A stretch of DNA of 64,000 nt from Bacteroidota bacterium (lineage in GTDB: Bacteria; Bacteroidota; Ignavibacteria; UBA10030; UBA6906), in assembly GCA_030835135.1 (NCBI GenBank), contig JAUQWO010000070.1, forward strand, positions 23,548 through 87,547. Reading direction: 5' to 3'. Below, piece by piece: positions 1 through 64,000 of the stretch (within the stretch, counting starts at the first letter, position 1; every line of letters begins with the position of its first letter). A model generated the notes under the pieces. The model was given only the letters and a program-made list of their open reading frames with translations, did not search any database and was not told where the DNA came from. The position numbers were made by a program, and so were the translations under genes.

Positions 1-84
1 AGGTGAGAACGACGTCTGGGCCAGGCTACTGTTGAGCAATCCAAGGATGACAATGGCGATGCAGCTGAACCGGTGTTTGAGCAT
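1..84 (-). CDS. N-terminus of a secreted protein (runs off window start)
   Basis: Not in ORF track. Minus strand ATG at 84 reads MLKHRFSCIAIVILGLLNSSLAQTSFSP (signal-peptide-like, A-Q cleavage), preceded by AAGGA; open to position 1. Confidence 0.6.
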   Translation of the reverse strand, partial: MLKHRFSCIAIVILGLLNSSLAQTSFSP

Positions 85-279
85 TACAGGGTCCGTCCTT
101 GAGTGGAATTGCCTTCGATTGAACGTCAGGGGTTTTCTTGGCGATGCAGTGCTTCAATGCGGGAACATAAGAATCGGCCCCTTCCGCAAAGGCGCCGGAC
201 TGTTTCGCGAGGAGTGGTTAACGAAAGTCAGCCATGTACGCTCCCAGAGTCCGCGCGGCAACATGCTCTTCACCGCAAC

Positions 280-308
280 AACATACCGGGATTCTCAGGG
301 TTTGTCAA
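280..308 (-). promoter_or_regulatory. sigma70-type promoter TTGACA-N17-TATGTT
   Basis: Minus strand TTGACA at 308-303, exact 17-nt spacer, TATGTT at 285-280; faces the gene starting at 84. Confidence 0.55.
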
Positions 309-336
309 GAGAGATGGACATGGCTACGCTGGTTGT

Positions 337-447
337 CGCCGGATCTGGTCCCAAGCTGGGGAATTCAAGCATCATCAGATCTCTGTGCGAGTCCCATCCG
401 CCCCGCAGAAAGTGCCTGAGTCAACTTGATTCGGGCATTCTTGTTTT
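337..447 (+). ncRNA. candidate structured small RNA, copy 1
   Basis: Bulged stem-loop 358-395, conserved linker GCCCCGCAG, G.U-rich hairpin 411-439 then CTTGTTTT. Upstream TTGTCA-N17-TACGCT at 302-330. Homologous copy at 2443-2520 with compensatory changes. Confidence 0.45.
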
Positions 448-483
448 CGGTGAGTACCTTTCACTCGAGCAGGCGCTGCGTTT

Positions 484-514
484 CTTTCAACATCTTTCAA
501 CACTTCTTTCAACA
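484..514. repeat. three direct copies of CTTTCAACA
   Basis: Copies at 484-492, 494-502, 506-514. Confidence 0.8.
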
Positions 515-701
515 TCTGTTTTCCTTGGCTTGGTGCCGAACGCAGTGGACGCAAGGTATCCCTTCGTGGGTACCCATACGACGAGAATTGGGATCTCATC
601 CTGCCTTCGCAGGCCCCCCGTCGCAGTTGTCAGCAGGCCACGCCCTTCCCGTGGTCACGCGGTGGCGTATTCGCCGGAGCGCCAGATTGATCGATTGTGA
701 T

Positions 702-1766
702 TCAAGGCTTCAGGAACTCAAGGATCCTCTGATTGACTTCATCCGTGTGGGTAAACATCAAGTCATGTCCGGTACCTGGAATGAGATGGATCTCGATCCC
801 CGGAGCGATCTTCGCGAGACGACTGACTGCGCTGTCCGCATCATAGCAGGTTTCATGCTCACCGATCATGTACAGCATGGGAACCCTCATCCCCTGGAGT
901 TCAGCGTCGCTGAGGACCGTCGGATTGACAGGCGTCTTGAATTTGAAACTACCGTAAGCGATCGTTATATACTCTACCCTCTCGTCCACGAGTGCCTTCC
1001 CCTCCTCACCCCTCTCGGCCAGATCCTTCCAAACCCAATTCATCATCCTTTCCTTGAAGTACCGTACCGGGAGAAGGGTGGACACCATGCCCCATATATA
1101 TGCACTCGGGAGAGGCAAGACGGTGAACGCAGGAGCCATGAGCACAGCGCCCTTCAGTCGTTCAGGATGGTCGAGCACGTACTGAGAAGCAATCCAACCT
1201 CCGTAGGAATATCCAATGATCCGAATGTCGTTGCCAAGACGAAGAGTGTCGAACAACTCGTCGAGCCAACCGGTAAAGTCGCGACCATTCTCAATTCTGC
1301 GAGTGGGAACGCTCCTCCCGAAATCCCAGATGTTGTCGAGTGCATAGGTCCTGAATTCCCTGGATAGAGCCGCGATGTTTGCGCTCCAGATATACGAATT
1401 TGAGCCGCCTCCCGGCAACAACACTAACGGTGGAGCGTCGATGGGGCCGCTGATCCTCATGAATGTCCAGCCAAACGAAGTCTGCACCAACCGTTCCTCG
1501 GAAATGGTGGGCCACCTATGGGCCATCTTGTCTTCAAATGCCAGATATCGCTCTCTTGCTTCCGTCGATCTAAATGGATGACCATCGGACATATCCATTT
1601 GCCCGGGACCAGAGAAAAGAGAAACATAGATCCACCCGGCAAAGACCACTACCACAAGGGTGATCCCACTCAATCCTCTGAGAAGATATTTAGCGACGTT
1701 ACGGGTATTACTGGACGGTTTTGCTGATGTGCTGACCGCCTGATGCTCCTCGATAGGTGCACACAT
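702..1766 (-). CDS. alpha/beta-fold hydrolase with N-terminal membrane anchor
   Basis: Nucleophile elbow GYSYGG, oxyanion motif LLPGGG, C-terminal GTGHDL; hydrophobic N-terminal helix; GGAGG RBS upstream of ATG 1766. Confidence 0.88.
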   Translation of the reverse strand: MCAPIEEHQAVSTSAKPSSNTRNVAKYLLRGLSGITLVVVVFAGWIYVSLFSGPGQMDMSDGHPFRSTEARERYLAFEDKMAHRWPTISEERLVQTSFGWTFMRISGPIDAPPLVLLPGGGSNSYIWSANIAALSREFRTYALDNIWDFGRSVPTRRIENGRDFTGWLDELFDTLRLGNDIRIIGYSYGGWIASQYVLDHPERLKGAVLMAPAFTVLPLPSAYIWGMVSTLLPVRYFKERMMNWVWKDLAERGEEGKALVDERVEYITIAYGSFKFKTPVNPTVLSDAELQGMRVPMLYMIGEHETCYDADSAVSRLAKIAPGIEIHLIPGTGHDLMFTHTDEVNQRILEFLKP

Positions 1767-1817
1767 GGAATTGTCCTCCGGTTGGTGACGGTACCTGATG
1801 AGATCAAGTCATTCGTT

Positions 1818-2384
1818 TTAGGAAAGCAAACGAGGTTTCAGATCTTCATCAGCCGGGGACTTGTGTGATAAGTTCTGGATCCGCAGGAGGGAGACAACTT
1901 GACGCGCAGTTGAAAGCACCAGTTCCTGCTGCTTCAGCAGGACAGTGACACGGGCATTCTCCGCGAGGCAGAGGGAACGCCAAAGGGGAATCCATTCGCA
2001 TCTGTCGATTGATGTATCCGGAGCATCCATTTCCGGCGACAACCAGAAGATGGTCCAGTCCCTTTGGGCTCCATGCTCTGCAAGCGGCAATTCAGTGAAG
2101 GTCTCATACGGCTCGTGCAGGTATTCTTGAAGGGAGGCGGCATCCAGATCGACCTTGATCAGATAGACCAGGATCTGCAATGCACAAACCACCGCAAAGA
2201 AGAGAGCCGGCCTATCCTTTTCCATGAGCCAATGATCAATAGGATTGAGTGCTTCGTCGCGGTTCCATCCGCGCAGGAAGTCGGTGTGCCATCGAACAAA
2301 TACATCCCCATCCCTTCCGGATAGAAGAGGATCCTTCCCCGGGAGGGCACGCATGACGTTACCAAAACCCAAGGAGATTGTCAA
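1818..2384 (-). CDS. hypothetical protein (start uncertain, possibly degenerate)
   Basis: 188-codon open frame with no recognisable motif. The track's TTG start is the -35 hexamer of a promoter, so the true start must lie downstream. Confidence 0.35.
   Translation of the reverse strand: MTISLGFGNVMRALPGKDPLLSGRDGDVFVRWHTDFLRGWNRDEALNPIDHWLMEKDRPALFFAVVCALQILVYLIKVDLDAASLQEYLHEPYETFTELPLAEHGAQRDWTIFWLSPEMDAPDTSIDRCEWIPLWRSLCLAENARVTVLLKQQELVLSTARQVVSLLRIQNLSHKSPADEDLKPRLLS
2356..2384 (-). promoter_or_regulatory. sigma70-type promoter TTGACA-N17-TAACGT
   Basis: Minus strand TTGACA 2384-2379, 17-nt spacer, TAACGT 2361-2356; same position relative to the repeated element as the promoter at 280-308. 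Confidence 0.55.
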
Positions 2385-2442
2385 TGAATCCGAATGGCGT
2401 TACAGGACCCCTCGACGCAGGCCAGGGTGGGATTCAAAACAT

Positions 2443-2526
2443 GGGGAAATCGAGCATCATCAGTGTTCTGTGCGACCCCGATCTGCCCCGCAGGAAATGC
2501 CCGAAGTGATTTGGGCATTTCCATTT
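2443..2526 (+). ncRNA. candidate structured small RNA, copy 2
   Basis: Stem-loop 2443-2479 with the same GCA-TCAT-CAG-loop-CTG-TGC core, GCCCCGCAG linker and hairpin AAATGCCCGA/TTGGGCATTT at 2495-2520. Confidence 0.45.
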
Positions 2527-2599
2527 CCCGGAGAGCGGCTTCCCATGAACGTGCGCGATGGGGGTAAGCAGGTTCCTGTGCCAGTTCTTCACGACATCC

Positions 2600-3661
2600 C
2601 TATCGAGCGTCCCCATCGATCACCGCACGCGCCCATCGTACGACGAATTCAGGGTAGTCTTCCGGATAGCGCGGTCCATCTGGCGTCACGATCACGAGCG
2701 AATGACCAACCCCCTGAAGGATCCTGACGGTAACATCCCGCCCACATCTTCGCAAACCCTCGAATACGTCTACCGTGCTCTCCGTGTCCACGACCTCGTC
2801 ATCTGATCCGATAACCTCGAGCACAGCAGCCCTGACCTTCAGGAAGGCTGGCATGGGGTCGTATTCGATCTTCCGAGAAAAGGCATTGAAGAATGCAGGC
2901 GAAGTGAGGGCGGGGTTGCGGACAGTCTGCGGAATCAGCGGTGCGAAACGAGCGAAGGACCGGAGCCGGTTCTCCAATGAATCACGCGCCCCCCGCGTAA
3001 CCCCATGTGTTGCTCCGGACAGATCCATTCTCGCAACGCCGCCATAGAACGCCCACAACGCCGAAGTTGCATCAGTCCCGGCCCTGACTTCATCCTCCGA
3101 TGCTCCCCGCTCGCGAAGCGCTCTGCCAATTGCATAGAGCGTCTGCCTCGACGGCCTGACACCTGATCCAGAACTGAGAATGATGAATCTGAGGGATGAA
3201 TCGTTGCTCGCCGCCAGCGTGCCCACCCAGCCACCCTCACTCCTGCCGAGAATGCCGATCTTGCCAGGCATGACATCGCTGCGTGTCCGGAGATACCGAA
3301 CGCCCGCGGCAAGATCGGTCGCGAGATCCTCATAATCAGAAGTGTCCAATAGACCGCCTGACCCCCCGGAGCCTCGCTTATCATAGAGCAGAACCGCGAA
3401 ACCTCCGCGGGCAAAGGCGTTCGCATGGACACGAAACGCTGGCTCGTCAAACGTCGCTGGTCCCGCCCCGTGGGTGATCACAACGGCCGGGAATGGCCCG
3501 TCGCCTTCGGGCTTGACAATGGCACCGGCCAGACAGGTATGGCCATTGTGAAACGTGATTGAATCGACCCCATGATCGAAAGGGGGCCCTCCCCCGGTTT
3601 GCGCGTATCCGGGGTTACAGCCCGTGAGCACCAATACCATCCTTATTACGAGCCTTCGCAT
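2600..3661 (-). CDS. exported alpha/beta hydrolase (S9/S33-like)
   Basis: HGAG, YDKRGSG, nucleophile GRSEGG, GSDDEVV and GVGHSL motifs; N-terminal signal/lipobox-like LTGC. Confidence 0.88.
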   Translation of the reverse strand: MRRLVIRMVLVLTGCNPGYAQTGGGPPFDHGVDSITFHNGHTCLAGAIVKPEGDGPFPAVVITHGAGPATFDEPAFRVHANAFARGGFAVLLYDKRGSGGSGGLLDTSDYEDLATDLAAGVRYLRTRSDVMPGKIGILGRSEGGWVGTLAASNDSSLRFIILSSGSGVRPSRQTLYAIGRALRERGASEDEVRAGTDATSALWAFYGGVARMDLSGATHGVTRGARDSLENRLRSFARFAPLIPQTVRNPALTSPAFFNAFSRKIEYDPMPAFLKVRAAVLEVIGSDDEVVDTESTVDVFEGLRRCGRDVTVRILQGVGHSLVIVTPDGPRYPEDYPEFVVRWARAVIDGDAR

Positions 3662-3877
3662 GCATGCCTCCCGGGGAGATTGCGCCTTCTTGTCTCACAA
3701 TTCGAAAGGAACAGGAGCATCCGCGGTTCGCCTGAAACGGGAAGCGCGAACCCACGTCAGTCTCGACAGCTGTCGTCGACTCTTCCCCATTGTTCACAAA
3801 CGGGAAGTCGATGCGATGCGATGACACTATCATGCCTCTCGATGGCTGTTGAGGCACGAGGCGTCGTAGGCATAGGT

Positions 3878-4546
3878 TCAGGGGTGCAGCGGCCACTCTG
3901 TTTCTAAGGTCAGATTCGCGAAGGACCCCCCCGAGCGGTCAGCGGTGTACAGCCCGATCATTCCGCCTTTCCTGTCACTGAGCAGATGCACGCGCAGGCT
4001 CGGACTCTCCGCATTGTTTACGTACACCAGTGCTTCATCGTTGCGAACCACGATCCGGATGTGAAACCAGTCGTCCGGATCAGGCGCAGGATCCACCACA
4101 TGCTCGTAGATGCCCTTGTGTTCTTCCCGCAAACGCTGCCAGGTGTACTGCGGAAGACTGATGTATTGAACACACCGCGACCTCCGCACGGAATCCGTGC
4201 TCGGAAAATGGAACGGCCGGAAGTAGATTGCGTCAAACGTCGAATCATCGGCCCCCCGGAACGCGATACCGAGAAAACTCCGCTGGAAGATGTTCTGCCC
4301 CTTCAGATCAACCTCAATGGTCCCCGATGACAATGACACCCCATTGATCCACACCAGCCCTTCGCCGTACTCCTCGCTCAACACCAGTCCGTTCATCCTA
4401 GGATCCGGCACTGGCTCGACAAGCCGGTTGATCACCGTAAGACCGTCCCTCCGAAGCAGATCTCTGAGATCGAACCGGACGATCTCCTTGCCATTTGCCA
4501 CGGATTGGACGGCCAGCAAACAGCCGAGGATGACGATGCCGTTCAT
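3878..4546 (-). CDS. secreted DUF1080-like beta-sandwich protein
   Basis: Signal peptide MNGIVILGCLLAVQSVANG; motifs GTIEVDLKG, FLGIAF, DWFHIRIVV, GMIGLY resemble the DUF1080/lectin-like fold. Start reassigned to ATG 4546. Confidence 0.6.
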   Translation of the reverse strand: MNGIVILGCLLAVQSVANGKEIVRFDLRDLLRRDGLTVINRLVEPVPDPRMNGLVLSEEYGEGLVWINGVSLSSGTIEVDLKGQNIFQRSFLGIAFRGADDSTFDAIYFRPFHFPSTDSVRRSRCVQYISLPQYTWQRLREEHKGIYEHVVDPAPDPDDWFHIRIVVRNDEALVYVNNAESPSLRVHLLSDRKGGMIGLYTADRSGGSFANLTLETEWPLHP

Positions 4547-4730
4547 GAGGGATCTCCTTGCATGGGATTTGCCTCTTCCATTGATTGAGCACACGTGGAT
4601 TGACCCTTGAATGATGGTGACACGTATCCAGAGACCCGCCATCCGGTTTCAAAGAACTCCCTTGTATGTGCGGCCCGCCATGGGGATCGTCTCGCGCCCT
4701 CAGTGGGTGGATCATCATGTCCCCGCACCA

Positions 4731-4988
4731 TCAAAGGCCGATCAGAGGTACCTTTGCCCTCCGACGCATCACTTCCCCGTCGCAGATCCAATCGAGTAGC
4801 ACAGAGTGATGCGAGGACGATTGCTCCTTGAGCCATGCGTCATTCACATGCCCCACGCGGAACCGGACCACGAGACGACGATCGGGGTTGAGGCTTTGTA
4901 TTCGTTGCGGATGAGAGGAAGTTGCAAGCAGAACGGCCAACTCATGGCGCAGAAATACCAACTCGCCGCTTTTCTGCCTGGGAAACAC
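4731..4988 (-). pseudogene. remnant of the N-terminus of an integrase-core (IS3-like) transposase
   Basis: ELVFLRHELAVL...DRRLVVRF resembles the ENLALRHQLAVL...DR N-terminal motif of that family (from memory); no DDE core follows. Confidence 0.3.
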
Positions 4989-5063
4989 GGGAAGTCCAAG
5001 CGCGGAATTGCACGAAAGGTTCAGACCACGAAGGAATCCAATGTTTCAGGCTGCAACGTGCTC

Positions 5064-5243
5064 TCATTTGCCTGGACGGCGTGAGCGGCTTGGGATCTGA
5101 CCTGGGTTGAGCGTCACCACTTTCCCATCCTTCCAGATCGCGACCGGTTCACCTAGCTTCCTGTGACGTTCCAGAGCACGTGCCACAGCCTCTTTGACAC
5201 CCTCGATGATCAGCTCCCGTGTCTTGCGTTGCTGCTTTGTCAT
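5064..5243 (-). CDS. small putative antitoxin normally paired with zeta-toxin/AAA ATPases
   Basis: 59 aa, GVKEAVARALERHRKLGEPVAIWKDGKVVTL; GGAG RBS; its ATG overlaps the TGA of the upstream remnant (ATGA). Confidence 0.7.
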   Translation of the reverse strand: MTKQQRKTRELIIEGVKEAVARALERHRKLGEPVAIWKDGKVVTLNPGQIPSRSRRPGK

Positions 5244-5408
5244 ACATACTCCCAAAGCCTCTTCCAAACCGGAGCCGGATGCACCACTGGCTCACTGTCC
5301 ATCTGTCGCTCCGCGCTACGACGGGCCGAGAAGCAGAAATATCGAACACATGCCAGCGCGACTTGAACTTCCGAAGAGCGACATAGTGACGACGGAACAT
5401 CCTCAAGC
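5240..5408 (-). pseudogene. frameshifted C-terminal remnant of a zeta-toxin-like/AAA ATPase
   Basis: Three frame segments EDV / RRHYVALRKF..RWHVFDISASRPVVAR / VHPAPVWKRLWEYV* match the family C-terminus (PEDVIRRRY..GLRNF..W.VFDNS); no P-loop present. Confidence 0.6.
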
Positions 5409-5415
5409 GTTCTCT

Positions 5416-7668
5416 TCATCGGACTTTGAATACCTGGTCACCCTCCCCCTTGAATTCAAATGGGCCCGGCCTCGGATTCGCGGCACTTCTGTCTTCACCG
5501 AGCAGATCTTTCCCCAGGACATAAGGAGAACCGTCCGGCATTTCGTAGGACAATTGCGGCGTGAATGCTCTCCCCAGGAGTTGAGTCGTCACCAATTGCC
5601 GTTCACCTCTCTTCCAGGACTGATCGATGATCATGCGCAGATACATCCCGCCATCCTTCTGGATGAGTTGGATCCCGGGATCGGCGCCCGCGTTGACGAC
5701 CGCATGTGCCTCATGCTTCGAAGGCCTGGCGCCAGTGAGGAACACATTACCATTCATGAACACCGGCAGCGCCGCGCGGTCATATTCGGCCAGGCCACAG
5801 GTGACGAAGATGTTATTGAAATAGCGCTCGTCACCACTGAGATTTGGAGCCAGTCCTGCGACCTCTGTTGAATGCGCTTTGAGGTGGGGCGTCTCACGCT
5901 TCTCACCATACAGAACGTTGACCTGACCGGCGATCAGGTTATGCACATACGCCCCACCCTGCGAGTTGACCAACATGCTCGGGTTCGAGAGCAGAATGTT
6001 GTTGTCGACGAGAAATGGTCCGTGATTGACTTCTACGAATATGTCATGGGATGGACCGTTGTCGTGCAGGAGATTGCGCGACACCCGCGTGCCCTGCGTC
6101 ATCCAGTCAAGCCAGATGCCCAGACAGGTTCGATAGATGTGGTTCCCGCTGATCTCCGCGTCCACCGCACCATGAAACTTGATCCCGGCCATCTCCGCAC
6201 CGTTGAACAGCCGCCGCACGTGAATGTCATGGATCGTATTGTCGTTGACCTGTGAAAACACAGCTCCCATGCTGCCGGCGATGCCGGCTTGCTCGCAATG
6301 CGAGATGTGGTTCTTGCGAACGATATGATGACCGATATTCTCTTTGGACCAGCCCCGTGCCCGTGCACGCTCGATCGTCGCGACATACCCCTCCGCGGAA
6401 TTCGCTGACGTATTGTCAAACGCATCCCCATGTTTGCCAAGCGTGAGACCGGTGCACACCGAATAGCTGATCTCATTATTCTCGATGATCCAGCCCTTGC
6501 TCCAGTGTGTACCGATCAAGCCGACCTGTTCAGCCGTGGGCGGCGCCCAATTCGTTGCGGCATGCATCATGGTGAAACCACGGACCGTGATGTAGTTGAT
6601 CCCGGTGCTTCCCGGGTAGAAGACGCTCTGACGGACATTGATCTCGACACGATCGCCATTGGGGTCGATATCCTTGAACTGCGCCCAAATGCTCGTCACG
6701 CTGTCGTCAACCGTGGCGAACCACAACCGGAGATCGGAATCGTTGACCTTCACGTTGGCTCTGAACACCAGGCAGACCGGCTGCATGCCACGTACGTTCT
6801 TGATCTCTGCGATGAACGATCTCCAGGATTGCCAGCCATTCGTCGTGGGTATGGAACATGTGCCAAGCAGCGCTCCCTCCGGACCTTGCAGTCGGATCTG
6901 AATGGTCCCTCCGTGAACGTTTCCAGAGGTTGCCCGAAACTCCATCCTGCTGGTGCCTTCTCCAAAATCCACCTTCGCATAGTACACCCAGTCATCCTGA
7001 TTGATCCTGCCAATGCACTCTCCTCCCTCCACGCATGGCCCCGTCCCAACCCCTTGATGATCGCTGAAACCCGCGGCCGGGATCCGTTGGGCGTGATCGT
7101 GCACCGGACGAAACCAGGTTATGTCCAGCAGATGATCGGTGAATCGTGGATCATAGGCCATGGCAGCGTTCCCGACCGGCTGCAAGACATGATCCAGGGT
7201 CGCGGCCTCGGTGAGCCAGTGACCGTTCAGGTAGACAGCGCCCGTGTGGTGTTCTCTTCCCAACGGATCGAACCAGTCACCTCTGATCACATCCGCATAC
7301 GGATTGAAATCCCCGAAGAAATGATTGGGGATCGTTGCTTTCCAGGTATCGTTCCGGACTCTCTCCCAGCCTGTTATGACCTCTGATCCCTTAATGATGA
7401 CTTCCTCTCCTGGAGCTGCACGGAATACGATCCGTTCTTTATCCGACGTTCCCCCTCGCGGCGGATCGATCCGTTCGCGATACACACCCTGATGAACGGT
7501 GATCACATCACCGGGGCGGGCTCTCCGGGCAGCCATCGATATTGTCTTCAAGGGACTGGACACCGAACCATCGTTTGCATCATCACCCGTGACCGCGACG
7601 TGAAGATCTTGTGAGCAGGCCGTCAGGGATATGATGATCAACGCACCTATCAGGACAGTCTTCAGCAT
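5416..7668 (-). CDS. GH120-like beta-xylosidase lipoprotein with internal CBM6
   Basis: Lipobox LTAC. GH120 motifs VHQGVYRE, WAPPTAEQ.GLIG..WSKGWIIE, catalytic IWLDW and DIFVEVNHGP. CBM6-like insert (DWVYY..VDFG, TNGWQSW) at about 6760-7090. Start reassigned to ATG 7668. Confidence 0.85.
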   Translation of the reverse strand: MLKTVLIGALIIISLTACSQDLHVAVTGDDANDGSVSSPLKTISMAARRARPGDVITVHQGVYRERIDPPRGGTSDKERIVFRAAPGEEVIIKGSEVITGWERVRNDTWKATIPNHFFGDFNPYADVIRGDWFDPLGREHHTGAVYLNGHWLTEAATLDHVLQPVGNAAMAYDPRFTDHLLDITWFRPVHDHAQRIPAAGFSDHQGVGTGPCVEGGECIGRINQDDWVYYAKVDFGEGTSRMEFRATSGNVHGGTIQIRLQGPEGALLGTCSIPTTNGWQSWRSFIAEIKNVRGMQPVCLVFRANVKVNDSDLRLWFATVDDSVTSIWAQFKDIDPNGDRVEINVRQSVFYPGSTGINYITVRGFTMMHAATNWAPPTAEQVGLIGTHWSKGWIIENNEISYSVCTGLTLGKHGDAFDNTSANSAEGYVATIERARARGWSKENIGHHIVRKNHISHCEQAGIAGSMGAVFSQVNDNTIHDIHVRRLFNGAEMAGIKFHGAVDAEISGNHIYRTCLGIWLDWMTQGTRVSRNLLHDNGPSHDIFVEVNHGPFLVDNNILLSNPSMLVNSQGGAYVHNLIAGQVNVLYGEKRETPHLKAHSTEVAGLAPNLSGDERYFNNIFVTCGLAEYDRAALPVFMNGNVFLTGARPSKHEAHAVVNAGADPGIQLIQKDGGMYLRMIIDQSWKRGERQLVTTQLLGRAFTPQLSYEMPDGSPYVLGKDLLGEDRSAANPRPGPFEFKGEGDQVFKVR

Positions 7669-8332
7669 GAGTTCGCTCCGGAGTGTGAGGGCAACATCTC
7701 CAACATCAACTGTTGCCTTTGTGGTTCTGAGCAGACCCTGCATTGCCGCTCTCTCTGCAATGCTCGCGGGGTGCCGGGTCTTCTGCATCGGTTAGAGTAT
7801 TCCTACAATACTCCAATGCGCAGGGCTTGTCAAGGGAAATATCCCGGCTACTCTGATCGCCGACGGATCTCTGATTCTGGCCCCCGCGCCTCACATTCAA
7901 TGATCACAGAGATTCTGTCAGACCCCCACCGAACCCGCCCGATCCCGCTTCGCGGAATCGCATTCTCAGTATCGACGCTCCATTGATCATCGATGATTCT
8001 CCTCCCCTCCTTCTTTCTCTCTCCCCTGTCCGGTGCATGCCGAGATCTTCGACGAGTCGCAGATACACACAAGGCCCGCCCCACAATACAGGACGAGCCT
8101 CCCGCACAATGCAAATGGTCGCCAGGGGGATCGAGTCCCCATAGGAACTACAGCCCGCGCAGTGCTCTCTCACCCGTTGACCACCGAACAGTCAATCGAG
8201 GCGGCGCCATGCTATGCCCCCGATGGTATCCTAGGGAGAATTCTTCCAATTGGAACCAATCTGACCCTTTTGTGGTTAACCTGGTACTGAATTCCGACGA
8301 GGTTTCTCGATACTCTATCAAAGGAGAGCTGT

Positions 8333-9283
8333 ATGGCAGAGAAGAGGATTATTGCGGTCATAGGCGCGACCGGCGCTCAGGGAGGCGGACTTGCCCGCGC
8401 CATTCTCGCTGATCCGAAGGGAGGGTTCGCAGTCAGGGCGATCACGCGAGACGTCAACTCCGAAAAGGCACAGGCGCTGAAGCGTCTTGGGGCCGAAGTG
8501 GTCGCCGCAGATGTCAAAGACGTCGAAAGCATCAAGCGGGCATTCACTGGTGCGTACGGGGCTTTCTGCGTGACGTTCTTCTGGGAGGATTTTTCCGCGG
8601 AGAACGAGAAGGCTCAGGCGATCAATATGGCCCGCGCTGCGAAGGAAGCCGGAGTGCAGCACGCGATCTGGTCGACGTTCGAGGACACGCGCAAGTACAT
8701 CCCCCTGAGCGACAATCGCATGCCGACATTGCAGGGGAAATACAAGGTGGCGCATTTCGATGCAAAGAGCGAAGCGGATCAGACGTTCAAGGACCTGGGC
8801 GTTCCGACCACTTTCCTTCTGACTTCGTTCTACTGGGAGAATCTCATCTACTTCGGCGCGGGCCCGCAGAAGGGATCCGACGGCAAGCTTGCCCTCACGT
8901 ATCCGATGGGACAACAGAAGCTTCCTGGTATCGCCTCCGAAGACATCGGCAAGTGCGTGTATGGGATCTTCAAGAAGGGACGCGAATTCATCGGCAAGAC
9001 GGTGGGCGTTGCCGGTGAGCACCTGACAGGAACAGAAATGGCCGCCGCGCTCTCCAAAGCTCTCGGGCAGGAGGTGCGCTATAACGATGTCCCTCCGGAC
9101 GTATATAGGGGCTTCGGCTTCCCCGGCGCCGACGACATGGGCAATATGTTCCAGTTCAAGCGCGACTTCGAGGACGTCTACACCGGTGCGCGCAGCATCG
9201 AAATCTCCCGGTCTCTCAACCCGGAATTGCAGTCATTTGGATATTGGCTCTCGAAGAACGCGAACCGCATTCCGATACAATGA
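8333..9283 (+). CDS. NmrA/HSCARG family NAD(P)-binding protein
   Basis: VIGATGAQGG Rossmann motif, HFDAK, TSFYWEN; AAGGAG RBS. Confidence 0.92.
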   Translation: MAEKRIIAVIGATGAQGGGLARAILADPKGGFAVRAITRDVNSEKAQALKRLGAEVVAADVKDVESIKRAFTGAYGAFCVTFFWEDFSAENEKAQAINMARAAKEAGVQHAIWSTFEDTRKYIPLSDNRMPTLQGKYKVAHFDAKSEADQTFKDLGVPTTFLLTSFYWENLIYFGAGPQKGSDGKLALTYPMGQQKLPGIASEDIGKCVYGIFKKGREFIGKTVGVAGEHLTGTEMAAALSKALGQEVRYNDVPPDVYRGFGFPGADDMGNMFQFKRDFEDVYTGARSIEISRSLNPELQSFGYWLSKNANRIPIQ

Positions 9284-9398
9284 GTGCAAGACGACCACCG
9301 GCCAGATCTTCCGGCGGACGCAAGAGTACCATGCTGGCACGGCGGTCACGTATTCGCGCCCGGACCGTAGTCTGAAAGCCACAAAGCAATTCAACCAG

Positions 9399-9421
9399 GA
9401 GCCCGAGCATGCCTCGGGCTC
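9399..9421. terminator. hairpin between convergent genes
   Basis: Perfect 9-bp stem GAGCCCGAG/CTCGGGCTC, 5-nt loop, followed by TTGTGCTT. Confidence 0.55.
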
Positions 9422-9573
9422 TTGTGCTTCGTAAGCACCCACGTGGCCCGCATCCGCCCCTGACCCCGAGAACCCCGAACGTACCCTATGCGCCCCCTGA
9501 ATCCCTTCCCGAAGACTCTTCTGACCTCGTGAGACACCGCTTCCATCTCCCCATCCTGGAGACGTGATACCTG

Positions 9574-10554
9574 TTACCGGGTGAATTCATGTAGCAATCG
9601 AAGATAGATACGGTAATTCTCCAACGAGACGCCGGGAGGTGTCTGGTGATCGACACTCGGGATGAACCCGCCGGACTTCATCAGGGGCAGGAGCCGCTCG
9701 AACTCCGCCCTCATGGCCTCTTCACCGTGGGGCATGACCATCTTGTCGTAATGGCCGATCATCCTCAGGTCGGGAAACTGAGCGCGCAGAGACATCCCAT
9801 CGACGCCAGCCTGCCGTTCCAGCGGCAGCACGCCCTCGATCCCATTGTCCAGGAGCCATGGGACGAGGAGCGTCACATCGCCGTCCGTGTCCACGATGGT
9901 GAGCATCTCCATCTCCTTCGCCCGTGCCAGCAGTTGCTTGTAGTAGGGCGACATGAATTCGTTCATCACCCCCCTGCCGATCATGGGTCCGTTGTTATAC
10001 GACATATCCTCGGCGATCGTCATGAATGTCGGACGGCCGATCCTCTCGATCCGATCCAGGATGGCCAGGTTAAAGTCCAGCAGATCCTGGTTCATCCGGT
10101 GCAGCAGTTCCGGCTGATCGTAAAAGGTCAACATCAGTTTGGAGAAACCCATCAATGTACGGGGAAACCAGAAGAAGCCCTCGAGTGTGATCCAGATGAT
10201 GGCTTCGCCGCTTGTCTGCCGTGCCAGCCACGGCGTCATTCCCAGGATCGCGTCGCCATGGTCGGGAAACAGATACGAACGATGCGCCAGATAGTCGTCC
10301 ATGGTGGAGACCATTCCCTCAACGTGGTGCTGTTCCGCCTCGATCGTCGCATCCGTCGTGCTGAACCAGAACTGCTTGTAGGGGTCGAGGCCGAAATAGT
10401 CGTGGACCTCGAACACGCCTGTCTGTGCGGCAGACAGTCCTTCGGTATGCCAGCGATCGATCGTTTTATCCCACCACATGGCCCATTCCCAGCGCGGTAA
10501 CCTGTCGACTGGTTGGAAGTTCATAACGGCGCGAAACCGTTCAACGTGATTCAT
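9574..10554 (-). CDS. uroporphyrinogen decarboxylase (URO-D/MtaA) superfamily protein
   Basis: ERFRAVMNFQPVDRLP start, AEDMSYNNGPMI, DTDGDV, GGFIPSVDHQTPPGVSLENY. Start reassigned to ATG 10554. Confidence 0.85.
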   Translation of the reverse strand: MNHVERFRAVMNFQPVDRLPRWEWAMWWDKTIDRWHTEGLSAAQTGVFEVHDYFGLDPYKQFWFSTTDATIEAEQHHVEGMVSTMDDYLAHRSYLFPDHGDAILGMTPWLARQTSGEAIIWITLEGFFWFPRTLMGFSKLMLTFYDQPELLHRMNQDLLDFNLAILDRIERIGRPTFMTIAEDMSYNNGPMIGRGVMNEFMSPYYKQLLARAKEMEMLTIVDTDGDVTLLVPWLLDNGIEGVLPLERQAGVDGMSLRAQFPDLRMIGHYDKMVMPHGEEAMRAEFERLLPLMKSGGFIPSVDHQTPPGVSLENYRIYLRLLHEFTR

Positions 10555-10693
10555 CTCTTCAGGCATACGTGCATTTCCTATCATCCATCGTTGATTGTGT
10601 CGGTCGCGGGAAGGGTGGAAGCGGTCGCAGGACACCTGGTACTGAGTCAGGTCGCCGGAAGCCACACCACATCAGCGGCCGGCCGCAGCAGCA

Positions 10694-12082
10694 TCACTTC
10701 ACCAAAGCCAGCCGGTGGGTCGCCACGGCACCGGCCGACCCGAGCCGACAGATGTAGATACCGCTCGCAAGATTCGTCCCGTCGAAGCGCACGGTGTGCA
10801 CCCCCGCACGGTGGTAGCCGTCGACCGGTGTTGCCACAAGACGGCCAAGGAGATCGAAGACCCGCAGCGTTGCCGGGCCCTCGCCGCGAAGCGTATAGTG
10901 CAGCGTCGTCGACGGGTTGAACGGATTCGGATAGCTTCCGAGATGGATCGCGGTGGGGAGGCTGGCAGATCCTGCGATCGCGACACCGGTCACGAACTTC
11001 TCTTTCAATGCCATGATGCGCGCGTACGATGCGTCGATGCGCGCAGCAGCGATGCTCCCATCCTGCACACGCCGTTCGAGCACATCCACGATCCGCCGGG
11101 CGAGCGAATGCCCCGCACTGTCGAGGTTCGTGGTGTACAGGAGTATATCCACCCCCGCATTCACGGCAAGCACCATCGCCTCATCGAGTCCGTAGTGGGA
11201 CGCGATGGCCTTCATCCCCATCGCATCACTCATCACCACCCCGCCGAACCCGAGCTGGTTCCGGAGCATCCCCGTGATCGTCGCATGCGAGAGCGTCGCA
11301 GGATAGACGGAGTCGATCATGCTGTTGAACAAATGACCCGTCATGATCACATCCGGCTTCCCCTCCGCGATGAGCGTTCTGTACGGATCGAGCTCGGAGG
11401 CACTCCACGTCGTCGTGATGTCTGTGAAGCCGAGATGCGAATCCGCTTGCGCGCTCCCGTGTCCGGGAAAGTGCTTGAGTGCGGTCAGGACGTGCCGCGC
11501 ATGGAACTCATCGATGAACCAGGATGCATGCCGGGCCACAGTGGCGGCATCCGCGGAAAAGCTCCGCTTCAGCGCTCCGATCGCAGGACTCGCCGGATTG
11601 ACATTCACATCGACGACCGGCGCAAGGTTCATCGTCAGCCCGGTCTGGACGAACCAGTCCGCCATCATGGATGCCATGCTGCGTGTGGAGCTTTCCTGGT
11701 TCAGGACCGTACCCAGATCGTAGGCCGTGGAGGTTGCGGCAAAACCGTTGGATGCGCTGAGCCGGGCCACCTTCCCTCCTTCCTGATCGATGGCAAGAAG
11801 GAGCGGGACGTGGGCGAGAGCCTGAAGTTGACCCGTGAAGCGAGCAATGCCCGCCGGACTCGCAAGGTTACCGCTCCAAACGAACATGACCACACCGCCG
11901 ACCTGCCGGTTCGCGAGGTCGTTTTTCAGAGTGTCCATCGAAGGACTCCGCTCTTCCAACGAGTCGCCGGTGACGGTGATCATCACCATCTGACCCAGTT
12001 TTTCCCTCAGCGTGACCCCGGCATCGGCGATCGCAGCGACAGACAGCAAGCAAACAATAAGCCAACAGGCACGACTTCTCAT
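10694..12082 (-). CDS. secreted single-domain GH3 beta-N-acetylhexosaminidase (NagZ-type) with T9SS CTD
   Basis: Signal peptide; IDQEGG, KHFPGHGSAQADSH (NagZ Asp-His dyad), MSDAMGM; C-terminal SYPNPFNPST...GIY CTD. Start reassigned to ATG 12082. Confidence 0.9.
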   Translation of the reverse strand: MRSRACWLIVCLLSVAAIADAGVTLREKLGQMVMITVTGDSLEERSPSMDTLKNDLANRQVGGVVMFVWSGNLASPAGIARFTGQLQALAHVPLLLAIDQEGGKVARLSASNGFAATSTAYDLGTVLNQESSTRSMASMMADWFVQTGLTMNLAPVVDVNVNPASPAIGALKRSFSADAATVARHASWFIDEFHARHVLTALKHFPGHGSAQADSHLGFTDITTTWSASELDPYRTLIAEGKPDVIMTGHLFNSMIDSVYPATLSHATITGMLRNQLGFGGVVMSDAMGMKAIASHYGLDEAMVLAVNAGVDILLYTTNLDSAGHSLARRIVDVLERRVQDGSIAAARIDASYARIMALKEKFVTGVAIAGSASLPTAIHLGSYPNPFNPSTTLHYTLRGEGPATLRVFDLLGRLVATPVDGYHRAGVHTVRFDGTNLASGIYICRLGSAGAVATHRLALVK

Positions 12083-12297
12083 AGAAGAGCATCCTCTGGT
12101 TCTCTGACTCTCGACACCACTCACGATCGCTGTCATGCACCCTATCACACCGCGGCCCACCACGTGTTGTGTTCCCACCCGTGGTCCTGAACGTCTCCGA
12201 GGAGTCACCCTGGGTCAAAAAAGGAAGAAGCCTCCCATCCTTGCGTGCGGAACAGGAGGTATTTTCGCCGTATCGTTTCCCCTGAAGGTCGAAGGTA

Positions 12298-12326
12298 AAG
12301 ATAGGGGTCAAGGGCCGGATTGTCAA
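12298..12326 (-). promoter_or_regulatory. sigma70-type promoter TTGACA-N17-TATCTT upstream of the GH3 gene
   Basis: Minus strand TTGACA 12326-12321, 17-nt spacer, TATCTT 12303-12298. Confidence 0.6.
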
Positions 12327-12523
12327 CGAGGCGAGGGCCTCCCGCAGATGGCTGTGACGTTTCACGAACTGAAGTGTCACGAACATGCCCGCCCCGTTGA
12401 TTCTCCCTTCCATCCACTGTATCTTCACCAGTGTATCAGGGGTTCCTTCCATATCTGTTCTGAGTGCCCCCCGTTCCCATGGTGACATGGTTCGAGGGGC
12501 TGCACTTTGCGGAGATCGTTCTT

Positions 12524-15500
12524 ATGACGGTACGGCCCTCCCTCCTCGCCATCTCCTTCCTCCTTCTCGCCCTGGCGATCGCTTGCGCGCCTGCGCAACG
12601 CACCCACCCCCGCCTCATGGCGGATCAGGCGGAGATCGACACAGCAAAACACTGGATCAGGAACCATGCCTGGTACCGCCAGCTCTTCGACGAACACAGG
12701 AAAGAGATCGACCGGTTCATCGCGCGGGGGCCCGTCTACGTCTCGCCGCTGAAGCAGACCTACGAATACCAGATGTATATCTGTCCGAAGCATCGGGTGG
12801 AACTCCTCTTCGATGAGTCCCAACCGTTCGCGCATCAGTGTCCGAAGGACAGCCAGGAGGTGTTCGCCGGCGGAAAATACGACATGGCATGGGCCGGCTG
12901 GTACAACCGCGTCCTCGCGAACCGGCTGGTGTGGATGGGACTTCTCTACGCGGTCGATGGCAACGAACGGTACGCCAGAGCCGGACGGGAGATCCTGATG
13001 AAGTTCGCCCGTCTCTATCTCACGTATCCGACCGGCAATACCATCCTCGGCCCTGCCCACGTGTTCTTCGGGACCCTCTCCGAATCCTTCTGGGGGGTGG
13101 ACATGGCGTACGGGTATGATCTCCTGTACAACTATCCCGGGTTCAGCGCAGAAGACCATCGCATCCTCAAAGACAGTCTCTTCTATCCGCTCGCCCGCAT
13201 CACCCAGCTCTTTCCCGAATCGGCATCGAACAGGCAACTCTGGTACAACAACGTCTCGGCCGCGGTGGGATTCCTGTACGACGATCAGGAGCTGATCGAC
13301 TTCGCCCTGCGCGGCACGTACGGGTTCGACTGGCAACTGGGCTCCGCGCTTCCCGAAAGCGGCTTCTGGGCAGAATGGTCCGGCTACCACTTCGTTGCGC
13401 TGCGGGGGATGATCCACCTCGCGGAGATGGCACGGCACAACGGCATCGATCTCTATCATAAGGAGATCGCCGGGAGGACGATGAAGAAGATGTTCGACGC
13501 TCCTCTCCTTCTGGCACAGCCCAACTATGAGTTTCCCCTGAGCAAGGACAGCGGTGGTGGCAGCATCCTGGAGTATGCGCCGTACTATGAGGTCGGGTAC
13601 GCCGTGTACCGAGACCCGAAGTACCTCAGCATCATGCACCTCAGTCACCTCGACCGGGGATCGCAACTCGTCGGTGAGACCTCTGCCCTGGGACGGGCAC
13701 CGGAACCGATCGCATTGTTCACGCTCGTCCCCGACCTCCCCCCGGCAACCACTCCGGGCATCTCTGAAGAAAGCGTCGATCTGGCCGGGAACGGATTTGC
13801 CGTGCTCCGGAACAAGAACGATCGATCCTACCTGTACCTTGACTACGGGATCATGGGCGGTGAGCACGGCCATCCCGACCGCCTGCAGATCGGGTACTAT
13901 GCAACGGACCGAAACTGGATCGTGGATCCGCTGAACGAGTCGTACCAGAACCCGAACCTCCAGCTCTGGTACCGGCAGTCCATCGCGCACAACACCCTCG
14001 TCGTCGACCAGACCTCCCAGACATGGACCAATGGCTATGGCAGGTTCTTCGGCACATTGCCCGGCCTCCAGGTCGCATCAGGCGGCACCACCACTGCGTA
14101 TCCGGGGGTGACACTCACGCGAACGATCGTGCAACCCGCGGAGTATTTCATCGACCTCTTCGATGCGCAGGCACCGGAGCACCATATCTACGATCTCCCG
14201 CTCCACAGCTTCGGCGCGCTCACGGTCCGTGGTGTGGATCTGGAACCGCAACCGGCCGACCTCTTCGGCACGCGGCCGGGGATCCCTGGCTACGATCAGC
14301 TCACCGCGATGTCCCTCGGGCAGACGGACAGCGACTGGCACGCTGTGTTCGTCGACAAGGGACAGTCGCTGTCCATCACCATGCTCGGCGAACCCGGAAC
14401 CGGGGTCCTGCAGGCAATGACGCCGCCCATCGGCGGCTTCTATAAACAAATGGTCAAGGAGCAGGTCCCGCTGCCGATGGTCATGAGCCGTCGCGTGACC
14501 GCCGCGACGCGCTTCGCGAGCCTGATCTCTGCCTCTCCGGGAGCACCGCGTGACCTCCAGTTCCGCAAGGGTGAGAAGGCGGGCGAGTATGAGGTGCGAT
14601 CCGGTGACACACTGGACCTCCTGTCCATCGACACAGATCATTCCATCTACTCGATGACGCGCAGAGAACACGGGAGACTCTCACGGATCGCTGGCTTCAA
14701 TGTCCAGGAGGTTCGCGACGCTTCCGGAGTGCTCCTTTCGCTCCCCTCCCCCCTCCGACAGATCCAATGCACCTGGAGCCCATCGGCGCTTGATCTGCTC
14801 GCGCCCCGGGGATTCACTCGCGCGGAGATCCGTTCCCCGGACGTGGCAAGGGTGACGCTCAACGGCTCCCCCGTGGCATTCCAGAGGCGCGGAGAGTTCA
14901 TCGTGGTCACACGATCGGAACACATCGCGATGGCAGTTTCGTCCGCACAAGACAGCACACTGTTCGCAGGGCGGAGGAACCGCGTGCACGTGACGATCGC
15001 CAATCCAACACCGGCCCCTATCCGGGGAAAGGTGGTCATCCGACTCGCCGCCGATTGGCAGGAACGCATGGAGAGTCAGCTTGGGTGGTGGGGTGGGATC
15101 GTGAATCTCCGGGCGACAAACAAAGTACCCGTCGAACGCCTGACATTCCCTGCGGTGTTTCGCCGGACCGCAGAGTGGATCGACGGCATGGCATCGGAGA
15201 CCCTGAGCGTCAGCGCAGGAGGCACCGAGTCACTTACTTTTGATATTTATGTGCCTGGCGATGTTGCACCGGCCATCTACCCCGGGATCGTTGCCTTCAA
15301 TGCCGATACCATCAGGACCTCTTTCGTCGTCAAGCCGCCGGTCAGAGCACACCTCAGCCTCCCCAATGGTGACAGGGAGATCCTGCGCATCGAGCTTCGT
15401 AACAACACCAACGAGCGTATGACCGTGCGAGCCGGGATCAACCCGGATCCGTCCTGGAAGTCCGGCGGGGATCTCCGGCATGACGTTCGGCTGAAACCGT

Positions 15501-16315
15501 TCGAGACAAAGCGCATCACCATACCACTCCGCCTCGCGGGGTACACGAGCGAGAATCAATGCTACCCCATCAGGATGGACCTGGAGACCGGTGGCTACAG
15601 GGAGTCACTCGTGCGCGACTTCTTCGTGAGCACCGCACACTTCGCACCGGTTCCGCCGGCTCTCGATGGTTCATGGAAGGGATGGAACAGGCAGCATCCG
15701 GTCACGATCGACCGGGCATCGCAGATCGGCAGACTCCTCTTCGGGAATCAGCCATGGACGGGTGGCGGGGATCTTTCGGCCGAGGTCTACGCGATGTATG
15801 ATGCCGGATATATTTACGTGGGTGCAGCCGTACGTGATGACAGCCTTGTCACACACTGGGATTTTCCGCGGATGAGTTACCCCTGGGACACTGATTGTAT
15901 GGAGGTGGTGCTGGACGTTCGCACGAACTCTGCGCAGGGGAGCGATCCCCCCACCCCGGGGCTCTTCCGGCACCTATCGATGGCGGAATACCGAAGGACC
16001 GAATTCCCCCCGGAGCTGTGGCAGGGCGGTGGCGCAGGTGGGCCCCTTCTGCCGAAACCGAATCTCATCCCCGGCGCAGAGACCTACTTCCATCGCACGG
16101 CCGATGGATACACGATGATCGGCCGGTATCCGATCAGCAGTCTGAATGGATTTCCGGTCCGGCCGGGATCGAGGATCGGCTTTGATTGTGCGGTCAGCGA
16201 CAACGACGGAACGAACTACCGTAGGAACGTACACATCTGGGCCGGCTACACACAGAACCAATCGTGGTGGGACATGGGCACGATTGGCGTGATGGTGTTC
16301 GGGTCTGCGAAATGA
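12524..16315 (+). CDS. multidomain heparinase II/III / alginate-lyase-like protein with Ig-like and C-terminal CBM9/DOMON-like domains
   Basis: Signal peptide after GGAG RBS (ATG 12524); toroid region with SNRQLW and EWSGYH; HGHPDRL and HNTLVVD heparinase II/III motifs; C-terminal DLSAEVYAMYD..YIYVGA.VRDD and IGFD..VSDNDG. Confidence 0.8.
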   Translation: MTVRPSLLAISFLLLALAIACAPAQRTHPRLMADQAEIDTAKHWIRNHAWYRQLFDEHRKEIDRFIARGPVYVSPLKQTYEYQMYICPKHRVELLFDESQPFAHQCPKDSQEVFAGGKYDMAWAGWYNRVLANRLVWMGLLYAVDGNERYARAGREILMKFARLYLTYPTGNTILGPAHVFFGTLSESFWGVDMAYGYDLLYNYPGFSAEDHRILKDSLFYPLARITQLFPESASNRQLWYNNVSAAVGFLYDDQELIDFALRGTYGFDWQLGSALPESGFWAEWSGYHFVALRGMIHLAEMARHNGIDLYHKEIAGRTMKKMFDAPLLLAQPNYEFPLSKDSGGGSILEYAPYYEVGYAVYRDPKYLSIMHLSHLDRGSQLVGETSALGRAPEPIALFTLVPDLPPATTPGISEESVDLAGNGFAVLRNKNDRSYLYLDYGIMGGEHGHPDRLQIGYYATDRNWIVDPLNESYQNPNLQLWYRQSIAHNTLVVDQTSQTWTNGYGRFFGTLPGLQVASGGTTTAYPGVTLTRTIVQPAEYFIDLFDAQAPEHHIYDLPLHSFGALTVRGVDLEPQPADLFGTRPGIPGYDQLTAMSLGQTDSDWHAVFVDKGQSLSITMLGEPGTGVLQAMTPPIGGFYKQMVKEQVPLPMVMSRRVTAATRFASLISASPGAPRDLQFRKGEKAGEYEVRSGDTLDLLSIDTDHSIYSMTRREHGRLSRIAGFNVQEVRDASGVLLSLPSPLRQIQCTWSPSALDLLAPRGFTRAEIRSPDVARVTLNGSPVAFQRRGEFIVVTRSEHIAMAVSSAQDSTLFAGRRNRVHVTIANPTPAPIRGKVVIRLAADWQERMESQLGWWGGIVNLRATNKVPVERLTFPAVFRRTAEWIDGMASETLSVSAGGTESLTFDIYVPGDVAPAIYPGIVAFNADTIRTSFVVKPPVRAHLSLPNGDREILRIELRNNTNERMTVRAGINPDPSWKSGGDLRHDVRLKPFETKRITIPLRLAGYTSENQCYPIRMDLETGGYRESLVRDFFVSTAHFAPVPPALDGSWKGWNRQHPVTIDRASQIGRLLFGNQPWTGGGDLSAEVYAMYDAGYIYVGAAVRDDSLVTHWDFPRMSYPWDTDCMEVVLDVRTNSAQGSDPPTPGLFRHLSMAEYRRTEFPPELWQGGGAGGPLLPKPNLIPGAETYFHRTADGYTMIGRYPISSLNGFPVRPGSRIGFDCAVSDNDGTNYRRNVHIWAGYTQNQSWWDMGTIGVMVFGSAK

Positions 16316-16437
16316 CCGGCATCGGATCCTCCAGAGGGTAATCAATGATCGGTGGTCCAGGGAAGACAGAGCTCCCCTCGAGTGGGCAGCGCCACTGCTC
16401 CGGTGCTGATGGTTGGTCTGATAGCTGGGCCGGGCGA

Positions 16438-18714
16438 TCAAAACATGAGTTGTAGCCCGAGAGAGAATGTCCGCGGCCGGGCCGGACCGTATATGTAGTT
16501 CGAATCCCGGTACGGACCGGTGTCGAAGTCGGCCTGGTACACGTCGAAGACATTCTGGACCGCAGCAGACACCTGCCACCGGCCCGGGATCCCCCCGGCT
16601 GCGAACATGTATGAGACCTTCGCACCGAACTCCAGCATCGGTGGCGTGCGCACGAGGACGTCCGCCGGCACACCGGGCGCCCCGGCCAGATGCGGAACGA
16701 TCATCGGCCCCGTGAACAACCCGTTCAACGACACCGTGAACCGGTCGTCGGGCCGGAGGTCCAGCACCCCGAACCCGTACACATCCGGTGTCCTGAGGAA
16801 CCGCACGCTTCCCGGTACCGTATCGGACCAGCGGACCGACCGATCGTAGACGCTCCGCTGGAGAGTTGCTCCGGCGGTGACCTCGAGGACATCGTCGACA
16901 TTCGCGCGGACCTCCACCGAGGCGCCTGCCACCGTCGCTCTCCCGCCATTCCGCCGGATCAGGATCGCATTCGCGGGATCATCAGGATCCGCCCCGCCAT
17001 CCTCCAGGATGAACGCATCGTTCAGCACGGTGTGAAACCCCTCGAGCGTGAAGCCCCAGATCATATGCGCCGAAGGAAGATTGAAGTCGAGCGATGTACT
17101 CAGGCTGCGGGAACTCTCTTCCCTGAGGGCCGGGTCGATCCGGACCATCGAGATGCCTCCTCCGGCAAAGGCGATGTGAAGGTCGGCGTCGAACGCCTGG
17201 GGGGCACGGAACCCGGTGGAGTACGAACCCCGCCATTGCAGGAAGCGCGTGAGGTTGTACATGATGTTCACCCGTGGATGGACGAGGATCCGGTCCAGAA
17301 GTCCGTGGCGGTCTCCCCGGAGACCGAACAGGATGGTCCAGTGCTCATCCATCTTCCAGTCCGTCTGGAGGAGCATCCCGATCTGCTGCGTCGCCTGCAC
17401 GAGCTCGTGCCGGTATCCCGGGATCCTGTCCGCGATGTCATCATACTGCCCTTCGAGACCCACGGTGATCGTATTCTCTCCCCATCCGAGAAACCCCTGG
17501 TGCGACCTGCTGAATTGTGCGCCGTACACCAACGTGAGGTTCTCCGTTGTCCCGTAGGCATCGGCATGGCCCACGCCCGTATAGTGCTTGCGTCCGGTGT
17601 GGAGTCCCGAGACATAGGCTGAGACAGTGCTCAGCAACGACGGGATCGTGTGCACCAGCGTGATCCCGCCCCCCAGGACAGTGTGGGTCCGCTGTTCTGC
17701 CTGGTCCGCTTTGTGAGGCGGCATGTCGAGAGCGTTCCCGCCCCGGCGCTCTTCCTGCAGACTCTGCGCATCAAGGGTCAGGCGTGTCTGTTCCCCGAGT
17801 TTCAGGAACGAGGTCAACCCGAAGGAGTTGTTGCTGATCTCCGGTGCCTCGGTGAACCCATCCCCGTTCGCATCGAATCCGCCGCGCTTTCTGAACGTGC
17901 CGAAGACGGTCATGCCGTTCCTCTGGTCCGGATCCACCATCGACGTATTGAGCGATAGCGACCTGTCCGGCGTCCCCCCGCCGATCCAGCCATTGTCGAA
18001 GCCGATGACGGACGAGTTCACCCGCGGCTCACGCGTGATGATGTTGATCGTGCCGCCGATCGCACTGGCGCCGTAGAGTGCGGAGGCCCCGCCCCGGATG
18101 ACCTCGATCCGCTCCACCATGCCGGTCGGGATCTGTTCGAGACCGTACAATCCGCTCAGCGCGCTGAAGACCGGCCTGCCGTTGATCAGGACCTGAGAAT
18201 ATGAGCCGCCCAGCCCGTTGAGGCGAACCTGCGAGTAGTTGCATGTCTGGCAATCGATCTCGACCCTGACGCCGCTCTGGTACCCGAGACCGTCCAGGAG
18301 GCTTCTGGCATTCGTCGAGACCAGCGTGCCCGCATCGAGAACACTGACCATGACGGGGACCTCCGTGCGGACCTTCTCTGTCCGCGTCCCCGTCACGACG
18401 ATCGGACCGTATTCGATCGCCTCGGGATCCAGCACGATCTCAATGAACAACGGGTCGGCGCCGACCGTCAGGTCGCGTGCGAAGTTCGCGTAGCCGATGT
18501 ACCCCGCACGGAGTCTCACCGATCCGGATGGGATCCCCTGCAGCATGAACATCCCTGCCGTGTCCGTCACTGTCCCGATGAGCGTCCCTTCCAGATGGAT
18601 ATTTGCCCCGATGATCCGTTCGCCGCTCCGTGCGTCCCGGACCCGTCCGCTCAGGGTCGATGCTTCCAGTGAGACCGCGGAACACACCAGCAAGGCAACT
18701 GCGAGACCACGCAT
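16438..18714 (-). CDS. TonB-dependent outer-membrane receptor (CxxC-plug family), putative metal importer
   Basis: Signal peptide, CarboxypepD-like N-domain, VVTGTRT, plug CQTCNYSQVRLNGL and ERIEVIRGGASALYG, C-terminal YGP..PRTFSLGLQLMF. Start reassigned to ATG 18714 (GGAGG RBS). Confidence 0.92.
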   Translation of the reverse strand: MRGLAVALLVCSAVSLEASTLSGRVRDARSGERIIGANIHLEGTLIGTVTDTAGMFMLQGIPSGSVRLRAGYIGYANFARDLTVGADPLFIEIVLDPEAIEYGPIVVTGTRTEKVRTEVPVMVSVLDAGTLVSTNARSLLDGLGYQSGVRVEIDCQTCNYSQVRLNGLGGSYSQVLINGRPVFSALSGLYGLEQIPTGMVERIEVIRGGASALYGASAIGGTINIITREPRVNSSVIGFDNGWIGGGTPDRSLSLNTSMVDPDQRNGMTVFGTFRKRGGFDANGDGFTEAPEISNNSFGLTSFLKLGEQTRLTLDAQSLQEERRGGNALDMPPHKADQAEQRTHTVLGGGITLVHTIPSLLSTVSAYVSGLHTGRKHYTGVGHADAYGTTENLTLVYGAQFSRSHQGFLGWGENTITVGLEGQYDDIADRIPGYRHELVQATQQIGMLLQTDWKMDEHWTILFGLRGDRHGLLDRILVHPRVNIMYNLTRFLQWRGSYSTGFRAPQAFDADLHIAFAGGGISMVRIDPALREESSRSLSTSLDFNLPSAHMIWGFTLEGFHTVLNDAFILEDGGADPDDPANAILIRRNGGRATVAGASVEVRANVDDVLEVTAGATLQRSVYDRSVRWSDTVPGSVRFLRTPDVYGFGVLDLRPDDRFTVSLNGLFTGPMIVPHLAGAPGVPADVLVRTPPMLEFGAKVSYMFAAGGIPGRWQVSAAVQNVFDVYQADFDTGPYRDSNYIYGPARPRTFSLGLQLMF

Positions 18715-18771
18715 ACGCCTCCTCCTCTTCTTCTTCCCGTGCAGGATGAACCTTTGCTTCTCTCTCCGTGT

Positions 18772-18793
18772 TAACGTAGCATAGGCTACATTT
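18772..18793. promoter_or_regulatory. MntR box
   Basis: TAACGTAGC-ATAG-GCTACATTT matches the 22-bp E. coli MntR palindrome AAACATAGC-N4-GCTATGTTT in geometry and in most bases; lies between the divergent receptor and mntR genes. Confidence 0.8.
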
Positions 18794-18833
18794 TGTTCCC
18801 ACGGTCGTGCATCCATACATGATGGAGGTCGTC

Positions 18834-19295
18834 ATGCCATCGCGGAAGAAACCGAGGCCCACGGGAGAGGCCCGGAGGAAACAGCGGGATCCCCGCGCGC
18901 TGAGCCTGGTGCAGACGCGCCGCCAGCACGCGCGGGAGATCGCAGAGGATTATGCAGAGGCAATCGCGGAATTGATCGCTGACCGGGGCGAGGCGCGGGT
19001 CGTGGACCTGGCCGCCCGCCTCGGTGTGACCCACGTAACGGTGCACCGGACCGTTGCACGGCTCCAGAAGGCCGGGTTCGTCTCGTCGCGTCCGTATCGG
19101 GCGATCGACCTGACACGGCGCGGCCGGGCCCTGGCCACGACATCGAGGAGCCGCCATGAGACGGTGCTCCAGTTCCTCCTCTCCCTCGGCATTCCAGAGC
19201 ACGTGGCGAACACCGACGCCGAAGGCATCGAACACCACGTCAGCCCGGAAACCCTGGCGGCGTTCGCATCCGCCCTGAAGAAGAGCGGCCTCTGA
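18834..19295 (+). CDS. mntR: manganese-binding transcriptional regulator MntR (DtxR family)
   Basis: EDYAEAI, ARVVDLAARLGV HTH, RHE, DAEGIEHH metal ligands; GGAGG RBS; start ATG 18834. Confidence 0.9.
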   Translation: MPSRKKPRPTGEARRKQRDPRALSLVQTRRQHAREIAEDYAEAIAELIADRGEARVVDLAARLGVTHVTVHRTVARLQKAGFVSSRPYRAIDLTRRGRALATTSRSRHETVLQFLLSLGIPEHVANTDAEGIEHHVSPETLAAFASALKKSGL

Positions 19296-19433
19296 TCCCG
19301 GCCGGCGCACTTGAGCCGCGGGAGTGCGTCGCCAGCCCGCCGTGCCCGTGATGCGAAGGGCCTGCCCATGCGCGGGTTGCCCTTTGCCGCCATGTTCGCT
19401 ATACTATGGCGGGAACCACCAGGTGAGGAGCGC

Positions 19434-19886
19434 GTGACACAGCAGGTCCGGGAAGCAAAGATCCAGCAGTTCATCGAACAGTGCAAGGCCGCGGGCATGA
19501 AGGTGACGCCCCAGCGCCTCGTGATCTTCCGTACATTGATGCAGGACGTCTCGCATCCGAGTCCGGACCGGCTGTACCGCAGGATCAAGCGTTCCCACCC
19601 GACCATCTCGCACGCCACCGTCTACACCACACTCGAAGCGTTCGCGCGCCACGGCATCATTGCCCGGCTCACGCCGCTGCATGAGACGGTCCGGTTCGAT
19701 CCGATCACCCGCCCCCACCATCATATCGTGTGCGTCAGCTGCAAGAAGGTCACGAACCTGCCGGAAGAAGAGATCCCGCCCATCGCCATCCCGGCCCACG
19801 TCAGCAGGGAGAATACCGTTCTGGGCCAGAGCGTGTATATCAACGTCCTCTGTCCGTCCTGCCGGAAACGGACACCGCGAGGGTAA
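19434..19886 (+). CDS. perR: Fur-family regulator, PerR-like
   Basis: HPS, ATVY, RFD, HHHIVCVSC, CPSC; GTG start after GAGGAG; directly upstream of katG. Confidence 0.8.
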   Translation: MTQQVREAKIQQFIEQCKAAGMKVTPQRLVIFRTLMQDVSHPSPDRLYRRIKRSHPTISHATVYTTLEAFARHGIIARLTPLHETVRFDPITRPHHHIVCVSCKKVTNLPEEEIPPIAIPAHVSRENTVLGQSVYINVLCPSCRKRTPRG

Positions 19887-19903
19887 GGCCCCCTTTTTTT
19901 GAC

Positions 19904-19933
19904 TTGACACTAATAATTATTATTAGTTACTAT
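19904..19933 (+). promoter_or_regulatory. katG promoter overlapped by a Per/Fur box
   Basis: TTGACA 19904-19909, TACTAT 19928-19933, and perfect 9-1-9 palindrome ACTAATAAT-T-ATTATTAGT at 19909-19927. Confidence 0.85.
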
Positions 19934-19993
19934 CACCTATCATGTCACACGGGCGCACCGTCCCCGGGTCGCGTCCATCACCGATCACCCTGA

Positions 19994-22213
<2,220 letters not shown>

Positions 22214-22253
22214 CCGTCGTTCCCGGCCGATGAACGCGCCATGATGCCCTCTC

Positions 22254-22286
22254 CCCGGGCGGACGGTTCCCCACCGTCCGTCCGGG
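22254..22286 (+). terminator. strong hairpin after katG
   Basis: 14-bp stem (one G.U) CCCGGGCGGACGGT/ACCGTCCGTCCGGG; no U-tract. Confidence 0.5.
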
Positions 22287-22296
22287 TGCGTGGTGC

Positions 22297-22833
22297 TGGT
22301 GGGGCGTGGAGCCGGGGGACACGATCGAAGTCTTCGACACCGACAAAGGGAAGATCTCCATACAGATCGGGTACGACATCACGGTCCCGGAGGTGAGCCG
22401 CATTGCGGCACGGGGTGGCGCGCAGCTCATCTTCGTCCCATTCTGCACGGATGAACGGTACGCCTATCTCCGGGTGCGCTATTGTGCGCAGGCCCGCTGC
22501 GTGGAAAATCACGTCTTCGCGGTCATGTCCGGCACCGTCGGCAATCTCCCCCATGTGGAGAACATGGATATTCAGTATGCGCAGTCCGGTATCTTCACCC
22601 CGTCGGACATCCCCTTCACCCGCGACGGTATCGCCTCGGAATCCACACCGAACATCGAAACCGTGATCATCGATGATGTGGACGTGGAGTTGCTGAAGCT
22701 CCATCGTCAGACGGGGAGTCTCATCAACATTCAGAACATGCGATCCGATCTGTTCGAGCTTCGTCTGACACCCCCTGCCGGCGGGGAGCACATCATCGAA
22801 GCAGGAGAGCGCAACCGGTCGGGCTCCACCTGA
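22297..22833 (+). pseudogene. 5'-truncated carbon-nitrogen hydrolase (nitrilase-like) gene
   Basis: WWGVEPGD..VFDTD.GKI...YD, CAQARCVEN, NMDIQYAQS.IFTPSD match the C-terminal half of the family. The N-terminal half with the catalytic Glu/Lys is absent, and the catalytic Cys reads Gly (IGYD). Confidence 0.75.
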
Positions 22834-23076
22834 CGTGATGGCACCACGCCGGTCGGACCGGCAGCCCCTCATCGGGCAGAGTGATCACCGGGGACCCACG
22901 CGACGCTCCCGAGTACCCCGTAGCAACGCCGCAAGGCCCGCAATGGTTCGACGAACACGCACGGATCCCCGACGAAACCGTTCCTGGCGTCGTCCGGCCG
23001 TGTAACAAAACCACCGCTGCGGAGTCTAATGAAGGAGAGTCCAGAAGTGAGCAGAGGACCGTAGAAGGAGGACACT

Positions 23077-23508
23077 ATGACACGACTCTTGCTGTTTGCC
23101 TGTGCGGCATCACTCGCGCTGACCCCGGTGCGGGCGGATCAGAGCATCACAACATGCGCATCCTTCAAGACCTACCAGGAATTTCCGTTCCATCGATGGG
23201 AGCGGGCATTCATCGAATCCCTGAACTTCCCCATCCCCCCTGTGGTGGAAAGCGCACTGCGGGACGTGGCCGCGGTCAAACTCGCACAACCGGACCTCAC
23301 CAGCGAGCGGGTCTACGCAAAGATCTGTGAACTCGCTGACGGGGGCGCGACACCGGCGGTGCGGTACAAAGCGGCGATGGTGCGACTTGTCTTCGACTTC
23401 CCGCAGCTCTTTGCCGAGGAACGGGGGCGTGAGTACAGGAATGACCAGGAGCTCTTCACCGCCCTCGCGTTTCGTCTCCATCGCTCCACGCTGGTGATGG
23501 CTCGCTGA
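23077..23508 (+). CDS. secreted hypothetical helical (HEAT-like) protein
   Basis: AAGGAGG RBS, signal peptide MTRLLLFACAASLALTPVRA, TPAVRYKAA motif. Confidence 0.7.
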   Translation: MTRLLLFACAASLALTPVRADQSITTCASFKTYQEFPFHRWERAFIESLNFPIPPVVESALRDVAAVKLAQPDLTSERVYAKICELADGGATPAVRYKAAMVRLVFDFPQLFAEERGREYRNDQELFTALAFRLHRSTLVMAR

Positions 23509-23599
23509 GAGGTGGATCGGCACCCTTCACCGGGTTGCCGCACCGGTAGGGGGTCGTGGGGGTTCACCCCCACCACACCGGGTCGACAGGGCTGCCTTC

Positions 23600-26509
23600 T
23601 CAACTCCGTGAGATCTGCAGTCCGGTTTCCGAAAGTTGGAAGTCCACGAAGCGGGCGTTGGCATTCGGCGGCTCGGCGTTCAGGATCTCGCGGATCTTCT
23701 TCGTCGCATCGCTGTCCCTGGCCAGCATGAGCATGAACCCGCCGCCGCCGGCGCCGGCCAATTTCTTCCCGAGAAGGTACGGTGCAACCTTGACGAGCAT
23801 GCGCTCGATCTCCGGCGTGTTCGTCCCGGCATCGAGCTGGTTGTTCAATTGCCAGCTCTTCTCGATCTGCCTCCCCAGATGCTGGTAGTCCCCCCGCTGG
23901 ATCACGTCGAATGTCTCCGCTGCATGATCGCCGATCTCCCCGAGGAGCCCGATCCTCCTGCCGGAGTTCAGGAACATCCCACGCACGATCTCCGCCAGGA
24001 TGCTCTTCGCCACGCGTGTGATGCCGGTGTAATAGAGGAGCATCGACGACTTATACGCCACATCCGTGAAGAGCTGGTTCGGCAACCAACGAATGACCGG
24101 AACCTGCTCCAATCCGGGTTTCGTCTCGATGATCTTGATCCCCTGCATGATCCCACCGAGCTGATCCTGCCACCCCCCGCCCGTGGTGAGCAACTGCTCC
24201 AGCACCAGGGTCATCTGCGACACCCTGGCGTTGTCCCAGTTCAGGTCGCAGGTCTCGGCAAGGGTGCCAAGCACCGTCGCCGCCAGGATGCTGCTCGTCC
24301 CCAATCCCGAACCCTTCGGTACCGCTGCCAGCGTCGTGATCTCAAGTCCCCCGCCGAACGCCTCAAGTTGCGTCTCAAGGCCAGGGTAACGTGTTGCCGC
24401 GAACTCCGGGCTGAAGCCCGCGAGCGACAATGCCGCTTTTGCGATCGCGAACGGGGAACCCACCTTATGATAGTGGGTGAGCTGCTCGTAGGTCTCGATA
24501 CTTTCCTCAACCCCGAGATCGATGGAACGCAGGATGATCTTCGGTGAGGCCGATGGCTTGATGAAGCACTGGATCGGCGGCTGTCCATTGAGGTTCAGCG
24601 CGATGTTCACGACCCGTCCGCCATTGATGAGGCAGTACGGCGGTGTGTCCGTCCACCCGCCGGCCAGATCGATGCGTACCGGACTCCTCCCCCAGATGAT
24701 CTGATCCCTGATGAGGGTCAGGCGTGGCGAGGCGCTGGTCTGGACGCACGCCCCGATGATCGATTCCTTCAACAGCGCGAAGGCCTTCTGCTCGTCCTCC
24801 CTGCCGCTCTCCCGGCGAAGTTCCGCCACGCGCGCCCTGAACATGTAGCTGTGGATCCGCTTCATCGGCTGCGCATCGCTGCTGAGGTCGGGAGGCAGGG
24901 GGATCCCGAACGCATGATAATCATCGGCGAGTTTCTCGAGATCCAGCTGGTAGAATATCGAGTATTCATGGTTCCGGGCGATCAGCGGGATCGTCACGCT
25001 GCAGAATCTGGCCCGTTGCTCCTGGAGTCTCGTGAGGTCCGCAGCACTGCAGATCGCCGTAGCCGACAGTTTGGCGGCGGTGCGGTAGAGCTCCCTGTGC
25101 GCGTCGTCATCGGTGGTGCCACCGCCGATCATCCACTGCACGAACGTTCCGGTCAGCGCCCGCCTGCCGATCACGGGGAAGATCTCCGCGAACTGGATAT
25201 CGGTACCATCCGACGCGAAGGATGACCGGGTGAGTCCGCGCGCCGCGTACCAATGGTCGCATGGCCGACCCATCCACATGGTCTCAGGCCGTCCCACAGC
25301 ACCGTTGAATGTATCCGTGTACCCATAGGGCCGGACGCAATATGCGTCCGGGCCGACAGGCACGATGTCCAGGCAGATCGCGTCCGGCATCTCGATGGTC
25401 CACTCGTTCGTGGGCACACCGGTGATCATCTGGTTCTTCCCGAGCTTCCAGTTCTGACTGATGTCCGAGTTCTCGATCCACAGGTACTGATGCTCTGCGG
25501 TGAACGTCACGTCGGTCTTCGCATTCAGGACGAAGATGGCAGGATGCGGCTTGATCTTGCGGTGCCAGATCGCCCGCTGGTTCAGCACACGGTTCTGCAG
25601 CGCGACACTCGATGCGATGACCTCGTCCGTGGTGCCGAAGTGATAGAACTCTCCCTTGTCCAGCGCGACGACGGCCGTGGTCAGCCCGTTGAGGTCCGCA
25701 TCGTTCGTCACCGGGATCGACCCCAGACCCAGGCCGAAATCGCTGTACAGGTCGTACGTCCCCGGAACGCCGCCCGCATACGTTGCCTCTTCGTCCCGCC
25801 AGCCGCACTTGCGCATCAACACCTGTACGGCCCTATCGCTCAGAAGCCAGACACCGATATCGATCAATTCATCGTATCTGTTGGAGAGCTCGATGATCTT
25901 CTCCGTGGATGGCTTCTGCAGCATGAACGCCAGCGCGCCCGACTGGTTGCGCTCGAGGAAGAATACGCCGTGATGTGTCGCCTTCGCGGGCTCCGTCCAG
26001 ATGCCGAAACAGACCACATCGGCCACGGGGATCTCCGGGATGGGGCCTTCGTTCCAGATCAGCACGTCGCCGCTCGTGATCAGCGTGTTCGCATGGCCCG
26101 GCGCAGAGCCCATGATCTTCTCGAAGAGCGGCACCTGCAGATCGAGCAGCTTCTGCTGCAGGTTCTGCCCGCGGCTCCATCGGAACACAGGCAGCGGGGT
26201 GAGGATCTTGCCTGAAGGGGCATAGGCAGGCAGCCTGCGGCTCAGTCCGCCCGCATGAATGATGATCTTCTTCTCCTGCGCAAGCCACCCGACCATCCCC
26301 GCAATCCTGTCGGCACCCTCATGCGGATCCGCCGCTGCATCCAAGATATCATGCTGCCAGCATGCACTCAGGGCGTGCGATGTGCCGCCACCCGAGCCTA
26401 TGCGCGTCCCATGGGGATCCGACGTGACGAACCAGCGACGCGGGTCTTTGGTTTCGAGCTGATGAAAGGTGTCCACCAGATTCGGGGGGAGGCTGAGGAT
26501 GTATTTCAT
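23600..26509 (-). CDS. fkp: bifunctional L-fucokinase / fucose-1-phosphate guanylyltransferase
   Basis: LSLPPNLV, GSGGGT, HAGG.SRRLPAYAPSGK, PVRIDLAGGWTDTPPY, PKGSGLGTSS, GGGWQDQ, GAGGGG GHMP motifs. Confidence 0.95.
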   Translation of the reverse strand: MKYILSLPPNLVDTFHQLETKDPRRWFVTSDPHGTRIGSGGGTSHALSACWQHDILDAAADPHEGADRIAGMVGWLAQEKKIIIHAGGLSRRLPAYAPSGKILTPLPVFRWSRGQNLQQKLLDLQVPLFEKIMGSAPGHANTLITSGDVLIWNEGPIPEIPVADVVCFGIWTEPAKATHHGVFFLERNQSGALAFMLQKPSTEKIIELSNRYDELIDIGVWLLSDRAVQVLMRKCGWRDEEATYAGGVPGTYDLYSDFGLGLGSIPVTNDADLNGLTTAVVALDKGEFYHFGTTDEVIASSVALQNRVLNQRAIWHRKIKPHPAIFVLNAKTDVTFTAEHQYLWIENSDISQNWKLGKNQMITGVPTNEWTIEMPDAICLDIVPVGPDAYCVRPYGYTDTFNGAVGRPETMWMGRPCDHWYAARGLTRSSFASDGTDIQFAEIFPVIGRRALTGTFVQWMIGGGTTDDDAHRELYRTAAKLSATAICSAADLTRLQEQRARFCSVTIPLIARNHEYSIFYQLDLEKLADDYHAFGIPLPPDLSSDAQPMKRIHSYMFRARVAELRRESGREDEQKAFALLKESIIGACVQTSASPRLTLIRDQIIWGRSPVRIDLAGGWTDTPPYCLINGGRVVNIALNLNGQPPIQCFIKPSASPKIILRSIDLGVEESIETYEQLTHYHKVGSPFAIAKAALSLAGFSPEFAATRYPGLETQLEAFGGGLEITTLAAVPKGSGLGTSSILAATVLGTLAETCDLNWDNARVSQMTLVLEQLLTTGGGWQDQLGGIMQGIKIIETKPGLEQVPVIRWLPNQLFTDVAYKSSMLLYYTGITRVAKSILAEIVRGMFLNSGRRIGLLGEIGDHAAETFDVIQRGDYQHLGRQIEKSWQLNNQLDAGTNTPEIERMLVKVAPYLLGKKLAGAGGGGFMLMLARDSDATKKIREILNAEPPNANARFVDFQLSETGLQISRS

Positions 26510-26658
26510 GGGGGTGCTTGGTGTGTGGATGCGCAGGTCTGGAACTCTTCAGTATCCCAACAAAAACAATGATATTCAATCCCCGTTGGGTGATGCCCGT
26601 TCTCCAGCTCGTTCAGGCAAGCCTCTCCCGGACATCACTCCTGATCCCGGAGCGCCCG

Positions 26659-27690
26659 TCAGTGGTCGGTTCCCGGCGCACACTCCAGGAGAGCCGGACG
26701 CCAATTGTCGTACCCCCGGAGGATATTCTCTTCGGTCAGCGCCGCGGCTTCCCTGTCGGTCAACTGGCGTGACCATCCCACGCGTGCCGAAGGGTCGGCG
26801 CCGGGTCCCCGGCTGTTGTATTCCGCATAGCGCGCGGTGCGTTCTGCTTCCGGCTTGCTCCAATTGTGCCAGCCGGCGGGGAGAATGTGCGCACCCATCT
26901 CACACCCGACGAACACCGTGTGGGCGTACGACCTCCACGGCCGGCCCAGATACACCTTCCGGCCGATGGAGTCCGCGAGAAGCCGGCATTGCAGAAAGAC
27001 GAAGCCAAACTCCCGCGCCGCCGCCGTTGATGCTGCCGTGATGTAGGAATCCTTCTTGCTTATGATCGTGCAGCACCGGAAGACCGCCGTGCTCGGTCCG
27101 AAGATGAAATCCGTCGTGCCTTCGATGGTGCAGCTGTCGAAGAGCTGCCTGCTGGTCTCCCCTCCCCCGAACAGCGTATCCTGGTTGCCGAGAAGACGGC
27201 ATCGACGGAACACGCACCGGTCCCCCTCAACATGCAGCGCCACCGCCTGTCCGACCGGGCCCGCACTGTTCACAATAGTGATGTTCTCGAACGTGATGTC
27301 CGTGCCGGCCACCAGACAGGTGTGGGAAGTGAACGTCCCGTGCTTCTTCCCGGCCGTATCGGTCTTTCCCGCGTGATCATCGTACGTGATGATCGTCGCT
27401 CCCACATCTTCACCGACGATGGTGATCCTGCGCTTCCATGCCGGGATCACGAGCTTCTCGCGGTAGACTCCCCGGCGTACAAGGATCCGGTAGTCACGCT
27501 CAGCATAGTCGCGACACGCATTTACGGCATCCTGGATGGACCGATGGTCCCCGGTGCCATCCGCTGCAACGATGAGATCGTACGACACCCGTGCACCCTG
27601 ACCCCGTGCGGGAACGGCAGCGAGGAGCAGGAGGAGTGCACTGAGGACGGTGCCCGTACGCAGTGACCGCAGATGGTCCGGCCGGATCAT
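26659..27690 (-). CDS. pectinesterase (CE8)
   Basis: Signal peptide; DGTGDH.SIQDA, GQAVAL, QDTL, IEGTTDFIFG, LGRPW. Start reassigned to ATG 27690. Confidence 0.92.
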   Translation of the reverse strand: MIRPDHLRSLRTGTVLSALLLLLAAVPARGQGARVSYDLIVAADGTGDHRSIQDAVNACRDYAERDYRILVRRGVYREKLVIPAWKRRITIVGEDVGATIITYDDHAGKTDTAGKKHGTFTSHTCLVAGTDITFENITIVNSAGPVGQAVALHVEGDRCVFRRCRLLGNQDTLFGGGETSRQLFDSCTIEGTTDFIFGPSTAVFRCCTIISKKDSYITAASTAAAREFGFVFLQCRLLADSIGRKVYLGRPWRSYAHTVFVGCEMGAHILPAGWHNWSKPEAERTARYAEYNSRGPGADPSARVGWSRQLTDREAAALTEENILRGYDNWRPALLECAPGTDH

Positions 27691-27850
27691 GGCATGCAAC
27701 CTTCTTCGAACATGTGGTGAGTTCCTCTCCGGATGACACTGGGATCGTGGGTGCCGTAGAAATATACGCTGCCGGCACCCCCCGTGCAATGGCGGGGTCG
27801 GGAGACGGTGCGGACGCAGGGAGGGCGCCCCGGGAAAATGCGATACCCCC

Positions 27851-27893
27851 TTGACAATGAGCGATGCATGTTGTACTTTGTATCACAAAGTAC
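27851..27893 (+). promoter_or_regulatory. promoter with overlapping 8-5-8 operator
   Basis: TTGACA 27851-27856, -10 TACTTT 27874-27879, perfect palindrome GTACTTTG-TATCA-CAAAGTAC at 27873-27893. Confidence 0.75.
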
Positions 27894-27907
27894 TTTAAGG
27901 GAACAGC

Positions 27908-28534
27908 ATGGCGACCATCGATTCCGGACTTCGCGACATTGCCGAGATCCGCTCCATCATGGAGCGATCCACAAAGTTCATCTCCCTGAGCGGGTTCTCG
28001 GGGATCGGTGCGGGAACGGTCGCGCTGCTGGGGGCCTGGATGGCCGGATCATTCCTCAGTGCGGACGGCGTGACGATCACGGCTGCCATGACGAGCGCCG
28101 ACCTGCAGCCCGGGACCAGGAGCAACCTTCTGCTCCTCGGGATCGGTATCCTCGTCTGTGCACTCGCCGTCGCATGGTTCTTCTCACGCCGCGTCATGCG
28201 CGCACACGCGGAGCCCGTGCACGGACCCGTCATGCGTCACCTCGTCCTCTCCCTGGCGGTCCCCCTCCTCGTCGGGACGGTCATGACGCTCCTGCTGTTC
28301 TTCCACGGCCCGCTCTGGACGATCGTCCCCTCCATGCTGCTTTTCTACGGACTCGGCATCTTCAGCGCCGGCTCGTTCACCTTCGGAGAGATCCGCACCC
28401 TGGGCGTGATCGAGATCCTCCTCGGACTCCTCGCCGCTCTCCTTCCCGGGCACGGCCTGGTCCTCTGGGCAACCGGATTCGGTGGGGTTCATATCCTCTA
28501 TGGCATCCTCCTGTTCCGGAAGTACCGGCAGTGA
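27908..28534 (+). CDS. conserved membrane protein
   Basis: DIAEIRSIMERSTKFISLSG N-terminal motif, about 6 TM segments, GFGGVHILYG. Confidence 0.85.
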   Translation: MATIDSGLRDIAEIRSIMERSTKFISLSGFSGIGAGTVALLGAWMAGSFLSADGVTITAAMTSADLQPGTRSNLLLLGIGILVCALAVAWFFSRRVMRAHAEPVHGPVMRHLVLSLAVPLLVGTVMTLLLFFHGPLWTIVPSMLLFYGLGIFSAGSFTFGEIRTLGVIEILLGLLAALLPGHGLVLWATGFGGVHILYGILLFRKYRQ

Positions 28535-28830
28535 GCTCCCTTATCGAACATATCAACCCCCTGTTCGAGAACAGGATCCGGCTCGGGATCATGTCGGTCC
28601 TCGTGGTGGGAGAGTCCAGGGACTTCACCACGCTCCGCTCGCTCCTGAATGTCACCGATGGCAATCTCGCCAGCCATCTCAAGGTCCTCGAGGAACATCG
28701 ATTCGTGAAGGTCAAAAAGGAATTCATCGGCCGCAAGCCGCAGACCTCGTACATGGTCACCGACACGGGGCGCAAGGCGTTCATGGCACATCTGGCCGGA
28801 CTGGAAGAGGTGATACGGAACGCACAGTGA
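28531..28830 (+). CDS. winged-helix transcriptional regulator (ArsR/MarR-like)
   Basis: GTG start overlapping the upstream TGA; FENRIRLGIMSVL, TDGNLASHLKVLEE, KPQTSY..T..GRKAF..HL..LE. Confidence 0.88.
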   Translation: MSSLIEHINPLFENRIRLGIMSVLVVGESRDFTTLRSLLNVTDGNLASHLKVLEEHRFVKVKKEFIGRKPQTSYMVTDTGRKAFMAHLAGLEEVIRNAQ

Positions 28831-28845
28831 CTTTTTTTTCACGTT

Positions 28846-28866
28846 ATACTTTGCCGTACAGAGCAC
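28846..28866. promoter_or_regulatory. second, degenerate copy of the 8-5-8 operator
   Basis: ATACTTTG-CCGTA-CAGAGCAC versus GTACTTTG-N5-CAAAGTAC. Confidence 0.6.
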
Positions 28867-28879
28867 TCTGACCAATCAC

Positions 28880-30424
28880 ATGAAGAAGGAAGGCGCCATG
28901 ACACCCCCCCGACCGGCAGTCCGCAAGTTGCTGCTCACCACACTCCTGCTGGCCATTGCAGGTGACATCCTCCTACGCGTGGAGCCCTGGGGACTCAATG
29001 TCCCGGTCGTCATGCTCCTTCTCGTCGCGGGCATCGGGGTCGTCGGCCACGCTATGCGCGACCCGCTCCCCCCTGATGCCTGGATCATCGCCGGACTCGG
29101 TGTGCTCACCGCCGGCTGCATCGCATGGCGTGATGCCGCGGAACTGATCGCCTTCGATCTGCTCGCGACGATCGCGGCCATCCATCTGGTGACGGCACGC
29201 AGACGCTCCGGCGAGTTCATGCACATGACCTTCGTCGACCATCTCCTCCACGTGTTCACGCAGATGGTCCATCTCGCCGCCGGGTCCTTCCTGCTCCTCC
29301 TCCACGACCTCCGTCCGGACAGCGGTGAAGGTGTCTCGGACCGCGCACGGATGGGCCGGATCGCCCTCGGCATCGCCCTCACGATACCGGTCATGCTCGT
29401 GTTCGGGGCGCTCCTCACCTCCGCTGATGCGACCTTTGAGTATCTGATCACCGACATCTTGAGGATCGACATCTGGACACTCATCGGTCATGCTGCACTC
29501 ATCGCGTTCCTCGCCTGGATCGCCGGCGGGTGGCTCCGCGGCCGGTTCCTCGCGACAGAATCGTTCTCCTCCAACCTTCTGACCCAGAACCGTGTCTCGC
29601 TCGGGATCACCGAACTCGCGATCCTCCTCGGCTCCCTGGATCTGCTGTTCGGGATCTTTGTTGCGATCCAGATCCCCCATTTCTTCGGGGGCCATGCGGC
29701 GATCCTCGACACGCCCGCACTCACCTATGCGCAGTACGCCCGCCGCGGCTTCTTCGAACTCATCGCGGTTGCCGCTCTCGGACTCCCGCTCGTGCTGATG
29801 GTGGATTGGCTCTACCGGGGAACGGTGGCACGCGAACGGACGATCATCCGCATGCTCTCCGCGGTGATGATCGCGTTCCTGGGGGTGATGCTCGCTTCCG
29901 CGATGCACAGACTCTTCCTCTACATGGACGCGTACGGACTTACCGCGGCGCGCATCAACGCCGCGGCGATCCTCATCTGGATCAGTCTGGCCCTGATCCT
30001 CTTCTGCCTCCTGGTCTTCCGGGGAAAACGCAACGCCCTCCCCTTCGGCATCATCGTCTCGGGGTACATCGTCCTCCTCGGACTGAATGCCGTCAACCCG
30101 GACGCCCTGGTGGCGCGTGTGAATATGACCCGCATGGCTGCCGATGGTACGTTCGATCCGCAGTACACCTTCCGACTCGGGGCGGATGCGGTGCCGGTCC
30201 TGCTCGAACGGATGCCGGCTCTTACGCCCGAACAACGGAGTGAGCTGGCAGAACACCTGCTCCGCACCCACACCGACAGCACATCGACGGCGGATATCCG
30301 GTCCTGGAACGCCTCCCGGGCCACGGCGAATGCTCTCGTCAGCAAGCGCGAAGCCGCGCTGCGGGGATACATCATTCCCACGCCGGCCCGGACGAACCCG
30401 GCGCACGACAGCCCGACACGCTAG
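28880..30424 (+). CDS. DUF4153/DUF4173-like polytopic membrane protein
   Basis: LLTSADATF, YAQYARRGFFEL, YMDAYGLT..R, C-terminal WN motif; many TM helices. Confidence 0.85.
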   Translation: MKKEGAMTPPRPAVRKLLLTTLLLAIAGDILLRVEPWGLNVPVVMLLLVAGIGVVGHAMRDPLPPDAWIIAGLGVLTAGCIAWRDAAELIAFDLLATIAAIHLVTARRRSGEFMHMTFVDHLLHVFTQMVHLAAGSFLLLLHDLRPDSGEGVSDRARMGRIALGIALTIPVMLVFGALLTSADATFEYLITDILRIDIWTLIGHAALIAFLAWIAGGWLRGRFLATESFSSNLLTQNRVSLGITELAILLGSLDLLFGIFVAIQIPHFFGGHAAILDTPALTYAQYARRGFFELIAVAALGLPLVLMVDWLYRGTVARERTIIRMLSAVMIAFLGVMLASAMHRLFLYMDAYGLTAARINAAAILIWISLALILFCLLVFRGKRNALPFGIIVSGYIVLLGLNAVNPDALVARVNMTRMAADGTFDPQYTFRLGADAVPVLLERMPALTPEQRSELAEHLLRTHTDSTSTADIRSWNASRATANALVSKREAALRGYIIPTPARTNPAHDSPTR

Positions 30425-30468
30425 CCCCGGGGTCGCACCGGCGGTGTCCGGCATTCCGGGTCACGCGG

Positions 30469-32889
30469 TCAATCGTCACCCTCTCCGTCGGCTCCGACGG
30501 AGAGGAAGGCGGCACGGTTGATCCCGGGGAAAGGAATAGCGGGTCCCTTCACCGCGAACCAGAGGACCTGGTTCAGCTCCAGGTCCGGCGCCCGGTCCTC
30601 CATGGTGAAGTCGAATTCCTCGCTCCTCCGCTGCCATTCATTCATCGCCATGTTGATATCGCCCAGGTCCACCTGGTTTGGCCGCACCCTGAATCCTGAA
30701 CCATCAGACCGGGCCGAGAAGCATCGCCACATCGGCGTGGCCCCGGCATCATACTGCGACATCGGGTTCAATCCGAGGATCAATTCGATGGTACGGAGCA
30801 CCGACGACGTCGTATACGGCGTATGGTCCACGAACTTCCTTCTGACGAAGCCTCCGGCAACGTAGGCTGTGCTGCGGTGTGCGTCCACATGGTCCGGTCC
30901 GTTCTGCGCGTCGTCTTCCACGATGAAGATGACGCTCTCTTTCCAGATCGGACTCTTGCTCAGGTACTCCACGAACAACCCCACCGCCAGATCGTTGTCG
31001 GCGACTTCCGCGAACGGCGTGGGCCGGCCCCGCCGCAACCCTTCCGTATGGTCGTTGATGAAGCGGAGTGAGTTGAACCGCGGAACGGCACCGGCCGCGA
31101 GCAGCGAATCGAATTCGCGCCGCCATTGCGTGAATCGGGTGGTATCACGCACCGTCTGATCCCACCCGGTGAAGGTCGGACAGACATGTCCCACCAGCAC
31201 CGGAATGTTCGGCTTGCTGTTGTCCGCGAACTCCCCGTATGTGCGGTACGATACCCCCTTCGCGCGGCACTGGTCCCAGATGAACACTTTGTTGTTGGCC
31301 ACACCCCGGTTCCCTTCCGCATCGTACCGTCCCCCGCGCCCTCCGTAGTTCGTCGGCCAGGTCTTCTCCAGATAGTCCGTCGCGTATGCGCCCATGCTCC
31401 AGTTGTGCCCGTCAGCGCTCACCTCGCCGTCCACATAGAAATTGTCGAGGAGCACGAACTCCCGGACCAGTGCGTGCTGGTTCGGCGTGATCCGCTCACC
31501 AAAGAGCACGAGACTTGTATCGCCGTTGCCTTCCGGAATATCCCCGAGCACCTGATCGTACGTTCTGTTCTCCTTGATCACATAGAAGACATAGCGGATC
31601 GGTGACGGATCACCCACCCGTCGCGGGATGGGATTGCCGGGCTCCCCGGCGGCAAGCAGTTCCTGTTCTTTCGTGTACGGAGAGTTTGCATAGACCGACC
31701 GGGAATACGCGCGCAGTGTCTCTTCGCCGGGGACAGGAATGATGCTCAGGTCGCCTTTGAAGAGTCCGCCGATGTATTGGACCCCAACCGGGCGTGTGGA
31801 ATCACCCTGCTGGTACACGACCTTCTGCTGTTTGAGCGCGGGGTTCGGACCGTAGGGGTTCGCCATGGAGGAGAGTCCCTTGCCGTTCGCCACATAGATC
31901 ACATCTCCTGCCGTACGCACCGATGTGGGGTACCAGCCGGTCGGAATGAACCCCAGACTCCGGCTCTGTCCGGGCGTGCGCACGTCGAACACGGCCAGGC
32001 AATTGTTGTCCGCATTGGCGATATACAGCGTCGCACCATCGTGGCCGAGGGCGACACTGTTCGTGGTGGATCCGCTCGGGGCGTCGGGATACAACGCGGC
32101 ATTCAATGTCTCGATCACCCGTCCCGACGCGAGCTCGACCACGGAGACGGAATTGTCGTTCGCATTTGCGACGAACAGATGACGCCCGTCCGCCGAGAGA
32201 CACAGGTCGTTGGGATTGTCCCCCACCCGGATCGCATCGATGAGACCCTCCTTCTCTGTGTCGTACCGACGGACCACGTCGGCTCCCCAGCACGACATGA
32301 GCAGCGTCTTCCGGTCGGGTGTGAGCAGACAGGTGAACCCTTCCCCACCGAGCGGCACCCGGTGGATCACACGTTTCGCTGCAAGGTCTACCACGTACAG
32401 GGCACTGTCCTCTTTCGTCACGACATAGAGCCGATCCCCTTTCTCATCCACCGCGAGACCCGCGGGAGAAATGCGATGAGGCCACGGGCGCCCGAGCACG
32501 ATCGTATCGCGGACGATGAGCGTGTCGGTCCCCACAGCATAGCGCAGGATCCAATTGTCATTTCCGCCGGACGCATAGAGCGTCCTGTCATCGTCACTGA
32601 ACGCTAGTCCTCCCCAGGCCTTGCCCACGGGAACGGTGGCCACGAGGCGTTCGCTCCGCAGGTTTACCAATTGAATGGACTGCTTGCTCTGCCCGTTGTT
32701 CGTCACCGCGAGGAGCGTCTTCGCATGGCTCACGGCAATGGTCAATGGCAGATCGCCCAACGGGATCTGTTTCCCGGCGGGAGTGAGACTCCAGCCATTC
32801 GGTAATGTGACCCGCTGGGGGCCGCCCTGGGCCAGAAGAGAAGCGGCCGACAGGATGAGGAGGAGAAGGGACGCGAATGAACGGCGCAT
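30469..32889 (-). CDS. secreted YncE/YVTN beta-propeller plus phosphoesterase (alkaline-phosphatase-like) protein
   Basis: Signal peptide; LPNGWSLTPAG, YVANG and FVANAND propeller blades, IPTGWYP, KENRTYDQ, DNFY, EDDAQNG.DHVDAHRS. Start ATG 32889. Confidence 0.88.
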   Translation of the reverse strand: MRRSFASLLLLILSAASLLAQGGPQRVTLPNGWSLTPAGKQIPLGDLPLTIAVSHAKTLLAVTNNGQSKQSIQLVNLRSERLVATVPVGKAWGGLAFSDDDRTLYASGGNDNWILRYAVGTDTLIVRDTIVLGRPWPHRISPAGLAVDEKGDRLYVVTKEDSALYVVDLAAKRVIHRVPLGGEGFTCLLTPDRKTLLMSCWGADVVRRYDTEKEGLIDAIRVGDNPNDLCLSADGRHLFVANANDNSVSVVELASGRVIETLNAALYPDAPSGSTTNSVALGHDGATLYIANADNNCLAVFDVRTPGQSRSLGFIPTGWYPTSVRTAGDVIYVANGKGLSSMANPYGPNPALKQQKVVYQQGDSTRPVGVQYIGGLFKGDLSIIPVPGEETLRAYSRSVYANSPYTKEQELLAAGEPGNPIPRRVGDPSPIRYVFYVIKENRTYDQVLGDIPEGNGDTSLVLFGERITPNQHALVREFVLLDNFYVDGEVSADGHNWSMGAYATDYLEKTWPTNYGGRGGRYDAEGNRGVANNKVFIWDQCRAKGVSYRTYGEFADNSKPNIPVLVGHVCPTFTGWDQTVRDTTRFTQWRREFDSLLAAGAVPRFNSLRFINDHTEGLRRGRPTPFAEVADNDLAVGLFVEYLSKSPIWKESVIFIVEDDAQNGPDHVDAHRSTAYVAGGFVRRKFVDHTPYTTSSVLRTIELILGLNPMSQYDAGATPMWRCFSARSDGSGFRVRPNQVDLGDINMAMNEWQRRSEEFDFTMEDRAPDLELNQVLWFAVKGPAIPFPGINRAAFLSVGADGEGDD

Positions 32890-33065
32890 GGAGAGTGGTT
32901 CCTTGTTCGAAGTGTTCGCACGGAAAGGGGTGCCATGATCCATCACTCTATAATATAACAATCCTGCTGTCACCGGGGCACGAAAAATGCCTGAAACCGC
33001 GATTTTATGATCTGTCGACCGCCCCTTTTACCGTTTTGATGCATCCTATCCGTATGGAAACGAAC

Positions 33066-33239
33066 ATGGCTTTTCTCGGAGTGTGGGCCGGACGCGCCAT
33101 CCCTGTCCTCATCGGTGGTGCGGTTGGATATGCATACTATCGATTCGTCGGATGCAGGACCGGTACATGTCCCATCACGCGGAACCCATGGATCAGCACG
33201 ATCTATGGCGCCGTCATGGGCGGCATGCTCTTTTCCTGA
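33066..33239 (+). CDS. small membrane protein with GCxxGxCPIT motif (DUF6132-like)
   Basis: IGGAVGYAYYRFVGCRTGTCPITRNPWISTIYGAVMG; start ATG 33066. Confidence 0.8.
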   Translation: MAFLGVWAGRAIPVLIGGAVGYAYYRFVGCRTGTCPITRNPWISTIYGAVMGGMLFS

Positions 33240-33272
33240 TCCCGACCACGCACGCAAGAGAACCCGTACAGC

Positions 33273-34928
33273 ATGGCTCATACAAAGATACTGATCATCG
33301 GTGGGGTTGCCGGAGGTGCCACCGCGGCGGCGAGAGCACGCAGACTGGATGAGACGGCGGAGATCACGGTCCTCGAAAAGGGACCCTACGTCAGCTTCGC
33401 CAACTGCGGACTCCCGTATTTCATCAGCCGCGACATCCAGAGGCGGTCGCACCTGTTGCTGCAGACTCCGGAAGGCTTCTTCGGACGGTACCGCGTCCAG
33501 GTCCGCGTCAATACCGAAGCCCTGGAGATCCGCCGGGACACGAAGAGCGTTCTCGTGCGGACTCCAAAGGGCGAAGAGGTGCTGCCGTACGACAAACTGA
33601 TCCTGGCCCAGGGTGGTTCCCCCGTCATCCCGTCCATCCCCGGGGTCGACCGCGAGCACGTCTTCACGCTCTGGACGATCCCGCACATGGACCGGATCCA
33701 TACGTTCATCGAAGAGAAGAAACCTGCGACCGCGGTGATCGGTGGCGGCGGTTTCATCGGTTTGGAGATGGCCGAAGCACTGAAGGCGCGGGGTATCGCG
33801 GTGACTGTCGTGGAACTCCTCCCCCGTGTCATGGCAACCATGGATGAAGAATTCGGGGCCATGATCGGCGCCGGCCTCGAAGCGCACGGTGTCCACATTC
33901 GTACGAACACGGGCATCGCCGCGATCAACGAACGCGACGTCGTCCTCGGCGATGGCACCGTCGTGAGTGCGGACATGGTCCTCCTGTCGGTCGGCGTCCG
34001 TCCGAACCTCTCGCTCGCGCGGTCCGCCGGTCTCGCCGTTGGAGCGAGCGGCGGACTCACCGTGGATGACACGCTTCGCACCAGCGACGCCGACATCTTC
34101 GCTGCCGGCGACATGGTGGAAGTGGTACATCGGGTGCATGGAAAGATGGTGCGCATTCCCCTGGCGGGACCTGCCAACAGGCAGGGACGGATCGCGGCGA
34201 CGAATGCTCTCGGGGGCCGCATGACCTATCGCGGAGCGCTCGGCACCTCCGTGGTGAAGCTGTTCTCCGCTACCGCAGCATCGACGGGGCTGACCGAGAA
34301 GGCAGCGCGCGACGCAGGGCTCGATGTCGGCGTGGCGTATGTCTTCAAAGACAATCATGTGACCTACTACCCGGGCGGCACGCCGCTCGCGTTGAAGATC
34401 GTCTACGAGCTGTCCACCGGACGCCTGCTGGGCGGACAGGCGTACGGCGAGTCGGGCGCAGAGAAGCGCATCGATGTCCTTGCAACGGCCCTTCAGGGGA
34501 AGATGACGCTCGACGACCTTTCGGAGCTCGACCTTGCCTATGCACCGCCCTACAACAGCGCAAACGATCCGGTGAACGTGGCATCCTTCATCGGGATCAA
34601 CCACATGACCGGGTACTCGCCGTTGAAGACGCCCGCCGAAGTAGTGCGCGATCTTCAGGCTGCCGGCGGCCTCATCCTGGATGTCAGGACGATGGGAGAA
34701 CAGTCGAGGGCACCGCTGGCAGATGCGCTTCACATCCCGGCCGACGAGATCCGTGACCGGCTCGACGAGATACCGAGGGAGAAACCCCTCTACCTCCTGA
34801 GCAAAGATGGATTCCTGGGACACACAACGCTGCAGGTGTTGAAAGCAGCAGGTTGGGCCTCCGTGTATAATATCGCGGGGGGATATGCAGCCGCACGCTG
34901 GACCGACGGCTGGCGATTCAGTTCATAG
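33273..34928 (+). CDS. CoA-disulfide/persulfide reductase with fused rhodanese-like domain (CoADR-RHD/Npsr-like)
   Basis: GGVAGG, redox SFANCGLPY, GGGFIGLE, LAYAPPY, C-terminal ILDVR rhodanese fold whose active loop reads YLLSKDG (no Cys). Confidence 0.92.
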   Translation: MAHTKILIIGGVAGGATAAARARRLDETAEITVLEKGPYVSFANCGLPYFISRDIQRRSHLLLQTPEGFFGRYRVQVRVNTEALEIRRDTKSVLVRTPKGEEVLPYDKLILAQGGSPVIPSIPGVDREHVFTLWTIPHMDRIHTFIEEKKPATAVIGGGGFIGLEMAEALKARGIAVTVVELLPRVMATMDEEFGAMIGAGLEAHGVHIRTNTGIAAINERDVVLGDGTVVSADMVLLSVGVRPNLSLARSAGLAVGASGGLTVDDTLRTSDADIFAAGDMVEVVHRVHGKMVRIPLAGPANRQGRIAATNALGGRMTYRGALGTSVVKLFSATAASTGLTEKAARDAGLDVGVAYVFKDNHVTYYPGGTPLALKIVYELSTGRLLGGQAYGESGAEKRIDVLATALQGKMTLDDLSELDLAYAPPYNSANDPVNVASFIGINHMTGYSPLKTPAEVVRDLQAAGGLILDVRTMGEQSRAPLADALHIPADEIRDRLDEIPREKPLYLLSKDGFLGHTTLQVLKAAGWASVYNIAGGYAAARWTDGWRFSS

Positions 34929-34953
34929 TTCACCACCACACCAAGGAGATGTG

Positions 34954-35226
34954 ATGTCTGTTCTTGACGAGAAGATCGCGAAGGGGGCAACGATCGTCGA
35001 TGTGCGGACCCCGGAGGAATTTGAAGAGGAACATTTCCCCAACGCCCTGAACATTTCCGTCGAGCAGGTTCAGGACAGGCTGGCGGAGTTCGGCGAGAAG
35101 AGCAACCCGGTGATCGTGTACTGCGCTTCCGGATCGAGGAGCGCCTATGCAGCCCGTGTTCTGAAGATGGCGGGCTTCACGGATGTGATCAATGCGGGGG
35201 GGCTGTACGATATGCCGGGATACTGA
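34954..35226 (+). CDS. single-domain rhodanese
   Basis: IVDVRTPEEF, active loop YCASGSRS, NAGG; AAGGAG RBS, ATG 34954. Confidence 0.92.
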   Translation: MSVLDEKIAKGATIVDVRTPEEFEEEHFPNALNISVEQVQDRLAEFGEKSNPVIVYCASGSRSAYAARVLKMAGFTDVINAGGLYDMPGY

Positions 35227-36484
35227 GGCCGGTTCTCGATGTCTGGGTGAACAGAGCACGGTTCACCGAGGCGCCCATCAGCTCGTACCCGACCGCGTCG
35301 GGGTGCAGGCCGTCGTTCTGGAATGCCGGGAGCCGCATGCGCGTGGTATCGGCGGGATCCCGCATCTCCAGGTCGAAGTCGATGCACGCGTCGAAATTCC
35401 CTGCCGTCCGGATCCACTGGTTCACCCTGGTACGGCACTGCTCACTGTACTGAGTATAGTACCCGTTCCCCTTGAAGGGCATGATCGTGGCGCCATAGAT
35501 CTTCAGTCCGTGCGCGTGCGCCTTCGTGATGAATTGCTGATACGCGGCAATGAGGTTCGCGGCGGTGGCGGTCGCCGCCCGCAAAGAATTGACCGTTCCG
35601 ATATCGTTCACCCCCTCGAACACGACCACCCACCGCACCCCGTGCTGACCCAGGATGTCCCGGTCATACCGGTTCACACCCGTCGGTCCCAACCCGCCTG
35701 CGAGCACACAGTTCCCTCCGATACCCGCATTGAGCACACCGACCTGCTGCGTCGAGGGATCCTGCAGGAGCACGGCCGACAATACATCTGGCCACCGGTT
35801 CTGGCCGTTGATCGTCGACCCCCGGCCATCCGTGATGGAGTTGCCGAGGATGGCGATGCACGCAGCAGACTCCGGAGCGAGCACATCGATCCCCTGGATG
35901 TTATACCAGTGGTCAGTGGTCACGGCCCCCGCGGCATCACCCTGCGACACGGCATTGCCGGTGAAGAGATATGAAGTGGTCCGGGATCCGGGGTGACCCG
36001 TGATGCCGGCGGGACTCGTGCCGTAGGCGATGGTGATCGCGATGTCTGTCCGCGGCTGCACCGGGAACCAGAGCGGATCGCTGGTGATCGCAGGTCCTGC
36101 CGCGATGGTCAGATCGGGCTTCCCCTCGAACATCAGGATCCGGTCCGAGGTCGTGTCGATGCTCCCGGCACCACTGGAGAGGGCGATGTGGACACTCCGG
36201 AAGACCACCGCCGACGTGCTAAGCTCATTGGAGAACCGGAACCGCAGGGAATCTCCCCCGATCGAGAGCCGCACGACCTGGCGCAAGGTGTTGTTGGCCA
36301 GTCCGGGGGGAGGCGGATCGTTGCCGGGTTCCACCAACTGCGGAGCGGTGTACCAGGTGCCGACCCAGTGCCATCCATCACCGGCATGACAATCGAATGT
36401 GATGCCGAGAGCCAGGATGACCGCCAGGAGCGCGAGGGAGCGCCCTCGCTGGATGCTGGCCTGAGAAGTGCAGGAGTGCGTCAT
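35189..36484 (-). CDS. secreted SGNH/GDSL hydrolase
   Basis: Blocks GNSITDG, GIGGN, EGVND, DGLHP; N-terminal HWVGTW and TLRQ..R.SIGG domain; signal peptide. Start approximately ATG 36484. Confidence 0.88.
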   Translation of the reverse strand: MTHSCTSQASIQRGRSLALLAVILALGITFDCHAGDGWHWVGTWYTAPQLVEPGNDPPPPGLANNTLRQVVRLSIGGDSLRFRFSNELSTSAVVFRSVHIALSSGAGSIDTTSDRILMFEGKPDLTIAAGPAITSDPLWFPVQPRTDIAITIAYGTSPAGITGHPGSRTTSYLFTGNAVSQGDAAGAVTTDHWYNIQGIDVLAPESAACIAILGNSITDGRGSTINGQNRWPDVLSAVLLQDPSTQQVGVLNAGIGGNCVLAGGLGPTGVNRYDRDILGQHGVRWVVVFEGVNDIGTVNSLRAATATAANLIAAYQQFITKAHAHGLKIYGATIMPFKGNGYYTQYSEQCRTRVNQWIRTAGNFDACIDFDLEMRDPADTTRMRLPAFQNDGLHPDAVGYELMGASVNRALFTQTSRTGLSIPAYRTAPPH

Positions 36485-36786
36485 GGTGGTGCTCAATGGT
36501 ACCATCCCGAGAGTAGCTGATATCATGATAGTATGAAGGGCGAAGTGGAATGTCAACCTGACGGTCGAATCCTGTATCGCTGCCGCGCATGACCATCCAT
36601 GCGTTCATGGACACGGCTCCAGGTCACTCCGCGGGGGCAAGAAACGCAAGAAAAACACAAGAAGACTCCGGAGAACGTGCGAGAGTTGACTTTGGATCGA
36701 CCGCGGGATACATTACCTGTGCGTCCGGTGCGTTCTGCACCACCGGGGTGCGACGCCGCTTCACGCATGCTACAGGGGGATACACC

Positions 36787-38679
36787 GTGAAACCTCTCTC
36801 GTTGTGTTGGCTGGTACTTGTGTCGCTGCCATGGCACCAGAGTCCCGGCCAGATCGTCTCCACACGCACTTCCTTCCCTCCGGAACCCCGGAGCGTCCTG
36901 AGCGGCATGGAGAGGCTCCCATCGACATTACCCGTTGGGCTCCGCCCCCCGCTCGTGCGCCGCGACGCGCGTCTGGCAGACCCACCCTTTGGTGTGGGTG
37001 AAGCCAACTTCTCACTCGCCGGTAGCCGGGAGGATCACCCGGACGCGTCCATCTCCGCCCCATCCGCCCGGAAGATCACGGCTATGACCACCGGGTCCCG
37101 GTTCGTGATCGATACCGCGACCGTGTACGCGATCGCCGACACGACGCGGCGGATCTTCTCGTTCAACGCCAACTCGCTCATGACCGTTGAACGCTTCCAG
37201 AAGTACGCTGGAGGCACATGGATCGACACCCGGCGTCTGACCTACAGCTACGACGATCGCGATCACATGATCGGATCACTGCATGAGATCCGGATCAACG
37301 GCACCCTGCAGCCCGACTCCAGGGAAACCTATGTGTATGATGCACGGGGGAATCCTGCTGCAGACCTCAGGGAGGTCCGCGACTCCGTGACCAACACACT
37401 GGTCCTTTCGAACCGGAGCATCTTTCTGTACGACGCTCACGGGAATCCTCTTCTGGAACAGTATGAAGCCGTGACCACGGGGACCATTCAGCGGGGAACC
37501 CGGCTCACCTACGCGCGCGACGCAGCAGGCAACGAGCTCCACTATTGCGAAGAGACCTGGAAAGGCGGATGGGCGCCCTCCTCCCGGAGAACCATCACGC
37601 GCGATGGCCAGGGTCACCCGCTCTCCGAAATCACACAGCGTCAGCAGAATGGCGATTGGGTGAATGGAATGAAGAAGGAATACACGTACGACACCCGAGG
37701 GAACCTCCTCATCGAGACCCGTGAGTACTGGTGGGACGGAGCGTGGCTACCGTCGACGAGGGATACGTGGGTCTACGACGTGCAGGATAGCGTCATCCTT
37801 GCTGCGCGCGAGGTCGGATTTGGCGGCGCATACCAGAATGGCGAACGCTACATCCTCTCGTACGAGATGGGGAGGTTCCGGTCTGGCAGGATGGAGGAGT
37901 GGACGGACAACGCCTGGGTACCCTACCACCGGTGGACGGTCGATTACAATAGCGTGGGTGATCCCATCGTGACCACGGGCTGGTGGTGGGACGGCAGGAA
38001 CTGGACATTCAGCTCGCAACGACGGTCAACCTACGATGCGGCACGGCGACTGACCGAAGAATTCACGGAGTATTGGCAGGAAGGCCGATGGATGGGTGGA
38101 GGCCGGGCGACCTGGGCCTTCGATGGAAGGGGTGACCCGACGATCACCCAGTATATGTCGATCGACTCGCTGGGTGAAACGATCTACGGATACCGGGAGA
38201 TGACCGCCTACGACCAGCAAGGCATGCCTGCGCGGCTTACCTATGAGGCATGGGCGGATGGCGGGTGGCAACCGGCGGATCAGAGCTGGGCGATACACGA
38301 CAGTTCCAACGGGATGCCCTCTCCGTTCAACAGATCGACGCACAACGAATACGTGTTCACCGGCTATCGCGTGGAACTCCGGAGCAGCGCGATCGGTCCC
38401 GATCCAGCGGGACCCCTCTCGATCTTGTTGCTGCAGAACTACCCCAATCCGTTCAATGCCGGCACGGTCATCACCTACTCGCTCCCGGTGTCAGGAATCG
38501 TCCGCCTCGCGGTCTTCGATCTCCTCGGCCGGGAGGTTGCACGGCTCGTGGATGGCCCGCAGGGGCCCGGCACGTTCACGGCCCGCTTCGAAGCCACGCA
38601 ACTGCCCAGTGGAGTGTATTTCTATCGTCTCCATGCAGGGGCGTTCGCGGAGACGAAGCGAATGCTCCACCTCCGGTAG
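36787..38679 (+). CDS. T9SS-secreted protein built of YD-like beta-hairpin repeats
   Basis: About 13 repeats of W...R.TY.YD..GN type; C-terminal LLQNYPNPFNAGT...GVYFYRL CTD; GTG start after GGGGG. Confidence 0.8.
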   Translation: MKPLSLCWLVLVSLPWHQSPGQIVSTRTSFPPEPRSVLSGMERLPSTLPVGLRPPLVRRDARLADPPFGVGEANFSLAGSREDHPDASISAPSARKITAMTTGSRFVIDTATVYAIADTTRRIFSFNANSLMTVERFQKYAGGTWIDTRRLTYSYDDRDHMIGSLHEIRINGTLQPDSRETYVYDARGNPAADLREVRDSVTNTLVLSNRSIFLYDAHGNPLLEQYEAVTTGTIQRGTRLTYARDAAGNELHYCEETWKGGWAPSSRRTITRDGQGHPLSEITQRQQNGDWVNGMKKEYTYDTRGNLLIETREYWWDGAWLPSTRDTWVYDVQDSVILAAREVGFGGAYQNGERYILSYEMGRFRSGRMEEWTDNAWVPYHRWTVDYNSVGDPIVTTGWWWDGRNWTFSSQRRSTYDAARRLTEEFTEYWQEGRWMGGGRATWAFDGRGDPTITQYMSIDSLGETIYGYREMTAYDQQGMPARLTYEAWADGGWQPADQSWAIHDSSNGMPSPFNRSTHNEYVFTGYRVELRSSAIGPDPAGPLSILLLQNYPNPFNAGTVITYSLPVSGIVRLAVFDLLGREVARLVDGPQGPGTFTARFEATQLPSGVYFYRLHAGAFAETKRMLHLR

Positions 38680-38852
38680 CAGCAGCTCATGCCGGACGGG
38701 TATCCTTCGCTTGCGATTGGTTGCGTTTTTGATTTTCTTGTAGAGAGCAGAGCGTCCACACGTTCGATTCTGCTCAACGATCTTCTCACGCACACCTCCC
38801 GGTACCGTACCGTGGCCCTCGTCGCACATGCCAGCAGGTCGCATCCCACCCG

Positions 38853-41102
38853 GTGAAGCATCTCCTTCTCATCGGGGGCTTCCTCTTCGTGGTCGCCATG
38901 TATCCCGGGCCTCCTGCCCACTCCCAGGCGGCATATCCGGAGCCCGGCATCACGGCCGATATCCGTGGCATAGTCTCCGACAGCTCGAATGGCGAGCGCC
39001 TCATCGGCGTGAACGTCATCCTCAAGGGGACGAAGCGCGGCGCGACCACGAACACCAGCGGCTTCTACACCATCACGAACGTCCCGGCAGGGACGCATCA
39101 ACTAATCGTCAGCGCCGTGGGGTATGAACCCCGGGCGATCCTCTTCCTCGTGTCCCGGAAGGAACAGATCACGCTGAATGTCCGCCTCGTGCCCCAGCCG
39201 GTGCAGACGGGCGAGGTCCTGGTCCAGTCGGCCGGCATCTCCACCCTCACCGAACGCAGCGCCAGCGTCCATGTGATGACCCCCCAGGAGATCCGCGCCC
39301 TGCCGGCGGTCGCGCAAAGCGACCTTCTCCGGTCATTGCAGCTGCTCCCCGGCATCACATCCACGTCGGATGTGAGCGCGAAGTTTTTCGTGCGCGGGGG
39401 CGCGAGCGACCAGAACCAGATCCTCCTCGACGGCATGAAGATCCACAACCCGTTCCATGCCTTCGGGTTGTTCAGCGTGCTCGATCCCGACCTCGTGCGC
39501 TCTGCCGAGGTGTACACCGGCGCGTTCCCCGCTGGCTACGGCGGCCGCCTCTCCTCGGTCGTGAACGTCACCACGAAGGAAGGCAACCTGTCGAAGGTCT
39601 CCGGCAACGCGACCATCAACTTCCTCTCCGGCAAGCTCGAACTGGACGGGCCGTTTGCGGATGACAATTCATGGCTCGTGAGCGGACGGACGTCGCTCTT
39701 CAGCAAGACCGTGAACCGCATGATCCCGAACGCAGCGCCCCTGTCCTTCTATGACCTCTTCGTGAAGGGCACGATGGGAACGAGCACCGGCCGCGTCGGG
39801 TTCCGCGCGTTCGTGAGCAGCGACGATGTGACCCCCGTGCAGGTCGATCAGCCCGACCATTCCTGGCGCAACGCAGCAGCCTCGATCGTGTTGTCGGGCG
39901 TGGCGGATGACCGCCTCTATTTTGATGCCACGGTAAATTATGGCTACGCGCTGAACCGCCGCTCGCCCAAACCCGGATCCACGGTCCGGCCTGCGATGTC
40001 CCGCCTGGAAGAATTCGGCGTCCGCGTGGAGATGACCAGCTTCACCGAGAACCAGAACACGTTCTTCGAAGGATTTGAGATCGCCTTCCCGATGATCCAG
40101 GATTCGATCTATGGGTACGGGGTCTTTCCGAAAGAATACAAGGACAGTCGCGTGAACTGGTCGGCATGGACCCGCTACGTCGGGGCCTGGGGCGATCTGG
40201 GGTTCGATCTCGGGATCCACGCTGACGCAATGCTCCTCTTCGAAGGCTATGCGCCCTATCAGGGCATCCAACCCAGGCTCACGCTCTCCTATGATCTCGG
40301 CAGAAGCTGGTCCGTCAAGGCATCGTACGGAACATTCACGCAGGACATGATCGCGATCAGCAATGAAGACGATCTGATCACGCTTTTCGATGCATGGATC
40401 TTCCTCCCTGACGACCTGCGGCCCGAAGTAGCCCGGCATTACGTGACGGGGATCGAGGGAAACGTCATCCCGGGACTGGCCGTCAGCCTCCAGGGATACA
40501 TCAAAGATTACAGTTCGCTGACATTGTACAATCCTGCGAAGGTCTACCCCTCCGATCCGGATTATCTGAATGGCGATGGTGATGCCCGGGGCATCGAGGC
40601 ACTGATCCGGTTCGCCTCGCCGATCGTTGACATCTACACGTCGTATGCGTTCTCCGAGGTCACGGTGAATGCGGGCACGAGGTCCTATGCTCCACGGTAC
40701 GATCGCCGGCATACGATCAAGGCGGTCTCCTCGTTCCACCTGTTCGACGGATTCGATCTCACGTTCCGGTGGGATTTTGGTACCGGCTATCCGTTCACCC
40801 AGAACGCGGGATACTACGACCGCCTGAGTCTCTCGGACATCGAGACGAACCCCTTCCCTTCCGGCACCGGCACGCCGTCCCGCACCCTCGGCGCCAAGAA
40901 TGCCGCCCGCCTCCCCGCGTACTATCGCTGGGATGCCGGGATCACGTACCGAGTCGCATTCGAGGGGCTGCGAGGCAGCGCGGGGATCAGTCTGATCAAT
41001 CTCTCCGATCACAAGAATATCCTCTACTATGACCGTGCCACGGGCAAGACCGATTACATGATCCCGTTCTTCCCCACTGCACAGGTGTCACTCGACTTCT
41101 GA
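38853..41102 (+). CDS. TonB-dependent receptor with CarboxypepD-like N-domain
   Basis: GERLIGVNV, VRGGASDQNQILLDG, GAFPAGYGGRLSSV plug motifs, RLPAYYRWD, terminal F. Confidence 0.9.
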   Translation: MKHLLLIGGFLFVVAMYPGPPAHSQAAYPEPGITADIRGIVSDSSNGERLIGVNVILKGTKRGATTNTSGFYTITNVPAGTHQLIVSAVGYEPRAILFLVSRKEQITLNVRLVPQPVQTGEVLVQSAGISTLTERSASVHVMTPQEIRALPAVAQSDLLRSLQLLPGITSTSDVSAKFFVRGGASDQNQILLDGMKIHNPFHAFGLFSVLDPDLVRSAEVYTGAFPAGYGGRLSSVVNVTTKEGNLSKVSGNATINFLSGKLELDGPFADDNSWLVSGRTSLFSKTVNRMIPNAAPLSFYDLFVKGTMGTSTGRVGFRAFVSSDDVTPVQVDQPDHSWRNAAASIVLSGVADDRLYFDATVNYGYALNRRSPKPGSTVRPAMSRLEEFGVRVEMTSFTENQNTFFEGFEIAFPMIQDSIYGYGVFPKEYKDSRVNWSAWTRYVGAWGDLGFDLGIHADAMLLFEGYAPYQGIQPRLTLSYDLGRSWSVKASYGTFTQDMIAISNEDDLITLFDAWIFLPDDLRPEVARHYVTGIEGNVIPGLAVSLQGYIKDYSSLTLYNPAKVYPSDPDYLNGDGDARGIEALIRFASPIVDIYTSYAFSEVTVNAGTRSYAPRYDRRHTIKAVSSFHLFDGFDLTFRWDFGTGYPFTQNAGYYDRLSLSDIETNPFPSGTGTPSRTLGAKNAARLPAYYRWDAGITYRVAFEGLRGSAGISLINLSDHKNILYYDRATGKTDYMIPFFPTAQVSLDF

Positions 41103-41105
41103 TCC

Positions 41106-42032
41106 ATGAAGCCCGGTCTCCATATCGCCCTTGTTGGTGTTCTTGGCATGATGCTCATGGCCTGCAACCAGCCCTTCGAACCGGATGGGCCGGCGAGCAG
41201 CAAACTCGTTGTCTACAGCGTCCTGAATGGAGCATCATCGACACAGTTCGTCCGCCTTGCCGCAACATATGCAACGGCCCCCTCCCCGTCGCTGCGTCAG
41301 GCATCTGTGTCCATGACCTCGAACGGGACGACCGTGCAGTTCAGGGACACGACCATTGCAACCGTCGATGCGGCTGGGGCACCGGTGTCGATCCCGGTGT
41401 TCGTCGCGACGCAGATGCCCATCATCGGCGGCAGCTCATACACGCTTCACGTCACCGATCCCTCCGGTCTTCGGGCTGATGTCCGGACCACTGCTCTGGT
41501 GCCGCCGGACTTCGCGATCACCAATGCAAAGGTCTTGAGCCGCAGCGTACGGTCGCAGATCATCCTGAACACCACCTTCGGGTCGTTCGATGGCGCGTTC
41601 GTGATGCACTTCTATCTGGATTTCTATGCGTTCGTAAATGGAGGGTGGGAGTTACAGCAGGAGGAAGTCCCCTTGCGCAGATATGAAGAGACGGATGGAA
41701 GCATGGTGAAGGTCTACCCGGCACTCGATCTGGTCCGGACCCATGCGGCATCCCGGGCAATTGTCCCCATCCGGTACGATACTCTTCAATACGATCAGAC
41801 CCGGTCCGATATCATCACGCGTTTCCCCGCCGCACCGGTGGTCTGGCTGCGTGCACGATTTGTGCTCACGCAGATCGATAATGTGCTGTACAACTACTAC
41901 TACGTGAACAACGGGCCGCGCGACAACTCCACGATCCGCATGGACCAACCCGATTACACGAACATCCCGCAAGGGCTCGGGGTCTTCGGCAGCTCGGTGA
42001 CGGTCACCAGGAACTACCCGCTCACAAATTAG
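41106..42032 (+). CDS. DUF4249-like lipoprotein
   Basis: Lipobox LMAC, LVVYSVL, C-terminal YTNI.QGLGVFGS; 3 bp after the receptor gene. Confidence 0.8.
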   Translation: MKPGLHIALVGVLGMMLMACNQPFEPDGPASSKLVVYSVLNGASSTQFVRLAATYATAPSPSLRQASVSMTSNGTTVQFRDTTIATVDAAGAPVSIPVFVATQMPIIGGSSYTLHVTDPSGLRADVRTTALVPPDFAITNAKVLSRSVRSQIILNTTFGSFDGAFVMHFYLDFYAFVNGGWELQQEEVPLRRYEETDGSMVKVYPALDLVRTHAASRAIVPIRYDTLQYDQTRSDIITRFPAAPVVWLRARFVLTQIDNVLYNYYYVNNGPRDNSTIRMDQPDYTNIPQGLGVFGSSVTVTRNYPLTN

Positions 42033-42115
42033 TCCCTCCCCCGGCGGCCGACTGCTTCCCGCACCGCGGTGAAGCATCTCCGGCACGCGGCGTACGCCCA
42101 CCGTGTGCCTGACCG

Positions 42116-44239
42116 TTAGCGGACGAGCATCATCATCTTCACATCATGGAATTCCACGCCGCTGCCACGGACATTCATGCGGCAGAAGTAGATCCCCGAT
42201 GCCAGGGCACCTCCGCCGAACTCCACGGTATGCCGCCCCGGACTCTTCGGTTCACTGACCAAGACGGCCACCTCGCGGCCAAGCACGTCGTACACGCCGA
42301 TATGTACCATCACTCGCCCTTCGCTGGAGGCCCCGATCTCATACGGGATGATGGAGCGTGGATTGAACGGGTTCGGATAGTTCTGACCAAGACGGAAATG
42401 CCCGGGCTGCTGCGGATCATCGTCCACCCCGAGAGAGGCAAAGAATTCCACAAGCGTCCGACGATAGACCCCCCCTCCGTCTGTTCCGCAATAGACATAG
42501 GGGCTGTCGATCTCGATAGAGGTCACTCCGGGGACATCGAGTCCGGCGTTCGCTTGCCACCAGCTCACGCCGTGATCCACCGACACGAACACCCCGCCCC
42601 GACCGGAGCCGGCGATCAACTTGTCATGGAACAGCGCCACGGCAGTACAGGAGTTCCCCTCGAATCCGCTATCTGCGCGGACCCATTGCTCAGCACCTGC
42701 CGCGGCGATGAATGGTCCGGCACCGGTCGCGGCAATGACATTCCCATTCAACGTAGCGAACCCGAGAACATCCAGATTGGTGAGACCGGTATTCAATGAC
42801 GCCCAGCCCAGACCGTTGTCGCCGGATTCGAGGATCCCCTTCCCGCTCGTCCCGGCCATGACCACCGGCCCGCCAGGGCCGAACGATTGCACAATGGTCC
42901 CGGACAGGTCCCATATCGACCCTGCGCCGAAGCGCCAATCAACACCGTTGTTGGTGGAACTATAGATGCCCCGCGCTCCCGGCCCGGTGTAGAGGACGCC
43001 GTTCACGAACTTCACCGTGTTCACACCCTCCGAGTTCCCGGTGTTCCTTGCCACCCATTGGCTCGCTCCGTCTGCAAGCGCGAACACGCCCGCAACGGTC
43101 CCCGCGAATGTTGTCGCATTGCCATGGGTGAGTCCGGTGACCGTGGCCGACCCCAGCCCGTCGTTCCTGGCCCCCCACGTCACGCCGTTGTTCGTCGTAA
43201 CGAACACGCCGCCGCTCTTCGTTCCGACAATGACCGCGCCATTCCCGGAGACCACCCCGCTCACCTGTGCGCTCATCAGTCCGGCGGACGCGGACGACCA
43301 ATGATATCCACCATCAGAGGAGACCAGGATGCCGTCGCCCGTTGCCGCATACAGGGCGCTCCCGACGGCGAGCAGCGACCCCACGGATCTGCTCGTGAGG
43401 CCCGGGTCCACGGTATCCCACGAGACACCGTTGTTCTTCGTGATCCCGAGGGTACCGTTCCCGGTCGCGGCCACCAGGCACGGTGTGCCGGACGCCGGTG
43501 TGACACTCGCAAGCGATACGACGAGACTATGCGGCAGCCCCGCGCCAACGTGCGTCCAGTTCGCACCGTCGTCAGTCGAGACGAACACACCCTTGTTCGA
43601 TGTCGCAGCGAACACTGTACTCCCGAGCGCCGCCAGCGATGTGACCGCCGTGGACGTCATTCCGGCATTCGATTGCGTCCAGTTGTCGCCGCCATCGGTG
43701 GAAATGTAGACACCGGTGGAAGCGGAGGCGCCGAACACCCTGGATCCGACGCCGAGAAAGGTGAGCACCATCCCCGTACCGAGTCCCTTCCCGGAGGGGA
43801 GCCACATTGCGCCGCCGTCCGTTGATCGGAACGCGCCGAACGTGGATGGCCCTGCAAAGAGCGTGCTCCCGATGGCAGAGATGACATTCACGTTGTTGCT
43901 TATCAGTCCGTCGCTCGCGAGCGTCCAACTGGCACCGGCGTTGGTACTGGCCCAGATACCGGCCCCGGAGACAGCGGCATACACCTTCGATGGTGTCGCG
44001 GCGAGCGCGGTGATCGCGAGCGAGGGAAGTCCCGTGAATGCGGGTTTCCAGGTCGCACCGGCGTTGGTCGAGACGTACACACCTCCCCCGGTGATCGACC
44101 CGGCAAAGAGCGCTGAGCCATTGGACGCAAGCGTGGAGACCGGGCCGGGTGGGCCCAGAGGCACCCACTGGGCGGAGAGATGAGCTACCGGCACAGCGAT
44201 CATGAACAGTACGGCGCAGAAGAGTACGCGGGTGGCCAT
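42116..44239 (-). CDS. T9SS-secreted BNR/Asp-box beta-propeller protein
   Basis: Signal peptide; more than 12 S.D/NGG.TW Asp-box repeats with GL...V..L spacers; CTD LGQNYPNPFNP...GIYFC. Confidence 0.88.
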   Translation of the reverse strand: MATRVLFCAVLFMIAVPVAHLSAQWVPLGPPGPVSTLASNGSALFAGSITGGGVYVSTNAGATWKPAFTGLPSLAITALAATPSKVYAAVSGAGIWASTNAGASWTLASDGLISNNVNVISAIGSTLFAGPSTFGAFRSTDGGAMWLPSGKGLGTGMVLTFLGVGSRVFGASASTGVYISTDGGDNWTQSNAGMTSTAVTSLAALGSTVFAATSNKGVFVSTDDGANWTHVGAGLPHSLVVSLASVTPASGTPCLVAATGNGTLGITKNNGVSWDTVDPGLTSRSVGSLLAVGSALYAATGDGILVSSDGGYHWSSASAGLMSAQVSGVVSGNGAVIVGTKSGGVFVTTNNGVTWGARNDGLGSATVTGLTHGNATTFAGTVAGVFALADGASQWVARNTGNSEGVNTVKFVNGVLYTGPGARGIYSSTNNGVDWRFGAGSIWDLSGTIVQSFGPGGPVVMAGTSGKGILESGDNGLGWASLNTGLTNLDVLGFATLNGNVIAATGAGPFIAAAGAEQWVRADSGFEGNSCTAVALFHDKLIAGSGRGGVFVSVDHGVSWWQANAGLDVPGVTSIEIDSPYVYCGTDGGGVYRRTLVEFFASLGVDDDPQQPGHFRLGQNYPNPFNPRSIIPYEIGASSEGRVMVHIGVYDVLGREVAVLVSEPKSPGRHTVEFGGGALASGIYFCRMNVRGSGVEFHDVKMMMLVR

Positions 44240-44386
44240 GGCATGTCCGAAGGTGTGGGTGAGACGTCAGGTCAATATACGACATTCCTCCGAGCAGCGC
44301 CAGAGAGCGGGGATCCGGAGGCTCACCCGTTCTTTTGATCACGAGATTCCGTATCTTTGAGGAGACACTTTCCATCCGGACGTACC

Positions 44387-47074
44387 ATGAAGTACCTGCT
44401 GTTCGCCGTATTGAATCTGTACTCGGCCCACCTCGTCGCTGGCGACGGGCGCGTTCTCTTCGTCATTGGATCGGACACGGGACTCTGGACGGGCCTCAAC
44501 GTCGCGCACTACCGCTGCACGCTCTCCGGGGCACTATATACCGACCCCGCGATGAATGCCTCTCGTGTCATGGATCCAGCATTCCGTTCCGCACTCACCG
44601 ACCGCCACGGGACTCCGATGAAGCTCACGTGGTGGATGATGGCGGGCAACATGTTCCGGATGTCCGTGAACACGGACATCCCCGTGCCCAGCACCATGCC
44701 GGTCTATCTGATGAAGCGGTTCCATGGTGACCGGATCCGGCAGTGGGGCGATGAACTCACGTTCCACTATCATACCTGGGTCTGGAGCGACCGCAACGGC
44801 GATGGGATCTGGTACTGGAATCAGGGGATCTCGTATGATGAGTTCGCCCCCGACTTCGACCAGACGCTCGCTGAGATGCTCCTCGAGGAGGAGGTGTTCC
44901 CCGTCTCGTTCCGCAGCGGATGGCATGCCATGGACAATGCCTGGCAACAACGGATCGACCGACTGCTTCCCTTCAGCATGCACAATGACTGGCCGGGGAT
45001 ACACGCGGACGCCACCGAACCGGTCGACAACGTGTACGACTGGTCACGTGCTCCATCAGCGTCCGTCCCCTTCCACCCATCCCTGTCCGACTACCAGGTC
45101 CCCGGCAATGCCCGGGGCTGGAATCTCCGATCCAGCTACATCACGAAAGGCGACTCGGCGTTCCTCGCGAAGCTCTTCGCACAGGCAGCGGGCGGCGTCG
45201 ATCAGGTCGTCTGCCTCTGGGCACACCTGCCGGAGGCGGATTTCGCGGAGAACCTGCAGCGACTGAATGCTGCCGTGCACGCGGTCGCCGCCCGGTATCC
45301 CTCCATCGACTATCGGTACTGCACCGCTGTCGAAGCCATGCAGGCATGGCTCGGTGGCGCGGACACCACGGCCCCGCAACTCACCATCACCGAATCGGAG
45401 GCGTCCACCGGGGGAGTTCTCTGGACCATCCGATCCGACGAGCCGATCTTCCAACCGGAGCCCTTTGTCGCCGTCAAGGACCGATACGAGCGATACCGGA
45501 TACTGCCCCTCGAACGTACGGGTCCCTCCGCATGGCGGACCACGGCAGGGGTTGCCCGCGCCGACCTTGCCCGCCTGGGCGTGGCCGCCACCGATACATC
45601 GGGGAACCTGAGCACCAGGTCCATCCGATACCTTCCGGACGATGTCATCATAGACAATGCAGCCACCGGGTATGCCGAATCCCGCGGCTCCTGGAGCACG
45701 GTGAAGGGAAGCGGGTTCGATGCATCGTATCGCACATGCACCGTCCCGGCAGGAGATTCCGCAATGGCACGATGGACCTTCACGCTCCCGGAGGCTGGCA
45801 CATTCAATCTCTCCCTCCGGGTTCCGGCGACCGCCGCACCCTGTACGAAGGGGCAGGTCCGATGGGGCGAGACCGGCAGTGAGAGCGTGACATCCTTCGC
45901 CACCCCGCTCCCCTCAGAGACATGGTCCCATGTGGGCACACTCCGGTCGTCAGGTCCCCTGACCGGACATGTCACTCTCACGTATCTTGGATCGCCGGGC
46001 GCAACAACATGCGGTGCGGATGCCGTGAGGATCACCGCCCTCGTGCGCGACGTGTGGATCGAAGCACCGGCATCCGTGGACGCTGGTGCTCTCATCGTTG
46101 ATGAACCCTCGAACGGGTCGCTCACTCTGCGCAACTCGGGAGTGACAGCCGCACATATTCTCTCGGCAGTATCGCTTCGCGGAAGTACATCGATGATCGA
46201 CGCACTTCCGGTGCCTGTTCCGCCGATGGGTGAGCGGGTCCTGCATTTCCGCTGCGTCCCCCCGGCCGTCGGCAGCTATGCCGATACGCTCATCCTCACA
46301 ACGGACGACCCCTACCATGCAGAGGTCCGGACCCCGATCCACGGTGTGGTCCGTGAATACTTTGTACTCCTTGATGATCGTGATCCCGACCGCTACAGTG
46401 AAACAGGCACCTGGGCATTCAGTTCGGCCGGCGGGCTCAACGCAACAAGCCGCTATGCGTACCCCGCAGCGGGAGTGTCTGCGCAATTCCGCGTGCGACT
46501 GCTGAAACCTGGCTCCTACGACGTCGGGATGATCGTTCCGACGACCGTGAACGCCACCGTGCGTGCGCGCTACGACCTGACGTGTGGCTCCACACGGCTC
46601 GATTCTGTGTTCATCGATCAGAACGCCGGGAGCGGCGGCTGGGTCCGCCTCTGGACCCGGGATCTGCCGGTGGACACGACACTCGTGGTGCGCCTCACCG
46701 ATGCGATGTCACCGGTGATCGCCGGCAGGGTCCTGCGCACAGATGCCGTCCAGTTCCAGTGGACCGGCACGGGCACATCGGTCCGGGGCAGCGATTCGCG
46801 GGAGGTGCCAGTAGTGAATGGGATGGAACAGAATTACCCCAATCCATTCAACCCATCCACCCGCATCGCCATCTCGCTCGCCGCCCGGCAACGCGTGATC
46901 GTCACCGTATGCGATGTGCTGGGCAGGAATGTGGCCCTGCTCCTGGACGAGGTGCGTGATGCGGGAACCTTCACCCTCGCGTTCAACGGGGCCGGGCTTT
47001 CGAGCGGCATCTATGTCTGCAGGATGCGCATCGGCACCGCGACATATTCCCGGAAAATGCTCCTGGTGAAGTGA
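44387..47074 (+). CDS. T9SS-secreted protein: divergent NodB/CE4-like domain, two golvesin/Xly-like beta-domains, CTD
   Basis: GSDT, ELTFHYH, FRSGWH, LWAH motifs; IIDN...Y.E.G.W and LDD.D..YSETGTW domains; EQNYPNPFNPST CTD. Start ATG 44387. Confidence 0.7.
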   Translation: MKYLLFAVLNLYSAHLVAGDGRVLFVIGSDTGLWTGLNVAHYRCTLSGALYTDPAMNASRVMDPAFRSALTDRHGTPMKLTWWMMAGNMFRMSVNTDIPVPSTMPVYLMKRFHGDRIRQWGDELTFHYHTWVWSDRNGDGIWYWNQGISYDEFAPDFDQTLAEMLLEEEVFPVSFRSGWHAMDNAWQQRIDRLLPFSMHNDWPGIHADATEPVDNVYDWSRAPSASVPFHPSLSDYQVPGNARGWNLRSSYITKGDSAFLAKLFAQAAGGVDQVVCLWAHLPEADFAENLQRLNAAVHAVAARYPSIDYRYCTAVEAMQAWLGGADTTAPQLTITESEASTGGVLWTIRSDEPIFQPEPFVAVKDRYERYRILPLERTGPSAWRTTAGVARADLARLGVAATDTSGNLSTRSIRYLPDDVIIDNAATGYAESRGSWSTVKGSGFDASYRTCTVPAGDSAMARWTFTLPEAGTFNLSLRVPATAAPCTKGQVRWGETGSESVTSFATPLPSETWSHVGTLRSSGPLTGHVTLTYLGSPGATTCGADAVRITALVRDVWIEAPASVDAGALIVDEPSNGSLTLRNSGVTAAHILSAVSLRGSTSMIDALPVPVPPMGERVLHFRCVPPAVGSYADTLILTTDDPYHAEVRTPIHGVVREYFVLLDDRDPDRYSETGTWAFSSAGGLNATSRYAYPAAGVSAQFRVRLLKPGSYDVGMIVPTTVNATVRARYDLTCGSTRLDSVFIDQNAGSGGWVRLWTRDLPVDTTLVVRLTDAMSPVIAGRVLRTDAVQFQWTGTGTSVRGSDSREVPVVNGMEQNYPNPFNPSTRIAISLAARQRVIVTVCDVLGRNVALLLDEVRDAGTFTLAFNGAGLSSGIYVCRMRIGTATYSRKMLLVK

Positions 47075-47216
47075 ATGTCCACCGCATGGTCCGTTGTCCC
47101 GGCACATCACCATGCGGTGCGTGACACGAAGCATGCCGGCGATGGCTGATGTTGTCCAGAGCGGGGCTACGCCACGCACGAGGACTCAGCGTTTCTTCCA
47201 GAGACAGGAGCATCGT

Positions 47217-48362
47217 ATGGGGTCACACAGGATCAGCGCTCTCCTTGCAGTGCTGCTCTGCCAGTCGCAGGCAACCACACAGACCCTTGACCTTCCGCCC
47301 CGCGCCGTGGACGCACTCTCCCGCGATGCGATCATCACATTGATCACCCCCCTCCCACGCGACGCACGAGAGGACACGCTGTTCCGGCTTGTCACGTCGG
47401 GCAACATCCCGGCATTCCTGCGAACGCTCGTCCCCATCACCGCCGCGGCCATGGTCAATGGTGTGGAACGCAGTCTGACATACTACGTCACGCCCGAGTA
47501 CCTGGCGGTCGGACCGGATGACCGTTCGTTCCTCATCCCGATGACCCCACTTCTGGCGCAACGCATCGCCGACGCACTCCACTGCACGCTCCCCACGCGC
47601 AAGATGGTGAACGATATCTATCGTGCTGCCCCGTTGAAGCTCGCCCCTTCACCGATCCCTCCCAGCGCTGCAATGATCACGGTACCGGTATTCGCCCAGC
47701 ACGACTCCATCGTGTGGGCCCAGAGGCAACCCGTTCTCGGCTCCTATCCTCATGGGACCTTGACGGGTGGGACGAAAAAGGACGTGGTGATCTCCAACAG
47801 GATCACGACCGATCTCAAGACAGGGGTGCCGAAGCCCGTGGTGATCTACGGATGGCATCAACTGAATGGAAGCGCGATCCAACCACTCTACAACGGTCAC
47901 GGAGAAACGTACGCGGATTACAGTCACGGGATACGGCTCGTTCACACTGCGGTGCTGCTGGATGGGGCTCCGACGACAGTGGGTGCGGTCCTGCAGGACA
48001 ACTTCTTGTCCACCCTACTGAGTGACGAAGGTGCGATCGCCCGGCCGCGATATGGAGACGCGCCGGCGGGTATCGGCACAGACCCCGATACCGGTGACCG
48101 CGGTTCGCTGATCGAAAGGGTCTATCCGAACCCATTCAACGCGTCAACCGAGATCCGCTACCGGCTCGCCTCCCAGGATATGGTCACGCTGAAGGTGTAC
48201 GACATGCTCGGGCGCGTGGCGGCGACACTTGTTGACGCAGCAGTGGAACCCGGAAACCACGAAGTGACCTTCGACGGGTCGGGGCTTGCAAGCGGTGTCT
48301 ATATCGTGCGCGTCAGCACAGGAAGGTCTGTCGAGAGCGGGAAGGTCATCCTCATGCGGTGA
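47217..48362 (+). CDS. T9SS-secreted protein with uncharacterised conserved domain
   Basis: CAGGAG RBS, signal peptide; motifs LPTRKMVNDIY, KKDVV, IYGWH...IQP, H..YADYSHG.RLV; VYPNPFNAST CTD. Confidence 0.78.
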   Translation: MGSHRISALLAVLLCQSQATTQTLDLPPRAVDALSRDAIITLITPLPRDAREDTLFRLVTSGNIPAFLRTLVPITAAAMVNGVERSLTYYVTPEYLAVGPDDRSFLIPMTPLLAQRIADALHCTLPTRKMVNDIYRAAPLKLAPSPIPPSAAMITVPVFAQHDSIVWAQRQPVLGSYPHGTLTGGTKKDVVISNRITTDLKTGVPKPVVIYGWHQLNGSAIQPLYNGHGETYADYSHGIRLVHTAVLLDGAPTTVGAVLQDNFLSTLLSDEGAIARPRYGDAPAGIGTDPDTGDRGSLIERVYPNPFNASTEIRYRLASQDMVTLKVYDMLGRVAATLVDAAVEPGNHEVTFDGSGLASGVYIVRVSTGRSVESGKVILMR

Positions 48363-48463
48363 GCCAACACGCGGAGCAGTGTCCCGCCCGACACTGCTTC
48401 AACGGTGCGCGGGGGGGTGCGATCCGGCTGGCATCGCACCGCCGGTGATGTTCGAGGACGGCC

Positions 48464-51013
48464 TCATCGCGAGCGATCCTGCGGATGCACCGGGTCGGGT
48501 TCGATCCAGGGGAGGAGGATCTCGATGATCCGTTTCGAGAATGCTCCGCGGGGATGGTTCACGCGCATCGAATTGAGGACCACCGAGAGGCTGCTCGCGA
48601 CCATCGCACCCGCGGCCACCAGGGGGTTCATCAGCCCGGAGACTGCGAGGGCGATCCCGATCGTATTGTACAGGAATGCCCAGGCAAGGTTTTGTTTCAT
48701 GATCCGGGTGCCCCGGCGGGCGATCTCGACCGCCTCCGGGATCAGCGTCAGGTCGTCGCGTAGGAGCGTGACCGGCGCCGCATGGATCGCCATCTCCGTC
48801 CCTCCGCCCATGGCGATACCAACGTCCGCCTGAGCCAGAGCCGGCGCATCGTTCACCCCATCGCCCACCATCACCACCCTCTTCCCCTGCTGCTGCAGAT
48901 GCGAGATCATTGCGATCTTCCCCGCCGGCAGAGCGCCCGCCGCGAACTCCCCGATACCCGCCTGTCCCGCGATCGCAGCCGTGGTGGCCTGCATGTCGCC
49001 CGAAAGCAGTTGCACCTCCACCCCGAGGGCCCCGAGTCGTTCCACCGCGGGCCGCGCGCTCGGTTTGAGAGAATCGCCCAGCACGAATGCAACAGGTGAC
49101 CCTCCAGGAGCGATCGCACCGTACACGACCGTCTTTCCTGACGCGGCGGCACGGACAGCCGCCTCTTCGGTCGCCGGCGCGGGACGGATCCCACTGCTTT
49201 CCAGGAATGCTCGTGAGCCAAGAATGATGTTGTTCCCCTCGACCGTCCCACGGATCCCCTGTCCATCAACGATCGTCACATCGGTCGCGGAGGCAAGCGT
49301 GAGCCGGTGCTTGCGCGCCACCCTGATGATCGCCTGCGCGACGGGATGACTCGAGGCCTGCTCGAGGGATGCCGCAAGACGAAGGAGGTCGCCGGTTTCC
49401 GGCGTCACACCATGGATCTCGTCGCAGTCAAAGTTCCCCGCCGTGAGCGTCCCGGTCTTGTCGAACACCGCCGCAGACGCTGATCCGAGGACCTCCAGAA
49501 CCATCCCGTCGCGGACGAGGATACCGCGGCGTGCAGCGTGGCCGATGCCCGCGGCGATCGCCAGAGGCGTTGCCATGCCCAGGACGCACGGGCAGGCGAT
49601 AAGGAGAACCGTGATCGCACGAAGGATGGATGCTTCCATGCCCGCACCGAGAGCGAACATCACGAGACCCGTGATCACCGACACGACGAGGACGCCGGGA
49701 ATGAACACGCGCGACACCCTGTCCACCATCCGTTCGAGGTCCGACTTGCTGGCCAGGGCGCCCTCGACCATGCGGATGATCGACGAGAGGATGGTGTCCT
49801 TTCCGCACGCATCGACACGGACCTCCATGATGCCGTTGACGTTCATGGAAGAAGCCAGCACCTTCGCTCCCTCGCACTTCTTCACGAGACGGGATTCACC
49901 GGTGAGCAACGATTCATCCACGACGCCACCTCCGACCACCACGGTACCGTCCGCAGGGATCTTCTCACCCGATCGCACGACGAAGATCTCCCCGGGCTGG
50001 AGCTTTTCGGTGGAGATCAGCCGTTCTCCCTCCGGGGCTTTCACGCGCACCTTCTTCGGCATCATGGTATACAGCCTGTGCACACCTTCCGACGCCCGGT
50101 GTTTCGCGCTCACCTCGATCAGTTTTCCGACCAGGAGAAGGGCCACCAGCCCGCCAGACGTGTCGAAGTAGAAGTTCCCGCCGCCGGTCAGCAGTTGGTG
50201 TACGCTGAAGAAGAATGCCGAGAATATCCCGATCGAGAAAAGGAGTTCCATCGTGGGGACGCCGCCCCGGAGGCTGCGGAAGGCCTTGCGGTGGATGGGC
50301 ATGCCACACCAGAAGACCGACGGAAGCGCGAAACCGAACAGGATCCACGGGAACATCGCCGTGATCGCGGGAGGGAGGTCCTGGAAGTACCCTACGTACA
50401 GCGTGTAGCTGAAGAACATCAGGTTGTTCATCAGGAAAAGGGCGATGCCCATCCTGAGGAGGAGCGAGCGCCGCTCGGCGGACCGCTCACCGGGGTCAGC
50501 ATCACGTTCCGTCGCCGCGTAGCCGAGATCAGCGATCCTCTGGCGGATGTGCTCCGCGGAGACCTGTGCCGGCCGGAAGACGACCTTCGCGGTGTCGGAT
50601 GCATACAACACGTTTGCCCGCACCACACCCGGTTCCGCCCCGATCACCTTCTCGATGAGCCAGGAACAGGACGAACACCACATGCCATCCACGTGGAGCA
50701 CGAGTTCGTCCCCGTCCTCCGGCATGTGCTCCTCCGCGGGCGCCACAACCTCATCCGTGACGGGCTTGCCGATGATGCCAAGACGCAGACTGGTCTGATA
50801 GAGGTCGGACGACCGGAAGTCACCCCCGAGCAGCCCGCTTTCGGCCAGGATGAGGAACACCTGACGGCATCCGGCACAGCAGAAGCGATAGTCGTTGCCA
50901 CGCCACTCTGCGTCGTGCGCATGCCGCGACAACGGCAGCGCACAGAGGTCGCATGCGGTGCCTGTCTCAGATCGGACAGTCGGGGCAACCGGGGAGAGGG
51001 ACGTGGTGTTCAT
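48464..51013 (-). CDS. ccoI: heavy-metal P1B-type ATPase (CcoI/FixI-like Cu transporter)
   Basis: N-terminal CDLC and FCCAGC, HMA GMWCSSC, TGES, CPC, DKTGT, GDGVND; at the end of the cbb3 operon. Confidence 0.9.
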   Translation of the reverse strand: MNTTSLSPVAPTVRSETGTACDLCALPLSRHAHDAEWRGNDYRFCCAGCRQVFLILAESGLLGGDFRSSDLYQTSLRLGIIGKPVTDEVVAPAEEHMPEDGDELVLHVDGMWCSSCSWLIEKVIGAEPGVVRANVLYASDTAKVVFRPAQVSAEHIRQRIADLGYAATERDADPGERSAERRSLLLRMGIALFLMNNLMFFSYTLYVGYFQDLPPAITAMFPWILFGFALPSVFWCGMPIHRKAFRSLRGGVPTMELLFSIGIFSAFFFSVHQLLTGGGNFYFDTSGGLVALLLVGKLIEVSAKHRASEGVHRLYTMMPKKVRVKAPEGERLISTEKLQPGEIFVVRSGEKIPADGTVVVGGGVVDESLLTGESRLVKKCEGAKVLASSMNVNGIMEVRVDACGKDTILSSIIRMVEGALASKSDLERMVDRVSRVFIPGVLVVSVITGLVMFALGAGMEASILRAITVLLIACPCVLGMATPLAIAAGIGHAARRGILVRDGMVLEVLGSASAAVFDKTGTLTAGNFDCDEIHGVTPETGDLLRLAASLEQASSHPVAQAIIRVARKHRLTLASATDVTIVDGQGIRGTVEGNNIILGSRAFLESSGIRPAPATEEAAVRAAASGKTVVYGAIAPGGSPVAFVLGDSLKPSARPAVERLGALGVEVQLLSGDMQATTAAIAGQAGIGEFAAGALPAGKIAMISHLQQQGKRVVMVGDGVNDAPALAQADVGIAMGGGTEMAIHAAPVTLLRDDLTLIPEAVEIARRGTRIMKQNLAWAFLYNTIGIALAVSGLMNPLVAAGAMVASSLSVVLNSMRVNHPRGAFSKRIIEILLPWIEPDPVHPQDRSR

Positions 51014-51025
51014 GCCTGTGGGCGC

Positions 51026-51151
51026 CTACTTTGCGAGGATCTTTCCATCCTCGTACTTCACCTCGTGGATGGGCGTGCGGACCGCGATCACTGCCATGAG
51101 CACGAGGATCGCGATGAAGACCGCGAGCGTGGCATAGATGCTTTTCTTCAT
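51026..51151 (-). CDS. 41-aa single-TM small protein (not in ORF track)
   Basis: MKKSIYATLAVFIAILVLMAVIAVRTPIHEVKYEDGKILAK*; ATG overlaps the ccoG stop (ATGA) and the stop lies 12 nt before the ATPase start. Confidence 0.7.
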   Translation of the reverse strand: MKKSIYATLAVFIAILVLMAVIAVRTPIHEVKYEDGKILAK

Positions 51152-52488
51152 TGCAGGGCCTTTGTCGATGAACCGCTTCCGGATATATCACTCTCCGGCA
51201 TGAAGAACACGATATCCGTCGTCGCATGGATCTCCGGATGCTCCGTACTTGTCGCCGTCAGCTGCAGACGGTTCGGACCCGGCCGCAATCGATGCACGGG
51301 GAGGTACAAACGCATCGTCGTTGCCCGGACCTCGCGCGATGACAGCGGGAACGGATTCCTGTCCAACGCTACCGCGCAGTCATGCGAGGGTGCTGCATCG
51401 GCGCCGCTGCAGGTAAGCAGGACGACGTCGTCGCTGAGACTGCGGTTACTGATCTTGATCGCATATTCATTGTACACGCGTCCATCATCCGTCACATGAT
51501 ACAGCGTCGACCGGTCACCGCTTGCAGTGAGAGAGAGCGGCATGCGGCCCTGAATGACGAACACCAGGACCAGTGCATACACCACCGTCAGGGCCAGGAC
51601 GCCCCAGCGCTTCGCATCGACGAAGCCAAGCTTCTCATACCACCGCATGCGGGGCCCGCCTTTCTCACCCCACGAGAACGCAATGAGGGTCGGTAGCGGG
51701 GTCTTGAGCCGGGACAGGATCGCCGTACAGGAGTCCACGCAGTCGCCGCAATGGGTGCATTCCGTCTGGTAGGGCGACTGGCGGATGTCGATGCCCATCG
51801 GACAATCGCGCACACACGCTTTGCATTCGATGCATTCGCCGTGCCGCTCCGTCGCATAACGGACGATCTGTGTCTTGCTGTCGGTGAAGACCGCCTGCAA
51901 CATGCCATAGGGGCAGGTCTTTGTGCAGAACTTCTCACGCCAGAACATGACATCCACCCAGACCAGGAGGGCGATGCCAATGATGATGCCAACGGTCACG
52001 GACCCGAGGCTCAGTGCGGCGATCTCCCCGAGCATCCGGTAGGGATCCACGAAATATGCAACGAGATTGAATCCCACGAACACCGACAGGGCGAACATGG
52101 CAGTGCCCAGCAGCACGTGGTGCGCGAGCCACCGCACGATGCCCTGCCCCGTTTTCCGGCCGGCACCCGGCACCCGGAGCCAGCGCCGGCTCTTGCCCTC
52201 GAGCCAGTAGTACAGCTCGTCGAGCACGGTCTGCGGACACATCCATCCGCACCATACGCGTCCATAAACCATCGCAAAGATCACGATGATCCAGAGAACG
52301 AGCATGATAACGAGGAACAGCAGATAGAACTCATCCACCCAGAGCACCGAGGTAAGGAAATAGAACCGCAGTGTGGGGATATCCAGGCGGAGGATGTTGA
52401 GGAACGGCAGGATGACGATCAGGAGTGTACTGAGCGTCTGGACGACCCGACGCTTGGCGCGGTACGTCGCAGGACTGGTGCGTGACAT
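51148..52488 (-). CDS. ccoG: cbb3 oxidase accessory ferredoxin-like protein CcoG/FixG
   Basis: CGWMCPQT, CTKTCPYG, CIECKAC...CP, CTHCGDC...C, C-terminal Ig-like domain. Confidence 0.9.
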   Translation of the reverse strand: MSRTSPATYRAKRRVVQTLSTLLIVILPFLNILRLDIPTLRFYFLTSVLWVDEFYLLFLVIMLVLWIIVIFAMVYGRVWCGWMCPQTVLDELYYWLEGKSRRWLRVPGAGRKTGQGIVRWLAHHVLLGTAMFALSVFVGFNLVAYFVDPYRMLGEIAALSLGSVTVGIIIGIALLVWVDVMFWREKFCTKTCPYGMLQAVFTDSKTQIVRYATERHGECIECKACVRDCPMGIDIRQSPYQTECTHCGDCVDSCTAILSRLKTPLPTLIAFSWGEKGGPRMRWYEKLGFVDAKRWGVLALTVVYALVLVFVIQGRMPLSLTASGDRSTLYHVTDDGRVYNEYAIKISNRSLSDDVVLLTCSGADAAPSHDCAVALDRNPFPLSSREVRATTMRLYLPVHRLRPGPNRLQLTATSTEHPEIHATTDIVFFMPESDISGSGSSTKALQ

Positions 52489-52563
52489 GGTATTCGGTCT
52501 CGGCTATGGTACAGCGTTGTCCGTCCGGCCCGCAACCGGGGCCGGACGGACAATGACACGGGA

Positions 52564-52755
52564 CTACTTTGCCTGCATCTGCTTCTGCAGCAGTTCCTGC
52601 TGCAGATCGTAGCTGGACTTCCAGTCCCAGTACGTGAAGAGATAGTAGATGCACACCGCGGTGATGACAACATACGCGAGCTTCAGGAACCACCCCGGTC
52701 CCTTCTTCTCATCCTGGAGGATGACCTCGTCATGCACATCGGTTGTCGCGCTCAT
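52564..52755 (-). CDS. heme-less CcoP N-terminal-like membrane peptide
   Basis: 63 aa; acidic N-terminus then PGWF..AYVVITAVCIYY TM helix; ATGA overlap with ccoO; no CxxCH. Confidence 0.7.
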   Translation of the reverse strand: MSATTDVHDEVILQDEKKGPGWFLKLAYVVITAVCIYYLFTYWDWKSSYDLQQELLQKQMQAK

Positions 52756-53399
52756 GGTGCCACCTCCTTCGCGGTCTGGGCCACAACCGGAGGTGCCTGC
52801 TGGAGTTCCGGATGCAGCATCTTATATTGTGCCACACCTTCTTCACGCCACTTGATGTTCGAACCGAGCTTCTGCAGATACGCAACAAGGGCGATCGCGT
52901 CAGGGGTCGGCTGGCCGGCCTTGGTGAAGAGCCAGGTGTACGAAGGCATGATCGAACCGGGCGACGTGCTGCGCGGATCGCGCAGGTGATTCAGGTGCCA
53001 GGTATTGTCGTACTTGCCGCCGACCCGCCCGAGGTCCGGACCGGTACGGCGCGTGCCGAGGAGGTGCGGCTTGTCGAACACATATTCACCCGGTTGTGAG
53101 GGTGGGGCCTGGATCAGGGCGCGGATCCCGAACCGTTTGAAGGTCTCCTCTTCACCCATCCCATAGCGCTGGGTCTCCTCCAGGAGACTGCGCACCTGCT
53201 GGGTGTGACAATAGACGCACCCTTCGCTGATATAGGTCTGCCGGCCCTGGAGTTCCAGCGCGGTATATGGTTTTGCATCCTTGCCGGGATCGTTCAGCGT
53301 CGGATCGCTCAGGGGGACCACCATCGTGAAGTATGAACCCAGGAACATGAACGCCGCCACTACCACGACAAGGAGGAACGCTTTCGCTTCGAGTTTCAT
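52752..53399 (-). CDS. ccoO: cbb3-type cytochrome c oxidase subunit II
   Basis: YTALELQGR.TYISEGCVYCHTQQVR, GTRRTGPDL.RVGG, SIMPSY. Confidence 0.95.
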   Translation of the reverse strand: MKLEAKAFLLVVVVAAFMFLGSYFTMVVPLSDPTLNDPGKDAKPYTALELQGRQTYISEGCVYCHTQQVRSLLEETQRYGMGEEETFKRFGIRALIQAPPSQPGEYVFDKPHLLGTRRTGPDLGRVGGKYDNTWHLNHLRDPRSTSPGSIMPSYTWLFTKAGQPTPDAIALVAYLQKLGSNIKWREEGVAQYKMLHPELQQAPPVVAQTAKEVAP

Positions 53400-53413
53400 G
53401 GTCTTGTCTCCTC

Positions 53414-54757
53414 TCAGGCCACTGCCGGTTGAACGCGTGCGGACGCTCCGCGCACGGTCTTGAAGATGTTATAGGCGAAGATCACCTGGGCCGTCACCAT
53501 CAGGATGGCGGAGAACATGCGCACCATGTAATATGGGAACATCGCCTTCACCGTGTCCAGGAATGCGATCGTGGGGTCCATCCACTGCAGGCCCTGGACG
53601 AATCCTCCGATCCACAGGCTGATCGCAAAGCCGAGGAATCCGACGAACGAGAGCCAGAAGTGCCATTCTGCGAGCTTGGCAGAGAAGAGGTCGGTCTTCA
53701 GGATCTTCGGCAGGGCGAAGTAGATGCCACCGATCGCAAAGAACGTAAAGGCGCCGAACACCGCCATGTGCGCATGACCCACGATCCAGTCGGTCTTGCT
53801 GACGATCATGTTCACGGTGCGCAGGGAGTGCATCGGGCCCTGGAAGCACGTGAGCAGGTAGAAGGTCGTCCCGGCGATGAAGAACTTCACCACATAGTTG
53901 CCGCTGGCCCACTTCCCGCGCAGGGTGCCATAGAAATTCGTCACGGCGGTCCACACCGGGATCAGGAGCGAGATACTGAACAGGATGGCGACCGTCTGGA
54001 GCCACACCGGAATGGGGCCAAAGATGATATGGTGCGCGCCGTTCCAGATGTACAGGAACGCGATCGTCCAGAAGCCGATGAGCGACAGCTTGTGGCTATA
54101 CAGCGGATTGCCGGTGGACTTCGGGATGAAATAGTATGCGATCGCGAGGCCGACCGGTGTGAAGATGAGGCCGACCGCATTGTGGCCGAACCACCAGTTC
54201 ACGTTCGCATCGTTCACGCCGGAATACACGGGCAGGTTCGCCACGATCCAGAGAATCGCCGTCCAGAGGAGTGTGCCCATGATATACCAGAGACTGGCGT
54301 ACATGTTGGCATGCCTCCGCCTGGCGATCGTCATGAAGATGTTCAGCCCGAACATCACCCACGCGATCGTCACCAGGATGTCCAGCCACACATTGAGTTC
54401 GAGATATTCCCGTGCCTGGGTGTCGCCGGCGGCCAGCGTCACCACCGCACCCAGGAGGACCACGACCCAGACCCCGAGGGTCGCGAGCCCGAGCTTCTCA
54501 CTCCAGAGTTTCACGCCCGCAAGGCGCGGGACGATATAGAAGCACAGGCCCATATCGGCGGCGAGGAGCCAGCCAAAGAGGACGCCGTTGGTGTGGATCA
54601 CGCGAATGCGTCCGACACCCAGTGCTGCAATGCCACCGAGGAACTCGGGGGCGACGAACTTGATCGCCATGATCAGGCCGATCAGGATCGTCACAAGGAA
54701 GAACGTGATGGCGGTGTAGAGAAACCACCTCGCGCTCTTGTCTACATGTTGTTCCAT
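53414..54757 (-). CDS. ccoN: cbb3-type cytochrome c oxidase subunit I
   Basis: HTNGV, WWFGHNAVG, LYIWNGAHH, TDWIVGHAH heme/CuB ligands; 12-TM pattern. Confidence 0.95.
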   Translation of the reverse strand: MEQHVDKSARWFLYTAITFFLVTILIGLIMAIKFVAPEFLGGIAALGVGRIRVIHTNGVLFGWLLAADMGLCFYIVPRLAGVKLWSEKLGLATLGVWVVVLLGAVVTLAAGDTQAREYLELNVWLDILVTIAWVMFGLNIFMTIARRRHANMYASLWYIMGTLLWTAILWIVANLPVYSGVNDANVNWWFGHNAVGLIFTPVGLAIAYYFIPKSTGNPLYSHKLSLIGFWTIAFLYIWNGAHHIIFGPIPVWLQTVAILFSISLLIPVWTAVTNFYGTLRGKWASGNYVVKFFIAGTTFYLLTCFQGPMHSLRTVNMIVSKTDWIVGHAHMAVFGAFTFFAIGGIYFALPKILKTDLFSAKLAEWHFWLSFVGFLGFAISLWIGGFVQGLQWMDPTIAFLDTVKAMFPYYMVRMFSAILMVTAQVIFAYNIFKTVRGASARVQPAVA

Positions 54758-54837
54758 TCTACTGCTCCTTTGATTGATGGTGGCTCACCCGCCCACGATC
54801 CCTCTGCACATGGTTCGTACTGCTTACTGATCCACTC

Positions 54838-55638
54838 TTAGTGCTGCTCCGTCTTCTCTCGCTCCGCGCGCCCGCACGCACGCAGATACGAGATCACGCT
54901 CCACCGCTCCACCTCCGTCAGCACCCCCACCCACGGCTGCATCGAGGTCCCCGGGACGCCATTGCTGATCGAATCGAACAGCCTGCTCTCCGCCAGATAG
55001 TCGATGAACGGCCTCTCCCCCCACGACACCACCGCCACGAGGTTGCGCGGACGCGGGGCCAGACTCTCGGCCAGACGTCCGAACCCATCGCCCCGCGCAC
55101 CGTGACAGCTTGCACAATAGGCAAGCCACACACCCTTGCCCTGCGCCTCGGCCGCCGCGGTGTCCGCAAGCGGATTCACGGCATCGGCGGGCACCCGCAC
55201 CGACATAATGCCATTGGGGATCGGGAGCTGGTCACCCGCCGTGAGAGACCGGATGTAATGGATCGCCTCCCAGCGCTTGTCGGCGGTGATCATGAGTTCG
55301 AAGGCCGGCATCGCGGTGCCGCGCACCCCGCCGGAAATGGACCCGTACATGCGTTCATCCGTGAGGTACGCGACGAACGGTGCATTCCGGAGATTCTGGG
55401 GGCGAGGATCGAGATTCATCGACTGGGGGCCCCGGCCATCGGCACGACGTCCATGGCATCCGGCACAATATTCAAAGAACACTGCCTTCCCCGCGGCGAT
55501 GGACTCCGGTGTCGATGTCGGTGCCTTCATCGGACCCTCTTGCCCCGCGGCCTGCATGAACATCAGTGCAAGGAGGACGACCCCGGGAAGAATGAAGACC
55601 CGGGCCACGGTGGCGCTGCTCCTGTTCGAAAGCTTCAT
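54838..55638 (-). CDS. exported diheme cytochrome c
   Basis: Two class-I domains, CAGCH...AMP and CASCH...SMQ; N-terminal hydrophobic helix. Start ATG 55638. Confidence 0.88.
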   Translation of the reverse strand: MKLSNRSSATVARVFILPGVVLLALMFMQAAGQEGPMKAPTSTPESIAAGKAVFFEYCAGCHGRRADGRGPQSMNLDPRPQNLRNAPFVAYLTDERMYGSISGGVRGTAMPAFELMITADKRWEAIHYIRSLTAGDQLPIPNGIMSVRVPADAVNPLADTAAAEAQGKGVWLAYCASCHGARGDGFGRLAESLAPRPRNLVAVVSWGERPFIDYLAESRLFDSISNGVPGTSMQPWVGVLTEVERWSVISYLRACGRAEREKTEQH

Positions 55639-55733
55639 CGGTTCGCCTTTGTGAATGCTGTTCTTCTGAAGACCACGAATGACCCTCTTCGCTGCCCGGT
55701 GTGCCTCGCCTGACATGATCCGTGCACGCAGGG

Positions 55734-56843
55734 TCAGTGTGTCGCGCCGGCCGAATCAGGCACGGCGTACACCACCGCGTTGTCCACCGTCAGCGTCTTC
55801 AACGTGCTCAGGTACAACGCGATGGCCTCAAGTTCGGTCGCGGCATACTTGAGATCGGGCATGACCGAACCACCCACCAGCGAACGCGGATTGAGATGAT
55901 GCTGCACCATCCATTCCTTCGTCCGCTGCAGCCCGATCACGCTGAGGTCCGGTCCGGTCTTCCCACCGACCCCGTTGATCGTATGACAGGCATCGCAGTA
56001 TTTGTCCGCGAAGGCCCGCTTCCCGGCCTCGACGGTCACGGGGACGTCCTTCGGACGCTCGGCACGCCATGCCTTGATCGCATTGTACCGTTCGACCGGT
56101 CCGTTCATCAGGTTCTCGCCGGTGAGGCTCTTCAGATAGATCACCAGGGCCTTCACCTCCTCCGGCGACAGGTCCATCTTCGGCATGATCGACTCGAAAT
56201 TGTTGGCCTTCGGGACCACGATCGATTCTTCGAGATAGGCAAGAGGCCACTTCGCGCCCACGCGGGTCAATTCCACCCCGAGCTTTCCATCCGACACGCC
56301 CTCGATCTTGTGGCAGCCGTAGCATGCCTTGGTGAAAAAGAGCCTCGCGCCCAGGGCGAGGTGCGGGGTCTCGGCGAGCGTAACGCCGTGACACTTCGCA
56401 CAACCCGACTCGATGTCGGCCCCTTTCAGGAGGGGTTCCATCCAGAACTTTGTGGTGCCGTGGGCGTCATCGGTGGCCAGTCCGCGGCCGTTGCCGTCAT
56501 GACATGTCGTGCACCCGAAGGTCCGGTACGGGTGGTTCCCGGGGATCGTCGGATGGGTCCGCAACGGTTGTGGCGCATCACTGAACCGCGCGTCATCGAT
56601 ACCGGCGTGGCAGGTCATGCAGCGGTCCACCCGTTGCTTGCCGAACCCGGTCACCACGAGCTGCTCGATGACGGGTGTGCGTTGTTCGAGCACCGCCCGC
56701 GTCTGCGGGTCCGTGGTCTTCTCGATCGCCAGCGCGAGATATTGCTTCTGGTAGGCCCGCCACTCGGTGTCGTAATTGCGGTAGATGATGAATGCATTGC
56801 CCAGGAGGAGCAGCACGGCGCCCGTGAGCAACGCTCTCTTCAT
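55734..56843 (-). CDS. membrane-anchored pentaheme cytochrome c
   Basis: Five CxxCH: CMTCH, CTTCH, CAKCH, CYGCH, CDACH; the last two are followed by SIMP and SVMP Met ligands; N-terminal TM. Start ATG 56843. Confidence 0.9.
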   Translation of the reverse strand: MKRALLTGAVLLLLGNAFIIYRNYDTEWRAYQKQYLALAIEKTTDPQTRAVLEQRTPVIEQLVVTGFGKQRVDRCMTCHAGIDDARFSDAPQPLRTHPTIPGNHPYRTFGCTTCHDGNGRGLATDDAHGTTKFWMEPLLKGADIESGCAKCHGVTLAETPHLALGARLFFTKACYGCHKIEGVSDGKLGVELTRVGAKWPLAYLEESIVVPKANNFESIMPKMDLSPEEVKALVIYLKSLTGENLMNGPVERYNAIKAWRAERPKDVPVTVEAGKRAFADKYCDACHTINGVGGKTGPDLSVIGLQRTKEWMVQHHLNPRSLVGGSVMPDLKYAATELEAIALYLSTLKTLTVDNAVVYAVPDSAGATH

Positions 56844-56886
56844 GGTGTTTCCGATACGCATCGCAGTCTCTTTCCTGATGATCGGC

Positions 56887-57420
56887 CTAGTGACCGGTGG
56901 TTGCTTCCCATGGCAGAACGAATCCCCAGTTCGGCCCGCGGAAGTACATGCCGATGATGATAAGAATGACCATCACAACGAGGAAGGTCAGGAACAAGCC
57001 GTTCGCGAGCCACCGCTCTCTGGCGAACCACACCCCGATGCCGACCCTCTTGCGGTCGATATACGGCACCAGCATGAGTCCCAGGACGATCACGGTGGGC
57101 ACCAGCACGCCGCCAACGAACGCGGAATAGCTCACCAGCTCCTGCAGGCCGAGGAAATACCACGGGGCTTTGGCCGGATTCGGCGGAGAATTCGGATTGG
57201 CGATCTCTTCGAGCGGCGCATCGATGAGAAAGGCGGCACCCAGGAGGCATGCGGCGACGACAAGGAAGATCACCAGCTCGCGCACGAGCAGATGCGGCCA
57301 CGCGTACACCGTATCTTCATCGAGGCCGACCGTGGGCCTGGTCCCCTTGACGAGTTCCATCAGCCCATAGGTCTTCCGGGGATCACGGGGGTATACCTGG
57401 GTGGTATCGACGTCCTTCAT
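56887..57420 (-). CDS. petD: cytochrome b C-terminal subunit (subunit IV-like)
   Basis: WPHLLVRE, APLEE.ANP, PAKAPWYFLGLQELV, PYID; start ATG 57420, 4 nt after the petB stop. Confidence 0.85.
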   Translation of the reverse strand: MKDVDTTQVYPRDPRKTYGLMELVKGTRPTVGLDEDTVYAWPHLLVRELVIFLVVAACLLGAAFLIDAPLEEIANPNSPPNPAKAPWYFLGLQELVSYSAFVGGVLVPTVIVLGLMLVPYIDRKRVGIGVWFARERWLANGLFLTFLVVMVILIIIGMYFRGPNWGFVLPWEATTGH

Positions 57421-57424
57421 GGCC

Positions 57425-58201
57425 TCACTCCTTGATCGCAGGTGTGTCATTGTCGGCGGGGTGCGACAGCCCCCCATCCTTCCGTATCCGCCAGAAATGG
57501 ACCGCGAGGAAGATGGAGAGCAACCCCGGGAGGATCACCACATGCAGCACATAGAACCGGATCAGCGCCTCCTGCCCCACGCTGTCGGAGCCCAGCAGGA
57601 AGCGGCGCAGCGGCTCCCCCACCACCGGTGCATAGCCCGCGATCGAGGTCCCGACCGTGATGGCCCAGAACGCCAATTGGTCCCACGGGAGCAGATACCC
57701 CGTGAACGACAGTCCGAGCGTCAGCAGCAGAAGGATGATCCCGATGATCCAGTTGAACTCACGGGGCGGTTTATAAGCCCCGGTGAAGAACACCCGTGCC
57801 ATATGGAGGACGACGAAGAAGACCATCGCTTCGGCCGCCCACTTGTGCACGTTCCTCAGCACGAACCCGAAATCCACCGCCGACCGGAGGTCGAGCATGC
57901 GGCCGTAGGCCTCGGTGGCGGAGGGGAAATAGTAGAACATGAGCCAGACGCCGGTGAAGGTCAGGAACACGAACAGGCACGTCGCGATCACCCCGAGGCC
58001 GAACGTGTACGTGAAGCGCAGCGAGTGCTTCGCGACCTTCACGGGATGGATGTGCAGGAACAGACTGTTGAACACCGCATAGGATGCCCCTTCACCATCG
58101 CGGGGCAGGCGGCCATACCGGAAGATCGACCGGTAGACCGATTCGAAGAACATCCCGACCGCGGTGCGCTTGTCGGGCGTGGGAGTGGGCGCTTGCATCA
58201 T
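57425..58201 (-). CDS. petB: cytochrome b6-like subunit
   Basis: Four heme His (VHKW, LHMARV, LHVV, VHFW), [14 protein letters not shown]; 14-residue His spacing in helix D. Confidence 0.92.
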
Positions 58202-58246
58202 CTGTATTCCGGCTTGTGAAATGGGTTGCAGCAGGTGGCCCCGCGC

Positions 58247-58723
58247 TCACACGCGGAGATACGTTCCCGCGGGGATCTTCACGTTCTTGTCGACTTCCAG
58301 TTCGCCGTTGGGTGCGATGCTCACCTGATACCACGCCAGAGGCGAGGGCGCCGGACCGCCGGTCACGAACCCGTCGTTGTCGAACTGACTGCCATGACAC
58401 GGGCATTCGAACCCGCCTTCGGTCGCCCGGACCGTGCAACCGAGATGGGTGCACGTGACGGAGATCGCGGCGAATCCTTCCTTCTCCCGGACCACCACGA
58501 CGCGTTCGTTCTCCCGGGTCTCCTTGATGCCGACGGTGTATTCATCCGGACGTCCGACGCGGATGCGCGTGGGCGGGCCGTAGTCCACGGCAGGTTTCAG
58601 GTACATCAGATTACCGAGCACGCCGACCGCGCCCGATAATCCGACGCCGAGCCAGCCCAGCGTGCTCAGGAATGTCCGCCGGTCGATCTCCGGCTGCTGC
58701 ATACGTGTGGGTTTCTTTTTCAC
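58247..58723 (-). CDS. petC: Rieske 2Fe-2S subunit
   Basis: Tat motif DRRTFL, CTHLGC and CPCHGS; GTG start after GGGAG (alternative ATG 58702). Confidence 0.92.
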
Positions 58724-58773
58724 GGTGCACTCCCGTTTGGGTTTCGGTGTGGAACAGACAGGGTGACCCGAAC

Positions 58774-58799
58774 GCCCGCCGCTCCCCTGAACGGCGGGC
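58774..58799. other. intercistronic GC hairpin
   Basis: 8-bp stem GCCCGCCG/CGGCGGGC between ccoS and the Rieske gene, no U-tract on the coding strand. Confidence 0.5.
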
Positions 58800-58806
58800 C
58801 TCCGGT

Positions 58807-58950
58807 TCAATCGTCGTCGCGCAGCATCTGGTACTTCGGCTCTTCCACGTTCTTGAACTGGTTCGTCTTCGCGGCGTACACGAACCCGAGCGCGAAGATG
58901 ATGCCGAGGACGACGCTCAGAAAGACAAGGAAATACAGGGAGACGAGCAT
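58807..58950 (-). CDS. ccoS: cbb3 maturation protein CcoS/FixS
   Basis: 47 aa, TM helix then [18 protein letters not shown]; AGGAG RBS. Confidence 0.82.
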
Positions 58951-58958
58951 GACCGCTC

Positions 58959-60857
58959 CTATCTGGTTTCGATCGACAACTGGTGCGCGCACGTGAAGTG
59001 CTCCATCGTGATCGCGCCCGTGGGACAACGCTTCGCGCAGAAGCCGCACCGTACACAGAGCTCTTCATCCTTCAGCATGGCCGACCCGAGGGTCCGGAGG
59101 GCCTCCGGTCCGGCGCCGGCCGCAAGGCCCTCTGCGTCCGCTCCATAGCGCTCCACCAGCGCCAGCTCGAGCCGCGGCTCGCGGACGATCTGCGAGAGTG
59201 GCACCAGGGCGAGGCAGTAGGTCGGACACACATCCACACATCCCGCGCACAGGATGCACGCATCACCATTGAAGATGGTGTTGATATGGCATTTCAGGCA
59301 GCGGCTCCCCTGTTCCCCCGCTACGCCCGGATCGAAGCACTTCTCGACCAGGGCATCGGAGGACGCGCGCCCCTGCGGATTCAGTGCGGGTGGGTCGGAG
59401 CGCTCGATCTGCAGATAGGCATCACGCATGGTGTGCGACGGAGCGGGCATGGTGAATGTCCCGGTCCGCACTTCGTGCAGGGAACCCTCCCGCAGATACT
59501 CATCGATCGAGACCACGGCGCGCTGCGCGGATGCAACAGCGTGAATGAACAGCCGTGCGCCCTCCGCAACATCACCACAGGCAAAGATCCCGGGGATGGT
59601 CGTCGCCTTGGTCGTCGGATCGATCTTGATGATACCACCGGGGGTGAGTTCAAGCGCGGACTCACCCGCCGTGAAGCCGGGATCCACGGTCTGACCGATG
59701 GAGAGCATCACGGTGCTCGCCGGGATGACCTCCCCGGGCTCGTCGGCATACACCGGAGCGAATCGCCCCTGCGCATCGAACACCGACAGGACCTTGCGCG
59801 TCGCCAGACCGGTGACGTGGCCATTGCTCCCCACGATCTCCAGAGGTCCGCGGGAGGGGTGCACGATCACGCCTTCTTCTTCGCCTTCGGTGATCTCGAT
59901 CTCATCCGCGGGCATTTCGTCGCGCGATTCGAGGCACACCAGGTGCACGTGCTTGGCACCGTGACGCAGGGCCTGCCGTGATGCATCGGCGGCCTCGTAG
60001 AAATCCTGGGATTCGGCACGGAACACCCCGCCGATGCGGACCGCGGAGCGGGCCACGTCGAACGCCACGTTGCCGCCGCCAATGACGACGACGGAGTCAC
60101 CGAGCGTGATGTTACCGCCGGAGTTGAGGGTCTTCAGAAAATCGATGCCGTGGACAACGCCATGGAGGTCGGAGCCCTTGATCCGGAGATCACGCCCACG
60201 TTGCAGGCCGGCGGCGATGAGGATCGCAGCGAATCCATCCCTGCGGAGTTCTTGGAGCGTAACGTGCTCGCCGATCCGGGTGTTCAGGCGCAACTGTACG
60301 CCCAGCCCGAGGATGGCGTTGATCTCTGCCTGGACGAGGTCGCGGGGGAGCCGGTAGGTCGGCACGCCCGTCATCAACATGCCGCCCGCCACGCGGCCGG
60401 CTTCGAACACGGTGACCTGGTAGCCGAGCAGAGCAAGGTCATGCGCAGCGGTCATCCCCGCCACCCCGGAACCGACAACGGCAACGCGCGTCCCGGCTTT
60501 CGGGTTCAGAGGATCACGGCGTGCGGTCGAGTGACGGAGGGTCGCCCTGGGATCGCCGGCTTCCGCGCCATAACGTTCCGTCACGAAGCGCTTGAGCGCG
60601 CGGATCGTCACCGGATCGTCGATGCTCCCCCGCCGGCATTCCATTTCACACGGTGCCCCACACACGCGTCCGCAGATGGATGCGAAGGGATTCGGACCAC
60701 GCGCGATCGCATACGCCTCTTCGTACCTGCCCTCGGCGATGGCGATGACATAGCCACGGGCATCGGTGTGCACCGGGCAACCCCACTGACACTTCACCTG
60801 ACGCTGCCAGTAGGTGACGTCCGGGATCTCTACGTTGAATGAGCGCTGTGTCGACAT
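58959..60857 (-). CDS. GltD/NfnB-like FAD/Fe-S NAD(P)H oxidoreductase with C-terminal 2x[4Fe-4S] ferredoxin
   Basis: [43 protein letters not shown]; [24 protein letters not shown]. Start ATG 60857, 4 nt after the Rrf2 stop. Confidence 0.9.
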
Positions 60858-60861
60858 GGCT

Positions 60862-61332
60862 TCAATCAGTTGGTGTGGAGGACTGATCCCTCGTGCCGAT
60901 GAGGTCCTTGTACGCCCGCTTGTTGGTCGTTGCTTCTGCTGCCAGGCTCGTAAGTGTGCGGGCAGCCAGGTGATTCCGGAGTTTCTGTTGGGCTTCCATC
61001 CAGACGGTATGGACGGGACACCAACCGTCACGGGGACAGATCTTCTCGCCCATGAGGCACTGATTCAGGGAGATCGGCCCTTCCACCGACTCGATGATCT
61101 CCAGAAGCGTGATCATGTCGGCATCACCACTCATCTGGATACCACCGCCGACACCTCGCTGGGTATTGATGAGTCCTGACCGGGAAAGGCTCGAGACGAT
61201 CTTGCGAAGGAACGTCTGTGGTATCTCCCACTCCGCCGCGATGTTCGAGACGTTCGTCGTGGTTCCGGGCGGCAGGCTCGCGAGATGCAGCATCGTTCGT
61301 ACCGCGTATTCTGAAGCTTGAGTAATCTGCAT
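60862..61332 (-). CDS. Rrf2-family Fe-S transcriptional regulator (IscR/NsrR-like)
   Basis: MQITQASEYAVR, RGVGGG, ITLLEIIESVEG, C-x6-C-x5-C-x2-H cluster ligands. Start ATG 61332. Confidence 0.92.
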   Translation of the reverse strand: MQITQASEYAVRTMLHLASLPPGTTTNVSNIAAEWEIPQTFLRKIVSSLSRSGLINTQRGVGGGIQMSGDADMITLLEIIESVEGPISLNQCLMGEKICPRDGWCPVHTVWMEAQQKLRNHLAARTLTSLAAEATTNKRAYKDLIGTRDQSSTPTD

Positions 61333-61383
61333 GAAGGGATCACATCCGTGTAGGTGATCTACTAATGTGCAAGACATATGCCA

Positions 61384-61408
61384 ATAGAAGAGTCTTTTTG
61401 TCTTATAT
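61384..61408. promoter_or_regulatory. IscR-type-1-like operator A
   Basis: ATA-GAA-GAG-N7-GTC-TTA-TAT, 25 bp, same geometry as the IscR type 1 site ATA-N3-GAC-N7-GTC-N3-TAT. Confidence 0.6.
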
Positions 61409-61491
61409 ATAATTGCAGAATTTCCTCATTTTGCGGCACTTCTTGCCTGTGTTACCCATCTCTCATACTATGAAGATTCCTGAAATCAGGA

Positions 61492-61516
61492 AAAGGAGAC
61501 TTCTCTTGTCTTATTT
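61492..61516. promoter_or_regulatory. IscR-type-1-like operator B
   Basis: AAA-GGA-GAC-N7-GTC-TTA-TTT; shares the TTGTCTTAT half-site with operator A. Confidence 0.55.
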
Positions 61517-61544
61517 TCGGGAATCTGTCAATGAGCGTTACCAC

Positions 61545-61577
61545 TTCTCCCGGTGTCCTCAGAGGCGACCGGGAGAA
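61545..61577. terminator. hairpin downstream of the GNAT gene
   Basis: Perfect 10-bp stem TTCTCCCGGT/ACCGGGAGAA. Confidence 0.5.
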
Positions 61578-61788
61578 AGGAGCATGGAGCAACCCTCTTT
61601 GCCTGAAGATCGCCCGGTGTCCATCGCCGGCAACCCACACCGGCGGCGGGATCATCGTAACGACGCACGAGTTCTCACAGGTGAGAATCGTGCTGCGCGC
61701 AGCTTCTCGTTAAGGGACCGAGGGGGGTCGAAGTGTTGTATCAGAAGGGATGAAAGGGATGCGGAGAGAACGCCCGGCGGGCAGGAGA

Positions 61789-62241
61789 TCAGCCGACCGT
61801 CTTCTGAAAGCAGATACTGTTGGCAATGCCGATGAATGGCCCGTAGTTCGGGATCTGCTCATAGCCATGTCTGGCATACAGAGCGAGAGCTTCGGGCTGT
61901 TGTTTGCCGGTTTCGAGGACGCACATGTTCGCACCAAGACCTCTCGACCACTCCTCCAGCTCCGCGAGGATCAATCCGGCGATCCCCTTCCTGCGCCACG
62001 CCGGCAGCACGAACATGCGTTTGACCTCCATCACTCCCTCCTGGAACGGCCGGACCGCACCGCATCCCACCACCCCCCCGTTCGTATACGCCAGCACCAC
62101 GTTTCCCGGGACGTCCGTGGCATTCAACCGGGCGTAGTACGGGTGATCATCTCCATCGATCCGCGCCAGATGGTCATCCAGCAACGCCACCAGATGGAGA
62201 AAATCCGGATTCTCAGGATTCGTCCGAATGAGCCTGATCAT
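61789..62241 (-). CDS. GNAT N-acetyltransferase
   Basis: VGCGA, EVKRMFV.P.WRRKGIA, LETG..QPEA.ALY...GY..IPNYG. Confidence 0.92.
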   Translation of the reverse strand: MIRLIRTNPENPDFLHLVALLDDHLARIDGDDHPYYARLNATDVPGNVVLAYTNGGVVGCGAVRPFQEGVMEVKRMFVLPAWRRKGIAGLILAELEEWSRGLGANMCVLETGKQQPEALALYARHGYEQIPNYGPFIGIANSICFQKTVG

Positions 62242-62290
62242 ACGTTCATGGTCGCTTTCGCTTCAGCTATCGGCCATCAGACATCGGGAT

Positions 62291-63652
62291 TCAGAATTCG
62301 AACACCTCACCACCCGCCAGGACTTCGTGCGTCGTTGGATCGAACGTGACAGCTTTTCCGGTATGCAGTGCGGCGGTGGTCATGATCGTGGAGACCGAGT
62401 GATAGTAGCCCGCCTCGACCGGTGCGTTCGGGGTCTGCCCGCTGCGGATGCATTCGAGCCAGTTCCGCATGTGGAGACTCGTCATGAGATCCACTCCCGT
62501 CGCCGCGGCTGTCTGGGCGCGGACCGACGCGTCGGTGAGCTCCGTCTCCGGCAGCAGGTTCGGCTGTAGACCCATGGCTGACGCCTCGCGTTGCTGCAGG
62601 CCGCCGTTCGCCGTCACCCGGTTCGTGTCGAGGTTGAGTTCGCCCCCGTTCGAATAGTAGATCTCTTTGACCCCGCCGGCGCTGTTGTGCATGCGCGACG
62701 AATACACGACCTGGAACCCCTTCTGATGAGGGTGATCGTACGGACCGAAATCGAACACCGCCGTCATGGTGTCAAAGTTCTTCCTGCCATCATCCCACAT
62801 GTAGATGCCACCATTGGCGGTCACGGTTCGCGGAAACTTGTATCCTGAGAACCAATGCACGGTGTCGATCTGGTGACACATCCACTGTCCGGGGATACCG
62901 GAGGAGTAGGGCCAGAAGAGGCGGTACTCGACGTACTTCCGCGGATCCCACGCTTCGTACGGCCGGCCGATGAGATACCGGCGCCAATCGGTGTCGCTTT
63001 CTTTGATATCCGCCACGAGTGCGGGCCGGCGCCAGCGCCCCGGCTGGTTGATGTTCCACGACATCTCCACCATCGTCATGGGGCCGAATCTCCCCGACGC
63101 AATATACTCCGCCGCCTTCTGGTAGTTCGGACCGCTGCGCCGCTGGGAGCCGACCTGCAGGACGATCTCCGCCTTCTTCACTTCCTCCAGCGCGAGTCGG
63201 TTGTCTCTCATCGTCTCGGCGAACGGCTTCTCCACATACGCGTGCTTGCGGTTCTGCGCCGCCTCCACGGCATGCAGGGCATGCTGGAAGTCGGCAGTAG
63301 AGATGATGACGGCATCGACGTCCCTGTCGGCATACAATTCGTCGTTGTTCCTGTACGCCCGGACGGCCTTGCCCGTTCTATCCTTCACGTACGCAAGTCC
63401 TTCGGCTCTCCTGCGGTTCCAGATGTCCGAAACCCCGATGATCTCGAAATCCAACGCGTCGGCATGAGTCCAGAAGGCCGGCAGCAGCGCATCCTTCGCG
63501 CGGTCAGAGAACCCGACCACGCCGACCGACACCCGGTCATTCGCACCAATGATGCGTGCGTAGCTGGACGCCGTGAATCCCGCACCGCCCAGCATGGCGC
63601 CGGTCACTGCTGCCCCGGCCCCTTTGAGGAACTCTCTCCGCGTGTTCTTCAT
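62291..63652 (-). CDS. Tat-exported Gfo/Idh/MocA oxidoreductase
   Basis: NTRREFLK Tat motif, GANDRVSVGVVG, STADFQHA, YVEKP, QVGSQRRS. Confidence 0.93.
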   Translation of the reverse strand: MKNTRREFLKGAGAAVTGAMLGGAGFTASSYARIIGANDRVSVGVVGFSDRAKDALLPAFWTHADALDFEIIGVSDIWNRRRAEGLAYVKDRTGKAVRAYRNNDELYADRDVDAVIISTADFQHALHAVEAAQNRKHAYVEKPFAETMRDNRLALEEVKKAEIVLQVGSQRRSGPNYQKAAEYIASGRFGPMTMVEMSWNINQPGRWRRPALVADIKESDTDWRRYLIGRPYEAWDPRKYVEYRLFWPYSSGIPGQWMCHQIDTVHWFSGYKFPRTVTANGGIYMWDDGRKNFDTMTAVFDFGPYDHPHQKGFQVVYSSRMHNSAGGVKEIYYSNGGELNLDTNRVTANGGLQQREASAMGLQPNLLPETELTDASVRAQTAAATGVDLMTSLHMRNWLECIRSGQTPNAPVEAGYYHSVSTIMTTAALHTGKAVTFDPTTHEVLAGGEVFEF

Positions 63653-63737
63653 GGATCCCTCTGATGCGTTGATGATCGAGCGATACCGGGACGATCGGGG
63701 GCGTGGCGCCCATGATCGCCCTGGAGCTCATGGTCCG

Positions 63738-64000
63738 TTATGGCAGCTGGCGGAGCTTGATGCTCCGGAACGAGACACGGTTGCCATGGTCCTGCAGGAG
63801 AATATGGCCCCGCGGTGACTCACCGAACGCCGGCCAGACAACGTACTTGCTGTGGTCGACCAGCGCACGCCACATTTGCGTGGCGCGTTCGTACTCCACC
63901 GTCTTGAATCCGTTCAGCCAGTGCTCGACGTGGCGCCCGTTCACGACGATCGTCGCGCGGTTCCATTCGTCGATCCCGTTGAATCGCACATGCTGTGGCG
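63738..64000 (-). CDS. DUF1080 (3-keto-glycoside hydrolase-like) protein, C-terminal part (runs off window end)
   Basis: WN..TIVVNG.HVEHWLNG..VEYE, GHILLQDHG..V.FRSIKLR.L. Confidence 0.88.
   Translation of the reverse strand, partial: PQHVRFNGIDEWNRATIVVNGRHVEHWLNGFKTVEYERATQMWRALVDHSKYVVWPAFGESPRGHILLQDHGNRVSFRSIKLRQLP

What the first reader, a model, noticed from the sequence alone, without database searches (positions are those of the whole stretch)
58959..60857. GltD/NfnB-like flavoprotein as a probable cytoplasmic subunit of the Rieske/cyt b complex
Seen: no signal peptide, N-terminal Fe-S cysteines, two Rossmann motifs, an extra C-terminal ferredoxin, and no gltB or nfnA partner in the window. 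The second nucleotide site ends in CLES rather than the YRR typical of NADPH-using GltD. Inference: it exchanges electrons between NAD(H) and the cytoplasmic side of cyt b, either by quinol-based bifurcation to reduce NAD+ or by NADH feeding straight into the complex.
Basis: partly seen in the sequence, partly recalled or inferred. Interest (0 to 1): 0.72.

Follow-up and report, generated by a model that had tools for sequence, protein, structure and literature searches.

The report
NAD(H) flavoprotein of a Rieske/cytochrome b–cbb3 operon
This gene encodes an iron-sulfur flavoprotein that almost always sits in operons for Rieske/cytochrome b complexes, as in anammox bacteria; here the operon also carries a cbb3 oxygen reductase in an ordinary heterotroph, which could make a long-debated NAD-linked cytochrome bc complex testable in aerobes.

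Summary
Window 58959-60857 (-) encodes a 632-aa cytoplasmic protein. It has a truncated GltD-type Fe-S domain, FAD and NAD(P) Rossmann sites, a C-terminal 2x[4Fe-4S] ferredoxin and 'CLES' in place of 'YRR'. No gltB or nfnA lies in the window.

It is the second gene of one tightly packed operon: Rrf2, flavoprotein, CcoS, Rieske, cyt b, subunit IV, pentahaem c, dihaem c, CcoN, CcoO, CcoG, CcoI.

- 66 of 80 related genome loci keep the gene on the same strand as Rieske/cyt b. Thirteen others are cut by contig ends.
- 10 of 11 more distant clusters are also Rieske/cyt b-linked, most without cbb3. Rieske/cyt b is therefore the constant partner.
- Relatives in anammox-order (Brocadiales) operons are 40% identical over the full length. 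They are reciprocal nearest relatives.
- E. coli GltD, PreT, AegA, YgfT and YgfK fall outside its clade.

It is best read as the cytoplasmic NAD(H) module of an 'APWY/subfamily G' Rieske/cyt b complex, a kind already proposed for Kuenenia. The cbb3-linked, haem-cn-less, NADH-type version looks undescribed. No physical contact with cyt b was tested. The direction of electron flow (NADH in, or quinol-driven NAD+ reduction) is unresolved.

The parts
58959..60857 (-). Fe-S flavoprotein (632 aa). It has a truncated GltD-type [4Fe-4S] domain, an FAD site, an NAD(H) site and a C-terminal 2x[4Fe-4S] ferredoxin domain.
   Evidence: Pfam; alignments; AF2 pLDDT 92.7; Foldseek top hits 9bov_A, 8oh5_C and 9n5u_A.
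60573..60797 (-). N-terminal Fe-S domain (residues 21-95) with six Cys: C23, C27, C62, C66, C70, C74. It lacks the leading CxxC pair of GltD and PreT.
   Evidence: The Fer4_20 match starts at profile position 30. E. coli GltD and PreT carry RCLxC just before CxxxCP.
60456..60473 (-). FAD Rossmann motif GSGVAG (residues 129-134).
60063..60080 (-). NAD(P) Rossmann motif GGGNVA (residues 260-265).
59958..60029 (-). Insertion of about 24 residues (277-300) that repeats the Rossmann helix: [13 protein letters not shown] then [13 protein letters not shown]. It is the only low-confidence part of the model.
   Evidence: Two overlapping HMMER stretches on 9bov_A; pLDDT below 50 at 281-300; present in about half of the clade and in 3 of 71 sequences outside it.
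59925..59936 (-). 'CLES' (residues 308-311) at the end of the second strand of the NAD(P) fold. E310 replaces the 2'-phosphate-binding Arg.
   Evidence: Alignments to NfnABC and StnC and to E. coli GltD and PreT; conservation.
59289..59303 (-). R519-C520-L-K-C523. This invariant pair probably supplies the two Cys missing from the N-terminal domain, a permuted arrangement.
   Evidence: Invariant in 122 sequences. The 16 conserved Cys equal 4 x 4 ligands. This is an inference; no coordinates were available.
59022..59258 (-). Ferredoxin domain: CxxCxxCxxxCP (534-545) and CxxCxxCxxxCP (601-612), separated by a helical insert of about 56 residues.
   Evidence: Pfam Fer4 and Fer4_7; linker length across the clade; secondary structure.
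60862..61377 (-). Rrf2-family regulator with Cys107, Cys114 and Cys120. It is the first gene of the operon, and its stop lies 4 nt before the flavoprotein ATG.
   Evidence: Pfam and NCBIfam; sequence; conserved at the head of the operon in most loci.
58807..58950 (-). ccoS/fixS (47 aa), a cbb3 maturation factor. It starts 8 nt after the flavoprotein stop.
   Evidence: Pfam FixS, E 7e-12; sequence.
58247..58723 (-). Rieske protein with a twin-arginine signal (DRRTFL) and the motifs CTHLGC and CPCHGSQF (the 'S-F' signature).
   Evidence: signature classes from PMC4122944.
57425..58201 (-). Short b6-type cytochrome b. The four haem His are H119, H133, H220 and H235. It has an N-terminal FLH50-I-H52-PVK motif. 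There is no CxGG motif, so no haem cn.
   Evidence: Pfam; motif survey of 69 cyt b sequences; alignment.
56887..57420 (-). Subunit IV (PetD-like) with the Qo motif APWY.
   Evidence: Pfam; motif; NCBIfam ExtQ-like.
55734..56861 (-). Membrane-anchored pentahaem cytochrome c (five CxxCH) with a FixO-like C-terminal part.
54838..55716 (-). Dihaem cytochrome c (CcoP-like).
52752..54757 (-). cbb3-type oxidase subunits CcoN (53414-54757) and CcoO (52752-53399).
   Evidence: Pfam COX1 and FixO; NCBIfam ccoN and ccoO matches, both below their cutoffs.
48464..52488 (-). cbb3 assembly genes CcoG (51148-52488) and the CcoI copper ATPase (48464-51013).

Best explanation
The protein is the cytoplasmic (n-side) NAD(H)-binding module of a non-canonical Rieske/cytochrome b complex. 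That complex belongs to the 'APWY clade' of Kao & Hunte and 'subfamily G' of Dibrova et al. Here it is encoded in one operon with its own cbb3 oxygen reductase.

Proposed mechanism:
- A hydride is exchanged between NAD(H) and FAD.
- Single electrons then pass along four [4Fe-4S] clusters. Two lie in the GltD-type domain, one of them completed by the relocated C520/C523 pair. Two lie in the C-terminal ferredoxin domain.
- The chain ends at the n-side of cyt b, at haem bN, possibly through an extra haem held by the conserved His50 of the two cyt b N-termini.

Shown here: the domain and cofactor-motif content, the operon structure, conserved linkage to Rieske/cyt b genes across phyla, and homology to the oxidoreductases of Brocadiales Rieske/cyt b operons.

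Inferred: physical docking on cyt b, the assignment of Cys ligands, NADH rather than NADPH specificity, and the direction of flow.

I put the association itself at about 0.8. For direction in this operon I lean slightly to NADH oxidation. NADH would feed electrons into bN and the n-side quinone site, so the operon would encode a self-contained NADH-to-O2 chain that still uses the Q cycle. That is about 0.4 absolute, against about 0.3 for quinol-driven NAD+ reduction.
For: Operon and synteny:
- Intergenic gaps are 4 and 8 nt.
- 66 of 80 genome loci from Ignavibacteriota, Bacteroidota, Gemmatimonadota, Acidobacteriota and others keep the gene on the same strand as Rieske/cyt b. In 13 more, a contig end lies within about 6 kb of the gene. 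One locus is truly different.
- The gene has moved within the operon. It is at the head in the window's type and between CcoO and CcoG in Acidobacteriota. It never left the operon.
- 10 of 11 more distant clusters (36-49% identity) are next to or near Rieske/cyt b, and only one of these has cbb3.
- L053 has the flavoprotein, Rieske, cyt b, subunit IV and a multihaem c with overlapping stop and start codons and no oxidase.

Homology to the known kind:
- The Brocadiales-type protein P0301 is 40% identical over residues 9-619.
- It sits in an operon with Rieske, cyt b, a subunit IV of about 250 aa, a multihaem c and an HAO-like protein.
- Searching back with P0301 gives the window's family as the next best hits after its own clade.
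- The solved relatives are the ones reported for Kuste4570: NfnABC (9bov/9bp5) and FwdF (5t5i) (PMC12954380).

Cofactors: 16 Cys are invariant or nearly invariant in 122 sequences.

Reasons for leaning to NADH oxidation:
- The host is a polysaccharide-degrading heterotroph.
- The operon ends in an O2 reductase.
- NADH to quinone is downhill at any O2 level. By my own estimate, bifurcation to NAD+ stalls when the c-haems are reduced.
- The nucleotide site is of the NAD type.
- Dibrova et al. view the ancestral cyt b as the membrane anchor of such a dehydrogenase.
Against: - No interface with cyt b was modelled or measured. No natural fusion to Rieske or cyt b was found among the longer relatives.
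- One close cluster (P0125, L082) is not linked to Rieske/cyt b. One Methylomirabilota homologue follows nuoC, nuoD and a nuoG-like gene instead.
- The closest curated cyt b family (ExtP of Geobacter) belongs to a cluster with no such flavoprotein gene.
- The neighbour-joining clade that unites the Rieske/cyt b-linked proteins has weak bootstrap support. It excludes the large multidomain proteins in about one third of replicates.
- Against the NADH-in direction: the authors of the measured Kuenenia Rieske potentials (+303 and +335 mV) argue for NAD(P)+ reduction (PMC12954380). The window's Rieske carries the S-F signature, predicted at about +260 mV. NADH entry at the n-side gives no energetic gain over an ordinary NDH-2.
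Confidence: 0.45

Rival explanations
1. The complex is the same but runs the other way. Menaquinol oxidation at the Qo site is bifurcated. One electron goes through Rieske, the c-haems and cbb3 to O2. The other goes through haems bP and bN and the four Fe-S clusters to FAD and reduces NAD+. This is the mechanism proposed for the anammox complexes.
For: - The protein is homologous to the Brocadiales Rieske/cyt b oxidoreductases.
- Published Kuenenia data (Rieske +303 and +335 mV, AF3 cofactor chain) are interpreted this way (PMC12954380).
- The window's Rieske has the S-F signature, predicted at about +260 mV, and the Qo motif is APWY. The host probably uses menaquinone (my own knowledge of these phyla). 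This combination would make the Qo semiquinone very reducing.
- A directly attached oxidase would keep the high-potential branch oxidised.
- The constant pairing of the flavoprotein with Rieske/cyt b, while p-side partners vary (oxidase, HAO-like, Mo-enzyme, multihaems), fits a role in the low-potential branch.
Against: - A heterotroph has no obvious need to make NADH from quinol.
- By my own estimate the reaction is close to equilibrium and becomes unfavourable when the c-haems are reduced. That is the low-O2 condition in which cbb3 oxidases are used.
- The S-F and APWY features are properties of the whole clade. The closest curated cyt b family (ExtP) belongs to a Geobacter cluster with no flavoprotein gene.
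- Nothing in the sequence fixes a direction.
Confidence: 0.3
2. The flavoprotein is the missing electron donor of CcoG, the Fe-S cupric reductase that supplies Cu(I) for cbb3 assembly. On this reading it is a maturation factor and not part of the respiratory chain.
For: - It lies next to ccoS in the window.
- In Acidobacteriota it lies just upstream of ccoG, directly adjacent in Thermoanaerobaculia, Holophagae and Vicinamibacteria loci.
- To my knowledge CcoG's physiological donor is unknown.
Against: - Nine of the ten Rieske/cyt b-linked distant clusters, and L053, carry the gene with no cbb3, CcoG or CcoI in the DNA read.
- The common denominator is Rieske/cyt b.
- A four-cluster wire with an FAD/NAD module is a large investment for a trace-metal assembly step.
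Confidence: 0.05
3. It is an independent soluble NAD(P)H:acceptor oxidoreductase, for example a GltD, PreT or AegA-like enzyme partner or a ferredoxin reductase. On this reading its place in the operon is only regulatory or accidental.
For: - The fold and sequence are those of the GltD/NfnB/DPD superfamily.
- Generic annotations such as 'glutamate synthase beta subunit-like' and 'formate dehydrogenase beta subunit' are given by sources.
- P0125 and L047 show that some relatives live in other contexts.
Against: - No partner gene lies in the window.
- Linkage to Rieske/cyt b is conserved across at least six phyla, with translational coupling.
- E. coli GltD, PreT, AegA, YgfT and YgfK fall outside the clade.
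- No NCBIfam model reaches its cutoff.
Confidence: 0.1

Closest known systems
NAD(P) oxidoreductase subunits of the anammox Rieske/cyt b complexes (Kuste4570 of Kuste4569-4574 and Kustd1483 of Kustd1480-1485, Kuenenia stuttgartiensis). The function is proposed, not demonstrated.
   Same: [quoted passage not shown]
- The size is about 600-680 aa, with the same order of domains: FAD, NAD(P) site and four Fe-S sites.
- The solved-structure relatives are the same: NfnABC (9bp5/9bov) and FwdF (5t5i).
- Relatives from Brocadiales operons of the same composition are 40% identical over the full length and are reciprocal nearest relatives.
   Different: - The p-side partner here is a cbb3 O2 reductase, not an HAO-like octahaem protein.
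- The host is a heterotroph with T9SS-type secreted glycoside hydrolases.
- The cyt b lacks the CxGG haem-cn cysteine.
- The FAD-proximal cluster has all four Cys (C62 present). The Brocadiales relatives have Leu at that position, which fits the [3Fe-4S] modelled in Kuenenia.
- A 24-residue helix duplication sits in the NAD domain.
- The Kuenenia sequences themselves were not on hand. The comparison was made through Brocadiaceae, Bathyanammoxibius and other Brocadiales homologues.
GltD-like NADP(H) module of the Bfu-family enzymes NfnABC (9bov_A, 9n5u_A) and StnABC (8oh5_C)
   Same: These are the best matches among solved structures by sequence (273 bits) and by fold (Foldseek E 2e-48). They share the RCLxC pair placed after the FAD/NAD domains, and a role as a two-electron to one-electron converter feeding an Fe-S chain.
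   Different: Those are domains of soluble 950-1180-aa subunits that partner NuoEF-like bifurcating modules. They carry 'YRR' (NADPH). They are only 26-30% identical to the window protein, and no such partners lie in the window.
Glutamate synthase small subunit GltD, NfnB, and PreT/DPD domain I-III
   Same: The superfamily and fold are shared: a Fer4_20 Fe-S domain plus FAD and NAD(P) Rossmann domains.
   Different: - The Cys pattern differs: six Cys plus a relocated pair, instead of eight contiguous Cys.
- There is an extra ferredoxin domain.
- The nucleotide site is 'CLES', not 'YRR'.
- No GltB, NfnA or PreA neighbour is present.
- The E. coli paralogues lie outside the clade.
'APWY clade' (Kao & Hunte 2014) or 'subfamily G' (Dibrova et al. 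2013, 2017) Rieske/cyt b complexes, including Geobacter ExtOPQ
   Same: A split b6-type cyt b plus subunit IV, the Qo motif APWY, a Rieske S-F signature and multihaem c partners in place of c1 or f. Dibrova et al. already note that these cyt b genes lie near large NAD(P)-binding Fe-S oxidoreductase genes.
   Different: The Geobacter Ext cluster has no flavoprotein gene. I found no description of the fusion of such a complex with ccoNO-GIS in one operon in the papers searched. The Ignavibacterium album genome paper lists the cbb3 oxidase but no Rieske/cyt b complex.

Membership tests
Rieske/cyt b-associated NAD(P) oxidoreductase (Kuste4570/Kustd1483 kind) | Gene encoded in one operon with Rieske, cyt b and subunit IV | tested here: met
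   Operon map and junctions. Conserved in 66 of 80 loci and in 10 of 11 distant clusters.
Rieske/cyt b-associated NAD(P) oxidoreductase (Kuste4570/Kustd1483 kind) | Architecture: Fe-S domain, FAD, NAD(P) site and a C-terminal dicluster ferredoxin, giving four Fe-S sites in about 600-680 aa | tested here: met
   Pfam; 16 conserved Cys; confident single-chain model with pTM 0.91.
Rieske/cyt b-associated NAD(P) oxidoreductase (Kuste4570/Kustd1483 kind) | Homology to the oxidoreductases of anammox-order Rieske/cyt b operons | tested here: met
   P0178 (the 98%-identical representative of P0301) is 40% identical to the window protein over residues 9-619, at 400 bits. The reverse search returns the window's family next. 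The operons are in L088-90, L097 and L098. The Kuenenia sequences themselves were not compared.
Rieske/cyt b-associated NAD(P) oxidoreductase (Kuste4570/Kustd1483 kind) | Physical presence in the membrane complex (complexome evidence in Kuenenia) | not testable with these tools
   Needs BN-PAGE and mass spectrometry, or cryo-EM. No multimer prediction was available.
Rieske/cyt b-associated NAD(P) oxidoreductase (Kuste4570/Kustd1483 kind) | Three-Cys ([3Fe-4S]) cluster next to FAD, as modelled for Kuenenia | tested here: not met
   The window has C62. The Brocadiales relatives have Leu there (PMC12954380). This is a difference, probably not a defining trait.
Glutamate synthase small subunit (GltD) | Contiguous N-terminal C-x2-C-x4-C-x3-CP plus a second four-Cys motif | tested here: not met
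   The first CxxC is absent from the N-terminus. RCLKC sits at residues 519-523.
Glutamate synthase small subunit (GltD) | NADPH site 'YRR' | tested here: not met
   'CLES'.
Glutamate synthase small subunit (GltD) | Adjacent gltB and grouping with bona fide GltD | tested here: not met
   No GltB domains in the window. E. coli GltD lies outside the clade. The rest of the genome could not be examined.
NfnB (NADH-dependent ferredoxin:NADP+ oxidoreductase large subunit) | Adjacent nfnA, and a bifurcating FAD with two exits | tested here: not met
   No NfnA-type domains in the window. Only one Fe-S path can be inferred from the sequence. Flavin chemistry is not testable here.
APWY-clade / subfamily G Rieske/cyt b complex | Split cyt b plus subunit IV with the Qo motif APWY, and a Rieske of Mid+ or high-potential signature | tested here: met
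   KAPWYF in subunit IV and CPCHGSQF in Rieske; classes from PMC4122944.
APWY-clade / subfamily G Rieske/cyt b complex | CxGG motif for haem cn (present in many short cyt b of subfamily G) | tested here: not met
   The window has TFGLGV. 61 of 69 surveyed cyt b sequences lack the Cys.
cbb3-type cytochrome c oxidase operon (ccoNO(P) plus ccoGIS) | CcoN, CcoO, a dihaem c, CcoG, CcoI and CcoS all present | tested here: met
   Pfam. The NCBIfam ccoN and ccoO equivalogs match but below their cutoffs (359 vs 583 and 135 vs 201 bits), so this is a divergent subtype.

The most novel reading that the evidence does not exclude
The operon encodes an electron-bifurcating menaquinol:O2/NAD+ oxidoreductase supercomplex. 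The pull of a directly attached high-affinity oxidase would drive the second quinol electron uphill through the b-haems and four Fe-S clusters to NAD+. The NADH would be recycled through complex I, raising the proton yield per O2. If so, the mechanism proposed only for anammox bacteria would be widespread in aerobic Acidobacteriota, Ignavibacteriota, Bacteroidota and Gemmatimonadota.
Probability: 0.3. Interest if true: 0.85.

Novelty: new variant of a known kind. Interest (0 to 1): 0.6.

Why it matters
Rieske/cyt b complexes with a cytoplasmic NAD(P) oxidoreductase have been a hypothesis since 2011-2013. They are known mainly from anammox bacteria, which are slow-growing and hard to manipulate, and the reaction has never been shown.

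This window shows the same module wired to a cbb3 oxygen reductase in a heterotroph. At least 512 species-level genomes encode a relative of the protein. The 80 closest are mostly Acidobacteriota and Ignavibacteriota/Bacteroidota, and 65 of them show it in such a Rieske/cyt b-cbb3 operon. Some lineages have cultured members, for example a MAG assigned to Ignavibacterium album and Chloracidobacterium.

That gives tractable aerobic systems with a simple acceptor (O2). In these one can ask whether such complexes oxidise NADH through the Q cycle or reduce NAD+ by quinol bifurcation.

It also corrects annotation. The protein is routinely labelled 'glutamate synthase beta subunit-like' or 'formate dehydrogenase beta subunit'. 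The Rieske/cyt b complex next to cbb3 is not mentioned in at least one genome paper.

Tried and rejected
- **First AlphaFold2 run.** With 18 sequences it gave pLDDT 64.6, with the Fe-S regions unresolved. It was replaced by a 122-sequence alignment, which gave pLDDT 92.7. Model coordinates are not exposed, so Cys-Cys distances and the C520/C523 assignment could not be measured.
- **Natural fusions.** I looked for fusions of the flavoprotein to Rieske or cyt b among longer relatives. Only TPR, receiver, FlpD/MvhD, DHO_dh and DUF2148 fusions turned up.
- **Phylogeny.** The best neighbour-joining tree puts the window in a 74-leaf clade with the CLES-type Rieske/cyt b-linked proteins and the Brocadiales relatives. 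Bootstrap support is weak: the E. coli paralogues are excluded in 69% of replicates, and the large multidomain proteins in about one third. A 'YRR'-type Rieske/cyt b-linked protein (P0235) falls outside the clade. I therefore rest the case on synteny and reciprocal similarity, not on the tree.
- **CcoG-donor idea.** It was raised because of the position next to ccoS and ccoG. It was set aside because most distant relatives are Rieske/cyt b-linked without any cbb3 genes.
- **His50 as a marker.** I tried to equate cyt b His50 with Kuenenia His43/His62. His50 is present in 69 of 69 cyt b sequences whose N-terminus aligns, and in the Bathyanammoxibius cyt b. Two Brocadiales cyt b genes start after a stop codon and lack the whole extension, and the ExtP model also starts at this region. 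The equivalence remains unproven, and the motif is not specific to flavoprotein-linked complexes.
- **Kuenenia sequences.** I tried to reach them by name. Only Brocadiales, Brocadiaceae and Bathyanammoxibius homologues were named.
- **Literature.** Searches for a prior description of the Rieske/cyt b-cbb3-flavoprotein operon found none. The library is incomplete, so this is not proof of absence.
Full report
**1. What is there**

The minus strand of the window between 48464 and 61377 carries twelve genes with very short gaps:

| Gene | Coordinates | Notes |
|---|---|---|
| Rrf2-family regulator | 60862-61377 | three Cys at 107, 114, 120 |
| Flavoprotein (the finding) | 58959-60857 | 632 aa |
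| ccoS/fixS | 58807-58950 | 47 aa; Pfam FixS, E 7e-12 |
| Rieske protein | 58247-58723 | twin-arginine signal |
| Short b6-type cytochrome b | 57425-58201 | |
| Subunit IV | 56887-57420 | |
| Pentahaem cytochrome c | 55734-56861 | |
| Dihaem cytochrome c | 54838-55716 | |
| CcoN | 53414-54757 | |
| CcoO | 52752-53399 | |
| CcoG | 51148-52488 | |
| CcoI copper ATPase | 48464-51013 | |

The Rrf2 stop lies 4 nt before the flavoprotein ATG. The flavoprotein stop lies 8 nt before the ccoS ATG. A consensus scan found no more promoter-like or terminator-like sites than in shuffled sequence.

**2. The observation**

The longer ORF from the GTG at 61031 overlaps Rrf2, and homologues all start at MSTQRSF.

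- Pfam finds a Fer4_20 domain at residues 21-95, but only from profile position 30 onward. It also finds Pyr_redox_2 at 124-444 and a dicluster ferredoxin at 534-617.
- The Rossmann motifs are GSGVAG (129-134) and GGGNVA (260-265).
- There is no signal peptide or membrane helix.
- 'CLES' (308-311) aligns with 'YRR(S/T)' of the NADPH-binding NfnABC and StnC chains and with 'YRRD' of E. coli GltD. E. coli PreT, annotated as NAD+-dependent, has 'AREE' at this site. An acidic residue at this position is the classical mark of NAD over NADP. NADH specificity is therefore a fair inference, though untested.
- Pfam scans of all ORFs of 200 aa or more found no GltB or NfnA domains anywhere in the window.

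The rest of the window encodes glycoside hydrolases, pectinesterase, a heparinase-like lyase, SusC-like TonB receptors, proteins with T9SS sorting tails and KatG. This points to a polysaccharide-degrading member of the Fibrobacterota-Chlorobiota-Bacteroidota group.

**3. Cofactor sites**

In an alignment of 122 family members, the invariant residues include C23, C27, C66, C70, C74, R519, C520, C523, C534, C537, C540, C544, C601, C604, C607 and C611. C62 is nearly invariant.

Canonical GltD and PreT start with RCLxC-x4-C-x3-CP. This family lacks that first pair at the N-terminus and carries an invariant RCLKC after the FAD/NAD domains. The NfnABC and StnC relatives do the same.

Sixteen cysteines make four sets of four. 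I infer four [4Fe-4S] clusters, with C520/C523 completing the cluster begun by C23 and C74.

The AlphaFold2 model built on the 122-sequence alignment is confident as one body (pLDDT 92.7, pTM 0.91). The exception is residues 281-300. That stretch is a duplication of the Rossmann helix ([13 protein letters not shown] then [13 protein letters not shown]). It occurs in about half of the clade and almost nowhere else.

**4. Relatives and their neighbourhoods**

- The family is large: 7,999 proteins at E <= 1e-10 among the 8,000 candidates scored, and 3,398 cluster representatives at E <= 1e-30.
- At least 512 species-level genomes encode a relative.
- In the 80 closest genome loci, 24 have the window's order, with the flavoprotein ahead of Rieske. 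These come from MAGs labelled Ignavibacteriota, Bacteroidota, Gemmatimonadota, Phycisphaerales and others.
- Another 42, nearly all labelled Acidobacteriota, have the flavoprotein between CcoO and CcoG in the same operon.
- Thirteen are cut by contig ends, nine of them still showing part of the cluster.
- One, a Methylomirabilota MAG, has the gene after nuoC, nuoD and a nuoG-like gene.

The gene has therefore moved within the operon but stayed in it.

To learn which part of the operon it belongs to, I looked at more distant relatives (36-49% identity). Ten of eleven clusters are next to or near Rieske/cyt b genes. Only one of these ten also has cbb3. The eleventh (P0125, 46% identity) is not linked to Rieske/cyt b.

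The partners on the outer side of the membrane vary:
- HAO-like octahaem proteins in Brocadiales;
- a molybdopterin enzyme and giant multihaem proteins in a Chloroflexota MAG;
- plain multihaem cytochromes under sigma-54 two-component control in others.

A Nitrospirae MAG (L053) has the flavoprotein, Rieske, cyt b, subunit IV and a multihaem c, with an overlapping stop and start and nothing else respiratory. The constant partner is the Rieske/cyt b core, not the oxidase or its assembly factors.

**5. Link to the known anammox complexes**

The literature held here describes two Kuenenia Rieske/cyt b complexes with a putative cytoplasmic NAD(P) oxidoreductase, Kuste4570 and Kustd1483.

- An AlphaFold3 model traces FAD, four Fe-S clusters and a predicted extra haem b at the cyt b dimer interface.
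- The measured Rieske potentials are +303 and +335 mV.
- The proposal is that quinol bifurcation drives NAD(P)+ reduction (PMC12954380).
- Dibrova et al. 2017 note that 'subfamily G' cyt b genes lie near such oxidoreductase genes 'in many other cases' (PMC5600118).

The window protein matches this kind in four ways.

- Its best solved relatives by sequence and fold are NfnABC (9bov, the same protein as 9bp5), StnC and, for the C-terminal part, FwdF (5t5i). NfnABC and FwdF are the two entries reported for Kuste4570.
- A cluster named Brocadiales, Planctomycetes or Ca. Avalokitesvara (P0178/P0301) is 40% identical over residues 9-619.
- Its homologues in a Brocadiaceae MAG and in Ca. Bathyanammoxibius amoris sit in operons with Rieske, cyt b, a long subunit IV of about 260 aa, a multihaem c and an HAO-like protein.
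- Searching back from P0301 gives first its own clade and then the window's family.

The Brocadiales proteins have Leu at position 62. This fits the three-Cys cluster next to FAD modelled in Kuenenia. The window has Cys there.

The Kuenenia sequences themselves were not available, so orthology to Kuste4570 is inferred through these relatives.

A neighbour-joining tree of the shared core puts E. coli GltD, PreT, AegA, YgfT and YgfK outside. It puts the window inside a clade of about 600-680-aa proteins with the Rieske/cyt b-linked ones. Bootstrap support is weak.

No NCBIfam model reaches its cutoff for the protein.

**6. The membrane partner**

- Subunit IV carries the Qo motif APWY, and the Rieske protein carries CPCHGSQF. 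Kao & Hunte 2014 define an uncharacterised 'APWY clade' whose Rieske proteins have Mid+ to high predicted potentials.
- The cyt b has the four haem histidines but no CxGG cysteine, so it has no haem cn.
- Its N-terminal extension carries F-L-H50-x-H52-P-V-K. His50 is present in all 69 cyt b sequences from the related loci whose N-terminus aligns, and in the Bathyanammoxibius cyt b as VLH34IQP. It may correspond to the His that AlphaFold3 uses for the extra haem in Kuenenia.
- That equivalence is unproven. Two Brocadiales cyt b genes lack the extension altogether.
- The nearest curated cyt b family, Geobacter ExtP, covers this region although its cluster has no flavoprotein gene.

**7. How it most likely works**

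Shown here: a cytoplasmic protein with motifs for FAD, an NAD-type nucleotide site and sixteen conserved Cys, which I read as four Fe-S clusters. It is co-transcribed and co-inherited with Rieske/cyt b.

Inferred: it docks on the n-side of the cyt b dimer and links NAD(H) to haem bN.

The direction is open.

For NADH oxidation in this operon:
- The host is a heterotroph.
- The operon ends in an O2 reductase.
- The reaction is downhill at any O2 level.
- The nucleotide site is of the NAD type.
- With a working Q cycle, this would give the same yield as NDH-2 plus bc. By my own calculation that is 4 H+ released per 2 electrons.

For quinol-driven NAD+ reduction:
- The protein is homologous to the anammox system and the published reasoning applies.
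- The Rieske signature is S-F in what is probably a menaquinone organism.
- The flavoprotein stays with Rieske/cyt b whatever the p-side partner.

By my own estimate the bifurcating route is feasible only while the c-haems are kept oxidised. That is awkward for a high-affinity oxidase branch.

My absolute probabilities are: association about 0.8, NADH-in about 0.4, NAD+ reduction about 0.3.

**8. Rivals**

- A role as electron donor to CcoG fits the positions next to ccoS and ccoG. It fails on the many relatives that have no cbb3 genes.
- A free-standing GltD, PreT or NfnB-type enzyme fails on synteny, architecture, the nucleotide motif and the absence of partner genes. The rest of the genome could not be checked.

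**9. Novelty**

The kind is known as a hypothesis for anammox bacteria, and the gene linkage has been remarked on more broadly.

The following looks undescribed in the papers I could search:
- the operon that joins this module and its Rieske/cyt b complex to ccoNO and ccoGIS under an Rrf2 regulator;
- its wide spread in aerobic or microaerobic heterotrophs;
- the variant features: no haem cn, a four-Cys proximal cluster, an NAD-type site and a helix duplication.

The Ignavibacterium album genome paper lists the cbb3 oxidase but states that the organism has ACIII instead of a cyt b-Rieske complex. A MAG assigned to that species carries the full cluster (L009). I did not check the type-strain genome.

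I rate it a new variant of a known kind. It is of moderate to good interest because it offers tractable, O2-respiring systems for an unresolved question.

Noticed in passing
window 60862-61377 (-): An Rrf2-family regulator with a C-x6-C-x5-C triad (Cys107, 114, 120) heads the operon, 4 nt upstream of the flavoprotein gene. It is conserved at the operon head in most related loci in both gene orders. This suggests Fe-S-based (O2, NO or redox) control of the whole Rieske/cyt b-cbb3 unit.
   Followed up: partly
window 58807-58950 (-): A 47-aa ccoS/fixS gene lies between the flavoprotein and Rieske genes.
   Followed up: yes
window 59958-60029 (-), residues 277-300: A tandem duplication of the Rossmann helix in the NAD domain. 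It is the only low-confidence part of the model. It is present in about half of the clade (also in Nitrospirota P0288 and in P0129) and in 3 of 71 sequences outside. Its function is unknown, and it could be a docking loop.
   Followed up: partly
window 59289-59303 (-), residues 519-523: The RCLxC cysteine pair starts the Fe-S domain in GltD and PreT. Here, and in NfnABC and StnC-type relatives, it sits after the FAD/NAD domains, which looks like a circular permutation of the cluster ligands.
   Followed up: partly
window 58043-58066 (-), cyt b residues 46-53: The N-terminal motif SLFLH50IH52P of cyt b. His50 is present in 69 of 69 related cyt b sequences whose N-terminus aligns. It is a candidate ligand for an extra interfacial haem like the one AlphaFold3 predicts in Kuenenia, but it is absent from two Brocadiales cyt b genes.
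   Followed up: partly
L047 5944-11242: In a Methylomirabilota MAG, a 47%-identical homologue with extra insertions directly follows nuoC, nuoD and a short nuoG-like gene, with no nuoE or nuoF. It may serve there as an alternative NAD(P)H module of another complex.
   Followed up: no
L034 3890-7118 and other Acidobacteriota loci: In Acidobacteriota, cyt b and subunit IV are fused (446 aa), and the multihaem and dihaem cytochromes c are fused (603 aa). Two small membrane proteins follow CcoO, one with a FixS-like 'KYRMLKDDD' tail. A DsbD_2/TauE-like membrane protein sits between the flavoprotein and CcoG.
   Followed up: no
window 55734-56861 (-): The pentahaem cytochrome c that replaces cytochrome c1 or f has a C-terminal part matching FixO/CcoO (Pfam residues 301-357). 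This hints at a direct structural link between the bc part and the oxidase.
   Followed up: no
L009 (MAG assigned to Ignavibacterium album): This MAG carries the full Rrf2, flavoprotein, CcoS, Rieske, cyt b, c and CcoNO cluster, with about 2 kb inserted after the flavoprotein gene. The 2012 genome paper states that the species has ACIII instead of a cyt b-Rieske complex.
   Followed up: partly
L081, L099, L100: In three distant clusters the flavoprotein, Rieske and cyt b genes follow a sigma-54 two-component system, not an Rrf2 gene. In two of them (L081, L100) two unannotated genes lie in between.
   Followed up: no
window 1-48000: The rest of the window is a polysaccharide-utilisation landscape: GH3, GH120 with CBM6, pectinesterase, a heparinase/alginate lyase-like protein of 1283 aa, SusC-like TonB receptors and three proteins with T9SS sorting tails. 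It also has KatG (20021-22213). G+C rises from 0.54 at the left end to about 0.62.
   Followed up: partly
window 49538-51499 (+), 53429-54841 (+), 55722-56957 (+) and others: Long ORFs run antisense to the real genes. They are typical of high-G+C DNA and have no family matches. They should not be annotated as genes.
   Followed up: no
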